Origin: Xylographa opegraphella
Lineage: Eukaryota
Reading direction: 5' to 3'
Length of the DNA: 64,000 bases
Assembly (NCBI GenBank): GCA_022813865.1
Contig: JALDZX010000012.1
Coordinates: 248,001-312,000 of the forward strand
Shown here: positions 1 to 64,000 of the stretch, one piece after another
Position numbering within the stretch: the stretch's first letter is position 1
How the letters are laid out: each line of letters starts with the position of its first letter
Position numbers and translations under genes: made by a program
Notes under the pieces: model-generated
What the model saw: only the letters and a program-made list of their open reading frames with translations
Databases searched by the model: none
Told to the model about the DNA's origin: nothing

Positions 1-1453
1 AGCTTCCCACCACATCATTACTGATAAAAATAGATGGGAGGTAGTCGAAGTAGCCCTTTGAGAACTGAGGGCACTCAGAGACATAGTTCTGGAAGAAATA
101 GCACATTGCTTGAGTTTCTATCGGGACTGAGAGTGCGCATGGTGGTTTGACTGCGAACCAGTTAATGCCCAGTAAATCTGGTTTGGCAGTGGTCCGTGTT
201 TGTGGAGGGACATCAATCATCATTGAATCAGGCTCTGAAGCCGCTCGCTGCAATTTAGGGTTGGAGAATAGATGTGATTGGTCCCGGAATGATAAAGACA
301 GTGGGTCTCTGTACCCTGTGCAGACACGACCAGCCCGAATGCATTGAGTGCAAGATGGTCTCAATGTATCACACTTGAGAATATTAATTAGCATGAAGCT
401 TGCGGTACATCTCTGAGCATAATCGCTGAGTTGGTCCTTACCCTGGTTCTCTTGAATCTACAATGAGCACATCCCTTACTGGGCTTTCCGCAATAAACCA
501 TTGCACTGTAGGTATGTGATAATGCGTACAATCAAGTGTGTATTGGACTTCTTTAGCTGTTGATATAGGGGCGGAAATGTATATGAAGAAAACAGCGAGG
601 ATTGTGAAAAGTGATAAGATCAACAGCAACTCTTCAACCACCTATGAGATGCAAAAAAAAACCACTACCGGAGCCTTAACAACAGAACGCGGCACAATCC
701 ATTAATGATATCCGGTCCTCCAGTAACGATGATTAATCACGTAGGAACTAGGTGTGCCCCCTTGGAACTCTAACGAGTAGCAGATGGAGTCAAGACAAGT
801 TCGTGATGGCAAGGAAACAAGGTCAACGTCGAGGTCAGTCATATTTACAGTTTAATGAAGTCCTTTAGTGGTGTGAGCGGTGAGGCCCATTCTACACGTG
901 ATTGCGTGATTGTGTCGGGAAGCCTAGGGCCGTTGACCGACTTGTTGTTCTCCAACATGCGGAGTCATCTCTAAGGCGTAGAGGCTCTGCTCTGCTCCAA
1001 TGGAATACGCGTATTTCGCTTAGCACATAGGGAAAGTGTTAGCATCTCGTAGCGGCGCCTGATTTAGTATCCTAGTCTAGCGTCGCTTTTCCATTCGCCG
1101 ACCAAACAACCTCCATTCATACCTTGCTGATAGCTAGCACAAGCCTCCTTCCAAAATGAGCTTCATGAACCCTCTCAGGTACGCGTACAGTCAGTGAAGC
1201 ACGCCGCTACGAAATTGCTTCTGTATTGGGCTCCTCGTGCTTTACACTATGATGGACAGAGACTGCTTTCTCAGGTTTGCTATAAGACTCTCATGATGGA
1301 CGTTTTCCTGTTTCGTTTTTCGCTCTGTGAAATATTATCCCCTGCTTGCTGTCTACATCTCTTCAATTCTCTCATCTGCTACAACCTTGGTAGCATACAT
1401 CTTTCATATTACCCATCACTTCCTTCTTCTATTCAGAGTTCCTGTCAAACACG

Positions 1454-2336
1454 ATGGGTCTCACAGAAGAAGTCATCGCCATCTTGGAGCTTTGTATCTA
1501 TATCCCTATATTCCCACTCGCTTTGATAGTCATTATTCGCCACGGGTGGAAAAAGCAACTTGGATGGATCTATCTTGTAATATTTTGTCTTGTCCGGATT
1601 GTTGGGGCAGGGTTCAAGATTGCGAGTGTCAAATATCCGGATAATGGCACCGATCTGGAATGGTCTGCGATTTTGCAATCCGTGGGACTAAGCCCCCTTC
1701 TTATGGCAACAATGGGTCTCCTAAAAAGAATGTCAGCTTTTCCCGAACAACCAGCTAAAGATGACCATGTTCTAACATCTCCTTCACAGAACCGATGAGG
1801 TCTCCCAAACCACTGCCTCCAGCGACAAATCCTACAGCAACACAGCAATGGCAGGCTTTGTATCTCAGAGCCGGGCGGCGAATCTCATCACCAAGCGCGC
1901 AACCGCAATCTCCCGACGCAGCCGTATCATTCAAATTGCGCAACTACCAACCCTGATCGCTCTCATCCTTTGCATCGTCGGAGGCACGGACAGAGCATCC
2001 AGCGACATTTCAGAATATTCTACCGGCCAAACCTACATCAAAGCCGGTATCGCCATATTTATCGTCATCTACGTCGTTCTTTTCGGCTTAACGGTCGTTA
2101 CCGGTGCGGACCTAGGAAATGCACCGCGTGGCGAGAAACGTATCTACTTCGCCGTGGTTGCTGCACTGCCCCTCATTGCTGTGCGTCTCCTCTACAGCAT
2201 CCTCGCGGACTTCACTAGCATCAGTAACTTCTCCCTTGCAAACCCAGATCCATGGGTTCAACTCTTCATGGCGGTCATCGAGGAATGTATTGTGGTTCTT
2301 ATGTACACGCTTGCCGGCCTCACCGTGGCTGCGTGA
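1454..2336 (+). CDS. Fungal seven-transmembrane integral membrane protein of unknown function
   Basis: ORFs 1454 and 1848 join in frame across intron 1732-1789 (GTCAGC...CTAAC...CAG). Seven hydrophobic segments; GWIYLVIFCLVRIVGA and LIAVRLLYSIL resemble a common fungal 7TM family. Confidence 0.8.
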
Positions 2337-3459
2337 AAGTTGCTTGGATGAAGGCATAATCGAGGCTTAGGGATGTTGTATAACACATTAGACGGGTGGG
2401 CGTTTGGGAAGTAATGCGTTGCGGATTTGACTAAAAGGAGACCAGGACTCGGCATTACACGGCACATGGCGGGCATGCCCGAAGTGCAACTCCATAGGTA
2501 CCCAGTATCTTCGCTTGGCTTCGGCTATGCTGTCTTAGACTTATTAGGGGGAATCGGAAAGATAGAATTGAGAGTATGACGTTAGACTAAGGCTTCGCAG
2601 TGCGACCAATTGCAATTCTTGACTTTGACTGCTTTAGTATACTAAATGATCTCCTCTACAGTGCTCTACAAAGCTCCACGCGGTCGACCTCGTTACCACT
2701 CGATACCAACCACTTTGGCTGATGTATGGTCCATACCTACACCACCGTCATCGAGCCCAGCACATCGTATCCTACCCTCTCACCATTAGCCTTTATCTCC
2801 ACCTCACTACAATCCAGTCATGCACGTAATATTGCACTTGGCTGATAATGCACGGTGTAGACAACCACGTCAAAGCTTGTAGGTTCTGTAAAAGCATTCC
2901 TTTGCCCGTATCAGTCGCAACTATATTCCTCCTTGGAGTCCAGATCCTGCAGCCCGCACCACACGCCTGTGTAAGCACGTAGCTCTTGTCGCTTAGCCAT
3001 GCTCTTCGTCTCTAGTATGGCACTGCATCGCCACAGAATAGCAAAGGGGTGCCTTTGATGGACTGCAAGCTAACACTACTGCGAATGTATTGGCCCTTGT
3101 CCAAGAGGCACAAACAGCGACATAGCAGCGTCGTATTGTGAACGTAAAGGGGTGGCATTGGATTACAAGCGACGTCAGCTTGAAGTTGCTGTTGCTTCTT
3201 AGCTGGACCGAATGGAAGAGACAATCCAAGTCCTTGCGGTTCCTGATCGGGTGTGAAGTCTAGGCTGATTGATTTATAAGGACTCGTTCGTTGAGCGTTT
3301 CTCTGGAGAGAGAAAAAAATACCGGCGGCAAGAGCAAAATCACCATGAAAAAATCTGGTGTAAATCATCCTTGCCGTTAGATCCTCGGACAAACAGAGGG
3401 TGGTTATAAGACCCGCACGTGGAGTCGTCGGTGAAGCTATGAAGAACGATGTGGCCAAG

Positions 3460-4590
3460 TCACGCTTCACCCCCTTCGTGGTCAGTTAGGCTCTGCGTTA
3501 TGACCTTCGTGGTCGCTGCCGCTGCTCTGCCAATTTCACCACCTTCTTGCCGAGCTGACTCGAGACCTCGTTCAAGCACCTTTAGAAACTTTGATGACAG
3601 GATCTTTCGCCTCTCGCTGCATTGCTCATACATTTGACTGTCCTCATCCCGGTGTGATCCAAATAGATTGAGTGAAGCGTAGGTATTTGACCGTCTAGGC
3701 AACATATGATACTGTACATCGGTAAGGGGGAAGAGGTTGGTATTCTCTACCGGTTCCATGGTTTCAGCCTCTGTGAGTCCGACGCTTAGAAAAAGCCCTA
3801 ATGTGTTAAGTATTTTCACCAGTGTCTTTCCCTCGCTCCCAGCTTTTCCAAATGATGCTTTGTTTGTGGACCACGACTCATTCGCCTCCTCATTGGACCA
3901 GCCCAACATAGCAAGGAAGCACCTCATTGTCTTTACCCATCCACCGGCGCAGGAAACAAGGGGTTCACCTGCCACTTCAAGAAGCCAACCAAGTATGTCC
4001 ATGGAAGATGACCGTATATCAGCGGCCAGATGAGTCATAGCGGCTCGGACGTACAGTAAGATCTTCTCGATGAGATCTCCAATCTCTCCACTGGGTAACA
4101 CGCGGAGCAGCTTGAGGAGCTGGTTTCGGACTCCATTGCTACCGTCGAGGAAGAGAGGCAGAATTTTCGGAACGAGAATGCTCACAGGTTGTGGAAGCGG
4201 GGAACCAACAGGCCGACTAATTGTTGCAGCCGTAAGATAGCTGAGGGATTCCTTGCGTTGGGCGTCTGAGCGCGAGGTTAGAAGCCCGAGGTGATGGCTA
4301 AATTGGTCGGACGAGGACGGAGCATTAATATTGAGAGTTTGCGCATTCAAGACAATAGCTATATTGGTTGTTTGTTAGTCCGACACGACGGTGATATTCA
4401 GAGTGAAATACCTTTGGATTTGAAGCTGGTATTTGTAAAATTATCAGGTTGAGGTCTTGCCTTGCCGACCTTGAGCTTTTGTTTCTGATAATATTCAGTC
4501 AGCAAAATTCCTCAATGTGCCACAATCAGACCGCAGTAGTACTTGGAAATCCTTCTTTTTGTCCTTCTTTTTCTTCACGCTGGATCCCAT
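3460..4590 (-). CDS. IPI1: Pre-rRNA processing protein Ipi1 (Rix1 complex)
   Basis: Spliced N-terminus MGSSVKKKKDKKKDFQ|KQKLKVGKARPQPDNFTNTSFKSK|AIVLNAQTL, plus LYVRAAMTHLAADIR; two introns upstream of ORF 3460-4350. Confidence 0.9.
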
Positions 4591-4979
4591 TGCCTTGGTT
4601 ATCCCCAATGTCTCGTTGAACTAAGGCATTATGCTTCATCGTCGAGTTGTATCGGTTTTGAAACCACATGGGAATTTTGGCTAGCTCGTGCCGGTAGTCC
4701 TAGTGGAAAAGCTAACATCGCGCTGTCACGCGTTAATTGTTATCCTAGAGCTAGAGCTAGCTAAAGTAAGTCCCAAAACAGTCTCAAGTCTCCATCGCCA
4801 GGATGTATCCGTTTCGGGTTTCCGCAGACAAAGGCAGACTTGTGCAAAGTCCTGTTGGATGATGATTTCTATGTAGGGTTAATCTACCATGAAGTAAAAG
4901 GCTCGCAAGATTACCCTTTTAGCTATCTGTGCCTTATATTTATCCGAGTCTACAATATTGTGATCAAAGATACAGATAG

Positions 4980-5519
4980 ATGGCTGTTTGTTTGTCGTGA
5001 CCCTAAGGAGTCGCCGTAATGTTAACGATGTCTAGCCGCTGTCTACATTGGAGAATCTCGCCCGGATTGCCTCAAAGCCCGGCGTTCAGTCCACTTTAGT
5101 ACTTTCGAGAGCGGATGGTGCTATTATTCGAGCCACTGGTTTTGCCACGAATGGAAGCAATTCGCCTGCGAATGAAATCAGTATTCATCAGTCCGTTGAA
5201 CCACATACAGCACTTCCAGAAAGCGCAGACGGGAAGATTGAATATGCAAGAAACAGAACGCAGAGTAGCAAGACCGCTGAAGAAGTGGCCAAAATGATTT
5301 TCCAATTTGTTTCTACAACTACGGGGCTTATCAATGATCTTGAGGAAGGGGATGATGTCCAACTCTTGAGACTACGGACCCGGAATAGCGAGATTGTAAT
5401 CGTCCCTGGTAAGCTACTGAGTTCTGCGACTCTAGGAAAGCATTTCACCACTTCTAATGTATTTGCTAGATTCTGCTTACATTATGGTTGTCGTCCATGA
5501 TCCTCCAAAAGCTTCATAA
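4980..5519 (+). CDS. Dynein light chain roadblock / Roadblock-LC7 domain protein
   Basis: MA|PLSTLENLARIASKPGVQSTLVLSRADGAII...DDVQLLRLRTRNSEIVIVP|DSAYIMVVVHD. Introns 4986-5035 and 5409-5469; stop TAA 5517-5519. Confidence 0.85.
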
Positions 5520-6875
5520 ACTGGGATCAGGCCCACTGTCTTTGAGATAGCCTGGTGGCTTGACCTAATTGTTTTGCATCGCTGAGCTCCACGAGTCGCT
5601 TTCAGGACTGCAATATCTGCTGCTTTACCGAGAGTACACGGGTTGTTTGGTATAGCAAGTGCTTCATGAAACTCGTCGCCATTGCCTGTCCAGCAGTGTC
5701 TTACCTAACCTGTACCGCGCATGTTCGACTTCCAAACAGGTAAAGCGGCTTGGATGTTCGCGTCGCAAGGGATGGCAACGAACTTATGGTTTTTGCGCAA
5801 TGCACTAATCGATGATCACATGCCATGGATGCTGAAAGCAGCTTAACATGATACTTTACTGAAGGTGTCTGCACGCAAACGTGCAGCTATTGCTTGGAGA
5901 CGAAGCGTAAGGAGGACAATGAGGTAGCAGGGATATTGGAATTGCCCAGAGGGATAGAGCGTGGCCTTTGAAGGAATCATTTGAGTCTCCAGGAAGACTA
6001 CATCCGGAAAGAAGAGTATAAATATATTCTGCGATTACTTTTGACTGTAAATTGATACCAATCCGTGGTAAACCGCTATCATAATTTCACAATATTTCTA
6101 CCAAGCACAAAGCCCGACCCCTTCCACTTTCGGTAGTTGCTAGCTCCGCCGCTGACTCATCCTAATTAGTTTCCCGCTAGCGAAAATTTGCTTCAAAAAC
6201 TCGCTCGCCCTCGCTCTCCTCTTCTCTTCTTCATACTTACCTTCTTGGAAGAACCGCGATCAAGCAGGCGGTCTCTTACAAAGCGAGTCCTCCATTGCAC
6301 ATCGGGGCGACAAGCCTTGTCGAGTGTCCTTCGGGGCCCTCGCTGGGGGAATTTTTGATGGTCCACCTCACCCTAGAGGCTTCTTTTCATCATTGTGGAC
6401 GCCTTGTGCGTCCGCGTGGAGAAGGGATTTTGTAGATGCTGTCGTAGTGTGAGATTGGATGTTCGGTAGAGGTGGTCTATAGCTAGCTGTCTGTCGTATG
6501 ATGCTGCGAGGTTTGCTGCTGCCGATGTGGGTCACGGGGAAACATTCGCTATCGCTGTCTTTGATAGTATCCATAGTGGAGGATGAGTGGTTGGCAGTCA
6601 ACCAAGTGATCTGAACGAATGAGGTAGAAGTCCTCCTACAGTAGCTCCGCTCAGCCATAGATTATCACGATATTTTTGGGATGTCCTACTACACGGACTA
6701 TAGCACAGATCTTGTGCTCCCTCAAAACTCTAGTCGGTCATGCAAGGAGGACTTGAACAAGCGGACACTACAGCTCAATTTTCTCCTCATCAAACAGCCA
6801 CTATAAATCCTCCTACGAGCTCATATCGTGAAACAATCTCCTCCACTTAGCGGTATCTACAGCAGCCACTAAGCC

Positions 6876-7863
6876 ATGCCTAAAGACCGTGAAAAGTCCA
6901 TCAACCCAGCTGCCGCTCAACGTAAAGCCGACAAGCAGAAAGCTCTCAAGAAGAGTAAGTCCCTCTCTATATCCCTCGCCCTTCCTTTTCATATCTGCAT
7001 ACTCACAGGTACCCATAGGTAAAGCGGCTGTCGCCGCCCAGCGGACTGAGCGGTTCGCCCACCGCAACCCCGAGCGCCTCCAACGACAGATAGACGACCT
7101 CAAAGCCCTTGAAGCTGATGCCGGCAAGCTGTCCGCGCGGGACAAGAAAGTCCTCGAAGAGCTTGAGCGTGACGTAGCCCGTGTACGAAAGGCTAAAGAG
7201 ATAGTTGGAGACAAAGGCCCCCCACCACGCCCAAATGGCGACAGAGGCTCGAGAGATGGAGCTAGGGGTGGCAGAGGAGGTATACTGGGTAAGCGAGGCC
7301 GGGATTGGGATCGCGGCCGCGAGAGCGATGGGAGTGAAACGGACGAAAGCGTGAGGAGAATTCCCATGCCCCGGGACACGCCGCCGCCGATTCCGTCGCA
7401 ACGGGCAAGGCAAAGGGAACACGCGGTCCAGCATGCTGGTGGGAGTGGGACGAATGCGAATTCTATACCGCTGGGAGAAGGGAGGGGAGGAGGAGAGAGG
7501 GAGCCGCATGCGTTGCCGGAACGGCCGCCGGAGGTCAAGGTGCAGGCGCAAACGGTCTACGAGGCGAAGCCGGAGGTGAGAGATCTAAGGAAGGAGGCGG
7601 TGAGTCGGTTTGTGCCGACTGTGGTGCAGAAGAAGCTGCATGCAACGAAGGGGGCGGTTGGGGGACGGTTATTGGAGGAGGAAGAAGTGGAGAGGCTGGA
7701 GAAGGAAGGATATGGAACCGTAGAGAGCTTGAGCATAACCGGGGAGAGGAGGGCTGAGCCGGAGGCGAGGCCGATTGATACGACTTTAGATGAGGAGGAA
7801 GAGCGATTCGAGAGGGAGTTGAGGAGTGTGCAGTTGGAAGAGGTTAGGGACGAAGACTTGTGA
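6876..7863 (+). CDS. WW domain-binding protein 11 (Wbp11/Saf1-like) splicing factor
   Basis: MPKDREKSINPAAAQRKADKQKALKK|SKAAVAAQRTERFAHRNPERLQRQIDDLK; intron 6955-7018; IPMPRDTPPP and VYEAKPEVRDLRKEAVSRFVP motifs. Confidence 0.8.
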
Positions 7864-8549
7864 TACTCAATTCCATGTTTGCAGGAGTATGTGTGATCTT
7901 CGTTTGTCCATGTCAGTGACCGATAGCACTGTCGAAAGGGCAGTAGTACTATCTCGTGATTGTATCGAGGTTTCCAGCCTTCAGCTACTGTCTCGGCCAT
8001 AGAAGTCTTCGACGCAACTGTTCTGATTCTCCAGAGCAGTTGCACAGTTATTATACACATACACCAAGTAATGACTTATTTCATTATTCATTGGTCTTAC
8101 GCCAATGTAGTCCATTTTAGGGCTTATGCGGAAAACTATAGTACAATTTGGAATAGGGAGTCCCTTCGGGGGAACAGCCTACTCCTTAATACTCCTCACT
8201 ACGCCTCTTATGTGTTTCGCCAATGTGCAACCTGTAGTACCATAAAAGTAATGACTTTACTCTAGATTCTCCACCAATCAGAGTAGACCGCGTGGCAGTG
8301 AACCATTTCATTCATCTATGTAGATTACGAGGGTCAATTTCGGTGCACGTTCTCGAATGCAGCAAAACACCGTCTCCGATCCGCCTAAGAGTACATGTGT
8401 TACCAGATCAACAACAGGAAGACCAGGAAAAAAGTCACGTAGTCGAAAGAAGACAACAACTTTTACGACCACCCAAACCTTGTAAGAGTGGAGCTTATGC
8501 CATAAGTACGTGTGGTCTTCTGCAAGGCCGAATTGGATGCTACACCAAG

Positions 8550-10520
8550 CTAATTCTCCGCCATGTAAGTGCTAGCATCAACACCTTCAGCAGGGAACTC
8601 ACTGTCCTAAATCAGCGTGTATACATGAAGATATTATGGTTGAATACTCACGGTACAGCAACATCGAACCGGTCCGTGATCTGCTTTAGGACGACCTCAT
8701 CCGCCTCTGTGCTGACAAACGAGATACTAAGGCCTTTGGTACCAAAGCGCCCAGCACGACCTACCCTATGAAGGTATGAGTCTGCATCACTGGGTAAATC
8801 GTAGTTGATTGCCAGATTGATTTTCTCGATATCAATCCCACGCCCGAAGACATCCGTGGCTACGCAAATGCGCTTCTCGAAATCTTTGAATTCTTTGTAA
8901 CGTTTGATACTGATAATATTAGCACCTTTCTACTTGCCTGCTTATGTAGAGTTGTCTTACCGCTCTTCCTGACTTACGCCAGAGTGAACCGCAACGCTAG
9001 GGAAATTGCATTCACGAAGGAGCTTGTCAAGCTCTGTCGCTCTCAGAGTGCTCTTCACGAAGATAATAACTTGGTTGAATTGCAGGCTGTCGAGAAGATC
9101 GTTGAGCTTACGGTTCTTTTCCCCTTCACTGAGCTTGATGTAGTACTGTTGAAGACCATGTAAGGTAAGTTTTGTTGAATTATCTATGATGATCTCAAGC
9201 GCATTCTTCATAAATTTTCTGCAGACAAGTATCATCTCTGGGGAGAGCGTTGCACTGAACATCATGACCTGCTTTTGTGTAGGCGTGGCACGAAAGATTT
9301 CCTGCACCGCTCGTCGCATATCTGTACCAGGGATCAATAAATTGGCCAATGGCTATAGGAGAAAATCGGCATACCTATCTGATCCAGCATTTTGTCGCAT
9401 TCATCAAGAACGAACATTTTGAGGTTCCCTAGCCGTAGTCGCTTCTCGCGAACCAAGGCTTCCAGCCGTCCTGGAGTACCAACGACAATATTAGGATGGG
9501 TGTCCTTGTTGGAGAGTAGTTCGACGTCTTTCTGCATTGGAACTCCACCATAAAACACACCGGTCTTAACATCTGGGAGATATTTGCTGAAGCGTGAAAA
9601 TTCGTTCTTGATCTGGTATGCCAGTTCGCGTGTATGGCACATGACAAGGACTGAACACTCGCCCGGAACTGCCTCAACTTGCTGAAGGGTCGTCAAGACG
9701 AAAACAGCTGTTTTTCCAAGACCGGACTTGGCCTGGCACAGAATATCTGTACCCAAAATTGCTTGAGGAATTGCTTCTTGTTGAACTATAAGGATATGGC
9801 GATGTCAGATTGATGGTCCCAAGTAAATGCAGAAATGATGTAAAGTCCATGGGAAAGTCCGTCCATCTCCTGTTGCAAAACACCCAGCATACACAGTGAA
9901 ACGTCTAAAGGGCAGTTTCCATGCCCGCAGCACATGAGGATTGATGCTCAAGGACAGACCGCATGCAACGTATGACTCTTGTATCTTGGTTTATGAACCG
10001 ACTGGCGGCAGCAGGAGTCTCTGGTAGATATCACTTCGTAAAAGCTCAAACTCATAGTCACTATTTATCGTGACCAGATGATTGAGATCCACATGAAGCG
10101 CCCCCACTCGTGTTCCATAATGCGTTCAGCAGTTGGATAGTGAAAGAGACTTCCTTCAACCACCCGCAATACCCGAAGATAACAGCGAGAAAATCTTTCT
10201 GCGGAGATGGACGGACGTTGGAACATCGAGAGACTTGTAGCAGGAGGCTTGGGAAAGGATGATTATAACTGACCCTCCGATGGATGCTCGAACCCGCAAT
10301 CGGCGATCGCTCGCTGAAGTTCTGGCTTTAGAAGGAAATCTCGGAAGCCAGTCGCATGGATTCCAACATAACTTCCTTTAGTTTCTGCCTGTCCACCTGA
10401 TCCGGTCAGATCACCCTTTTTGGCCGCACTGCCATTCGCGGCTCCGGTTGCAGTCGTAGGTACGTCGTTGTTTGGAAGTTCATCGTCTGAATAGTCGATC
10501 AAGTCTTCTTCGTGAGACAT
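8550..10520 (-). CDS. SUB2: DECD-box ATP-dependent RNA helicase Sub2/UAP56
   Basis: [39 protein letters not shown]-terminus [16 protein letters not shown], stop 8550-8552. Four introns, the first 9786-10273. Confidence 0.97.
9857..10216 (-). repeat. 14-bp perfect inverted repeat bracketing the interior of SUB2 intron 1
   Basis: GTCCGTCCATCTCC at 9857-9870 is the exact reverse complement of GGAGATGGACGGAC at 10203-10216. Confidence 0.9.
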
Positions 10521-10983
10521 GTTGACGTGGATAGGTGTGAGGTTCCTCGAGATCAGGAAGTTGCGGTCGCAGAAAAGTGCTGAACCCTACCACGCGCGGA
10601 TTGAGGTTTAGCTATTCGAAATCACGATATATCTTCCTTGAGTGATTGACGAAAGAGGACGCGGTGTAGTCGATGAAAAGCGTTATGCAACAGGTTCGCA
10701 AGTTTGCTTCGTACTGAGACTACGGAGGATAGGTAGAATGGATGTGATAAACGCACAGAGAAATGTTGCCTGTTGTGAGCAAGAACTTTTGCCAGAGATG
10801 AATGCGGCTCAATTCCAAATAAGGACTAGTCTAGCGTTGGTCGCTAATCAAGGTACATAACTCAAAGTACTGAAAGCATCCATTAAATTCTTATTACGTG
10901 AGTATGATGTTCGGTCATCCACGTTGTTATCATAGACGACAAGCTATCGAGTGGTAAGGCTCGCAAGACCGTAAGCTCTGCGA

Positions 10984-11580
10984 ATGATGAAGATGAAAGC
11001 GTCTAGCACTATCAATGTCCCACATAAACACCTACATTCAAGGATATCCTACCTTCATCAGGCCGCTGCATATCTCACGAACTGTGAGCTCAAAGAGACA
11101 AGGCGTAGGGATTGTGAGTTGGGCCAGCTGCCTTCCGATCTGAATGAGACGGCTTTACGGCCAACCGAAAACAGCTCAAAGGTTGTACTATCCAGCGCTG
11201 CTACTACCGTCAATGAGTTTCGCGATCCTCACGACCATCGGATTGTAAATAGCGACAAAAAATTCCCACAGTTGCCGCCACTCACTCGCCACCTCGTGTC
11301 AAACATTCGAGGTGTGTCATTAAAAGTACAAGCCCAACTATCTCCGAGCTTGAAGCATAGTATGTGCAAACGCTGCGATGCATTTCTGGTCATAGGCATC
11401 ACTTCAACCAGCATGATTGAAAACAAGAGCACTGGTGGTCGGAAACCATGGGCTGATGTTCTTGTGGTCACATGTAATGCTTGCAATTCAGAGAAACGCT
11501 TCCCTATCGGTGGCAAGCGACAACGTCGAAAGATGGACCGGCAGGAAAAGTCAGTTGTTGAGGACGTTAATCCCCGATAG
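10984..11580 (+). CDS. RPR2: RNase P subunit Rpr2/Rpp21 family protein
   Basis: HLHSRISYLHQAA, LKHSMCKRC, KPWADVLVVTCNAC..KRFP (two CxxC zinc ligand pairs). Confidence 0.88.
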   Translation: MMKMKASSTINVPHKHLHSRISYLHQAAAYLTNCELKETRRRDCELGQLPSDLNETALRPTENSSKVVLSSAATTVNEFRDPHDHRIVNSDKKFPQLPPLTRHLVSNIRGVSLKVQAQLSPSLKHSMCKRCDAFLVIGITSTSMIENKSTGGRKPWADVLVVTCNACNSEKRFPIGGKRQRRKMDRQEKSVVEDVNPR

Positions 11581-12245
11581 TTCTCGACACTGAAGGATCC
11601 AGCGCATTGAGCAATATAAGTGTTTGACAGGATTCCAGATGATGTTAGGCAAAAGATATTGAATGTTCGGTTTGGGGTATTTCATGTGCCTGTAGTGCCA
11701 GGCCTAGACCCAGGCCAAAACTTTCACTATACACGAACTAATCCTTCTATCTGACACTCAAATTTCGCGCATCACTAGCAAACCTGAAAAAGAATCAAAA
11801 AGACATGTCACCGTGATATCGTCCTCCCAACCACTGGTCTCCGAGCTCGTGAGACGAGTCTTCCAGTGCCGAGGAAACCTTAAGGTTATCTGGCCGAAGA
11901 GAGATAGCTCTGACTCTACGAAGGGCGCAGCGTTTGTCAGCCTTTATCGACCCGGTATTGAAGCAAGGCACTGGCTTCTTATTAGCTTGCTGGGCCATCG
12001 AATTCTTCTCTGTGCGAGAATGTGCATATCATTGAAGGACGGGATAAAGCAAAACAACTATGCTCAACAGTAACATCTGATTTCGGGGTCCTGAACGACT
12101 ATGCTTGAACAATGCCTGATTGGCATCCAGTTCACTCCTAGGCTAGCCAAGTTTCACGTTCATACTGTAAGATACTCATGTTCACAGAGATACACTGGAC
12201 GTGAAGGATACTGCATTGCTCTTAATCTCAGTCACAGGCGTTGAA

Positions 12246-12993
12246 TTACTCTGCTTTCGCTGGTCGAATCATACACATGTGAGGGCTGACTTCTTCTTTG
12301 CCGTATTTTGCCCAGTTCAATTCCATGATTTCCTTAAAATAGATTAGCCAGTTCTACTGCTAGTCTGGCGGCAATTGAGGAAGTAATACCACGTCTTCGA
12401 AACCTTTTTGGTGATACAAATGACGTCCTGCTGGAGATGCTTCCAGATAGCAGCGCAGACCTGCATCATCTGCGATATTAGTGCCCCATTGCACCAGCAT
12501 ACCACCAGCTCCTCGTCTCTGATGGTCGGGATGGGTGTCCAATAACCCAAGTACTGAGCTGTCAGAACGCGCAGAATCTAACTAGATTTTAGATATGCTT
12601 ACAGCAGTGGGGCGCTCCAGCCATGAGTTTTTTACGCTTTTCGCTTAATGCGCCCACAAACTCGTTCAAAGCCTCGTTGTTCACATCCGGGCCCCAATCT
12701 ATCCTCTCTTGCGGCTTGTTCCATTCACTCTCAGGTCTTTCCTGCTTGTAAATGTACCATTTGGCGAAAGAGATCATTTCATTGTCGTGATCTGTGTCGA
12801 CAACCTTCCAAAAGACAATGTTTGGATCATGGAAATCCTTCCGTGCCCGCTCTACCATTATTGCCGTCACCGCGGCAGATATACCATTTGGAAACACTAC
12901 CTGCTCCCACAGTCCGTTCGAAAACGCTCGATTTTGAATTTCTGTGGCGCGTTCCATATCGGCCTCGACAATGGGTTGGAGTACGAGCGGCAT
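12246..12993 (-). CDS. GNAT-family N-acetyltransferase
   Basis: Three exons; acetyl-CoA motif THPDHQRRGAGGML, YLEASPAGRHLYHQKGF, and C-terminal PHMCMIRPAKAE; stop 12246-12248. Confidence 0.88.
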
Positions 12994-13131
12994 GCTGAAA
13001 GGACTAGAGCAACGACTGGAGTCAGAAACAACATGCGAGACACACGGCAAGTTCGCACAATCATCAGAATCCGAAATCAACAGGACGTCGCCTTAATGTG
13101 TAAACAAGCGGTGGATATTCTGTGTCAAACG

Positions 13132-13140
13132 ATGACTCAT
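13132..13140. promoter_or_regulatory. Gcn4/CpcA-type element ATGACTCAT upstream of the GNAT gene
   Basis: Perfect ATGACTCAT about 140 bp upstream of the ATG at 12993; near-match ATGAATCAT at about 13189. Confidence 0.45.
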
Positions 13141-14061
13141 AATACTCGCCGCACAGCCAGCAGATTTGCCGATTCCTCCTTCAAGCACATGAATCATTTG
13201 GCCTGACGGCCCAATTCCGCAGCCCTCCAACCCCGTAGGCATGCCCGCATCGTGGCATACGCTGCTCAACGCGCAGAGACCGCACTCCGCTCAACGCCGT
13301 AGCACTGTTCTTACGATAAGCGAACCCCGCTTTGAGCGTTCAGATATGTACGCAGGACTTTTGTATATACTGCGTTAAGGGAGCAAGCTGCGGCGTTGAA
13401 CAGTGAGAGCGAGCAAGCTGAGCAGAAGCGGCATTCATCTGTTCGTAGAATGTAGATTTCCTCACAGAACCGCCTCACAAGCATATATACGATAGGACAT
13501 ATACGTGGATAAGAAACGGAAGTCATACTGACATCAGATATCCGGCTTGTTGAGTGTTGCCTCGAGTACGACCCAAGTAGTTGTAATGGTAACACTCGTA
13601 CGAATATGGTAACCATTATTACGACTATTCTAGACTAGTCGTAACCGCCCATGCTAGCTCACTATCTAGTACTATTCTATGATCTCGACACACGAGAGTT
13701 TAAAGTGCCTCGCGTGCTACCGTAAGTTAACCACAAGCGGGCATACATCCACCGCGACTCGGTTCCCAAAGTAACCCTTGACAACAAGTGATAAGTTGTG
13801 ACAGCTGTGACCTCACCTTGTCTGTCGTTACTGTCTCTGAAACATGTCTACTCGCGTGAATCAACATTATGCATACAGTTGCTAGGTGTCTTCGTCTAGG
13901 ACTACTGAACTAGAATACAGAGCATAAACTCTCCACTTTGGTCGTTGTCTCATGTAGTCTGCCAGTATGCAAGGTTACAGGCCAACTGAGGAAAACAGTG
14001 GTCTATTTCTGGGATCCATAGCCTCACTTGGAGGCCTTCTACTCATTTGAAGCTCCTCAAT

Positions 14062-17000
14062 ATGGCGGAGCTTCTAGCAAACGTTCAGTGAGTTCATCTT
14101 TGATCATTTCGGGTTAACGTTAGTTCTAATACTGTCGCTCACTCTAGGAGCCTTCAGCAGCTTCAACCAAGTGTGCACTGGTTCTGCGATCGTAGGGATA
14201 GCATCCAGAACCACAACACCACTAACTCGGACAACCGAAAGCGTTCGGAGCTTGAGATTTCCTCCCTCGATCGTCGAAGCATCATACTCGAAAGTCTGAA
14301 GCTCTTTGCATATGACAGCCCGGAAATTGCTCCACAGAAGAACGCCCTAGCCCGGGGGATTGATCAACACCTTGAGAAATGCGACGTTTGCATTGTGGAA
14401 TATTACAAGTTGAAGCGCCGGCTGATAGAAAAGTTGCGGGAGTAAGCAGCTACAAGCATGTGAACATACAGTCAAAGACTATTTTCATACTGACACTGCT
14501 TGCAGCGAGTATGAAGATGATGAGGTTGAGAAATTTGGGAACATCTTCCATGAAAGAGACATTAACCGTATAAAAAAGGGCTTGAGTAGTGCAGCTTCCA
14601 AGTTACGAAGTCTTCCTCCCGAAGCACGTGGTAAGGATGCCTTGCAGCCATTTGAGTTGCTGGCAATTTTTGAATCACTAAGCTGCGAGCAATTTCTTGA
14701 AGACCGGGAACTCATCCAGCAGCATTTGGAGGAGCCTTTCAATATGCTTCAGACAAATGTTCGACTACAAGTTACTCACTTTGTGCCAGCAGCCACATTC
14801 TTTCTATTCGACTCCGCCCAGACTCGTTGCTTTTGGGCTATGCACACATGGACAAAATATCGCGCACAGCTTCAGAAAGAAGACTTTGATTTTGCTGTTC
14901 GGGAACCGCTGTCGCGGATTTTAGCGATTGCCTCCAATCCCATTACAGATATGAATTTCGTTCAACGTCTTTGGTGCGGTATACGTCTCATTATCGACAA
15001 GGCAGATTCTGATTTGATTACTCATTCGTTGCGTGCTATGGAATTTGACGTCTGCAGGCTTGCTCTCGAGCATTTAAGATATGACACTGCTGGCCTCAGG
15101 TTCCTGTTGCAGACTGTGGAGAAGCTGCTCAGTAAAGCACCAAATGATTTCTGGGACGCTATGGGCGCTATATCTCCAACCACCTTCATCGAACAAATTT
15201 TCAACAACCCACAATATGATAGGTTTGTAGTAGATGCTCGGGAAAACGAAAAGTACGAATACTCGGCATTGAAAGATATGCTAGCTTGGATACCGCCATT
15301 CATGGCATCCTTGCACACTTCGCATCAACCTTCCGCTTGCCGTTCCTTGACTTTCCAGCTTCTGGACAGGTTGCAAGCGAGTAGATTCCCGGAGTACGCT
15401 AGAATCGAATGTTTTCATGTGGGGCTTGGGGTTCTCACTTGGACACTGGGTAATTGCAATAAAGACAGGAACACATTCGACACTGTTGGTCGTGTAGCGG
15501 CTACCGAGATCCTGACCGTCACTAGCACATACATCAAAGAGATATTGGTTATTCCTGGGCTCCCGCCCGACAATGCCAAGCATATCGCACTCTTGGAGCC
15601 TTGTGTAAGAGTTCTAAAATCTGCTTTAGCGCTGGAATGCAAGTCCCTCAGGACAGATCAAGAGCTACTTCAGAACAATGAACTTCTACCCCATGGCTAT
15701 AGTTCCTATTCTCCTGCGATCTGGGACGCCGTTGTGCGCAACCTTGATCGTGGGAATGTGGAGCTGGCTAAGGCTTCGTTATCAAGTATCAGTGATCTCA
15801 CGGGCCTTGAGAAGTTCCTGACGAAGGGTAGCACAAGTCATCTTAAAGAAAAGAGCGAATTCAATGTTATCTTCGGTCAACTAACGCATCTAGTGTGTCA
15901 AATGTTAGAACGCATCAACGATTTCAACCCCGGAGATCTAGATAAGCTCTTCGAAGTCCCGGAATCTGCAAATGCTTTGGTATCATCGCTTTTCTCAGCT
16001 GATGCTAGTACTTACGAAGCTGGTATGAATCTTATCAAGAGTCTTAGTGGAGAATCAACGAGAAAAGAAGCAATCCGTCACCTCCTATTACCATTCTTCG
16101 AAACCACGCTTAATAGTTTTTCCTGGTCTGTACGACGTATTGCTCACAAAAGAACTTATGCTTCATGTCCAAGGATGCTCAAAACGTGTACTGACGTTCT
16201 CGATATTCTATGCGATGCGCAAGATGGCCTATTACGCAATCGTTCTTTATCTGGTATGGCAGAGATTATGGCTGTGAAGAATTTTTGGGAACACCAGTGG
16301 GAGGCCCTGAGGGTAATTTATGAGATGACTGAAGATTGGAGCCGCCGTATCAATGACTCGGCAGTAATGAAAGACTTTTGCCGAGACACAATGCAATTTT
16401 CCGATCATTTTTTTGATCAATATAGCATTTTTGCAAGTGCGGTCGATGCTGCAACTCATATCAAGCAAGAAGATGGCCTTTCGACAAATCGAGATACTGC
16501 ACAAGAAGATACTGCATACGTAGCCGGCAAAGATCTTTTGAGGTATCCTTCTCTGACTATGCAGGCAATGCTTAAATTCCTTAGACTACGAGATGGGTAC
16601 TTAGCATCGACTTCAGAGATTCTTGTGACTAAAGTGCTTCGACGACTGAGTGAATGGAAGATGAGCTTGCCCGAAGTTGCAAGCGAGTTCCTTGAGCAGA
16701 TCATTACAGGGGGAACTAGGACAATTTTAACTCCCCAGCAAAAGGCTGCCTTAGCCCGAGCACTTGAAGCGAATCTCGGCCGTATTGTATCAGTGGTGGA
16801 TCTTGATATCGACAAATCCGACGTGTCGGGGTCGGCGTCAAATCATAGCTCCTCGCGAGGAAACAACTCTAGGGTGGCGCTCCAAAAGAGGGCAAGTTTC
16901 AAATCTGGCACCATTGATATTGAAGCATGGACTGCAAATGCCAAAAAGCAACGGGATGTCATCGAAGTAATTGACGATGACGAATTCGGTGATTCTGACA

Positions 17001-20000
17001 TTTTGGATGAAGACATTCTCGCCGCGAGCAGCTCTGTCGAGCGATTTAAATTACTACAGCAAGCGAAGCAAAATGTGGAAAAACAGGTATTGCTCAAAGT
17101 TTCCCGGCCAGTAGCTGGCCATAAATCTGTGCAAGATCCCAAACTTCAGATCCAAAAGCAGGCTGCACAGATAGCTTTCCGTGAAAAGCGAGACAAGGAA
17201 AACCAAGCCAAGAAGAAAAGGGATGCAGAGGCACTAGCCAAAGCTAAGAAGAACCTTCAACAAGGCCTCCATGGGCAGGCACCTGGCGAAGGCTCTGCTT
17301 TAAGCAAGCTGAGCATTATAGGTAAAGAACATGCACCCAAAGGTACAGGAATGATGGTATCTTCGGGCTCCGATACGGAGTCCGAGGACGAGCTTGATCA
17401 AGAGCTCTTCGGAGCGTCCACAAAAGCACCAAAGGCTTCCATTGCAAGACAAGAGTACAATGCTAGCAAAGCCCAGCAGGCAAGAGTGCAAGTCCCAGTC
17501 AAAAAGACAAGACAAGCCCGAACGGCCAAAGACATGCGTGCGCGTTTAGCTCCCGATCTATCTGCCTTACACAAGAATATCCTTAGCTGGGATTTTTTCC
17601 ACAACGGGGACTTTCCACCAAACTCGAATAGGGATAATTACAGCCTAGTCACAAGCTCCTTCCGTAATCCAGTCGAATACCAAAATACCTTTGAGCCTTT
17701 GCTGATCTTGGAAGCCTGGCAAGCCTTTCTCAAATCGAAGGAGGAGGGTTATTTCAAAAATTTCGAGATCAAGGTTGCCAATCGCTTGACTGTTGACTCC
17801 TTTATTGAAGTGAGCACTACCATGGACATAGCTGATGGAAAGGCACTAGGAATTAGTGAAGCAGATATCATTTTGCTTTCCAAGGCCAATTCCCCTACCT
17901 CGGATCCGACCCAGCCTCATTGTCTTGCACGTGTCTGGAAGATCAAAAGAAAACAAAAAGTCATGGACGTTTTGTATCGTGTCAGCATAGGAAACACTTT
18001 AGTCACTTCACTTGTGCCAAATGCAAGTATCTTTGGTGTTAAGGTAGCTTCAATCACTCCCCTTGAGCGAGAGTATGGTGCACTTCAAGGGCTCAAATAC
18101 TACGACTTGTGCGATGAAATAGTTAAAGCAAGAGCGTCACCTTTACTCAAGTACACCGAGAAACAAATCGAGCCAGTCATCGCTATCTACAAGGTTAACG
18201 CTGCGCAAGCAAAAGCCGTCAAATCAGCCATCGATAATGACGCTTTTACCTTGATTCAAGGGTATGTAAACCCGCACACATCTGCTCAAGCAATCATATA
18301 CTGACTTGTTATAAAATGAAAGCCCACCAGGGTCCGGTAAAACCAAGACAATCGTCGCCATCGTAGGTGCTCTTCTCACAAGTTCTCTTCGTGATATTGG
18401 CGGTGTAAAGATTGCACGTCCTCAACAGACTAGCGGAGTCAACCCAATCCGGCCTTCTCTAACTCCATCCAGAAAGTTACTTGTATGCGCACCAAGTAAT
18501 GCTGCTGTGGATGAGCTAGTGATGCGTTTCAAAAGCGGCGTGACAACGCTCGATGGTGAATTTCACAAGCTGTCAATAATAAGACTGGGACGGAGTGACA
18601 ACATCAATGCAAATGTGCTGGATGTCACACTCGACGAATTGGTGAATGCGCGTCTGAATATTGCGGCTGGAACGAAGACAGGACAAATCGATGATGTGGG
18701 CAAGCTCATGCTGGACCATAAATCCACTTGTGAGGAGTTGAATGCTCTGATGAAAGTGTTAGATGAGTCAAAGTCCAAGGGACAAGGTCAGACTCCGGAA
18801 CAGTCTCGGAATTTTGAACTCTTGAAACGCAAGAAGCAGCAAATCAGCAATCAAATTGACTTGTTGCGGGACAATGGACACACTGCAGCTAGAGATGCCG
18901 ATATTAGACGACACAAGGTACAGCAAGATATACTCGATGGCGCACATGTGCTTTGCGCAACCCTTAGCGGAAGTGGGCACGACATGTTCCAAAACCTCAA
19001 CATTGAATTTGAGACTGTCATTATTGACGAAGCTGCTCAATCGATTGAGCTTAGTGCACTGATTCCGCTCAAATATGGGTGCGCCAAGTGTATTATGGTG
19101 GGCGACCCTAAACAATTACCGCCAACAGTGCTCTCGAGAGAAGCGGCCCGGTTCCAATACGAGCAGAGTCTTTTCGTCCGCATGCAAAGCAACCGTCCCG
19201 AAGATGTTCATCTTCTCGATACCCAGTACCGCATGCATCCGGAGATTAGTCTGTTCCCTAGTCAAGCATTCTACGACGGAAGGTTGTTGGATGGCCAAGG
19301 TATGGCTTCTTTGCGAGATCAGCCATGGCATAAGAGCAAGATATTGAGTCCCTACCGGTTCTTCGATGTGCAAGGCGCCCACCAAAGTGCCCCAAAAGGT
19401 CACTCTTTGATCAACGTTGCTGAACTTGAGGTTGCTTTACAGCTGTTCGATCGATTAACCACCGACTGCAAAGGCTACGACTTTACTGGTAAGGTGGGCA
19501 TAATCACTCCATACAAAAGCCAGCTTGTCGAGCTGCGTGCACGCTTTGCAAGCAAGTATGGTAACTCAATTTTCAAGATGGTAGAGTTCAATACTACCGA
19601 TGCTTTTCAGGGCCGCGAGAGCGAAATAATAATATTCTCGTGTGTTCGAGCATCTGGTGGGAAAGGCATTGGCTTTCTATCTGACATACGAAGGATGAAT
19701 GTTGGGATCACCCGTGCTAAATCATCTCTGTGGGTCCTTGGTAATTCTCAATCATTGATGCAGGGTGAATTCTGGGCGAAACTCATTGAAGACGCCAGGA
19801 GGAGGGACCGATATACGCAAGGTGACATCTTGGGGATGCTGAAGACGCCTGTAATGGCCGAGACTGAGCCACGAAGGGGACCGGCCGAGCCTTTGGAGCC
19901 TCGCGTCCAGGACGAAGATGTCGAAATGATTGACGCACCAATAGCGAGTGGCTTCATAGCTCCGGAGTCTCAAGGGGCGAATCTATCCATTGGAGAAATG

Positions 20001-21081
20001 ACAAGACCCGAGTTCAAAAGTCGACGACTTCCTAGCAACATGAACCACGAGAACTCGGACCCAGAGCACAGCCAAGCTGAGTATCGTCCTTCCGGGGGCA
20101 ATGGGTTCAATGAGCAATCCATGTGTGATTGGTGTGGCTCGTACAAGCACATGTCGTTCGCCTGCGATAATATGGAGGCTACAAGGTTCAAACACGGTTG
20201 TTATCGATGCCAAAGTAAAGATCACGGTATCAACCAATGTCGAGAAAATCGTTGCATTGAATGTGGTAAATTTGGGCATCTACGGGAAACTTGTGCAAGT
20301 ACAAAGGTTCTCTCGAAGTTGGAGAAAGTTAGCCTTGCCAAAAGCGAAATGGCGCACAAGACAAGACTCCAAGGGCAAGCACGATTTCAGCAACAGCGAC
20401 AGCTCGGAAACCACGACAAGGCAGTACCTGTTGTTAAACCCACAAGAAGAACCCCGTCACCACAGTCACAGGCACGAAAGGGCACAAAAAATCTAATAGG
20501 TAACGCTCAAAAGAGGAAACGAGAATCTTCTCCACCATCACATGCGCCTAAAGATTCAATGACAACATCTGGAAGCCTCAGTCATGCTGGAGTTAATGAT
20601 CCCACAATTTCGGTCAACAATAGACATCGAAATCACATCACCCCTATTAATTATACACGCACAAATGGTACAGGTTACAGGGCCTCGATAGCCCAGGAGA
20701 ACAAGGGACCGCGTTCACAGGCGTCAAATATAGCTCGAAATGGTCCGGCCCGAATTGGTCCTGCTCGAAATGGTCCGACTCCGGATATCAGAGATGCAGG
20801 AGAATATCGAGGATCTTCTGGAGTCACTAAGGTATTTAGTTTATCGACGCCTCCGAGCTACAATCACTCTGTTTTGAGTCACTCACTTACGCTTCTAGAT
20901 TCCTCAGTCACAGGTGGAGAATGCGAGACCACTAGATGTCATTACTGCGACAACCATTCAGCCGACAGACCAAAATACTGGGCCGCCCGCGGGTTCTTTA
21001 CCAAGATTTGGTCCGCCACCGCAAATGCGGAGAAAGAAGCCAGCCGATCCCTTTATCCGACCCAAGCAGCGTCGTGTCTGA
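14062..21081 (+). CDS. SEN1: Sen1 / senataxin SF1 (Upf1-like) RNA-DNA helicase
   Basis: Sen1 N-terminal region, LIQG|PPGSGKT, CAPSNAAVDE, IIDEAAQ, GDPKQLPP, QYRMHP, FQGRE, RRMNVGITRA. Introns about 14088-14147, 14441-14505, 18262-18322 and 20832-20898; C-terminus RRKKPADPFIRPKQRRV. Confidence 0.95.
20733..20777 (+). repeat. Three 15-bp tandem coding repeats (ARNGP/ARIGP/ARNGP) in the SEN1 tail
   Basis: GCTCGAAATGGTCCG GCCCGAATTGGTCCT GCTCGAAATGGTCCG. Confidence 0.8.
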
Positions 21082-21570
21082 TGATATCAGTTCACCAAAT
21101 ATACCGCATAGTATGCTTCCTTTGATTTAGCGTAGCATTATGGGTTTTGGGTGTATAGGAAAGCCATCGGCTTTGCCTCATATTCTGGGGGGTCACATAA
21201 GTTGCGGCGTTTGGACGACTGATAGACCCAAAAGTGTCAGAACTGTAAAGGTGACGGTCTGGGTAAGGTACAACGAGTAAAATAAAGACAAGGAAAGAGG
21301 TCGGGCTATAGAGGCTCCCTAATCGGAGCCGACGTAATGAATCGATTGATCGATAATACTCAGAGCTATATTTATGTTTTGCATAGCGAGATCCCAGCAA
21401 AGCATTTACAGTTACAGCCATGTCACGTGACTATGATGTATTTAGTTAAACTCTACGGAGTACCACTCGACCGAAAATGTATCGGAGTCGAAAATAGCCT
21501 ATTCATTTGCCCTTCTTCCAGGTCCACGGACTGTCGCGGACGTCTCACAGCTACCAGTCTAGGCTTAAAA

Positions 21571-23359
21571 ATGAGACAGTTGCACGGTGCCAACATATCA
21601 GCGCCCTCGTCATCATTGCTGCGTTTCTTGAGGTCTCAAGCCGAGAATTTTTGCTACTTCACTTCGACTACTCCTGAACCACAAAGCGCATTACCCGCAC
21701 AAAGATTGAGACGAACTACGGCTGTCTTTATAAAATCCTGTTCAAAGCAAATCAGACATTTTCATTCCTGTCCGCGACCGTCCGCGAGTGTAGAATCGTC
21801 GCTGATTGGTCTTAATTTTTGGCAGCATAGGCGGAAGCAAGATATAGATTCTGCAGCTCGTATTGCTACCCCGGCAAAGACAGCGGGGAATACAAACCTT
21901 TCATTGCACGGACCAAGCAGTACACTGCGATTTGCATCAAGTGACAACCGACCAATCTTTCAAAAACTATGGACCATCAAGCGACAGAAGGCTGGGAACT
22001 GTCCGAATGATCTACCTCCACTCCCTCACTACATAGGGGATGCCCACGGGCCTGCATTGGGATTTACCTCGGGTAAAGCCTCCAACGAGCTGAAGCTGCG
22101 CTGTACGGAATTCGACGAGAATGGGAACGTGACACACGTAAACGGGGAATTCAAGAAGTCAGAGCTGATAGCAATGGTATTGCAGTCCTTGCGGCGCCTA
22201 TTTTCTGGGATTTTTATCTAACTGCTTGTCTTGGCTCCTAGTATGGCCTTCTACCCCGAGATCTCAGGAAAATCGACTCATCGCTCGTTCCCCACATTCT
22301 CATCCGTCCTTCCGCTATTCTCATAAATCTCCTCCACCTCCGCTGCCTAATTAAGGCTAATCGTGTATTGCTCTTCGATGCCTACGGTTCCAGCGACTCC
22401 TACACACAATCCGTTTTCATTTATGACCTCCAAGGTAAACTACGTCAAAAGCAGAGTTCCCCACAAGCTGGTGGCCTTCCGTATGAATTCAGGGCACTGG
22501 AAGCTGTACTCATTAGTGTTACAAGTGGCTTAGAGACCGAATTCGAAGGTGTTCGGGAGCCGGTGGTTCGCGTTCTCCGGGAGCTGGAAGAAGATATTGA
22601 TAGGGACAAACTGCGACACTTGCTTATCTACTCGAAAAAGCTCGGCACGTTTGAGCAGAAAGCTCGTTTGGTACGGGACGCGATCGACGAATTATTGGAC
22701 CAGGATGACGATTTGGCGGCCATGTATTTGACGGAGCGTGCGCAAGGGAAAGTCCGAGTTGAGGAAGAACACACCGAAGTGGAGATGCTCCTAGAATCAT
22801 ACCACAAAGTCTGCGACGAGATAGTACAAGCCAGCGGGAATTTGGTTAGCAGCATTCGTAATACGGAGGAAATGCAAGTCCTCCATACTCTATTCTAAAG
22901 TACTAAACTAATCCTAGCTTCAGTGTGAAAGCTATTCTCGACGCCAATCGCAACTCCCTCATGCTCCTCGACCTTAAATTCTCCATCGGCACCCTCGGCA
23001 TCGGCGGCGGCGCTTTCGTTGCCTCTCTTTATGGCATGAATCTCAAGAACTTCCTTGAAGAATCCGACTACGGCTTCTTTGCCATCAGCGGATCATCCTT
23101 CGTCATTGCGGCAATCGTATGTGGCTACGGGCTTACAAAGCTACGTAAGCTGCAGCGCGTAAGCATGTGGGGTGAGCAGGGTCACAAAAACAGAGGCAGC
23201 TGGCGGGACGTGGATCCTATGCCTGCTTTACCGGGCGAGACGCGCATGGAAAGGCTGAAGCGGCTAAAAAACGCCAGGCATGAGGCGATGCGGCATGCTG
23301 GGAATGTAGACTTGGAGGGCATGGAGCTTGGAGTGCCGGCGCTGAAGGCAAGGAAGTAA
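21571..23359 (+). CDS. MRS2: Mitochondrial CorA-family Mg2+ transporter Mrs2/Lpe10
   Basis: LRCTEFDENG, YGLLPRDLRKID, LPYEFRALE, LDANRNSLM, YGMNL (GMN motif). Introns 22177-22241 and 22874-22923. Confidence 0.93.
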
Positions 23360-23699
23360 GATGGAATGAGGTAGGCGGAATGTCTGATTAGACGATGGGA
23401 TCTGTACTTTATCAAGGGTACCACATCCACTCCTGGCACTTAGGGGTTGATCATAGTCTACGCCTTAATGTCTAAATATGTCACCTGACCTTGACGCCAC
23501 GGCATAACCGTTGACTGTCATCTGTGGTCATAAAACTGATAGCTCAGCATCACACGCTGCGGCAGTATTGCATCTCGCCAAGACCAGCTCGGCAAAGGGT
23601 CGAAGCTTCATCAGCAAGCCCCTTGATCCTTCCCACCACCTTCTCCCGCCACCCCACACCCCGACTCCGCTCCCGCGCTCCCAAATCCCTTGCCAACCC

Positions 23700-24571
23700 T
23701 CACGGCGGGATCTCCTCCCCCTTCCAATCCCAACAGCGCCCCCTCCCCTCGACCCCCACACCCCGCACCACCTCCACCAGCTTCCCCGCCGCCCACTCCG
23801 GCTCGAACAGCTTCTCCGGCGGCGTGCTCTTCCAGAAATCGCGACTCAAGCCCGTGCGCACGGTGCCCGGGTGCAGACCCAGACACAGCGCCTTGGCGCC
23901 CGCGCTCTGCCGCAGGTAGATGTCGAAGCTGCGCACGAGCTGGTTGACGGCGGCCTTGGAGGCGCGGTACGAGTACCACCCGCCGGCGGCGTTGTCGGCG
24001 ATGGAGCCCACGCGCGCGGACATCAGCGCGAAGGTGGCGGCCGCCGGGAGCGCGGTGGCGGTTGGGCTGGTGGGGGGCGCGCTGTAGAGGGTGGTGGCCT
24101 TGCGTGGCAGGAAGTGGAGGAAGTGTTTCGCCAGCAGCATGGGGCCTAGCGTGTTCGTCTGCAGCGTCTGCAGCGCAGTCGCGTACTCGATCTGCGACGG
24201 CGCTTTTTCCGGGTGCAGGATCCCCGGCGTGCAGAAGGCGAGGTGGAGGTAGGTGTCCGAGAAGCGGGCGCGGCAGTGGGCGGCTGCGTGGGCGATGGTG
24301 CTTTCGTCTGGAGGGGGAGGGAGGAAGGTCAGCGGGGTGCAAGGAGGGGGGAGAGGAGAGAGAGGGAAAGGGAACCGGTGACGTCCAGCTGAAGGATTTC
24401 GAGGCGGTGAGGGTCGACGTCGAGGCCGTCGAGGATGCGGGCCCGCGCGCCGTCGAGGTCGGTGCGCGCGGTGGCGATGATGGGGAGGGGCGTGGTGCGC
24501 AGGAGGTGGCGCGTGAGGTGCAGCCCGATGCCGCGGGAGGCGGGGGAGGTGAAGATCCACGGAGGAGGCAT
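23700..24571 (-). CDS. Short-chain dehydrogenase/reductase, C-factor (CsgA)-like
   Basis: SPASRGIG, SARVGSIADN, WYSYRASKAAVN (YxxxK), LHPGTVRTGLS; intron 24308-24375. Confidence 0.9.
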
Positions 24572-25029
24572 GGTGGGCCTGTGGAGGTGGATGGGGCGGA
24601 GCGGAGGGATGGTGGGTTGGGGAGCGCTGTTGGTTACTTTGGTGTTGAAGGACGGAATGACGTCCGCGATCTGCCTCGATGAGATCTGGAGATACGCTAA
24701 CGGGTAAGCGGGGTGCTTATGGGCCTTAAGGTTCGCTGGACGGCGGGGCCTAGGGAGCTTGGCTCGCGGGAAGACTCCACGTGAGTCGTATAAAATTGCT
24801 GCAGACAGTAACCCAATCAATATGAGAGGATTTGAAATTCAATCGTTGAGATAATGCTGCCGTACAAGGTCCACTCCGATGGACGAAAGCATCATGGGGT
24901 TCCTGAACTCGTGTAACACGTCAACAGCCGCAGTACTCCGTCCAACTATCCCCAAAATCGCACCGATCCTCCATCCTCGTCCTTACGCACACGCACACGC
25001 ATGAAACATCACAACACCCGGACGACTCC

Positions 25030-26142
25030 CTACGCATACTGAACATGCGAACTCGGTCCCGGCCTCAAATGCCCCGTAAAGATTTGCGTCATCTGCGCTC
25101 TTGCCGTGTGAGTGTCGACCGTCTTGCGTGGCCACGTCCCACACGTCACGAATCGCCCAACCTGGGCCGGCTTCCACCACGTCGCCATCATCGTCAGTAG
25201 AGCGGCGCCAAATGCACAGCCGATTGCCAGGCCGATCTCGGCGCCTACGCTCAGACCTGAGCCGCTGCCGCTACCGCTGCCACTGGAGCTGGAGCTGGAG
25301 CTGCCGGACCCAGATGTGGGAGGATTGGCGGTGGGAGAAGTGGACGAGCCGCTTTGGGCGCCTGTGGCGGTGTCTGGAACACAATGATTAGTACGACGAT
25401 TCAGAAAAGCGGAGAGACGCTTACTCATAGGCGTGGTGGCCGTAGCTGAGGGCGCTGCTGAGGATGCCGCGGCTCCTGTGGGCGCACTGCCTGACTCAGT
25501 GACTGCGGCATCGATCGATCTGGTCGCACTGGTGGCGAGATTGGCGGCGCAGTATGAGCTCCAAAGCTCAGTGATGGTGCTGGCTGAGAACTGTGACGAA
25601 ATCACTGCCTCACTCGCGCACGAGAACATAGCGCTTTGAATCATGATTGAGCTCTGACTGGTCCCACAAAGACATGCCGCGGGCGTGTAGAAGTCACATC
25701 CGAAAGCCGTGCTGAAGGATGAAGAAAGACTCGTGGCACAGAACGCAAGTTCCCATTGTGCTCGGCTGTAGAGAGGGAAATCTTGGAGAAGGGTTTGGTC
25801 ACGGGCGGATATGCCCGCGTTTGTAAGGCAGTACGAGGCGAAAATCTGCGTAGCAGTGATGAATTCAGAGCGGCCTGAGGACCAATCGACCACTCCGCCA
25901 ATGCAATCACTGATGGCGCTGGCGACGCGGTAAGAACTGCTGGCATCGGAGCAGAGGCACCCAGCCGGGTTCGTCACGGTACAGCCGTAGCTACTAATGT
26001 AATCGGAATGTTGCGTCGATACGCACAAACGGACATCGAGGGTGGCTTCGCTGTAGAGGGGAAGGTCGGTAATCGCGATTTGGTCTGCATGGACAGAGAG
26101 ACAGTAAAAGAGCGCGACAAAGAGAACTCTCAGAAGAAACAT
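25030..26142 (-). CDS. Single-pass membrane protein: signal peptide, two Cys-rich (CFEM-like) repeats, Ser/Gly stalk, TM helix, short cytoplasmic tail
   Basis: Signal MFLLRVLFVALFYCLSVHA; repeats D.PLYS.A...C...GC....PA.CLC...C...SYC occur twice; TM GLSVGAEIGLAIGCAFGAALLTMMATWW; probable 51-nt in-frame intron 25374-25424. Confidence 0.75.
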   Translation of the reverse strand: MFLLRVLFVALFYCLSVHADQIAITDLPLYSEATLDVRLCVSTQHSDYISSYGCTVTNPAGCLCSDASSSYRVASAISDCIGGVVDWSSGRSEFITATQIFASYCLTNAGISARDQTLLQDFPLYSRAQWELAFCATSLSSSFSTAFGCDFYTPAACLCGTSQSSIMIQSAMFSCASEAVISSQFSASTITELWSSYCAANLATSATRSIDAAVTESGSAPTGAAASSAAPSATATTPMSKRLSAFLNRRTNHCVPDTATGAQSGSSTSPTANPPTSGSGSSSSSSSGSGSGSGSGLSVGAEIGLAIGCAFGAALLTMMATWWKPAQVGRFVTCGTWPRKTVDTHTARAQMTQIFTGHLRPGPSSHVQYA

Positions 26143-27513
26143 GTTTTGCCAGGTAAGTGCAGGGACGAGCCAGCACATTCACAGCAACGATCGCGCGAGA
26201 AGTAGCGAGAAAGAGGAGGCATTATGAATGCTGCCGGAAAGCTCTGCAGCTGGTGGATACCACGCCGTTTCTTTCCACAATGGCTAGAATCTAGGGCGAG
26301 GCTCGAGTGACCGGGTCTCCAGGAGATTGCAGGCTCACCCGGTGGCTGCACCCCAGCACTGAAGATAGGGAACGGCGGGGAAAGAAGATGCCAAAAACGG
26401 CATGTCGAGGCACAAACAGCAGATGACTGAAACCAACAAACATAGAACACCCAAAGTTCCCATGCGACTTGTCAGTGCAAGTCCATCAAAAGCGCGCACC
26501 TCGACACGGCTCGCTTGAGCGATTCTGGGATTGGTCGCTCGTTTTGACGCCCATGCACAGGATAGGAGACTTATGCCGTTTATAGGCTGGGTGGTCTGCA
26601 TTCGGGAGAGGCTTGAGCTCTCCGGCCAATAGAAGGAAGTCGGGCCTGCGTGAAGGGCAGCGATGCGGATGAATTTATTCTCGGACTCGATTTCTCCAGG
26701 TGAGGCAGAATGACAAGACGAGAATCACGTGGAGCACTGCTTCGCCAGAATGATTCATTCTCCAGCGCGTTCCGCCCGCGTTCCGCCCGCGTTCTTGACG
26801 GCTGGTCAACGGAGAGGCTTCTGCGAGCGGCACTCCGTATGAACTGACTGCTCACAGTCCGGCCGACATTGTCAACAAGTATCTGTAACCTATCCAGCTA
26901 AGGTAATCCGCACTACTGCCGATGGACTGCACGAGGCGGTCTAGAACGTGCCTTTGGTACACAAGGAGACAAGGTAAGGTACATACCTCCGTACTCGGCC
27001 TCGGCTGTCTCGGAGTATCCGCGCCGCTTAAAGGCCGCTGCTAGCGGGCCGGATTGGGTGGGATCGGCTCAACGTCTCGGGCACGTGGGTGGGGTGCAAA
27101 TTCCGCAATCCAAACCACTCTGAAGAAATACTCCGTACACTTTGCCATTTGGTTGAACTGTGTTGCTCAACGTATAGCTACGCAGATGCTGAGTGTGAGC
27201 GAACGATACCTATACAGCCTCAATTTGTCAATGGCGTCGGGGGTGGCTTCGACTGCCCGCCCTCCGCCTTCCCGCTTAGCCTCCACCTGCAGCCACTCCG
27301 ACGAGGCTATGGTTTTCCAGTACAGCCGAGCCTTCTTCTGTTTAATACTCTCATCAATGGTATATTATTCCGTCCACGTCCAATTGTCCGGATAGGTGTT
27401 ATTGAAACCTTGCTTGCATGAGTGCACATCCTTCTTCGGGCAACCGCTTGCCGCATGTTGTTGTGCAGCAACGTGCGATGCTAGCCTTGTCGATATTTTA
27501 CTCGAAATAAACA

Positions 27514-29528
27514 ATGGACCCGGTGTCTATCGTCGGTCTTGCGTCGTCTGTTCTGAGTATTGTAAGTGTAATTGCTAAAAATGTCAATGCGTTGTCCACC
27601 TTGCAAGCCAAGTATCGAAATGCCGATCTCAGCGTCTTTCTTCTCATCGGACAGCTCTCGACACTCAAGGCTGCTCTCGGCCAGATATCCGAATGGATCA
27701 AGGCAGAGGGCCTGGCAGCACAATCCGAGCATCTCCAGCTTATTCAGGACCTCCAAGTAGCGCTCAACGGCTGTCAAGCCCTGATATCGATCCTAGACGA
27801 CCGGGTAGATCAACTGGCAACCAAGGAGGGCTCCGACAATCTGAAAGTTCAGGGCAAGATCGTCTTTCTCTGGGAAGAACAGGAGTTAAATGTGTACGTG
27901 ACACATTTGAATAATCAGGTCAATGCTCTCACTTTGCTTCTCTCGGCCATCCATTGCCGATCTTCGTCTCAAGAGCGGACTTTGCTGCAGTCTTTCGAGA
28001 GTCGCCAGTTAATGCAGCGGCTAAGAGACGACACTTCTTCTCTCCTGTGGCTCCGGGATACGGAATCCATCCTCTCCAGAAAGACCATGTCGACTTTCAA
28101 TTCAAAGTTATTGGAGACCATTTTTGACTTTGATGGCGAGGTCTTTAACTCCAAAGTCTATCAAGGAGCACTCAGATCAAACATGAAGCAAGTGCTGTCG
28201 CACAATGTATCAGGGTCTCCAAGGCCGAGTGGTCTTGCCACTCAACAGACAAACGACAATTTTCCTTCAGAAAATGACGATGCCAGGGCAGACACAGAGA
28301 CAATAAAGGCACCATCGGTTACAGATGGTATTCTGGTAACGACAGACTTCCATCAAGACATCAGTCTGTATACGCCATCTCCTAGAAAAGTATCACTCTG
28401 GTCTAGACTATCCGAACAAATAGTGGCATGAAAGAAGAGTCAGTTTAAGACACGTAATGAGACTATCGCCTTTACAGAAATGGAGCAGCAGCAAAACCCG
28501 CTGCCGTGGAATGGCAAGACGTTGATCTTAGGGACCTCAGAGAGCGGGAAGTCCACACTTCTCAAATCCTTAAAGCTTCATCTGGAAGGCTCATATACTC
28601 TCGAAGAGCGGGTATTGTTCAGAGAAATCATCTTCAGTAATACCGTCCAAAGCATGCGCGTTATATTAGAAGCAATGGAGTTTCTTGATATATGTCTCGA
28701 GGATAAAAGGAACGAGTACTATGTCCAAACAATATATATGCAGCCAGCACAATTTGATAGTGAGCAATTACCGGAGGATGTTGTGGATGCTATCGAAGCC
28801 TGTACAACGATCTTGGAGTTAAGGAATGTCTAAAGCGAGCGAGAGAATATCAACTGAACGACTCTGCTGAATAGTAAGCTTATGGCTTCGAACAATATCA
28901 GAGTGACCCACTAACGCTGATTACCAGCTACTTTCGCTCGATCATAGCGCTCAGCAACCCGAGCTATTTTCCTACAGATCAAGACATACTTCGGTCCCGA
29001 GTCAAGACCACGGGGATTACAGAGACTTCCTTCGTCGCACCTGTGCAGAGTTTGTCGGTGTTTGATTTTGGTGGCGTAAGGAGTGAGCGCAAGAAGTGGA
29101 TTCGTTGTTTTGAAAACGCCGGCACCATTCTATTCACTGTCGACATCAGCAGCTATGACCAGCTCCTTTGCGAAGACGAAACGGTCAATCGTATGCAGGA
29201 GGCCTTGGTATTGTTCGATTCTGTCGTGAACAGCAGGTGGTTCGTGAAAACCGCGATCGCTCTGTTCTTCACCAAATACGATAAGCTGGCCGCGAAACTG
29301 AAAGCCAGCCCAATGAAGAATTATTTCCCGCAATTTGTGGGGGGCGATGATCTCGAGGAGGCTACCGCGTATATTACTCGCAGATTCGTGTCTCTGAACG
29401 AAAACCACGCCAAACCCATCGCCGTTCACTACACCAGCATCGTCGACAATCCGCGGAAACCAGGGAAGATGGCCATTGACTTCCTACAGCGAACCACGGA
29501 TGACGATTGCCCCGTGTTCACCGGGTAA
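27514..29528 (+). pseudogene. HeLo-like (fungal STAND N-terminal-type) domain fused to a G-protein alpha domain; disrupted in this assembly
   Basis: MDPVSIVGLASSVLSI...NALTLLLSA N-terminal helical domain; then [50 protein letters not shown]. In-frame TGA at 28429-28431, 1-nt deletion at about 28800, intron 28874-28927. Confidence 0.7.
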
Positions 29529-30217
29529 GAACCCCGATCCCGCTGAGTACATGGCGGCCGAGACGGGCTGTACGAGCGCAACGCGCTTTGCCAGTCTCAC
29601 GAGCGTGCAAACCCATTGAAAAGGCCCGAGCTCGGGTTCGATGACCCCAGAAACGCGCCGTACCACCAGCCAGCAACGCCCCTTCGCCGTTCCGTACGCA
29701 TAAGGATCGGAAAAGATACCGGACTCGGGTTCGTGGGCTGTGAAAGCTGGTCTTCCTGTGTTGGCGGCTGGCCTTCTGTCGGATGGGCATAAGCCACGGC
29801 CGCTTTCGCGGAGATCATGACAAGCGACCTCGTCAACCGATGATATATAGCTACCCTTCCAGCGCCGATGCATAGTTAGCAATGCGGTCCATCACGCCCT
29901 CCGTCAGACGACCTTCGCGCCCCTTCGCCCTAGATGGCAACTCCTCTCTACGACCGAGGTACGTAATATTGAGAGGATTTCCATCGCAAAGATACGTGAA
30001 GTATAAAATTGATTTTGTCATATACATATGATAGTTTTGATCATTCCGAGTCACAAACATACAGAGCTACCCAGCAGCTAGCAATCAGAAGCCGAAAAAA
30101 TCAGAAATCCCCGCCAATTGCCAATGCACTTCACAGTGTACACGTCTCTCGACACCGAACCCCACAAGCCAGGCCGCACGCTACGCCTGAACTACCGGAA
30201 ACCCACGTACTTCCGCT

Positions 30218-32065
30218 TCAGATGTTCCCACCAGCAATGCTATCGAGCATAGCCTCCAACGTTACATCAAGCGGCCCAGATCCGGCGCTCCTGCCACTCA
30301 GCGAGCTGAGCCGGTTACCCGCTTCGCTCGCGGGCGGGCTTTCGAATTGCGCGGAGGCGTTGATCATGGCGACCAGCGCTGCCTTCAACAGCGCACTCCG
30401 CTTCCTCTCGACAGCGAGTTCTGCCTGGAGCTGCGATTCCGTTTCGCTGGGGTACAACGAGAAATCTTCAGGGCCGTTCTCGGCTTCGGGTTTTATGACG
30501 GTCGCGTAGCTTTTCCTCGATCGGTGCCGCACGAAAGACGCACGGTTCGACAGTTTCTTTGGAGTCGTGTCCTCATCCGAGGTTGGAGCCGCGGGTGAAA
30601 GGGGTGGGGATGGTGGGATATAGAGCGTTCCCTGCGTGCTGTGCTTGTAAAGCGGCCGTGTTGTAGAAAGGATGCTGACATTGCGCCTCGTGTGAAGAGG
30701 TGCTGGCTGTAGGACCACGGGGGTCGTCTTGTTCGTCGGTAGACTGGTTTCGCCACTGTTCATAGCTTCTGTGGGAGTTCGTCGTCGATGTAGAGGAGAA
30801 AACGACCTGGTGTCTAAAGACCGCGATGAAGTAGGCGGTGAAACGGCGCAATTCTTCATGTGCGTAGCAGGACTCTTATTGTCCGCAACCGCGTTCAAAT
30901 GATCCCACCGGTCGTGAGGTGGTGGAGATGTCTTATCGGGCGAGAAGGCGCTAGCGCGTACCGAGCTTGTCACAACCGGCAGGATAATAGTGTCATCGGT
31001 GTCGTCAGCGCCATCAGCCTCGGGACCATACACAGCATTGGTCGGCCGCTGTTCGGTGCGGCTGTGCTCCAGATCCCGCTTCTTCCTGGCTTGCGTCTTC
31101 TCGTTCCGCACCTTCCTCCACTGCAGAAGTTCGTCGTGCGTGCGGCCGACTCCGTCGCATCTTTGGCTTGGGCTCGAGGATCCTGACTCTCCGCTGTGGT
31201 TGGGATTGTGCGCATGGTGGTCAGTCATCGGGCGAGCCGGTGAGCTCGTCGGTGAGCTCAGCGATGCGAGCGCCTCGAGTTCTTTGTCGTCGATGGCGTA
31301 GAGGGTGTTGCGTTTGGAGCGCCGTGGAGATTTCGGAGGGATCGGTGGTTCATGGCCCGAAATCAGGGACGCCGTTTCTTGCTTTGTGTTCGGCAGCGCC
31401 TCGAGTGCAGGTTGCGGAGAATCTTGAGCTGTGGGTAGTGGCGGCAACGGCTTGTTGGGAGGCGGGCTCGGGGTAGCGGATTTTTTCCGCGACATTGGAA
31501 TGACATTCATTGTCCGATGATCCAATGGCGGAGCGGCATTGAGCAGTATGGTTTCCGTGGCCGATGAACTGAGTAAGTTCAATGGAGACGATTCTGCGGC
31601 CTGCGGAGATGATACCCTGCTGGGAGCTGTGGGTAGACATTGACTCGTCCGCCACTGTCTCCTATCGATGACATTCTCGATTTCGGTATACCCACTCGTC
31701 CGAGTCACTGTGGCATCGCCTCTGTGAGATCCAGTGTCCAACGAAGGTGGTTGCAGTGCTTTCAGGTTTGTCTCATCCGTTGCAGCGCCAGGGAAAGCAA
31801 AGTCCCGAACACGTACTTCCTCATGTCTATGTTGCTTCGCCGGTTCGAAGTGGTTTCGCTCACCATCGCTACCTGATTCAGGAAGCGGTATAGGATCTGC
31901 CGTCACCAGATACGGGTACTCCTTTGCAAGGTGGAGAGTCTCCGCGTCCATGTTTTGCGATGGTGGCCGAAGTAGTTTTGAGAAGTTCTTCGTGGGTGAA
32001 GGCGTGTCCGACATTTTCAGTGCTTTTTGGTCGCTGGAGAGGTTGTCTCTGGCAATGCCAGGCAT
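30218..32065 (-). CDS. Hypothetical Ser/Pro-rich, probably disordered protein with C-terminal coiled coil
   Basis: 615-aa open frame; PNKPLPPLP and PPIPPKSPRR polyproline motifs; LQAELAVERKRSALLKAALVAMIN coiled-coil-like segment. Confidence 0.7.
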   Translation of the reverse strand: MPGIARDNLSSDQKALKMSDTPSPTKNFSKLLRPPSQNMDAETLHLAKEYPYLVTADPIPLPESGSDGERNHFEPAKQHRHEEVRVRDFAFPGAATDETNLKALQPPSLDTGSHRGDATVTRTSGYTEIENVIDRRQWRTSQCLPTAPSRVSSPQAAESSPLNLLSSSATETILLNAAPPLDHRTMNVIPMSRKKSATPSPPPNKPLPPLPTAQDSPQPALEALPNTKQETASLISGHEPPIPPKSPRRSKRNTLYAIDDKELEALASLSSPTSSPARPMTDHHAHNPNHSGESGSSSPSQRCDGVGRTHDELLQWRKVRNEKTQARKKRDLEHSRTEQRPTNAVYGPEADGADDTDDTIILPVVTSSVRASAFSPDKTSPPPHDRWDHLNAVADNKSPATHMKNCAVSPPTSSRSLDTRSFSPLHRRRTPTEAMNSGETSLPTNKTTPVVLQPAPLHTRRNVSILSTTRPLYKHSTQGTLYIPPSPPLSPAAPTSDEDTTPKKLSNRASFVRHRSRKSYATVIKPEAENGPEDFSLYPSETESQLQAELAVERKRSALLKAALVAMINASAQFESPPASEAGNRLSSLSGRSAGSGPLDVTLEAMLDSIAGGNI

Positions 32066-33574
32066 CGTTGGGTGCTCTTTGGTAATGTCCCTTGCTGGCT
32101 CTGCCTTTGTGTCTGAGTAGGTAATCCTTCCCGAAAGAAAAGACTGGTTATGATTTGTAGACTAAGATATTGCTCACATGTCGTATCGTTTTGTGCTGGA
32201 GCTGCCGCAGGAGCTGCTGATGATGGTGTGTAGAGGTATGTTGAACTATTCGGCGAAGTCTGAAGGATATTCCTGAGGCGGCTTCTGCCTTTAGACTGCA
32301 TCCGGGATTCACCAGACTGTTCCTTCGAATTAGGCGTATCGCGACCTTAATCAAACTTTAGATCAGGAGCCAAGTCCGGGCTTTGTGGAGGGGTGTCCTC
32401 GATCTGCATGTCTCGGCTGCACCAATGGTGGCTGCATACTGCTGGCCAATACGCTGTCGCCAGTGTAGAACATCATACTGGACCATGCATCTCGTGTATC
32501 ATTGACATGAGCACGGCGGGAGATCAGCAGGCATTATTAGCGACGGAGATGAGATGGCAGGTCAAGGTCTGCCTCTCAAGGGATATACCGCAGTAGTACA
32601 TGATTGCACAATAGAGACCACCAAAACGACCAAGAACGATACACCATCTTCTGGTAATGACGCAAGGAGCAGTTCATTGGATGCGCGACTTCGGCACTTA
32701 CAGCATGCCGGCAACTGCTCGGCCACCGAGTGCGCCTTCAGACGGCTAGATCAAAGACCGCAAGCTCGCGGTGGTCTTCCCGACCATGTCAACACGTCAG
32801 CGTACGAAGGACATTGGGATCTTTCTTTGTTCTCGAGCTTGGAGATTTGAGAGACGACGTCGACTCGGACGGTCTAAGAAGTGCTTGGTAGCGAAGTACC
32901 ATGATACTGTCCTCGTCACATTAAGCGAGGGCAAGGGATAATTTAGCTGAAACCCTGATCCCTCGCGTAGCTGGTCAGATCTTTAGGGTCTTCGCGTTTC
33001 ACAGGACCCGTGCAATCTGATCATTGTTTTTCCGCTTTCCGGTGTACGGGGAGACCATTATTCTGGAATCCTCACCTTATTGTAGAAGGCCGAGAAGGTA
33101 TGGTAGACAAGGTAAATACAAGTCAGCGCCAAAGTCACAACTTTAAAGTCCAATTTACGCTCAGCACCGAGGTGGATTTCCGAAACGGCTTGCAGGCGCC
33201 TCGCGCTAGATGATCGGATTCGGGAACAGCTCCCCCTGTTGCTCAGTCCCCGGTGACATATCAGAGGAGGTATCATAATCTCTCTTGTAGACGACATCAA
33301 CAGCAGGACTACTGTGATCAACGGCCAAGACGCGCACAAGTTTCGGATGGGAAAGGATAATAGTCAGAACGATTCAGTCGCATTCGCACATGTTTTGTCT
33401 CTAACTCTGTTCACTGACGATCCGAGATCTTTGGGCGGGGTTCGCTTCTTACGAGTTCGTTGTATATCAAAAGAGTCAACTTTTTTGGACTTCAGATTCC
33501 GCTTTCCATTTGACAATTGATGATCTGCCCTTCTGTTCATACAAAGGAATACTCTGATCCTGACCACACGAGCA

Positions 33575-35615
33575 CTACCAGTCATCATCGTCGCCCTCGT
33601 CATCTTATCATCACTAATCAGTGTCATATACGAATGCTCGATCGGGGTCACGACTTACCGCTTGCGCTGACTTTCTTGTTTCTCGCGCTCAATGCTTGAG
33701 CTAGAGCATCCGCCAAACCTCCTCCGCCTCCGGAAGAACTCGGCGCTGCGCTTACTGCAGAAGGAGAGCTCGTTGCGGCGCCCGGTACCTGTGCAGCACT
33801 TCGATCACGTTTTTCCTGACTGCTGACTCTCTTCAATCGCCCGCTTGCAGCGCCGCCAGAGGCTCGAATAGACGCAAGTAAATCTTCTTTACCCCCTGCT
33901 GGCTTCGGCAGTGGTGGCGCACTTGCTCCTCCTCGTCCTGGAGGCAGTGGTGGTGGTGGAGGACCGTTTGCCGAGGGCATTGGGGGAAGTGGCGGCGGAG
34001 GTGGTGGAGCGCCCCCTGATGGCAATGGTGGTGGTGGGGGAGGACATCCTGAAGGGGGACCAGGTATAGAGATAGGTCTTGGGGTAGGCGGCAATGGCGG
34101 TGGTATGTTTGAAGGCGGATTGTTCCGCTGGCCTGGGAGCGGTGGTGGCATTGGGGGTAAAGCAGGTGCAGATGATGTCGATGCTGAATGAGGAGTCTTC
34201 GGAGGAAGTGGCGGTGGAGCGACGTTAGTCGGTGGAATCGCATGTGCGCTTTGCGAATTCTTTGCTCCTCGTGGCGGTGGTGGTGGGGGCACCGAAACCC
34301 TTTGAGGCATTGGAGGAGGTGCCGGCGAAGACTGGCTGCCTTGGAATGGAGGAGGCACCCCAAACCTATATTTAGTTTCTGACTCATCGTCCATTGGCGT
34401 TTTGGGTGGTCTAGGTGGTGGTGGAGGTCCTTGCGAAGCGGCATTGGATGTAATTCTTTGTCTCGATGGAGTCGGCGGTGCTCCGGAATGCGCGAATTTG
34501 CCAGCGTCCGCGAGAGGTGGTGGTGCTCGGAACTTAAGAGCGGGTTCAGACGGAGAAGGTGTTCGCTCGGGTGAAGGAGAAGGTGGCGTGGGTTGCTTTG
34601 CATACGTTGTCGATGGGTTGTCGGCGCGACTTCGCCTTGGGGCTGGTATTGCAGGTGGTGGCCCTTTGCTGGATATCGTCGTACTACCAGTATTCTGAGG
34701 ACTTAGGGAAGCCATCCTAGTGGGAGGTGCTGAAGGGGGCGGTGGAGGCGGTGGAGCCTTTCCTCTTCGATCATTGCTTATACCATTAGACGTCTCTTCC
34801 ACCGACCCGTCACCACCACATTGTGCCAGTCTTTGTTCCACATAAGATTTGATGAAATCAGCGTTTTCCTCAATTTGATCTTCCGTAATCCCCATGTCCA
34901 ATAGTTCACTAAGCATACTTCTCCACGAGGGGTCTACTTCGTCGAGGGCTGATAAGGCACTTTTGGGAGGCGATGGTGGGGCATGGTATGTCGGCTCACG
35001 AGGTGGTATCATAGACTGCATTGGTGGCGGAGGCACATGCGACGCTGAAGATGAACGATGGCCAAGTAGTAAACTGCCCAGACGGCCATGATGTTTTTCT
35101 TGAGGGGCCGGGCCAAATGGCGCTGCCCCGCCAGCGCCGTAGAAGGGAGTAGCCTTGGTCGCTTTACTCGCATTTTTTTCTCTTTCATCCATCTTCTTCT
35201 TGAAGGTTTTGGCCTCCTTGTCGTCAGCGAACAACAAGCCTGCCAAGCAGTTTTCCATTTCGAATGTATGAAAGAACGTGCGGTCCTGGTTGTATTGGAA
35301 TGTATCATATATCTCCTGATCCCAGACCACCCCACGGTTTGCTGTCTAGAGACATATCAGTCGTCAAGGTCATCTGAGTAGATAATGTAAGGGCCATAAA
35401 CTCACAGACACATCCACCATCTTTATCCAAAATGTGTTGCCTATAAGATCATTGGCAAGCACAACTGCACCTTGTAGCCCTGTATATGTCCATTTTTGCT
35501 TGCTGGGATATGCAATGTACAATCTTGCGACAGCGACAGCTTGAATTTTGTTCTGAGCCTTTGGTACCGCTCTATTCACTGTTTCCTTTCCCTCGGGTGA
35601 TAGAATTGTGTGCAT
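33575..35615 (-). CDS. LAS17: WASP homologue Las17/Wsp1 (WH1, polyproline, WH2, acidic tail)
   Basis: AVARLYIAYP...WTYTGLQGA, YNQDRTFFHTFE, DLLASIRASGG..LKRV, spliced acidic tail DDEGDDDDW; introns about 35347-35405 and 33604-33658. Confidence 0.93.
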
Positions 35616-36124
35616 CCTTGCGAGTGTATCCGTGGGACCTCAAGTATGTAGGGAGTGTCAGACGTTATATCAATACGCGACTGAGTACCATGGCACTGCT
35701 CAAGATATTCGAGCTCTGGGAGATCGTATTCCGACCTAATTACTCCGTGGTCGGTCCAGACTAGTTTTCCTCAGAAATATTGAGCTTCAAGCCTTGGATG
35801 CCGCCTGGCTTCGAACGGTTAGTAGTGGTAATACTGCAATACTTTGAATAAAGAACGTTCTACGCAGGCAATGCATACACAATGTGGTCAAGTTATGAGC
35901 TGTGATCAGCCTTAGGCTGCTGTTCCCCAGCACGACCCACAAGGCCTTGCCAAGCCTGGAACGTCAGTCAACGCTAGTGGCTGTGGCCGGACGCATTTTG
36001 CTTATTTCGTTTGCCTTCATCCTTCATCGCCATCACATCCTCAACCCATTTCACATATTTCCTTTAAGATTCGGATCCGTTTAACCATATAGCTCTGAAA
36101 GTTGCTGCGAAGCTTACCACAACT

Positions 36125-36434
36125 ATGCCTGTTCACCCTTCAGAAGAGAACGCACCTGAGGGTATCACTGAGATGGTAGCGAAAGACCCATCCAGCAACA
36201 CTGGGTCCACTGCTAGTGACCATGACATACGTGCGTACTTATCTACTATACTTGGTCTGACACTAGCTCTGACATGGCACAGACAAAGATGCGAATGAGC
36301 ACCAGAATGGCAAAGCCAGCGCGCAAGACTTTCAATCCAAAGGCCCAGCAATCCCTCAGTCGATGGAAGATATGCCACCTAAGGCATCAAAAGAGGAGCT
36401 CAAGGCAAGGGTAGCGGAATTGAACCAAGAATAG
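36125..36434 (+). CDS. Small two-exon hydrophilic hypothetical protein (about 85 aa)
   Basis: ATG 36125, intron 36231-36282 (GTGCGT...CTGAC...CAG), then ...GPAIPQSMEDMPPKASKEELKARVAELNQE and stop 36432-36434. Confidence 0.7.
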
Positions 36435-36979
36435 ACGAACTCGTTCTGTTCATCTACGAAAGATGGAATCCTTGTGAAGGATGTTTGCAGGAGAGCCTGC
36501 TCATATTATGACGTGCATAGTATGGCGTTGTACCTACGAGCTGGGACACAAGGTACAGGGTTACGCGGGATCTTGGAAGCACGATATATGGTTTTATGGC
36601 CCATCTTCTTTTGTGATTTCAGATTCATCCAAACAAATTCTTAAATGCATCAACCAACTGCTTCCCAGCAGTTTATGCTCTTATTCGTGGTGCTAGACTT
36701 TGCCGCCAAGGAAATTCCCTGCCATCTCCATTTTATGAAGAATGTTTGACTTGATCATCGTAACCAACCGCTGTAACGTCTGTCGTAATAGAGCGAGACT
36801 ACCTGCTACCACCTCGAGTGTTTTCATCTACGAGAACTACGTACCCCGCGATGACAGGCGTAGGGCTACGGTGACGTACAGCTGACCCTGGCGCATCGCA
36901 GGGGTAAGGTATATCGCCCTTGCAAACACGCGCCCGTTCCCGAGGCTGGAGATGCACTTTATGGACAACGGCGTTTCTA

Positions 36980-39900
36980 ATGCCCTCGGAAAATGGAAAA
37001 GCCCCAGCGGTCAAGTTATCGCTGCCTCTGGTACACCACTATCCTTTCTTCTTCCAGCCGTACTGCTTTATGCTAACAGGTTGCCCAGGAGTACCAGCAA
37101 GATCTGTTCTCCGAGCTCAGATCTGACGATGAGCTCGTTATATTGGCCAGAGGTCTCGGGCTCCTGCGCGTAGTCACAAACCTTCTCCACTCGTACGATG
37201 TGGCTGGCAATAATCTTATAGTGGTTGTTGGTGCCGACGAGAGAGAGAATGGCTGGATTGGCGAGGCACTTGCGGAACATGCTGCGATCAGCAGAGCCCC
37301 CTTAGCACGAGGGCTTAGCCAGGTCAACACGGATGTCATGAGTGTCGGTACGAGGTCAGAGAGCCCCAATATTTTGTGCTTATAAAAAGTGGCAATGCTC
37401 AACAATCCCAGGGAGAAGATGTACTCCCAAGGAGGTATCTTCAGCATCACCTCCCGAATACTTGTCGTGGACCTTTTGTCGAGTACGCTGGACACTCGTA
37501 ACCTCCGATGTTGATGCTCATCATGACAGGACTCCTGAACCCTGAATCCATCACGGGACTTATAGTACTGCATTCTGAAAGGTATACCCAAACACCCCCT
37601 TGCCCAAACGTACACTTTCACTAAGGGCACTGCCGCAGAATCGTTGCCACTTCACTCGAAGCATTCATTATACGTATCTACCGACAATTGAACAAGGAGG
37701 GATTTCTCAAAGCATTCTCTGACAATCCAGAACCATTTACAACTGGGTTTGCCCCCTTAGCAACCATGATGCGAAATCTCTTCTTAAGAAAGCCATCCTT
37801 ATGGCCTCGTTTTCACGTTACAGTCGCAAAGTCATTGGAGGGCCGGAAGCAGGCAGAAGTGATTGAGCTAGAAGTGCCAATGACAGAGAGTATGCGAGAC
37901 ATTCAAAATGCGATACTGGAGTGCGTGGAAGTCAGCATAAGTGAGCTCAAGAAGGCGGGCACTGGTCTTGAGTTGGACGACTGGACACTGGACAGCGCCC
38001 TACACAGAAGTTTCGATACTATAATTCGAAGACAGCTTGACCCAATTTGGCACAGAGTCAGTTACAGAACTCGACAAATCGTTAATGACCTGACAGTGTT
38101 GCGGAGTGTCCTGCAGTAGGTTCACTATGCAGAGTATTACCGGCTGTTTAGCTAACTCCAATGTTAGCGCACTTCTTACATATGACGCGGTATCATTCAA
38201 CAAGTACTTGGATACTATATTAGCAGCGCATCAGCCGCCCCCGGGGTCGACTCGGCAAAATCAATCACCGTGGCTTTTTTTAGATGCAGCGAATACCATA
38301 TTCGAGACGGCCAAGCGTCGAGTATATACAGGACAGGCTGATGATGCTGAGGCGCCAGGGGCAAATACAACTTTACCAGACTCTTTGCGACCTGTACTAG
38401 AAGAACAACCCAAATGGGCTCTCCTAGCAGAAGTCCTTCAGGAGATCGAGCGGGATGTATACTTCAATCCCACGATACGAGACGATTCAAATGGAACCAT
38501 TTTGATAATGTGCTCAGACCAGGGAACTTCAAGACAGATTCGAGAATATTTACAGACAAAAGACGTGACACGAGAGGACACTGCGGATGAGGAAATAATC
38601 GGAGACGATACTGTCAAATTACAGTCTTCGGCTACCTTCATGATGCGAAAAAAGCTACGCAGTTACTTGGGTTGGAAGAAGGACTTTGCTAGAGTTAGCG
38701 CGTCGCTCTTCCACGAGAATCAAAAGGCGTTGGAAAGCTTCACTGATCAGAGGGGCGTGAATGGATATCGAGGCAAGGGTCCACCTAACAAGCGACGCAG
38801 GATTCGAGGCGGTTCTGCGGCATTAGCAGGTGCTGGTAGGCCTATTAGTGGCACTCTACAAATTGCAGAGGAAAAATCTTCGCAAGTAGATAAGCTTATG
38901 GCAGATATACAGCCAGATGAAGCAGACGCCATGCAAAGAGAAGAAGTTGCCGTTGACATGCTTGAAGATATGGAAGATTATTTCGAGTTGCACGAAATGC
39001 AGGACCTCGTCGTCGTCCATCCTTATGATGGCGATATGGACGAACATCTCTTGGAAGAAGTGAGGCCACGGTATGTGATCATGTATGAACCGGATGCTGC
39101 ATTTATCCGACGAGTCGAGGTATATCGGAGCTCTCACAACGACAGAGGAGTCAGAGTATACTTTATGTACTATGGTGGTTCCGTTGAAGAACAAAGATAC
39201 TTGAGCGCGGTTCGAAAGGAGAAAGATGCATTTACCAGGTTAATCAAAGAAAAGGGGGTGAGTGGACTGAGGGCTTAGTAATTATACGGAATTAGGCTAA
39301 CTTTTACACAGAACATGGCTGTAATACTCACCCTGGAAGGTAAAGGCCCAGATGACCCGCAAGAGCAGTTTCTACGTACTGTAAACACCAGGATTGCTGG
39401 TGGTGGCCGTTTGGCTGCGACGGCTGAGCCGCCCCGTGTTGTCGTTGACGTCCGCGAGTTCCGCAGTTCTCTTCCGTCACTTCTGCACGGGCGCAGTATG
39501 GTTGTCATACCATGTATGCTCACGGTCGGAGATTATGTCCTCAGTCCTACGATATGTATTGAAAGGAAATCAGTACGCGATCTTATCTCGTCGTTCAAGA
39601 ACGGGCGTCTGTTCAATCAAGCAGAAACAATGCTGCAGCATTACAAGCATCCCATGCTCCTGATTGAATTCGACCAAAACAAGTCCTTCACTCTCGACCC
39701 ATTCGCCGAACACACAACGGCCATCGCCACAGCGGCGAACCCCTCGGACCTGCAGTCTCGGCTCGTACTCCTTACACTTGCGTTCCCCCGCCTCAAAGTG
39801 ATCTGGTCATCATCGCCATACCAGACTGCCGAAATCTTCGAAGAGTTGAAGAAGAACCAAGAAGAACCTGATCCGATCAAGGCAGTGCAGATTGGTCTCA

Positions 39901-40124
39901 ATGCAGGCGAAGATCCAAATGACCAGAGCTTCAATCAGACTCCACAGGATATGCTGAGGGCAGTACCGGGTATTACTGCGAAGAATATGAATAGAATTAC
40001 GCTCGAGGTCGACAATATCCTAGAAGTCAGCAATCTGGATGAGGGGACGCTTAATGACTTGGTTGGGAAGGAGGCTGGTCGGCAAGTATACAGATTCTTC
40101 AACAAGAGCGTTTTCGATGATTAG
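36980..40124 (+). CDS. RAD1: XPF/Rad1 (S. pombe Rad16) structure-specific endonuclease
   Basis: LSLPL|EYQQDLF, ITSRILVVDLL, LEEQPKW, YGGSVEEQRYL, VDVREFRSSLP, GDYVL..ICIERKS (ERKS nuclease motif); several introns. Confidence 0.95.
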
Positions 40125-40657
40125 GATGTCGGTCAAAACCGACCAACTCATATCAAAGATGACTGCCCCACACATGGTTTCTGTATCATGGAGTCTTAGT
40201 CCGGTTTAAGGGTGTCCAGCCTATTCTTGGCCCGGACAGATGATCGAGTTCCTTTCCGAGCCAGGAAAAAATAACCTCTTGGGCGGCTGCAAAGGAGATT
40301 TCATCGATCTCATAAAGTCCTTCGGTATGGGACTCACGAAATCAGACGACTTGATGATGATGACAGTGTTATTGATCAAGAAACAAGCAGTATTCAAACC
40401 ACAGAATTGGACCTTTAAATAAAGCTGGCTATATATGTTCACCAAAGGAGCATTTATAGGTATACCAGAAAGTTACGGACTGTCACCAATTTTGGTCATT
40501 GAGACTCTTGTAAAGTGTTGCTCGATTGACATGCCGTTCATTTCATCTAACGAGCTGTACTCCAAAATTAACGCCTGAAAGTGCATTTATACGGTCAGAA
40601 TCCTCCCATAGCCACTATCTGCGAGCCTATTGCCACGAATCTCTTGAGGCCCCAGCT

Positions 40658-41385
40658 TTAGATCTCATCCACATCGATCTCTTTCTCGTCGCTGCTGTCA
40701 TCCCTGTCCTCGTCGAACTCCACATTGTCATCAAGACCCTCGTGGCCGTACCTGAGATTCCCCTGTCAGCAATCCCGTCCATTACGCAGAGGCTTGCCCT
40801 AGCTGCAGCTGAGTTCATGAGCACATACGTATCCGTTTCATTGATCTTCGCACTCTCGGGCAACTCCCCGTATGCCTTCAGACTTCTCGCCTCGTCCGCG
40901 CTATACTTCAGTATCACGTCCCCTTTCTCGTCTTGGTAGTCCCGCAGCGAGAGCAGGATAATGTCGCCCTGGTTGATCCACACCTTCTTGCGCAGCTTGC
41001 CGCGGATGTGCGCAAGGCGCTTCTCGCCATCGAAGCAGAGCGCTTCAAGGCGGCCGTTACCAAGCATCTTTATAACTTGAGCGTATTCTTTAGAGAGCAG
41101 AAAATGTTAATAAATATTGATATGGATGGTGGCCTAGGTAGGGAGACAGACCTTGGCCTTCTTCTTTGAAGGTTAGTTCGCGCTTCTCGTTGTCGTTCTC
41201 GTTCTTCCCTCGACGCCTATTTTTACCTCCCTATGTAGCATGATAAGTTAGCTATTTGTTAATATAAGGACCCTCCGAGTGTGCTTGAGAGTAAAGTTGT
41301 GTAGGTGGCGCATTTCAGGGTTGTGAAGTTGTGTGTGCTGCTGCGGAATAGAGATATTTCCAACCTTTCCCTTATTCTTAGGCAT
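40658..41385 (-). CDS. TIF11: Translation initiation factor eIF1A
   Basis: [49 protein letters not shown]...[22 protein letters not shown]...IDVDEI; three introns. Confidence 0.97.
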
Positions 41386-41809
41386 ATTGGTGGTTTACAA
41401 GCGTATGCACCAAGAGTAGTACTGCTGTATCAATATTGGTGCGTTTCGGTAATGTTGATAGATCGTTGAAGACGAGGGAATTATGTGCTGTCCGAGTCAG
41501 TGACAACAATAATGAAATGCGGGACAGTGGGGTGAGCCTCCGCCGCAGCTAGCCTCTAAGTGGCTAGTAGGGCTAGCGCTCTTTGTCAAACCTTTCCACA
41601 AATTCCATGTCTACGGAGTACTGCGTTGTTGTACCACACTCGCCACCAAATTTATTTGTCTCCCAAACTACACTGACCGCAGGGTAGTGTATGCGTTATG
41701 CTTCAGAATAACCAGGCTTAGCCCGAGTTCATTATTGCTGCTTGGCACATGAGCCTACTGTTCATGGAGCTTAGGATCTTGAATGGATGAATAATGATAC
41801 ATTGAATCC

Positions 41810-42277
41810 ATGGCAACCAAAGCAAAAGTGTCACCATTCAAGACCAAATTGCTCAAGATCTCCGGTCTGACCGTCTGCCGAGCTGCATATTCACCCGCCC
41901 ATACGCCTCCGTTCGTGGCTGCCGCCATCTTGAGTGAACCCAACCACATCTTGTATCCACCGACAAAAAAACGATATGATACCAGGAGCCGGGAGACCTT
42001 ATGGTGGAACGTTACATCGAACACCATGTCAACGGTGAAGAAGGTTATGAGGTCATGGAACAATAGGAGAATGCGGAGAGCGATCATAGAGGCATTGGCG
42101 ACTTGTGGACTCGATGCAGAAGGGAAGCCTGCTGCAGGAGATGGCGAACGGCGAGCGCAGGGGCTGAAAGGGACCTTGATCATTCATGCGCTGCCGATCA
42201 TCCTTTCTACTAAGTTCGTGGACGTGAAGCTGCAGATGGAGTTGCTCATAAGAGATCTGATACAGCGCGGGAGTTGA
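41810..42277 (+). CDS. Basic 155-aa protein, RnpA (bacterial RNase P protein)-like, possibly mitochondrial
   Basis: Single-exon ORF with ATG; no D/E in the first 42 residues; KKVMRSWNNRRMRRAIIE and GTLIIHA resemble the RnpA RNR helix and following strand (by-eye comparison). Confidence 0.6.
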   Translation: MATKAKVSPFKTKLLKISGLTVCRAAYSPAHTPPFVAAAILSEPNHILYPPTKKRYDTRSRETLWWNVTSNTMSTVKKVMRSWNNRRMRRAIIEALATCGLDAEGKPAAGDGERRAQGLKGTLIIHALPIILSTKFVDVKLQMELLIRDLIQRGS

Positions 42278-42587
42278 GATATCCTGCTACACTTTCTCCT
42301 GATAACACAGGCGATTATAAAAACCCGGGTTATAGACCTACAGCTCTACAATGGAAGAAGTGAATATCATATCATCTGAAGCGAGAGCTCTAGAAGGCTA
42401 CGATAGAGTGTAGTTACAGTAATTGATGTCGGTCATGCCATTATTGTTTTTCGATAATCCCTGCTCGCTTCTGCAACTTGTGCAACGCGACATCTTTAGA
42501 CAAAGCAGCTTCAACCAGCATCCCAACTTGACGATTCAGTCTCACAGTCGCAAACCACAGTCCGTACAACCTCAATATTATGACACG

Positions 42588-43934
42588 ATGCTAATCTCCC
42601 TCACTGTCGGCAAAGTCGACGCCGGTGTCGCTGTTCTCCTCACAGAGGACAAAAGACTTGTACACCCTCCCTTCCAACCATTCACCAGACCCCAAACTAA
42701 TCCTTCCCTCCAGATCGAGTTCCCCTCCATCCTGCTCCCTCCTTCCATCTCCTCTGGTAGCATCGTCGACATCACCGTCTCGCGCAACCACGCCTCCGAA
42801 TCCGCTGCCCAAACCGCCTTCCACGACCTCCAAACCTCCATCTACACATCCTATGGCCTCCACTCCCCCGCAACCCCCACCCTCCGCTGCCGCAACGCGA
42901 CGCAAACCTCCGTCGTGCTCGAATGGGACCCCATCTCTCTCGCGACCGCGTCGCTGCGCTCGCTCTCCCTGTTCCGCAATGGCAGTAAAGCCGGCGCGAT
43001 TCCGCGGCCGCTGGAGATCACCAGCACGAAGATCAGCGGCCTGGCCATTGATACCGAGTATGTCTTTCACCTAGTGCTGCGCACGAGTGCGGGTACGTAT
43101 ACCAGCGAGAAGCTACGCGTGCGGACACACAAGATGACGGATCTGACGGGCATCACCGTTACGCCCGGGGTGCTGGCGGCGCCATTGCGTTACAGCCTCG
43201 CTGGGGCAGTAGAACGCATTGGCGGTAAAATCGTGGACACTGTGCGGATCGACACGACGCATTTCGTGTGTACGGAGGGGAGGGGTCGCGAATGGGAGCG
43301 CGCGATGGAGATGAACATCCCCGTTGTGCGGCCGGAGTGGGTGGAGGGCTGCGAGCGGGAGGGTAGGATTGTGGGCGTGAGAGGCTACTATCTGAATGCG
43401 GACCCGCGGTTGAGGCAAGTGGGTCAAGGAGTCGGCGTGCAGGGCTCGGGCCAGCAGCGGCGGACGGAAAGCCAGACGAGTATCAAGCGGGCGGCGCCTG
43501 CGCTGCAGACTGGCGATGGGAGCAAGCAGGACTTGGGGCCTTCAACTGAGGGTACGGATACGTCGGGCATAAGCCCAGGGACGGCTGTCAACGGGCAGCA
43601 GAGCGGGAAGATGGAGGTGATGCGGGAGCCGCCCACGCCCCCGGCAAAAGACAAGCAACCCGATACGGCGTCGGTGCTGACGGTCAATTCGCTTCCGGCT
43701 TCGACAACGGAAGATGAGGGCGAGGATGAGGACGAGGCTGGTGCCACGCGAGGGAACGACGGTCATCAGCATCAAGCCCCGCAGCCGAGGGACTTAGTGC
43801 AATCGCCATTCGACCAAGGGCATACGTCCCCGACTCGGCTTCCAGTCCGTGGAATGGAGACACCGGCCGTGGATGACAAGAGCAAAGCGAGGCAAATGAG
43901 CGATGGGGGCAGCTTTAGCGAGGTGGCACTTTAG
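42588..43934 (+). CDS. CHS5: Exomer subunit Chs5 (FN3 + BRCT)
   Basis: MLISLTVGKVDAGVAVLLTEDKRL|IEFPSILLP, NATQTSVVLEWDP, RTHKMTDLTGITV, IDTTHFVCTEG, IPVVRPEWV; in-frame intron 42660-42713. Confidence 0.95.
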   Translation: MLISLTVGKVDAGVAVLLTEDKRLVHPPFQPFTRPQTNPSLQIEFPSILLPPSISSGSIVDITVSRNHASESAAQTAFHDLQTSIYTSYGLHSPATPTLRCRNATQTSVVLEWDPISLATASLRSLSLFRNGSKAGAIPRPLEITSTKISGLAIDTEYVFHLVLRTSAGTYTSEKLRVRTHKMTDLTGITVTPGVLAAPLRYSLAGAVERIGGKIVDTVRIDTTHFVCTEGRGREWERAMEMNIPVVRPEWVEGCEREGRIVGVRGYYLNADPRLRQVGQGVGVQGSGQQRRTESQTSIKRAAPALQTGDGSKQDLGPSTEGTDTSGISPGTAVNGQQSGKMEVMREPPTPPAKDKQPDTASVLTVNSLPASTTEDEGEDEDEAGATRGNDGHQHQAPQPRDLVQSPFDQGHTSPTRLPVRGMETPAVDDKSKARQMSDGGSFSEVAL

Positions 43935-44371
43935 CAGTAGACGTGGTCGTCCGAAAGGGGGGTAATAGCGTCAGGTAAGGCTCTCAGAGCTGGGTGGTTT
44001 GGGGGTGTACGAGTACGAGTTAGTAGAGTGGCATTTTGCTTCCCCGGGCTCTTTTGCCTGGCGCTCTGTAGCACACTATACACATCGATCACAATATGCA
44101 GTATACTGTTCACTTGCAGGTAAATAGGATGCTGAAAGCGCAGTGGTTGTAGCTTCTGCTACACCACAAAAGACGAACCAAAATATACTGAAAACCCACA
44201 ATCCCGAAAACGCCGTCTCCAGAAATCTCAGTCAACCGCATCCAAATACACCCAGATTGATCCATCCAGTCTTATAGCCCAAAAACCGCAGTCAATGACA
44301 CGCTGGCAACTGCCCGCCCTGTCGTCGCCTGAGGCCTGTACTGCTGCCCTTCACTTCGTGGTGGTGATGAA

Positions 44372-47227
44372 TCAGTCTGTCAGATCAATCACCTCTTCCA
44401 CCCCATCCGCCTTTCTCAACGACTGCACGATTTTTCTTGCCAGAGCAGCGTAGAAGATTGGAGGCACAGCATTGCCGATTTGCTTCCGTCGTTGACTGGT
44501 TGTTGCCGAGCGGCCCCACACGTGCTCTAGCGGAAACGTCTGTAAGCACGCATACTCACGAACCGTGTACCCTCTCTGGCCGCTTGGATGGTAATTGTCG
44601 CTACCACCGCTGGTAGTAATGCATTTGGCCTGCGTGTTACCGTCGAAAGGTGGCCGCTGTTTTTGACTTGCCTTCGACACATCGTGGTCCGGGCAGTCTT
44701 CAGGTATGGCATCGATGGACTCATTGATGGTGACCCAAGGTTTGAGGCCAGTTTCCGCAGGAGACTTTGAATGTGTGGGAGCCGGGAAGTCAGGGAGAAT
44801 CTCTCCAGGGCTACATATCCTATCAGTACAAAGTCATCGAATATGGTCAACCATTCAGAATCGAACTTACCATGCTGCTATTATAATCAATCGTCGTCGA
44901 CTCTGTGGGACACCATAATCTCTGAGATCGATGATCTTCCAACGTACGCTGAATCCAAGAACAGTAAACTGCTGGATGACGGCATGTAAGTACACATGAT
45001 GCCGTTGCTCTAAGCCTAGTGTGTTCTCCAATGTTACAACCCTTGGCATAACTCTTTTTACCAACTCCCCGATGACGAAAGACGCAGCGGTATTTATTTC
45101 ATCGTTGGCTCCAGCAGTAGTATGGGCCGGGGAGAAAAATTGACAAGGTGGAGATAGGTGTAGAATGTCGACTTTGACGTTTACAAATCGTCCCGTCGCG
45201 AAGTCGAAAGCATCTGAGCAAAACACCGGAGTGTCTGGAAAATTGCTTGTATAGGACGTGCACATTTGGGATTCAAAATCAAAGGCCCACTGCAAACTAA
45301 GCCCGGCGATCGTTGCACCTCTTGAAACGCCACCACAACCGCAGAATCCATCTCCAAACGTGTACGTCTGCGGTCGTCGGTCCGGCCGATGCGTATTTAC
45401 CGTGTTTAATCTGTCGAAAATGCCGGGTTGTGCTCGCAAATGCAGCTTGTTGTGGTTTCCAATTAGCGGAACATAACGACGTGGTCTAGGGACTTCATAA
45501 AGTTCCTCAAGCTCAGTTGCATCAATATGGTCGTCTCCAGTAACCGTGAAATCACTGTCTGATCGAGAACCTGGAATCGGGCTTGTATTCACAAACTCTT
45601 CCTTATCCGCGTCCCAGATAGGTCCTGTAATGGATAAGTTAGGCGGATTTTTAGCAACATGTCGTTCCAACGGCCCATTTCTATATAGGAATGTGTTGTA
45701 CGCTTCACCATTCGTCCGCGACACTCGGCTTTGACTACCCGACCCGAATTCAATAGGCTCTAACGACAATCTAGAGAATTGGACGTCCACATTGATTGGC
45801 AAAGTAGAACTTGATCCTGGAATGTTGACAAGAGAACTTTCTGTAGAATGCAGAAGCTCTCCATGTAGATAAGAAGCTGTGTTTGCCAAGTCTCGGTCTC
45901 CATGTATCAGTGCTAGTTTGGCAGGCTCAGATGTCGAGGAATCGCCTCCACTGATCGTTTCCCCTCTGAATCTCTCTCGAAGGTTATTGTTATTGGTGGA
46001 ATAGTTCCTATGTACTTCATTCGATCGGAAAGCAATTAGAGCCTTTTCACAATGCGCGTTCTTCTGTACTGCACGTTCATTCGGAAAAAAGCAGATGTTT
46101 CTCCAACGACAAACTAGAACGCCCTCATTCATTACCGCGGTCTGCCCAGGAATATGTTCTTCTTCTCGAAAACTTAGTTCGGGGTAGGGTCGATTCGTTA
46201 TTATGAGCTTTCTTCGGCTCTTCACGTACTTGATATCAACCTCATGAATTGCCTGCTCCTCGTAGCTTTTGACGTCTGCTTGGTTGATGGTGTGAAGTTG
46301 GCACAGCTCATTCATCTTCTTCTCGATAGCTCCCTTCATGAATCTCAACCTCCGAAATAGCCAGCCTCGCAGGTATATGATCTTTGAAATAGGTTCTTGC
46401 TGCATCTCTGAAATCTTGATAAAGTCCTCATTTTGCAGCTCAACAGTGACTCCCACAGTCAGTCGTTGTCCTTTAAGGTCATGCTTATCGACGGCGATTC
46501 GAGCAGGTAGAATTGATGGCGACTGGGCATCCAAGATCCGACGATATGGCTTCGGCATCTGCTGATGGGCTATAATTCTATTGAATTCTTCGTCACTCAT
46601 GAAATTTTTGATATTTGGGAAATCAGGATTTGAAGAATTATCCTTAACACGATTGAACAGGAAAAGCAGATCAGCTCGATTGGCATTCGAATCATCGTCT
46701 CCTTCGTCAAGCATATCCTTATCAAGATCAATTACGGGAGCTCTCGTCTGTTGTTTGTATAGTCCACCTGAGGACAAGATTGGAGAACCATCGTTATTGA
46801 CCAAGGAGTTGTCTGATACCAATGACCTATCTGATACGCGGCGAGAGGATTGAAGAAGTATCGTTTGTTTTGATGAAGACTGTTGCCCAAGGCTTTTCCT
46901 AGGGAATTTAGAAGGTGGCTGTCGTTCTTCTATAACCTGAAGGTCTTCATTGGCCAAACAGGAGTAGGGACGTTTGTGAATGTGGCTATTTCTTGTCGAC
47001 TGATTTTCTATAGTCGTTTAATTAGCATGATGGAATGAGAATATGCTGCTAGCCGTTGCAAGAAATATGGGAAGCAGTCTGTTTTTGGACATGCTCCACG
47101 ACTTGCCAGTGATACATATTGAGACATTTGGCAGTAGCTCGTCAAACATACCTGTGATGCTTGTAGCGCCTCGCTCATCGTTGGAAAGTATGTTTATATC
47201 CCAATCAAGCTCAATTATTTTATCCAT
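44372..47227 (-). CDS. rid: RID/Masc1/DmtA-type C5 cytosine methyltransferase
   Basis: TFGDGFCGCGG (motif I), LHLSPPCQFFSPAHT (IV), LENT (VI), YGVPQSRRRLIIIA (VIII), CPGEILPDFPAPTH, REYACLQTFP, QIGNAVPP (X). Start at 47227 is tentative. Confidence 0.9.
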
Positions 47228-48592
47228 TACTGATATTGAGATCCTGCTTGGATAGCAATATAAGCAAAGGCTTTATGTTTGATAGACTTGGAAAGCTTGA
47301 GCAGGATAACATACTATTCAGATCTGAAGAACTTTCATATGTAGAGGTTTTTCTAGCACAAAGATCACCCGGAAAAGTTTCCAGACTCCTATTAAACTAC
47401 CAGCTATCTTTGAGAAGCGTTGTTGGAGACAACTCAAAGAGGCTTCACCTCCGCCACTGACAGCAACGATGCTGCGATGTAGAGCAAAGTAGAGGTAAAC
47501 ACTATGAAGGTGTAGATGGGATCAAGAAAACTCAGAGTAATTTACTCCTGTGTAGATGTGGGCCTCAGCTGAATGACAGAGATTGGTTCACAGTGGGCCG
47601 GGACTGAACGAGGTGATCGTATTAAAATGTCTCGTAATTACACGTCTCCATACACCTGGACAGGTGTTACAGCGCCCCACATAATGGGGTACTGAAAAAA
47701 GCATTGTCATAGATTGGTCCATCCGCAGCGGCGCCAAGACTGGACGGGGATGTTCGTAGTCAACGTCTCATGTAGCTAAGCAGTGATTAAATTGCAATAC
47801 ATGACAGAGCAGTGAAGAGAGCATAGCAGCAGACCGATGGTAGCGGAGCCGTCGCCGAGCAATCACGTAGGTCAAGATAGCAACTTCACACTTATGTTAG
47901 GTCTGGTCGTATCTCAAGATAAGAAACGCCAGTAGAGCACAACGAGGAGCCACACACAGGAGTAAATTTCAACAGAAAGGGGCGGAGAAATCTCAAACGA
48001 TATAATATATACATGCAAAAATCTGTCAACAGACTGACGTGTAGCTTTATAGCTACCTCAAAGGCAGGTCACATTTTCAGCAGAATTCAGTAAAGTATCA
48101 CGGGCCTTCCATTTTTTGTGAAGCAAATCACGCTATCTGATGCGCCAGTATGAAATGTCAGCCAGAACGGCTCTGTAGCGGCCAGTAAAAGTAATTTCGG
48201 CATTGCAGGAATGTATCGTCAAGCGAACTGAGGTCATGGTTCCATGCTCAAGCTTTACCAATCCGGTACTAGCGGCATCAGCAAGCGGCCGCTTCTGACG
48301 TCCGGCAAAGCTTTTTTTTTTCCCTCATGGCACATGTGGGGTGTAAAATTGGTTTGAACTTTTTCCAAAAGATGGACCGAAACAGCAGTATCCAAAGATC
48401 GAAATCGCATCTCTCCTGTATTCGCTTTCAGTCCAATTTGGGGCAATCCTCGCGCACGTCCGATACTTCTTGCAGCATCGACCATGCTGCCCTTCATTCC
48501 TCGAGCAGTCTGATGTACCTCTTGCTCACTCCCCACGTGTGACACCGATTGAACTTTTCTGTGGGTTTCACGTTGTAGATCATATTACATAG

Positions 48593-48778
48593 GTACTTGC
48601 ATATCCTTGCGTCTCATATATATGCCAATATCACGCTGTGATGATATACTTTACTTTAGATGGTAGACTTCCGAGATCCATGGTGCGGAAAATTATCTGT
48701 ATATCTGAGCAATGCCAGTGAAAGACTTGTCGCAGATGCTAATACGAAACAACTATACTGAAACTTTCTGTCTCATAG
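48593..48778 (+). other. Probable 5'-UTR intron of ADE4
   Basis: AG|GTACTT donor, GCTAAT branch point and TAG acceptor 8 nt before the ATG at 48787; donor choice uncertain. Confidence 0.45.
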
Positions 48779-48786
48779 GATTCAAA

Positions 48787-50609
48787 ATGTGCGGCATTTT
48801 GGCCCTCATTCACGCCAATGGCACTGAGACGTCAGCTGCGAGCGAGCTTCACGAAGCACTCTATCTTCTTCAGCATCGGGGCCAAGATGCTTGTGGCATT
48901 GCGACTTGTGCTTCCGGAGGGAAAATATATCAGTGCAAAGGCAATGGCATGGCAGCCAAGGTCTTCCGAGATGATGGAGCGAGGGTTTCGGACCTTCCTG
49001 GATACATGGGCATTGGTCACCTTCGATACCCTACGGCTGGCAGTAGCGCAAACGCTGAAGCGCAGCCCTTTTACGTTAATAGTCCTTATGGTATCTGTTT
49101 TGCGCATAATGGCAATCTAATTAATGCCACTGAATTGAAGCAGTTTCTAGATCTTGACGCACACAGACACATCAATACCGAGAGTGATAGTGAGCTAATG
49201 GTGAACATCTTTGCCAACGAGCTCAATGAAACTGGCAAGGCACGTGTCAATGACAAGGACATATTTGCGGCTCTTTCACGGATGTACACTCGATGCGTCG
49301 GAGGATGGGCATGTACTGCAATGCTAGCAGGTGAGAGATCTCAGAAGTAGATATGCCACGGTGCCCTAAACACATTACAGGCTTCGGTTTGATCGGATTC
49401 CGAGACTCGTATGGTATCAGACCCCTGGTTCTCGGATCCAGACCTTCGGAAAATGGGCCAGGAAACGATTGGATGATGGCTTCTGAATCCGTTGCACTTG
49501 ATCAGCGTGGTTTCACCAACGTTATTGACATATTACCTGGACAAGCTGTTATCATACGAAAAGGAGCGGCTCCAGTCTTCCGGCAAGTCCAAGAACCTGT
49601 CCGATATGCTCCAGATATCTTCGAGTACGTTTACTTTGCAAGACCAGACACTGTAATCGATGGGATCAGTGTGCAAGAAAGCCGAGAACGTATGGGATAT
49701 AAACTAGCGGACACGATCCAACGTCGCTTAGACCCTGCGGAATTAGCAGATATAGATGTGGTAATTCCAATTCCAGAGACTTCAAACACATCCGCAGCGT
49801 GTGTCGCCGAACGTCTCAAAAAGCCCTATTGCCAAGGATTTGTTAAGAATCGCTATGTCTTCAGAACCTTCATTATGCCGGGACAGAAGGCACGCGAGAA
49901 GTCCGTAAGGCGCAAGCTCAATCCTATGAAGATCAAGTTTCAGGGGAAGAACGTCCTTCTTGTGGATGATAGTATTGTCCGTGGCACTACCAGCCGAGAG
50001 ATAGTCAACATGGCGAGAGAGGCCGGTGCCAGGAAGGTCTACTTTGCGAGCTGTGCCCCTCGAATCACGCATGCTCATATTTATGGTATTGATCTGGCAT
50101 CGCCGTCTGAGCTGATTGCCCACCACCGAGATGAGGAATCAATCGCGACGCACATCGGGGCCATCAAGGTTATCTACCAGACCCTAGATGACCTCAAGGC
50201 AGCATGCGCCGAACTCTCACCACGAGCGAACCAAGAATTCGAGGTTGGAGTTTTCTGCGGCTCCTATATAACGCCGGTAGAGCCTGGTTACTTTGAGCAC
50301 CTGGAGAAGATTCGGGGAGAGACGAAGAAGTTGAAGGTCATGGAAAGTGCGCGAGAGGCCATCGCTAATGGATCCGCTGGCGACGAAGAGATCAGGATGG
50401 CTACGAACGGTGTGGAAGTCAACGAAGATGGTCAGGTTGTCGCTGCTCCGGGTAACAACTCGAGTGACGGAGAAACCCTGAACAGAAACGTGAGCAGGAA
50501 GAACGGGAAACGAGCTCGAGAGGGCGCGGAGGAATCGTCACCGCCGCGCGATCGGATGGACATCAGTCTGCATAATTTTGGCGACTATGCGCAGGACACC
50601 CATAGTTGA
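48787..50609 (+). CDS. ADE4: Amidophosphoribosyltransferase
   Basis: MCGI N-terminal nucleophile, [45 protein letters not shown]; intron 49331-49380. Confidence 0.97.
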
Positions 50610-51828
50610 TAGTCTCACACAACCGGCTATGCTCTGTCCACAGGATGGTAGTTTAGTGCAGAAGCAAGTTGGTGAAGCATAGCAAAGTTCCCCATCGCAC
50701 ACCAACACCCAAATAGAACGAGCTCGCAAGAACGCAATGCTCCTGCCTTTTGATAACTTGTTTCCCCATCAGACGCACCTGATCTAACGCATACTAATAG
50801 CCTTGGGTGGTGGTGTCAAATGTATTATTGTTGGTTGTCAGAATGACTGATGAAGTCGGCTGAGCATGCTAAGACCGGGGTTCCTGAAACCTTTAATGCC
50901 GTGGCACTCTGCACAGATTGTGGCGTTTGCTTGGCAGAGTCCCGCAGATCTGGTTCCTGCATCTCGCTAAATAGCGCCGACGTCATTGAGTGGCTTCCAA
51001 CCAATACTAATGATCGCGGTACCTGATCGTCGAGATCGTCAAGATCTTTCACTGTGTCGGACACGGGCCACGGTATAGGCGTCATCTGACTTGGTAGCTG
51101 GCGTGTGTATAGTACCTCCTTTTCAAAAATATCTCTGATTTATCCTGCAATACTTTCTAAAGCATTCAGTATTTGATCTGGTGGTCTCGCCAATTCATAT
51201 TGTTTGATTTACTCCGTTTGAATGAGCAAAACAGGCATCCTGCACGAGTACAGTTCTAACATATACCTTATATCTACATTTTAAACGAACTCTCCGAATA
51301 TTCGTCTAGAAACTTCAGCCCTTGCAATTTCGGTGAAGTGAACCTGTCTAGTTGGGACCGATACAGTAGCGTGTATCTGTGGATACCCCGCAACCGTGAA
51401 TATAATAGTCTCTGACAACATTACAAGACCATCGTCGTTCAGCTCAATCTTGTGTTCGTTTTGTCCTTTCCTCCAAGGCGTCTTTCTTGCTTCTGTTGGT
51501 CAACAAACTTATCATGTATGGGACAGGGGCTGAATAGACTGCTGGAAACTCCTTATATTGGTATCAGAGGTTGCATCGGATCAAAGCCTCTACAGAAATA
51601 AGCAAGATCACCTCAACTTCGTACGAATTTCAGCACCTCAGACCACATCGGAGTGCAGGACCTTAGGTAGATTTCAAGACGTCTTATCTTATACCAAGGC
51701 TTGCGGAGAAATCTTTCTCGTCTTTATCACAGCTAAGTGGACTCTCATTGACCTCCAGCAAATCGCGGTCCAGTAACACCTGGTGCCGTATCTTACGCCC
51801 TCAAGTTCTTCCGAGGACTGTGGCAGAG

Positions 51829-53706
51829 ATGGCGCCACGTATCACTCGTGGAGCCGCAGCTAAAGAGGCCGCTCTGCTTGCTACCGCAGAGCAGGAAAAG
51901 CCCGCGCAGCAAATAACCAGTCTGCTCAACACATCAACCTTAACCAAAGCGAACATAGGGTCCAAAAAATCCGCTGGCAGTACTAAGGCTAAACAACCGC
52001 CCGTGAGGGCTACTCCTGTTGATGTCAGTGGCAACAACAAGAAGTCTGATGCTGCTCCGACGAAATCTGAGCCGAAGACGGCAACTCCCAGAAACACTAG
52101 GATACCTAAATCCACTTCACAGAATAACGATATACCGGGCGATAATCCGTCAATCGTTGAAGCAGGAACCAATCGGAAACGCAAGCGAACAGCCAAGGTC
52201 AAGGGCGAGGTCGACCCTAACGAGCTTCCCCACGGACTTGGGAGAATCAAGGCGGCACCAGTTGTGAATTCCGAAGATTTCAAAGCAGATATTGATCCGC
52301 CCGGGAAAAAACTACGTATGGATGAAAGCTCACCAACGAAGGAAGCTGTCGAAGAGATCAAATCAACAACGAAAATCACTCCCGTAGCCAGTGCCCTAGC
52401 TGATGAAGAGTCTCCCACGAAGTCAGCTCGCCGATCCAAGAAGGCCAATCCATATGGTGTCACTCTTGGCCAGACCCCGTATCCTGATTGGGAATACCCA
52501 ACTCCAGAACAGTGTCAAAAGGTCAATGATGTTCTTTCCCAGAAGCATGGTGCAGTAGCTATGCCAGAGTCTATTCCTTTGCCATCTCTGACAGTCGCTG
52601 GTTGCGGAGAAGTCCCTTGCGTTTTAGAAGCTCTTTTACGAACTCTTCTCAGCGCTCACACGTCCAACGGGAATGCTGCAATGGCAGTACAAGGACTCAT
52701 CAAAAGATTCGGTGTTCTCGCATCCGGTATGAGCAAAGGCTGCATTGACTGGAATGCCGCCAGACTGGCTGGACGCGAGGAAATCATGGTGGCTATCAAG
52801 CGTGGTGGTTTAGCTCAAACTAAAAGCAAGTATATCGAGGGCATTCTGAAGATGGTTCACGACGAAAATGAATCGCGCCGCGCTGCTCTAGCCTCCAAGT
52901 CTGAGACTTCAACGGCGACAAAGGCCGAATCTAGCATCGATCCAAAAGTCGAAACTGTGGATCCAGACCATGCTGAAGCCGCTGCAATCGAAGTAGCTTC
53001 AGAAATCATGCTAGCTGACACCAGCGCCCTCACACTCGACTATGTGCACGCCATGTCAGCCAATGCCGCCTTTGCCAAGCTGATCACCTTCCCGGGCATT
53101 GGTGTCAAGACCGCATCCTGCACACTACTCTTCTGTATGCAGCGCCCCAGCTTTGCAGTCGACACTCATGTGTTCCGCTTGTGCAAGTGGCTTGGTTGGG
53201 TACCACCTACTGCGACAAGAGACACTACTTTCGCGCACTGTGATGTTCGGGTACCGGACAACCTCAAGTACAGTTTGCATCAACTGCTGATCAAGCACGG
53301 AAAAGAGTGCGGACGATGCAGAGCGATTACCGGGGAGGGCAGCGAGGCTTGGGAGGAAGGATGTGTGATTGATGAATTGGTAACTCGGACAGGAAAAAAG
53401 AAGGGTGGAGTAGAAGTTCCGAAGACATCCAGGGGAAAGAAGAAGGTTAAGCAAGAGGAGGATGGGATGGATGTCGAGGATGAAGTAGACGAGGATACAG
53501 AGGTGCAGACTCCCAAAGTCAAGCGGACGCCTAAAGCTACAACGACGAAGGGACCAGACGGTGTGACGGAAAAACAGAAAGGGTCCTCGAAAGCAGTGCG
53601 GAAGCCGATGCCCAGAAAGAAGGCCAAGAAAGTGGTAGAAAGCGAGGAAGAGAATGGAGTAGATGGAGAAGAGGCAGTAGATGGCGATGACTGTGCTGAA
53701 GATTGA
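51829..53706 (+). CDS. HhH-GPD family base-excision DNA glycosylase
   Basis: AGCGEVPCVLEALLRTLLS, IKRGGLAQTKSKYI, HhH FPGIGVKTASC, FAVDTHVFRL, KHGKECGRCRA; basic/acidic disordered termini. Confidence 0.9.
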   Translation: MAPRITRGAAAKEAALLATAEQEKPAQQITSLLNTSTLTKANIGSKKSAGSTKAKQPPVRATPVDVSGNNKKSDAAPTKSEPKTATPRNTRIPKSTSQNNDIPGDNPSIVEAGTNRKRKRTAKVKGEVDPNELPHGLGRIKAAPVVNSEDFKADIDPPGKKLRMDESSPTKEAVEEIKSTTKITPVASALADEESPTKSARRSKKANPYGVTLGQTPYPDWEYPTPEQCQKVNDVLSQKHGAVAMPESIPLPSLTVAGCGEVPCVLEALLRTLLSAHTSNGNAAMAVQGLIKRFGVLASGMSKGCIDWNAARLAGREEIMVAIKRGGLAQTKSKYIEGILKMVHDENESRRAALASKSETSTATKAESSIDPKVETVDPDHAEAAAIEVASEIMLADTSALTLDYVHAMSANAAFAKLITFPGIGVKTASCTLLFCMQRPSFAVDTHVFRLCKWLGWVPPTATRDTTFAHCDVRVPDNLKYSLHQLLIKHGKECGRCRAITGEGSEAWEEGCVIDELVTRTGKKKGGVEVPKTSRGKKKVKQEEDGMDVEDEVDEDTEVQTPKVKRTPKATTTKGPDGVTEKQKGSSKAVRKPMPRKKAKKVVESEEENGVDGEEAVDGDDCAED

Positions 53707-54601
53707 AGAGCTTTGTGTCTGTCCTTGGCTCCATTACCATTCTCGACCTCCGAGCATTCGACCACTCAGCAGTCATAAGAACGTTTTCCCACATCACCTC
53801 GGTATCCTCGCCCCAATTCGCTGAGAGACAGGGGCCTTACGAACCATCACGCAGCATTTCTACGTGCCGCTTCGGACAGAAGGACATTTGCCTGACGAGC
53901 CGGCTGTCAGGGACATCCCAACAATCGGCAAATAGGTGCTTAGCTTCTAAAACACATACGTTAGCAGTCTGGATCTCAACTCCGGCCTTCGGTAGCGCAG
54001 ACGCTTTCCATCTCGCAAAGAAATCCAAGTCTCCTGCAACGCGCAGTTCGCCTAGCCTGTTGATAATGATGATTTCCCATGTAGCTCCTCGCTATTCCCC
54101 CCCCACCCCTCAATCTCCTCTCCCAAAACCCCCTCCACCAACGCCTCATCCCCCAACGCCTCCCTTCCCACATCCCCCAGTCCACCCGCCCGGCTCCTCG
54201 CCCTTCCGCGCCACACGCCCCCGGATACATCGATCGCGCGCCCCCGACCGCACAAGTCATCCCCTCAGCAAGAACCCCCTCCAGCGGGCGGCGCTAAAAC
54301 AACCCTAGGGGATGGCACTAGCGGCCGGCGCTTGCGGAGCGCCGGACTGTCGGGTCAGCCAACGGGGTGGGGGGTCCTTCACCGCCTGGAGATCTTGCCC
54401 ACGTGGGCGTTCGGCGGGCGGGAGACAGGCAGGCAGGCAGACCCGAGAGGACGGGAGTTGCAGCGTTGCGGAGGGTGGGTGGATTATGTGCGCGCAGGGT
54501 CTGTGGGTGGGGATATGGGTGCGTGGGTTGGAGGGGATGGGTGATAGGAGGTGGAGGGAGGTGGGGGGTACAGTTTGCTGGGTCTTGGATACTGTGCTTT
54601 T

Positions 54602-54623
54602 GCTGGCTGGCTGGCTGGCTGGC
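54602..54623. repeat. (GCTG)n microsatellite
   Basis: GCTGGCTGGCTGGCTGGCTGGC; a short (GGCA)n tract also lies at about 54427-54440. Confidence 0.8.
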
Positions 54624-54782
54624 CATTGTTCCTTGGATGTCAGGCAGAGAAAGTTGGTCGCTGTGCGGTAGGGTGGATGGAGCATTGTTGAACAAGGTAG
54701 AGAGATATAGGCTTGTTGCGAAGGTGCGCCGGCGGTTGCCCAGCATCCATCTAGCCTCTACGATGGAAGGGGAAGTGTTTGC

Positions 54783-54831
54783 GCTCGTGGGTGCGCGCGG
54801 AGGCTCGTGGGTGCGCGCGGAGGCGCGTGGG
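54783..54831. repeat. 20-bp tandem repeat (2.4 copies)
   Basis: GCTCGTGGGTGCGCGCGGAG x2 followed by GCGCGTGGG. Confidence 0.85.
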
Positions 54832-55633
54832 GAGTTTCCGACCGTTTTTTTCCCTTTTACGTGCCGGGCTGGTTTTTGGGCAGTTGCTGGGACCGGGTTG
54901 CAGGGTTGCGGAGGATGTTATGAGATGCGCTGGGGTTTGGGCGCCGGTGTGGGTTTTGGGACGGCACGGAGTGTATGCGTGCTACGTTTACTGGACTGTC
55001 TGCCATCCAAAGAAGGGTCGTGCATTGCTGCGCTGGGTGGTATCGTGTACCTTGGGTAGGGAGTCGCGCCGCTGGCTTGAGTCCTGGAACCCGGCGTGTG
55101 GCTTGATCGGCCGATCCCGCTCGGACCAACGGTGTCGAAGTGTGGCGCTTTGAGAATCTGCGATCGCCGTTGAGATAAAGCGGTGGTCTGGCTTTCATCA
55201 TGCATATCACAGTCATGGGTCTTGCCTCGATCACGAAAATGGCATGAAGACGAACGACAACGCTAACTTAGCTACACTTTGGGCCAGGAAACGAACGTTC
55301 AAGCGCTAGGGTATAAGTGTCGGAACCAGTTCAACGAGTGCGGAAAGGATAAGATCAGACTCCGATACCATGCAATCCGTGGGCCAAGTGGAGAGCACAG
55401 GAAGTTATACATAGTAATGAAAGACAGAAGCCCAGAAACAGACAAAAACATAAAATTCCAGAAAAATCAAACCTCGGCATAGCACCCCAGTCAGCACTAA
55501 GCAAGCCACATACTCTAAGTCCGGTTTGGGGAAGTCCATGGAATATTCTAGCGTCAGACTTGCTGACCAACGAGGACCAACTAGGGTACCATCTGTCAAG
55601 ACTCAATACGGCATGACAGCAATGCTGACGCCC

Positions 55634-56208
55634 TCATTTGCCAGTGGTAGTAGGCGGTGAGTCCCAGTGTCGGAGCAACTGAGTTAGAGCGCGTGTCCAT
55701 TCTGCTACACAAGCAGCTGCCAGCTGTTCGACCCCTGCGGCGGTAGGCGTTCTCCCACCCCACATTTGCGGCTTGACTGCGAGTTGTCGGGCATGTTTGG
55801 GAATCAAATTCCTGAGCATTTGTCAGCAATTGCTAGATTCAGACAATTTCAAATTGTGATGTAAGTGGCGTCTGGCGTGCGGGCTGGTGATCGGAATCAG
55901 ACTCACTGGTTCTTTGCCTTCTGCAGGACCAGCCAGCAGTAGTTCCAGCTTCGCGTGCTTTGCGGGTCACCGATCACCATCCACTTAGCCTCGTCGAGGC
56001 ATTCCGAACTGAACGGATAGTTCTTTGTCAAACCGCGAAGCTCGCTGAGCAGATTATTCGAGTTGACGTAGTGTGCCCATGCACTTGTCATCGGTTCGGT
56101 AACATCGGGAGTGTTGAGGTTGGCAAACACCTTCTCAATGCGTCGAAGCTCTATCAGCGTATTCACGCGATGAGTTCGCAGGGACTGGATGAGAGAGGCT
56201 TTTTCGGC
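55634..56208 (-). CDS. Hypothetical fungal protein; first exon unresolved
   Basis: RKASLIQSLRTHRVNTLIELRRIE...RSWNYCWLVLQKAKNQ splices (GTGAGT...CTGAC...CAG) in frame to NLIPKHARQLAVKPQMWGGRTP...LLRHWDSPPTTTGK. Confidence 0.75.
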
Positions 56209-59200
56209 CTGAATGAAAAAGACATTAGTAAGCTTATGTAATACTTAAAATAGATTCGAGGTGGCCAGCATTAGGAGCCATAGAAGTATCAAATTCGTTG
56301 AAGCTGTCCGGTTCCGCACCTTGATTTGTCTCTGAAAATCGGATGACGCAAGAGAAGGCAATATGATTCGCCTCTTCTCCGAAGGATAGGGAAGATTTTG
56401 GAAATGGACAAGCAAAGCACCGCCAAGAAGATACACAAGAGGTCTGAGATCGTCCTAGAAGGTACTTACCTGACTGAGTTTCTTTCCGCTAATCATTGCT
56501 GTTGAGATGGTCGATGTGTGAGAGATCGCGTTTGGTCTGCGATTGAATGCCGCTTCCTGTGATGCTGCCGAGTGTGATGAGCACACTATAGATCCAGTGA
56601 CACTTGCTGCTCTCGAGGTCCCACTGGAAGAATGGGCACTGGATAATGATTTTGGAGAAGGCGAGTTCTGCGATCGAAGTACAGGTACTGGTGGTAGTTC
56701 GGATGATTGCTGCGGTAAAAGCGCGTAGGGGGAAATATATGACGACGGCGAACCAGATGGATCAAGTAGTTGTCTGTAGAGTTGCGGATTTTGTGGAGAA
56801 TAGGAGGAGCGTGAGAGATCTTTTGAAGAAGCTTGGAATAGAAAATCAGAATGTTTGCTAATTGACAGTATGCTAGAGAGTACTGACGGAACATATCAGC
56901 GGTGATGCAGCCCTCTCTTATAGTGGTCTGCGCAAGATCTAGAGAGCGGATCAAGAGTCCAGAAAAGGTAGCGTTGCCTAGCTCAGAGAGATGTCTCCGT
57001 TAATTGCCTACACGTTTTACTTGCAAGAACAAATGTCAAGCCACAATGATAGTGAATAATATTGAACGATCTGTAGGAACCCCCCGAGCTTGAAACTCGG
57101 ATTGATGACGATGCATGAATGAACGGAATACACAAGAAACGGAGACTCTGTTATAGAGTTCATGGGGTTTGTGGACGCCTCAACACACAACAAGGATACA
57201 ACATGCACGAGAGTAGATAGAAGACCCGAGAAGGTAAGGTTACAAATCAGGTATGTCAGATATTCCAGCTGCAACAAGCTGGACATTCCGCTCGGTGCAG
57301 GCCGCTCAGAAAGATGATATGAGGAAGCCATGAATGCTATTGGTAGACATTTAGGCGTTATATCCATATAGGACGGATATATCAGAAATATCCACGGTGG
57401 GTAAGGCTTCACCCGCCTGCAGCCACAGATCATCCCGGCACGTCGTCGGGATCTCAAGAGCTATGAATTACCATTGTCCTATCAGAGGCGTTGAAACCTC
57501 TCGAACCCCGAGTGGAGGGCTGAGTTATGGCATAGGATAACCCTGAATAAATTTCCACCGGACATGGGTCTGTAGCCAGATACAAGGACCCCAACAAACG
57601 AGGCTGGTTAGCGGTAACGTCAATCCCACAGAATGATTATCAGATTTGTAGAAAATGCTCAGATAAGATTTTAACCTACGATCCATCGAGCAATATGTCG
57701 TTCTAATTTGAGAGCGGCCCATTTGGGGTTCGTTCACTGCCCCAAAGGAGATTATGAGGGGCAGTCGGGGTTCGATCAGCGACGGTATTTGTAATGAACT
57801 TCCGACACGAGGGTGTTTCCTATCGGTGTTATTCTTGCAAATACACATGCACGAAGCTTCTCTCTGAAAGGTCAACGATGAGGAAGGGGCCAGAAGTTTG
57901 GAGGGAGCACCGATTCGTCCGCGGAGAGCTTGTATGAGGTTAGTGCGCCAAGACCAACAGAAGCGCTATTACTATATTTGGTCCGAGCCGCTAGCGCAGA
58001 CTAGCGTGAACGTGTTCGATGCTGATTTAGTGCTTACTCTTGGTCTGACTGACAACAACGCTTCCACCCTCGAACTTCTTAGGAATCTACAACTCATGTG
58101 GCGAAAAACCGCGAGATCTTAGAGACCGTCCACGCGGAACTAGGGAGGCACCGTGTAGCCCACCGGAGACACTGGGACTGCATACTTTGGACCGTGAACA
58201 ACGCCGACACCTTTGCTGGTGCCGGCACCACACTGGTTCGCCCTCCTAGGATTCCCGAAGAATGGGTCGAGTACAATACTGTCAAAGCTACCAGGAATCC
58301 TGCTTACTCTCGGACGAAGGAATGACAGACTTGTGCCGTGCGCATTCCCAAGGCTGGTCGACGTGACCAGCTTCTATCGGAGTACTACTGGGATCCGAAG
58401 GCAAGGATATGGAATTACTGATCAAGCTTGATGTCACATTCCCATATCTTCCGGCTCCCGCGGAGAATGAGGTCGGTGCACAAATATGGTAATATCGATC
58501 TTCGACGGGTAGTTGCATACAGCGAACCTGGAGATCGACTCGGCATGCGGAGCATTCTCCTGATGCTGCATGATACCTGACTTCATCCATCATGACCCGG
58601 TCGCTCTTCATTCAGGGCTCATCGCCAGGATTACCAGGTCAGTCAATGTTGGAATTTTGTAGAATACTGCTCTTCATGATGTGGCTCGTGTGACTAGTTG
58701 TGGTAACGCGCCGTCGCGGCAGCTCCAGCCTCGTTGATCACCTAAAGTGTGAACGGTTCAGCCTCATTGACAGCTCTCGTCAGCTCAAATCGTTTCGTTG
58801 GAGTTAATCCAGGCTCTCACGAGTTTCTGACTCGGATCCAGGCGCTTTGTTTTCCCAATTTTAACTCAGCCGTCAATGCAATGCGCTCATTGGATTATAA
58901 TATCCCGGTACAACCCAAATGTAGTTATCAGTCGTCTGTATGCATGTCCATCAGACAAAGAGTCGGAGTCAACCAGGTCCCAAGCAATAGCCTACCTTGG
59001 GCGCATACTTCGGTACCAGAAGCATCGGAGCTCATCAAAAACACATGCCAAATCGCAGTCCGTACATATACAGCACGCCTCTCGATTTGCCTTGCGATAG
59101 AGGTATTTTAGATATTCCGTGCCGGTGAGGTCAGTGCCCCGCCTGAACAGGCTGAACATGGATAGCGGCTGAGCCTCGGCACAAAATAATGACGACCGGC

Positions 59201-59397
59201 GGCTATCCTAGTCCTAGTTTTGCTAAGTATGTGCGTACGTCCGTATTCCGTAAGGTGGCACCTTACCTTTACCACCTTACCCTGGATCCCTGGATCGAAA
59301 ACCAAAATTCTGCAGCCCTATGTCACGTTCGGCTTTTTTTTACCCCACATTGGCTCATTGGGAGATTTAGGTACCGGCGACATTATCTATTCTTTCG

Positions 59398-59404
59398 TGA
59401 CTCA
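59398..59404. promoter_or_regulatory. Gcn4/CpcA element TGACTCA upstream of LEU4
   Basis: Exact TGACTCA about 125 bp before the ATG of an amino-acid biosynthetic gene. Confidence 0.55.
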
Positions 59405-59526
59405 ACTCCGCCGTATTATCTGCACATCTTCTCTCAAGCTACCTTATAATTTAACACCTCGGCATATTTGAAGAAAGAGGGGCTTCCCTAGACCTTTCTT
59501 GCATAAGCATCCATACATCGGGCAAT

Positions 59527-61610
59527 ATGCCCATGTGGGTAACACTTTCCTGCAACAATGAATAGGTCATGCTAATGACGCCTTTCCTGTCACTAGGCTT
59601 CAAGATCCGTCCCGAAAGTACCGGAAATTCACCCCTCTCAAGTTGGAAAACCGAAAATGGCCATCAAGAACGATAGAGAAACCACCGCGTTGGCTGGCGA
59701 CAGACTTGCGCGATGGGAATCAGTCTTTAGTCGATCCAATGGTAAAGCAATCAAGCTCTAGGCGAGCAGGAACCTGGAGCTGATCTTCTTACACCTTCCT
59801 TGTTGCTGACGATGAACTCCTCAGGACGGCGATCAAAAATTCTCCTACTTCAATATGCTTGTTGAACTTGGCTACAAGGAGATCGAAGTCTCTTTTCCTT
59901 CCGCTTCTCAAACAGACTTCGACTTCACAAGGCGTTTGGTGGAGACTCCTGGGGTAGTGCCTGACGACGTCTGGTTACAGGTCCTGTCACCCTGCAGGGA
60001 AGATCTGATAAAACGAACTGTGGAATCCCTCAAAGGCGCAAAGAAGGCTCTTTTACACCTTTACTTAGCTACAAGCGAGTGCTTTCAGCGTATAGTATTC
60101 GGCTTTACTCCCGAGGAAAGTATTGAGCTTGCGGTCAAGTGTACGAAACTCGCGAGGTCGTTGACGAAGGACGATTCATCACAAGCCGGGACAGAATGGG
60201 CTTATGAATTTTCACCTGAAAACTTTTCGGACTCTTCACCGGAGTTTGTTACCAGGATGTGTGAGGCTGTAAAAGCTGCGTGGGAGCCCTCAATCTCGAA
60301 CCCTATTATTTTTAACCTTCCGGCGACTGTGGAAGTATCTACCCCTAATGTGTACGCCGACCAAGTCGAATATTTCTGCACGCACATGACCGAAAGAGAG
60401 AAAATTTGTGTTTCACTTCACCCTCATAACGATCGAGGATGCGCTGTGGCTGCTGCCGAACTCGCTCAGATGGGTGGTGCAGACAGAGTCGAGGGTACTC
60501 TATTCGGTAATGGAGAAAGAACGGGCAACGTCGATCTCGTGACATTAGCATTGAATCTATACACACAGGGCATTCATCCGAAAATCGACTTTTCTAACAT
60601 TAAATCGGTAATTGACATGGTGGAGAAGAGTACGAAAATTCCCGTTCACGAGCGTGCGCCCTACGGCGGTAATCTTGTCGTGTGTGCCTTTTCTGGATCG
60701 CATCAAGATGCAATCAAAAAAGGTTTCAATGCAAGGAAGGCTGAAGCTGCGACGGATGACGATCCATGGCAAATGCCTTACCTACCCCTTGATCCCCATG
60801 ACATCGGTCGAAACTATGAAGCTATCATCCGAGTGAACAGTCAAAGTGGCAAAGGCGGCGTGGCCTGGGTCATTCAGCAGAGTCTCGAGCTCGATTTGCC
60901 TCGTGGATTGCAGATTGCTTTCTCTAAGATCGTGCAAAAACAAGCGGACAAGCTACACAGAGAGCTTCTGCCACGAGAAATTCAGAGGCTGTTTGAGGAT
61001 GCTTACCATCTCAAGTCAAATCCTCGGTTTATCCTCGTCGACTACAACATCATAGCAGATCGTTCACAAAGTCCCGCTCCTACCGAGAAAGGCAAAGCAC
61101 AGAACACGAAGAACTTAAAGAGGAAGTTCGATGGCATAATCTCGATTGATGGTATCGAGCACAGTATCAAAGGTGTGGGTAACGGTGCCCTGTCCTCTCT
61201 AGCAAACGCCCTACATACGGTCGATATCGACATCGATGTCGCAGATTACAAAGAACACTCCATTGGTGTCGGAAGGAATGTCAAGGCAGCAACCTATATT
61301 GAATGTTCCGCTGCAGGCGTGCGCGAGAAATTTTGGGGTGTAGGTATCCATGAGGATGTAGTACAAGCCAGTTTGATTGCTTTGCTATCAGCTGCGTCGT
61401 CGGTAAGTCCTTCCTTATTGTAATTTCTTCTATGCCAAGTAGGCTGTGGCTAAACTTTCCACCCAGTTCGTGCCAAGTCGCCCAAACACACCTATACCCT
61501 ATCGACTTAAAGAAAACGTCCTCAGACCTGAGACGCCGGAGGCAAACGGCGTACCTCAGAGCTACTCGAGCGCAGTCCCCTCCGTTGAACCTCGTGCGAA
61601 TGGAATTTGA
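59527..61610 (+). CDS. LEU4: 2-isopropylmalate synthase
   Basis: [11 protein letters not shown]...[67 protein letters not shown]; three introns; stop 61608-61610. Confidence 0.97.
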
Positions 61611-63163
61611 GTGCACAATGAAAAGTTTCGCATCAGCGTTTCGTACCTCATGCATTTTTGGCGCAGAAAAGTTTCATGATATATAGGAAAATTTGAACGG
61701 CGACTGGTCTCACGATGGCCGAACTCTATATAGAGCATATATAACAGAGTCTTCAGAACGTTGTAGTGTTCGAAGAGGACTTTTGATCCGAGGTGCCCAA
61801 GATCCTATCCTCAAGTGCACTTATTGTCATCCTTCGGGCCCAGATCTATAGAACTGGAGTCGCCCTTCCATCCTTACAGAACCTCGTCATCAAACTCGTC
61901 TATCACGTTCACAATCTTACCTCCCCCATAAGGTCTTCCTACCGTTGCCCTATATCATTTCGTCAAGCAATCCAATCACAGGAAATTCATGCACTGGCTC
62001 ACACATACACGTGCCGGCGTCCCTTCCAGGCGCACAGAACATGCGACCCCACCCACGCGGCGCAAAGCTGACCAACTGCTTCTGCGATGCGGTCCCCGCC
62101 TCCAATGGCACCAGTGGCACTCGAACCGCTGGGCCATTGCATTGGTTCAATGTCTTGCTTGCGCTGTCCAAGTATAGGAGGATGGAGAACAAGGAGAAGA
62201 GAGATAACTTGCAGGGAGAGCGGGGAGAGATGCATGTTGAAAACATCAGGAATGGAACCAGCCAGATTATATCCAGGGCTGCGCCTGTGAGTCGGAGAGT
62301 CTGGTCTATGGAGCGAAAAGAACGATCTGTCGGGGAGACTGGGAAGGTAGTCATGTATGAGAATAATGGAGGGAGGATATAACAGTTTTGGCATGTTTGC
62401 TATTGTCAATGGAGAAGTATGTAAGAAAGACGTTTCTTGTGCGGATATCATCAACTTCAGCGGCGCCATGGGTTATGTGCCATCCACGACTTCTATCAGT
62501 ATTAAAACGTTTGAAGATTTCAGCTCTGAATATGGTGAGAATCGGACTTAACGTGTGACCCATCGAAGCGCGGTAGGAATCCGATAGAAAGCAGGGAAAC
62601 AGATTTGGGACGGCTGATATTTGCTAATCTTGAGGAAAGCAATTGTAGGCTGGAGCTTGCGGCAGTCACGTACTACATGCATCAGTGCTCCCTGTTGCCG
62701 ATGTACTGCTGCTCGTTAATTTTGTTCACCGAACTCTTCATCATTTCTTTTCGGGGACAATTACGTATAGCAGTGGGTGCGTAGCACATCATGAAGAAGG
62801 TAAATCAGCGATGTTCAACTTTACGGTCGAGCCACATGCTCCCGAAAGCCACGTAACGCGAAGGCAATGCGTGTTACAGTAATGAAGTTTGGCAGCATGT
62901 TTGGAGATTGTATTCGTGTACGGAGTAAGTTGATTACTTATCTCCTCTAGGACCTAGATATCTAGATGACTGCAGGGATTTTGGACCTCGGCATTTCTCA
63001 TCCTCAAGCACTGGCAAAGTGCCAGGGCTCATCCTCTCAGTCCTCTTCTCTATCTCCTTACCTTTGGGATTAATTGACTACAGAATGCTCTCCATTCCAC
63101 CATTTCGACCTTTTCGCCGACAAATTGGCTAGAAATACCGCGAAGAACCTCTCCACATCCACA

Positions 63164-64000
63164 ATGCCCCTCGCAACCCTAATCAAGCCTCCGCCAATCG
63201 ACCCGACCAAGTCTCCCATTGAGAATGTCCTCGACCTGACTACATTGGCGGACATCGGGCCTGTGAGCTATTCCCTCGCGCCCCTCCGTATGCTCCACTT
63301 ATTTAGGGTGAGCTTCCTTACTGACTCCATTCAGGATATCTACACCAATACCCGCCCGCTCTGGCACCCCCCTGGCGCTCGCGGTATCTATGGCGGCGCC
63401 GCCATAGCACAGTCCCTCGCTGCTGCCCAGAAGACTATTCCGCCACCTTCGCCGTCCAACAACCATGCGGTGTTCCTCATCCATAGCATGCATTGCTACT
63501 TCGTGCTGGCCGGTGATGCCAGTATCCCCATTATCTACCACGTGGAGCGTGTGCGTGAGGGCAAGAGCTTCATGACACGTACTGTGCAGGCACGGCAGCG
63601 TGGCAAATGTATCTTCACAACGACAATGAGTTTCGTGCGGGAAGGCAGCGGAGGGACAAAGACGGTAGACCACGGATGGGAGATGCCGGAGGGGGTTCGG
63701 GAAGAGCTGGAGAGGGGTGCGGAGACGGAGAACGAAAGGGTCAAGCTCGAGAAGGCGGCAAATGGAGAAGAGGAGTTTGGAGCATTTGAAAGTCGAAGGC
63801 TTGGGATCACGAATAGTAAGTGAAACATGACGCGGGCGGTACACTGCAGCTTGCCTGCTGCAGGATGTCGAGACTTCGAAGCATTCGTCCGTGTCTCGAT
63901 TTGCAATGCTAAATCCTGCACTCATTAGATGATTCCGCACACCCTCACACCAAACGCACCCGTCAATGGTGCCGTGCTCGCGGCCGAATCTCCCCCTCCT
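63164..64000 (+). CDS. TES1: Acyl-CoA thioesterase II (TesB/Tes1 family), partial at window end
   Basis: NTRPLWHPPGARGIYGGAAIAQ, HSMHCYFVLAGD, VERVREGKSFMTRTVQARQ; intron 63263-63334; continues past 64000. Confidence 0.92.

Follow-up and report, generated by a model that had tools for sequence, protein, structure and literature searches.

A nuclear gene of the fungus Xylographa opegraphella encodes a divergent RnpA-like protein, a candidate cofactor of mitochondrial RNase P

The protein subunit of bacterial RNase P, RnpA, is a small basic protein that is represented in Pfam by the family PF00825 (Ribonuclease_P) and by several known structures (1a6f, 1nz0, 6d1r, 2ljp and the holoenzyme 3q1q). 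In most eukaryotes outside the fungi, the 5' processing of mitochondrial pre-tRNAs is performed by PRORP, whereas fungi are named among the few groups without this protein in the relevant passages of a 2024 review (PMC10941002) and of a second article (PMC3858429). The RNase P RNA gene rnpB is present in the mitochondrial DNA (mtDNA) of Aspergillus and in all zygomycete mtDNAs that had been sequenced by 2012, and it has a patchy distribution in ascomycetes, as summarized in the sections on fungi of another review (PMC3790967). It is also reported in the mtDNAs of Bipolaris (Pleosporales) and Sclerotinia and is uncommon in basidiomycetes, with reports from a few of them. The literature records found cover Aspergillus, Bipolaris and Sclerotinia, and no record of rnpB was found among them for Xylographa.

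The protein side of the fungal enzyme is best described for Saccharomyces cerevisiae, where the nuclear-encoded Rpm2 is the partner of an mtDNA-encoded RNase P RNA. The same review sections describe Rpm2 as unrelated to other RNase P proteins and confined to budding yeasts, and name it as the one protein that had been identified in organellar RNA-based RNase P (PMC3790967). According to these sections, mitochondrial RNase P purified from Aspergillus nidulans contains seven unidentified polypeptides of 16-55 kDa, knowledge of the fungal mitochondrial RNase P proteins is otherwise scarce, and their composition in several clades was unknown as of 2012 (PMC3790967). Outside the fungi, the green alga Ostreococcus tauri has a nuclear-encoded bacterial-type P protein that works with an organellar P RNA and complements E. 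coli, as stated in the passages of two articles that cite the original work (Lai et al. 2011, cited in PMC4919922 and PMC3858429). An earlier note on the DNA studied here had taken as its background that Rpm2 bears no relation to RnpA and that many ascomycete mtDNAs carry rnpB, and both statements agree with the reviews.

We analyzed a window of 64,000 nucleotides from Xylographa opegraphella (contig JALDZX010000012.1, positions 248,001 to 312,000), for which the earlier note had proposed that a plus-strand ORF at 41810..42277 is nuclear and encodes a protein like bacterial RnpA. Translation of the window confirmed the ORF as described: it is intronless and complete, and encodes a basic protein of 155 amino acids followed by a stop codon. 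An in-frame TGA is located five codons upstream of its ATG. Three sequence motifs of the protein are LWWNVTS (residues 64-70), VMRSWNNRRMRRAIIE (residues 79-94) and GTLIIHALPIILSTKFVDVKLQMELLIR (residues 121-148). The annotated neighbors are ordinary eukaryotic nuclear genes, encoding eIF-1a, a CHS5-type protein, an ERCC4-domain protein and a C5 cytosine DNA methylase, and the RnpA-like gene is therefore nuclear. The coordinates of all features are collected in Table 1. An antisense ORF of 142 amino acids (41755..42183, minus strand) overlaps the gene and is presumably no more than a shadow of this conserved plus-strand frame.

Table 1. The RnpA-like gene, the parts of its product and the neighboring genes, in positions of the window
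Feature	Position	Strand	Basis
Whole ORF: RnpA-like protein, 155 aa + stop	41810..42277	+	translation, 4 Xylographa orthologs, 311 family representatives
Residues 1-12: basic, poorly conserved N-terminal tail	41810..41845	+	mean pLDDT 68 (residues 1-10)
Residues 13-60: N-terminal half of the fold (strands 13-15, 23-28; helices 35-42, 49-58)	41846..41989	+	AlphaFold2 model
Residues 64-69: strand with the LWW motif	41999..42016	+	model and column conservation
Residues 78-98: Arg-rich helix, counterpart of the bacterial RNR helix	42041..42103	+	model and hhalign
Residues 99-120: loop, mostly insertion relative to bacterial RnpA, with conserved start G100/D102/G105	42104..42169	+	hhalign gap, conservation
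Residues 121-154: strand 121-127, short helix 129-132, C-terminal helix 136-154; counterparts of the last RnpA strand and helix	42170..42271	+	model, hhalign
ERCC4-domain protein	39315..40121	+	neighbor gene
eIF-1a (eIF1A)	40627..41067	-	neighbor gene
CHS5-type protein (domains CHS5_N, fn3_2, BRCT)	~42582..43931	+	neighbor gene
C5 cytosine DNA methylase	44867..46957	-	neighbor gene

Orthologs of the window protein were identified by a word-indexed homolog search, which yielded four proteins of 153-155 amino acids with 71-82% identity, three of them named Xylographa hypothetical proteins; on average, 85% of the columns in the ortholog alignment are identical. An exhaustive phmmer search of 1.84 billion cluster representatives retrieved 311 representatives at E<=1e-3, of which 73 reach E<=1e-10, and the matches mostly cover query residues ~13-153. 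Named relatives belong to Xylographa, Aspergillus, many Pleosporales and Patellaria, and every one of them is labeled hypothetical or uncharacterized. The taxonomic range of the family was read from 22 named proteins, the word-indexed searches having given 5, 40 and 4 matches.

Conservation was evaluated in an alignment of 100 family members (A2). Its sole invariant column is G121 (100/100). Other conserved positions, with the number of identical residues per 100 members, fall into the LWW strand (L64 96, W65 99, W66 84), the Arg-rich helix (R81 99, R86 89, R87 95, A91 89, L96 95) and the start of the following loop (G100 96, D102 88, G105 99). The suggestion that the ORF is a chance reading frame and no gene at all is refuted by this strong column conservation together with the 311 homologous representatives and the confidently predicted fold described below, and its likelihood is practically nil. 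The locus thus encodes a real, nuclear, strongly basic protein of a family that is widespread in filamentous ascomycetes.

Taken alone, the window protein has no match to any Pfam or NCBIfam family at E<=10, and a search of PDB sequences returned only noise (e.g., a fructose bisphosphatase with E 0.44). PRORP was considered as an identity of the window protein and rejected: no PPR or nuclease family is found in it by Pfam, and its 155 residues are too short for an architecture of PPR repeats plus an NYN metallonuclease.

For the comparison with bacteria, RnpA proteins were collected by a PF00825 search of 20 named genomes, each of which has exactly one match above the cut-off (20/20), and were translated and aligned. 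Against an HMM built from these 20 proteins, the single window protein scores E 9.2. The earlier note had aligned the Arg-rich block with a bacterial RnpA at 7 of 16 identical residues. The register of that alignment holds, and in this register between 2 and 6 of the 16 residues of the block are identical to those of each of the 20 bacterial proteins; this pairwise similarity of the helix block is not significant by itself.

A different picture emerged for the family. When the 100 members were scanned singly, PF00825 was the only Pfam family matched by more than one of them (4/100). We treated the curated Pfam cut-off of 22.3 bits as the operational threshold. Among 149 representatives, a protein of Patellaria atrata (P0035), whose match spans positions 31-108 of the 109 in the profile, exceeds it with 22.9 bits, and three others score 22.0 (P0152), 15.8 (P0072) and 14.4 bits (P0095). 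Thus, of the Pfam profile check that the earlier note had proposed, the part concerning the family was borne out, with one member above the cut-off, whereas the window protein itself misses the cut-off and is filed as a divergent homolog below the threshold of Pfam membership. In a reciprocal comparison, the bacterial RnpA HMM detected 39 of 184 family proteins at E<=0.05 and five at E<=1e-3; none of the 184 reversed sequences reached E<=0.05, the best having E 1.2. Profiles built from 5 and from 100 family members found no RnpA, mitoribosomal or nuclear RNase P chain among the PDB sequences.

The profile of A2 was aligned with that of the 20 bacterial RnpA proteins by hhalign with a probability of 86.8% (P 4.3e-6, score 40.8, 69 columns). 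The controls scored far lower: reversal of the template gave 12.6, and the highest score among 40 block shuffles was no more than 18.8. The alignment joins query residues 68-155 to the third strand, the RNR helix, the fourth strand and the last helix of RnpA, and leaves 17 Gly-rich query residues, 105-121 (GKPAAGDGERRAQGLKG), unmatched in the bacterial template. It reproduces the two blocks, their register and the intervening Gly-rich insertion that had been described by eye in the earlier note. By the same method, the N-terminal half (residues 1-67) aligns without confidence even at low mact or in global mode, the global probability being 43.6%. As judged from these comparisons, the resemblance to bacterial RnpA exceeds chance only at the level of the family.

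Among the 20 bacterial proteins, the RNR motif is composed of A (19), V (14), x, R (20), N (17), R (14), x, K/R (19), R (20), x, L/I, and K/R (20). In the hhalign register, R81 of the window protein pairs with the first bacterial Arg, R86 with the invariant bacterial Arg and R89 with the last bacterial basic position. All three bacterial positions are K/R in 20/20 RnpA, and the fungal positions are K/R in 100, 97 and 88 of 100 members, respectively. Other positions of the motif have changed: Asn is replaced by Ser in 64/100 members, the second Arg by Trp in 82/100, and the Lys position is variable. An additional basic residue, R87, is K/R in 99/100 members. On the evidence of the aligned sequences, the fungal family appears to retain most of the RNR surface. 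Besides the helix, aromatic residues are conserved on two central strands, at Y27 (Y/F/W in 91/100), W65 (99/100) and W66 (84/100), and may line a leader-binding cleft.

The AlphaFold2 model obtained from A2 has a mean pLDDT of 92.5 and a pTM of 0.84. It begins with two strands (13-15 and 23-28) and two helices (35-42 and 49-58), continues with strand 64-69, helix 78-98 and strand 121-127, and ends with helices 129-132 and 136-154. The ten-residue blocks from 11 to 60 have pLDDT values of 92-97, and lower values are found for residues 111-120 (76) and 1-10 (68). In a Foldseek search of the PDB, ranks 1-7, 9, 10 and 18-20 are occupied by bacterial RNase P protein. The best match, 6d1r, has E 0.033, probability 0.99 and a target TM-score of 0.61, and no match was found in this search at E<=1e-3. 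The structural comparison proposed in the earlier note thus placed RnpA at the top of the ranking, though with all E-values above 1e-3.

The model was also compared by VIA-align, which is independent of Foldseek, with 48,161 representative chains. The RnpA of T. maritima was ranked first (Z 8.9, rmsd 2.8 A, 95 aligned residues of 109), a value to be read against best Z scores of 7-8 that are common for models without a true match. The RnpA proteins of S. aureus and E. coli were ranked second (Z 8.5) and fourth (Z 6.7), and the best unrelated chain, the 5'-sensor region of RNase E, reached Z 6.8 with 78 aligned residues. In a second comparison, restricted to 832 chains ranked by Foldseek, RnpA occupied ranks 1-8, 10 and 11, among them B. 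subtilis 1a6f (Z 8.9, 98 aligned residues, 15% identity) and the holoenzyme chain 3q1q_A (Z 8.6). RnpA chains therefore come first in all three rankings of the predicted structure, with Z 7.5-8.9, rmsd 2.8-3.6 and 93-99 aligned residues, and the structure aligners cover model residues 7/8 to 154/155.

Two explanations of this structural similarity other than descent from RnpA were weighed. The first is convergence, in which a generic alpha-beta fold class, shared by EF-G, Lon, RNase PH and the RNase E 5' sensor, would have been combined with a basic helix without RnpA ancestry. The weak Foldseek E-values, the Z scores of 5-6.8 that are reached by unrelated proteins of this class and the N-terminal half that cannot be aligned by sequence would all fit such an origin. 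However, RnpA stands ~2 Z units above the first unrelated chain, with 93-99 residues aligned versus 78; the motif residues are shared in register; and the sequence signal, consisting of the one member above the Pfam cut-off and the hhalign score well above its null controls, is independent of the model. We consider convergence improbable.

According to the second explanation, the protein would belong to nuclear RNase P/MRP as a Pop5-, Pop8- or Rpp14-like subunit. These subunits also have an RnpA-like fold, and those of the Pop8 type diverge quickly, so that a general similarity of fold class is what speaks for this assignment. It is opposed by the Pfam scans, in which neither the window protein, nor the 100 members, nor the 149 representatives match a nuclear RNase P subunit family, and by the family profile, which finds no such chain among PDB sequences. 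In addition, it is bacterial RnpA that heads the three structure rankings, and the sequence signal, RNR helix included, is to the bacterial family. Pop5, Pop8 and Rpp14 are absent among the matches listed, i.e., the best 50 of each VIA-align run and the Foldseek rows, although a weaker match may exist. This assignment is very improbable, even more so than convergence.

The RnpA fold and the homology at profile level, key basic residues included, are directly supported by these comparisons. The structure alone would not suffice; it is the structure together with the independent sequence signal that settles the question, and by both lines of evidence the fungal family is very probably a divergent homolog of the bacterial RNase P protein subunit RnpA. 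The proposal that this nuclear locus encodes a relative of bacterial RnpA is accordingly upheld by the hhalign comparison with its null controls, by the PF00825 match of one member, and by AlphaFold, Foldseek and VIA-align.

The fungal proteins share with bacterial RnpA their small size and basic character, the same overall fold (Z up to 8.9), the arrangement at the profile level of a strand followed by the Arg-rich helix, another strand and the C-terminal helix, and the three K/R positions of the RNR helix. They differ from it in several respects. The gene is encoded in a eukaryotic nucleus; the core of the RNR motif is R-S-W instead of R-N-R; and a stretch of ~17 residues, comprising most of the loop with the conserved G-x-D-x-x-G start, is without a bacterial counterpart. 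The LWW strand motif is specific to the fungal family. The N-terminal half is also organized differently: in the model, its elements follow the order strand, strand, helix, helix, strand, with two helices between the second and third strands, whereas RnpA has a helix before the first strand.

Among eukaryotic systems, the Ostreococcus tauri protein is comparable by description, being the product of a nuclear RnpA-type gene in a eukaryote with an organelle-encoded bacterial-type P RNA, and it provides a precedent for the role proposed here. As reported in the passages that cite it, the algal protein is proven to work with organellar P RNA and in E. coli complementation, whereas the fungal family is known from sequence and model. 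Rpm2 has the same role that we propose for the fungal family, that of a nuclear-encoded partner of an mtDNA-encoded RNase P RNA in a fungus, and is set apart by description from the window protein, which has 155 residues and is RnpA-like.

A function of the protein in mitochondria presupposes its import, and the earlier note had described the first 42 residues as presequence-like. Their lack of acidic residues was confirmed by translation, the first acidic residue being E43. The interpretation as a presequence, however, does not hold, since residues 13-60 are conserved in the family and are modeled as folded (pLDDT 92-97). In the model, residues 1-12 would be the only stretch free for a mitochondrial targeting signal, and this is short for a presequence. 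In the 100-member alignment, the part that precedes residue 20 is 17.5 residues long (median) and contains 18.1% K/R and 2.1% D/E, compared with 16.3% K/R and 9.6% D/E in the domain body; the first 20 residues are free of D/E in 74/100 members. These basic N-termini may be compatible with a short mitochondrial signal, although they are weak evidence of targeting because the proteins are basic throughout, with a median net charge of +17 across the family.

We propose that the family is a protein cofactor of mitochondrial RNase P. The nuclear-encoded RnpA-like protein would be imported into mitochondria and would join the mtDNA-encoded rnpB in an RNase P ribonucleoprotein, in which the catalytic domain of the P RNA would be contacted by the Arg-rich helix (residues 78-98), as bacterial RnpA suggests by analogy. 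We infer the mitochondrial location, the RNA partner and the activity of the protein from the homology and from the setting in which the family occurs. The cofactor role is the simplest reading because a conserved RnpA homolog is found in fungi that have an RNA-based mitochondrial RNase P without other known protein subunits; in Aspergillus and in the Pleosporales genus Bipolaris, for example, rnpB is reported in the mtDNA, and relatives of these taxa carry the RnpA-like family. We consider this role plausible, with a probability of roughly 0.55. Points against it are the two changes in the RNR motif, the N-terminal tail of ~12 residues, the patchy occurrence of rnpB in ascomycetes and its rarity in basidiomycetes, and the composition of the nearest named cluster in the ESM Atlas, which is mostly Basidiomycota.

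The same observations bear on a further possibility, namely that the family is a true RnpA homolog that no longer works in RNase P and serves as a general or specialized RNA-binding protein, for instance in RNA processing, RNA stability or ribosome biogenesis, inside or outside mitochondria. From the fold and the Arg-rich helix, RNA binding can be read, but not the identity of the partner. Two RNR positions have changed and a family-specific conserved loop has been added, and the family looks broad (311 clusters, with leads in Basidiomycota) whereas rnpB is patchy. An RnpA fold need not imply RNase P work alone, as is indicated by the title of PDB entry 6ov1, which mentions mRNA degradation as an activity of S. 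aureus RnpA. On the other hand, the three basic positions that are K/R in 20/20 bacterial RnpA have been kept, and fungi, which are without PRORP, have no other candidate protein known outside budding yeasts. A role as a mitoribosomal protein is also opposed by the sequence data: the family profile has no meaningful match in the PDB, so that it is no resolved mitoribosomal protein, provided that the fungi with solved mitoribosomes carry the family. An RNA-binding function outside RNase P is thus a real but unlikely alternative, clearly behind the cofactor role.

Leads to the wider distribution of the family were obtained from the ESM Atlas, where 29 of the 30 nearest named clusters fall within the PF00825 set. 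The closest named cluster (score 0.91) is mostly Basidiomycota and has 98 members, of which 18% carry PF00825. Another one (score 0.84) consists of 77 Zoopagomycota members, and PF00825 is found on 82% of them. As a lead, the Zoopagomycota cluster would fit an RnpA that was present in the fungal ancestor and remained similar to the bacterial protein in those lineages whose P RNA did so as well. The Basidiomycota cluster, also a lead, pulls in the opposite direction and would be at odds with the rarity of rnpB in basidiomycetes.

Building on the cofactor role, a broader evolutionary scenario can be put forward tentatively, at somewhat less than even odds. Fungi other than budding yeasts would have kept a two-part bacterial-type mitochondrial RNase P, consisting of rnpB and a nuclear descendant of RnpA that was inherited from the mitochondrial ancestor and diverged alongside the degenerating mitochondrial P RNAs, and Rpm2 would be a late replacement in budding yeasts. 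If this is true, the family supplies the protein subunit that has long been missing and may correspond to the 16-kDa polypeptide in the Aspergillus nidulans enzyme preparation, and lineages without a recognizable mitochondrial rnpB would have either an overlooked RNA partner or a new role for the protein.

No description of an RnpA-type protein in fungi was found by full-text searches on this question or in the RNase P passages of the reviews cited above, and other surveys of RNase P may mention one. The homology is partly latent in databases, in which automatic Pfam tagging already labels some of the fungal relatives as Ribonuclease_P. The novelty therefore consists in a divergent member of the known RnpA family in an unreported setting, and does not extend to a new kind of system.

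Which proteins make up mitochondrial RNase P in fungi other than budding yeasts is an acknowledged gap, for which the family described here provides a concrete candidate. Should the family also occur where rnpB is absent, this would point to a second function of the RnpA fold in eukaryotes. If the cofactor role is confirmed, the two-subunit design of the bacterial enzyme would have survived in fungal mitochondria, and the fungi would offer a natural series of reduced P RNAs co-evolving with their protein.

The RnpA-like gene has an exon of eIF-1A on one side and a CHS5-type gene on the other (see table). The reading frame of the CHS5 ORF shifts near positions 42650-42715, and the sequence at this change is likely to represent a short intron. 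The ORF on the opposite strand of the RnpA-like gene is probably a shadow ORF.

Features around the RnpA-like gene (window coordinates)
Feature	Position	Strand	Remarks
390-aa ORF	38106..39275	+	Ahead of ERCC4 ORF, same strand
ERCC4 nuclease-domain ORF	39315..40121	+	Domain match, E 2.2e-29
eIF-1A exon	40627..41067	-	Directly adjoins RnpA-like gene
Antisense ORF, 142 aa	41755..42183	-	Covers most of RnpA-like gene
CHS5-type gene (CHS5_N, fn3_2, BRCT)	about 42582..43931	+	Directly adjoins RnpA-like gene
C-5 cytosine DNA methylase ORF, 696 aa	44867..46957	-	Family match in C-terminal part

The 390-aa ORF, which has no Pfam match, and the ERCC4 ORF may belong together as exons of a single gene for a structure-specific endonuclease. 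Residues 533-694 of the methylase ORF match the C-5 cytosine DNA methylase family (E 7.4e-29), and this ORF may be one exon of a longer gene that encodes a fungal DNA methyltransferase.

Within the family of fungal homologs, the C-terminal tails are very basic (24.4% K/R family-wide). Some representatives, P0089 (395 aa), P0090 (423 aa), P0052 (296 aa) and P0136 (297 aa), are two to three times the domain length. The extra length points to fusions, long tails or errors in the gene models.

Outside the window, the Pfam family Ribonuclease_P is assigned to 82% of members of a Zoopagomycota cluster (254-aa proteins) and to 18% of members of a Basidiomycota cluster (286-aa proteins) in the ESM Atlas. 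These assignments suggest that the nuclear RnpA family is fungus-wide and takes longer forms in fungi other than the filamentous ascomycetes.
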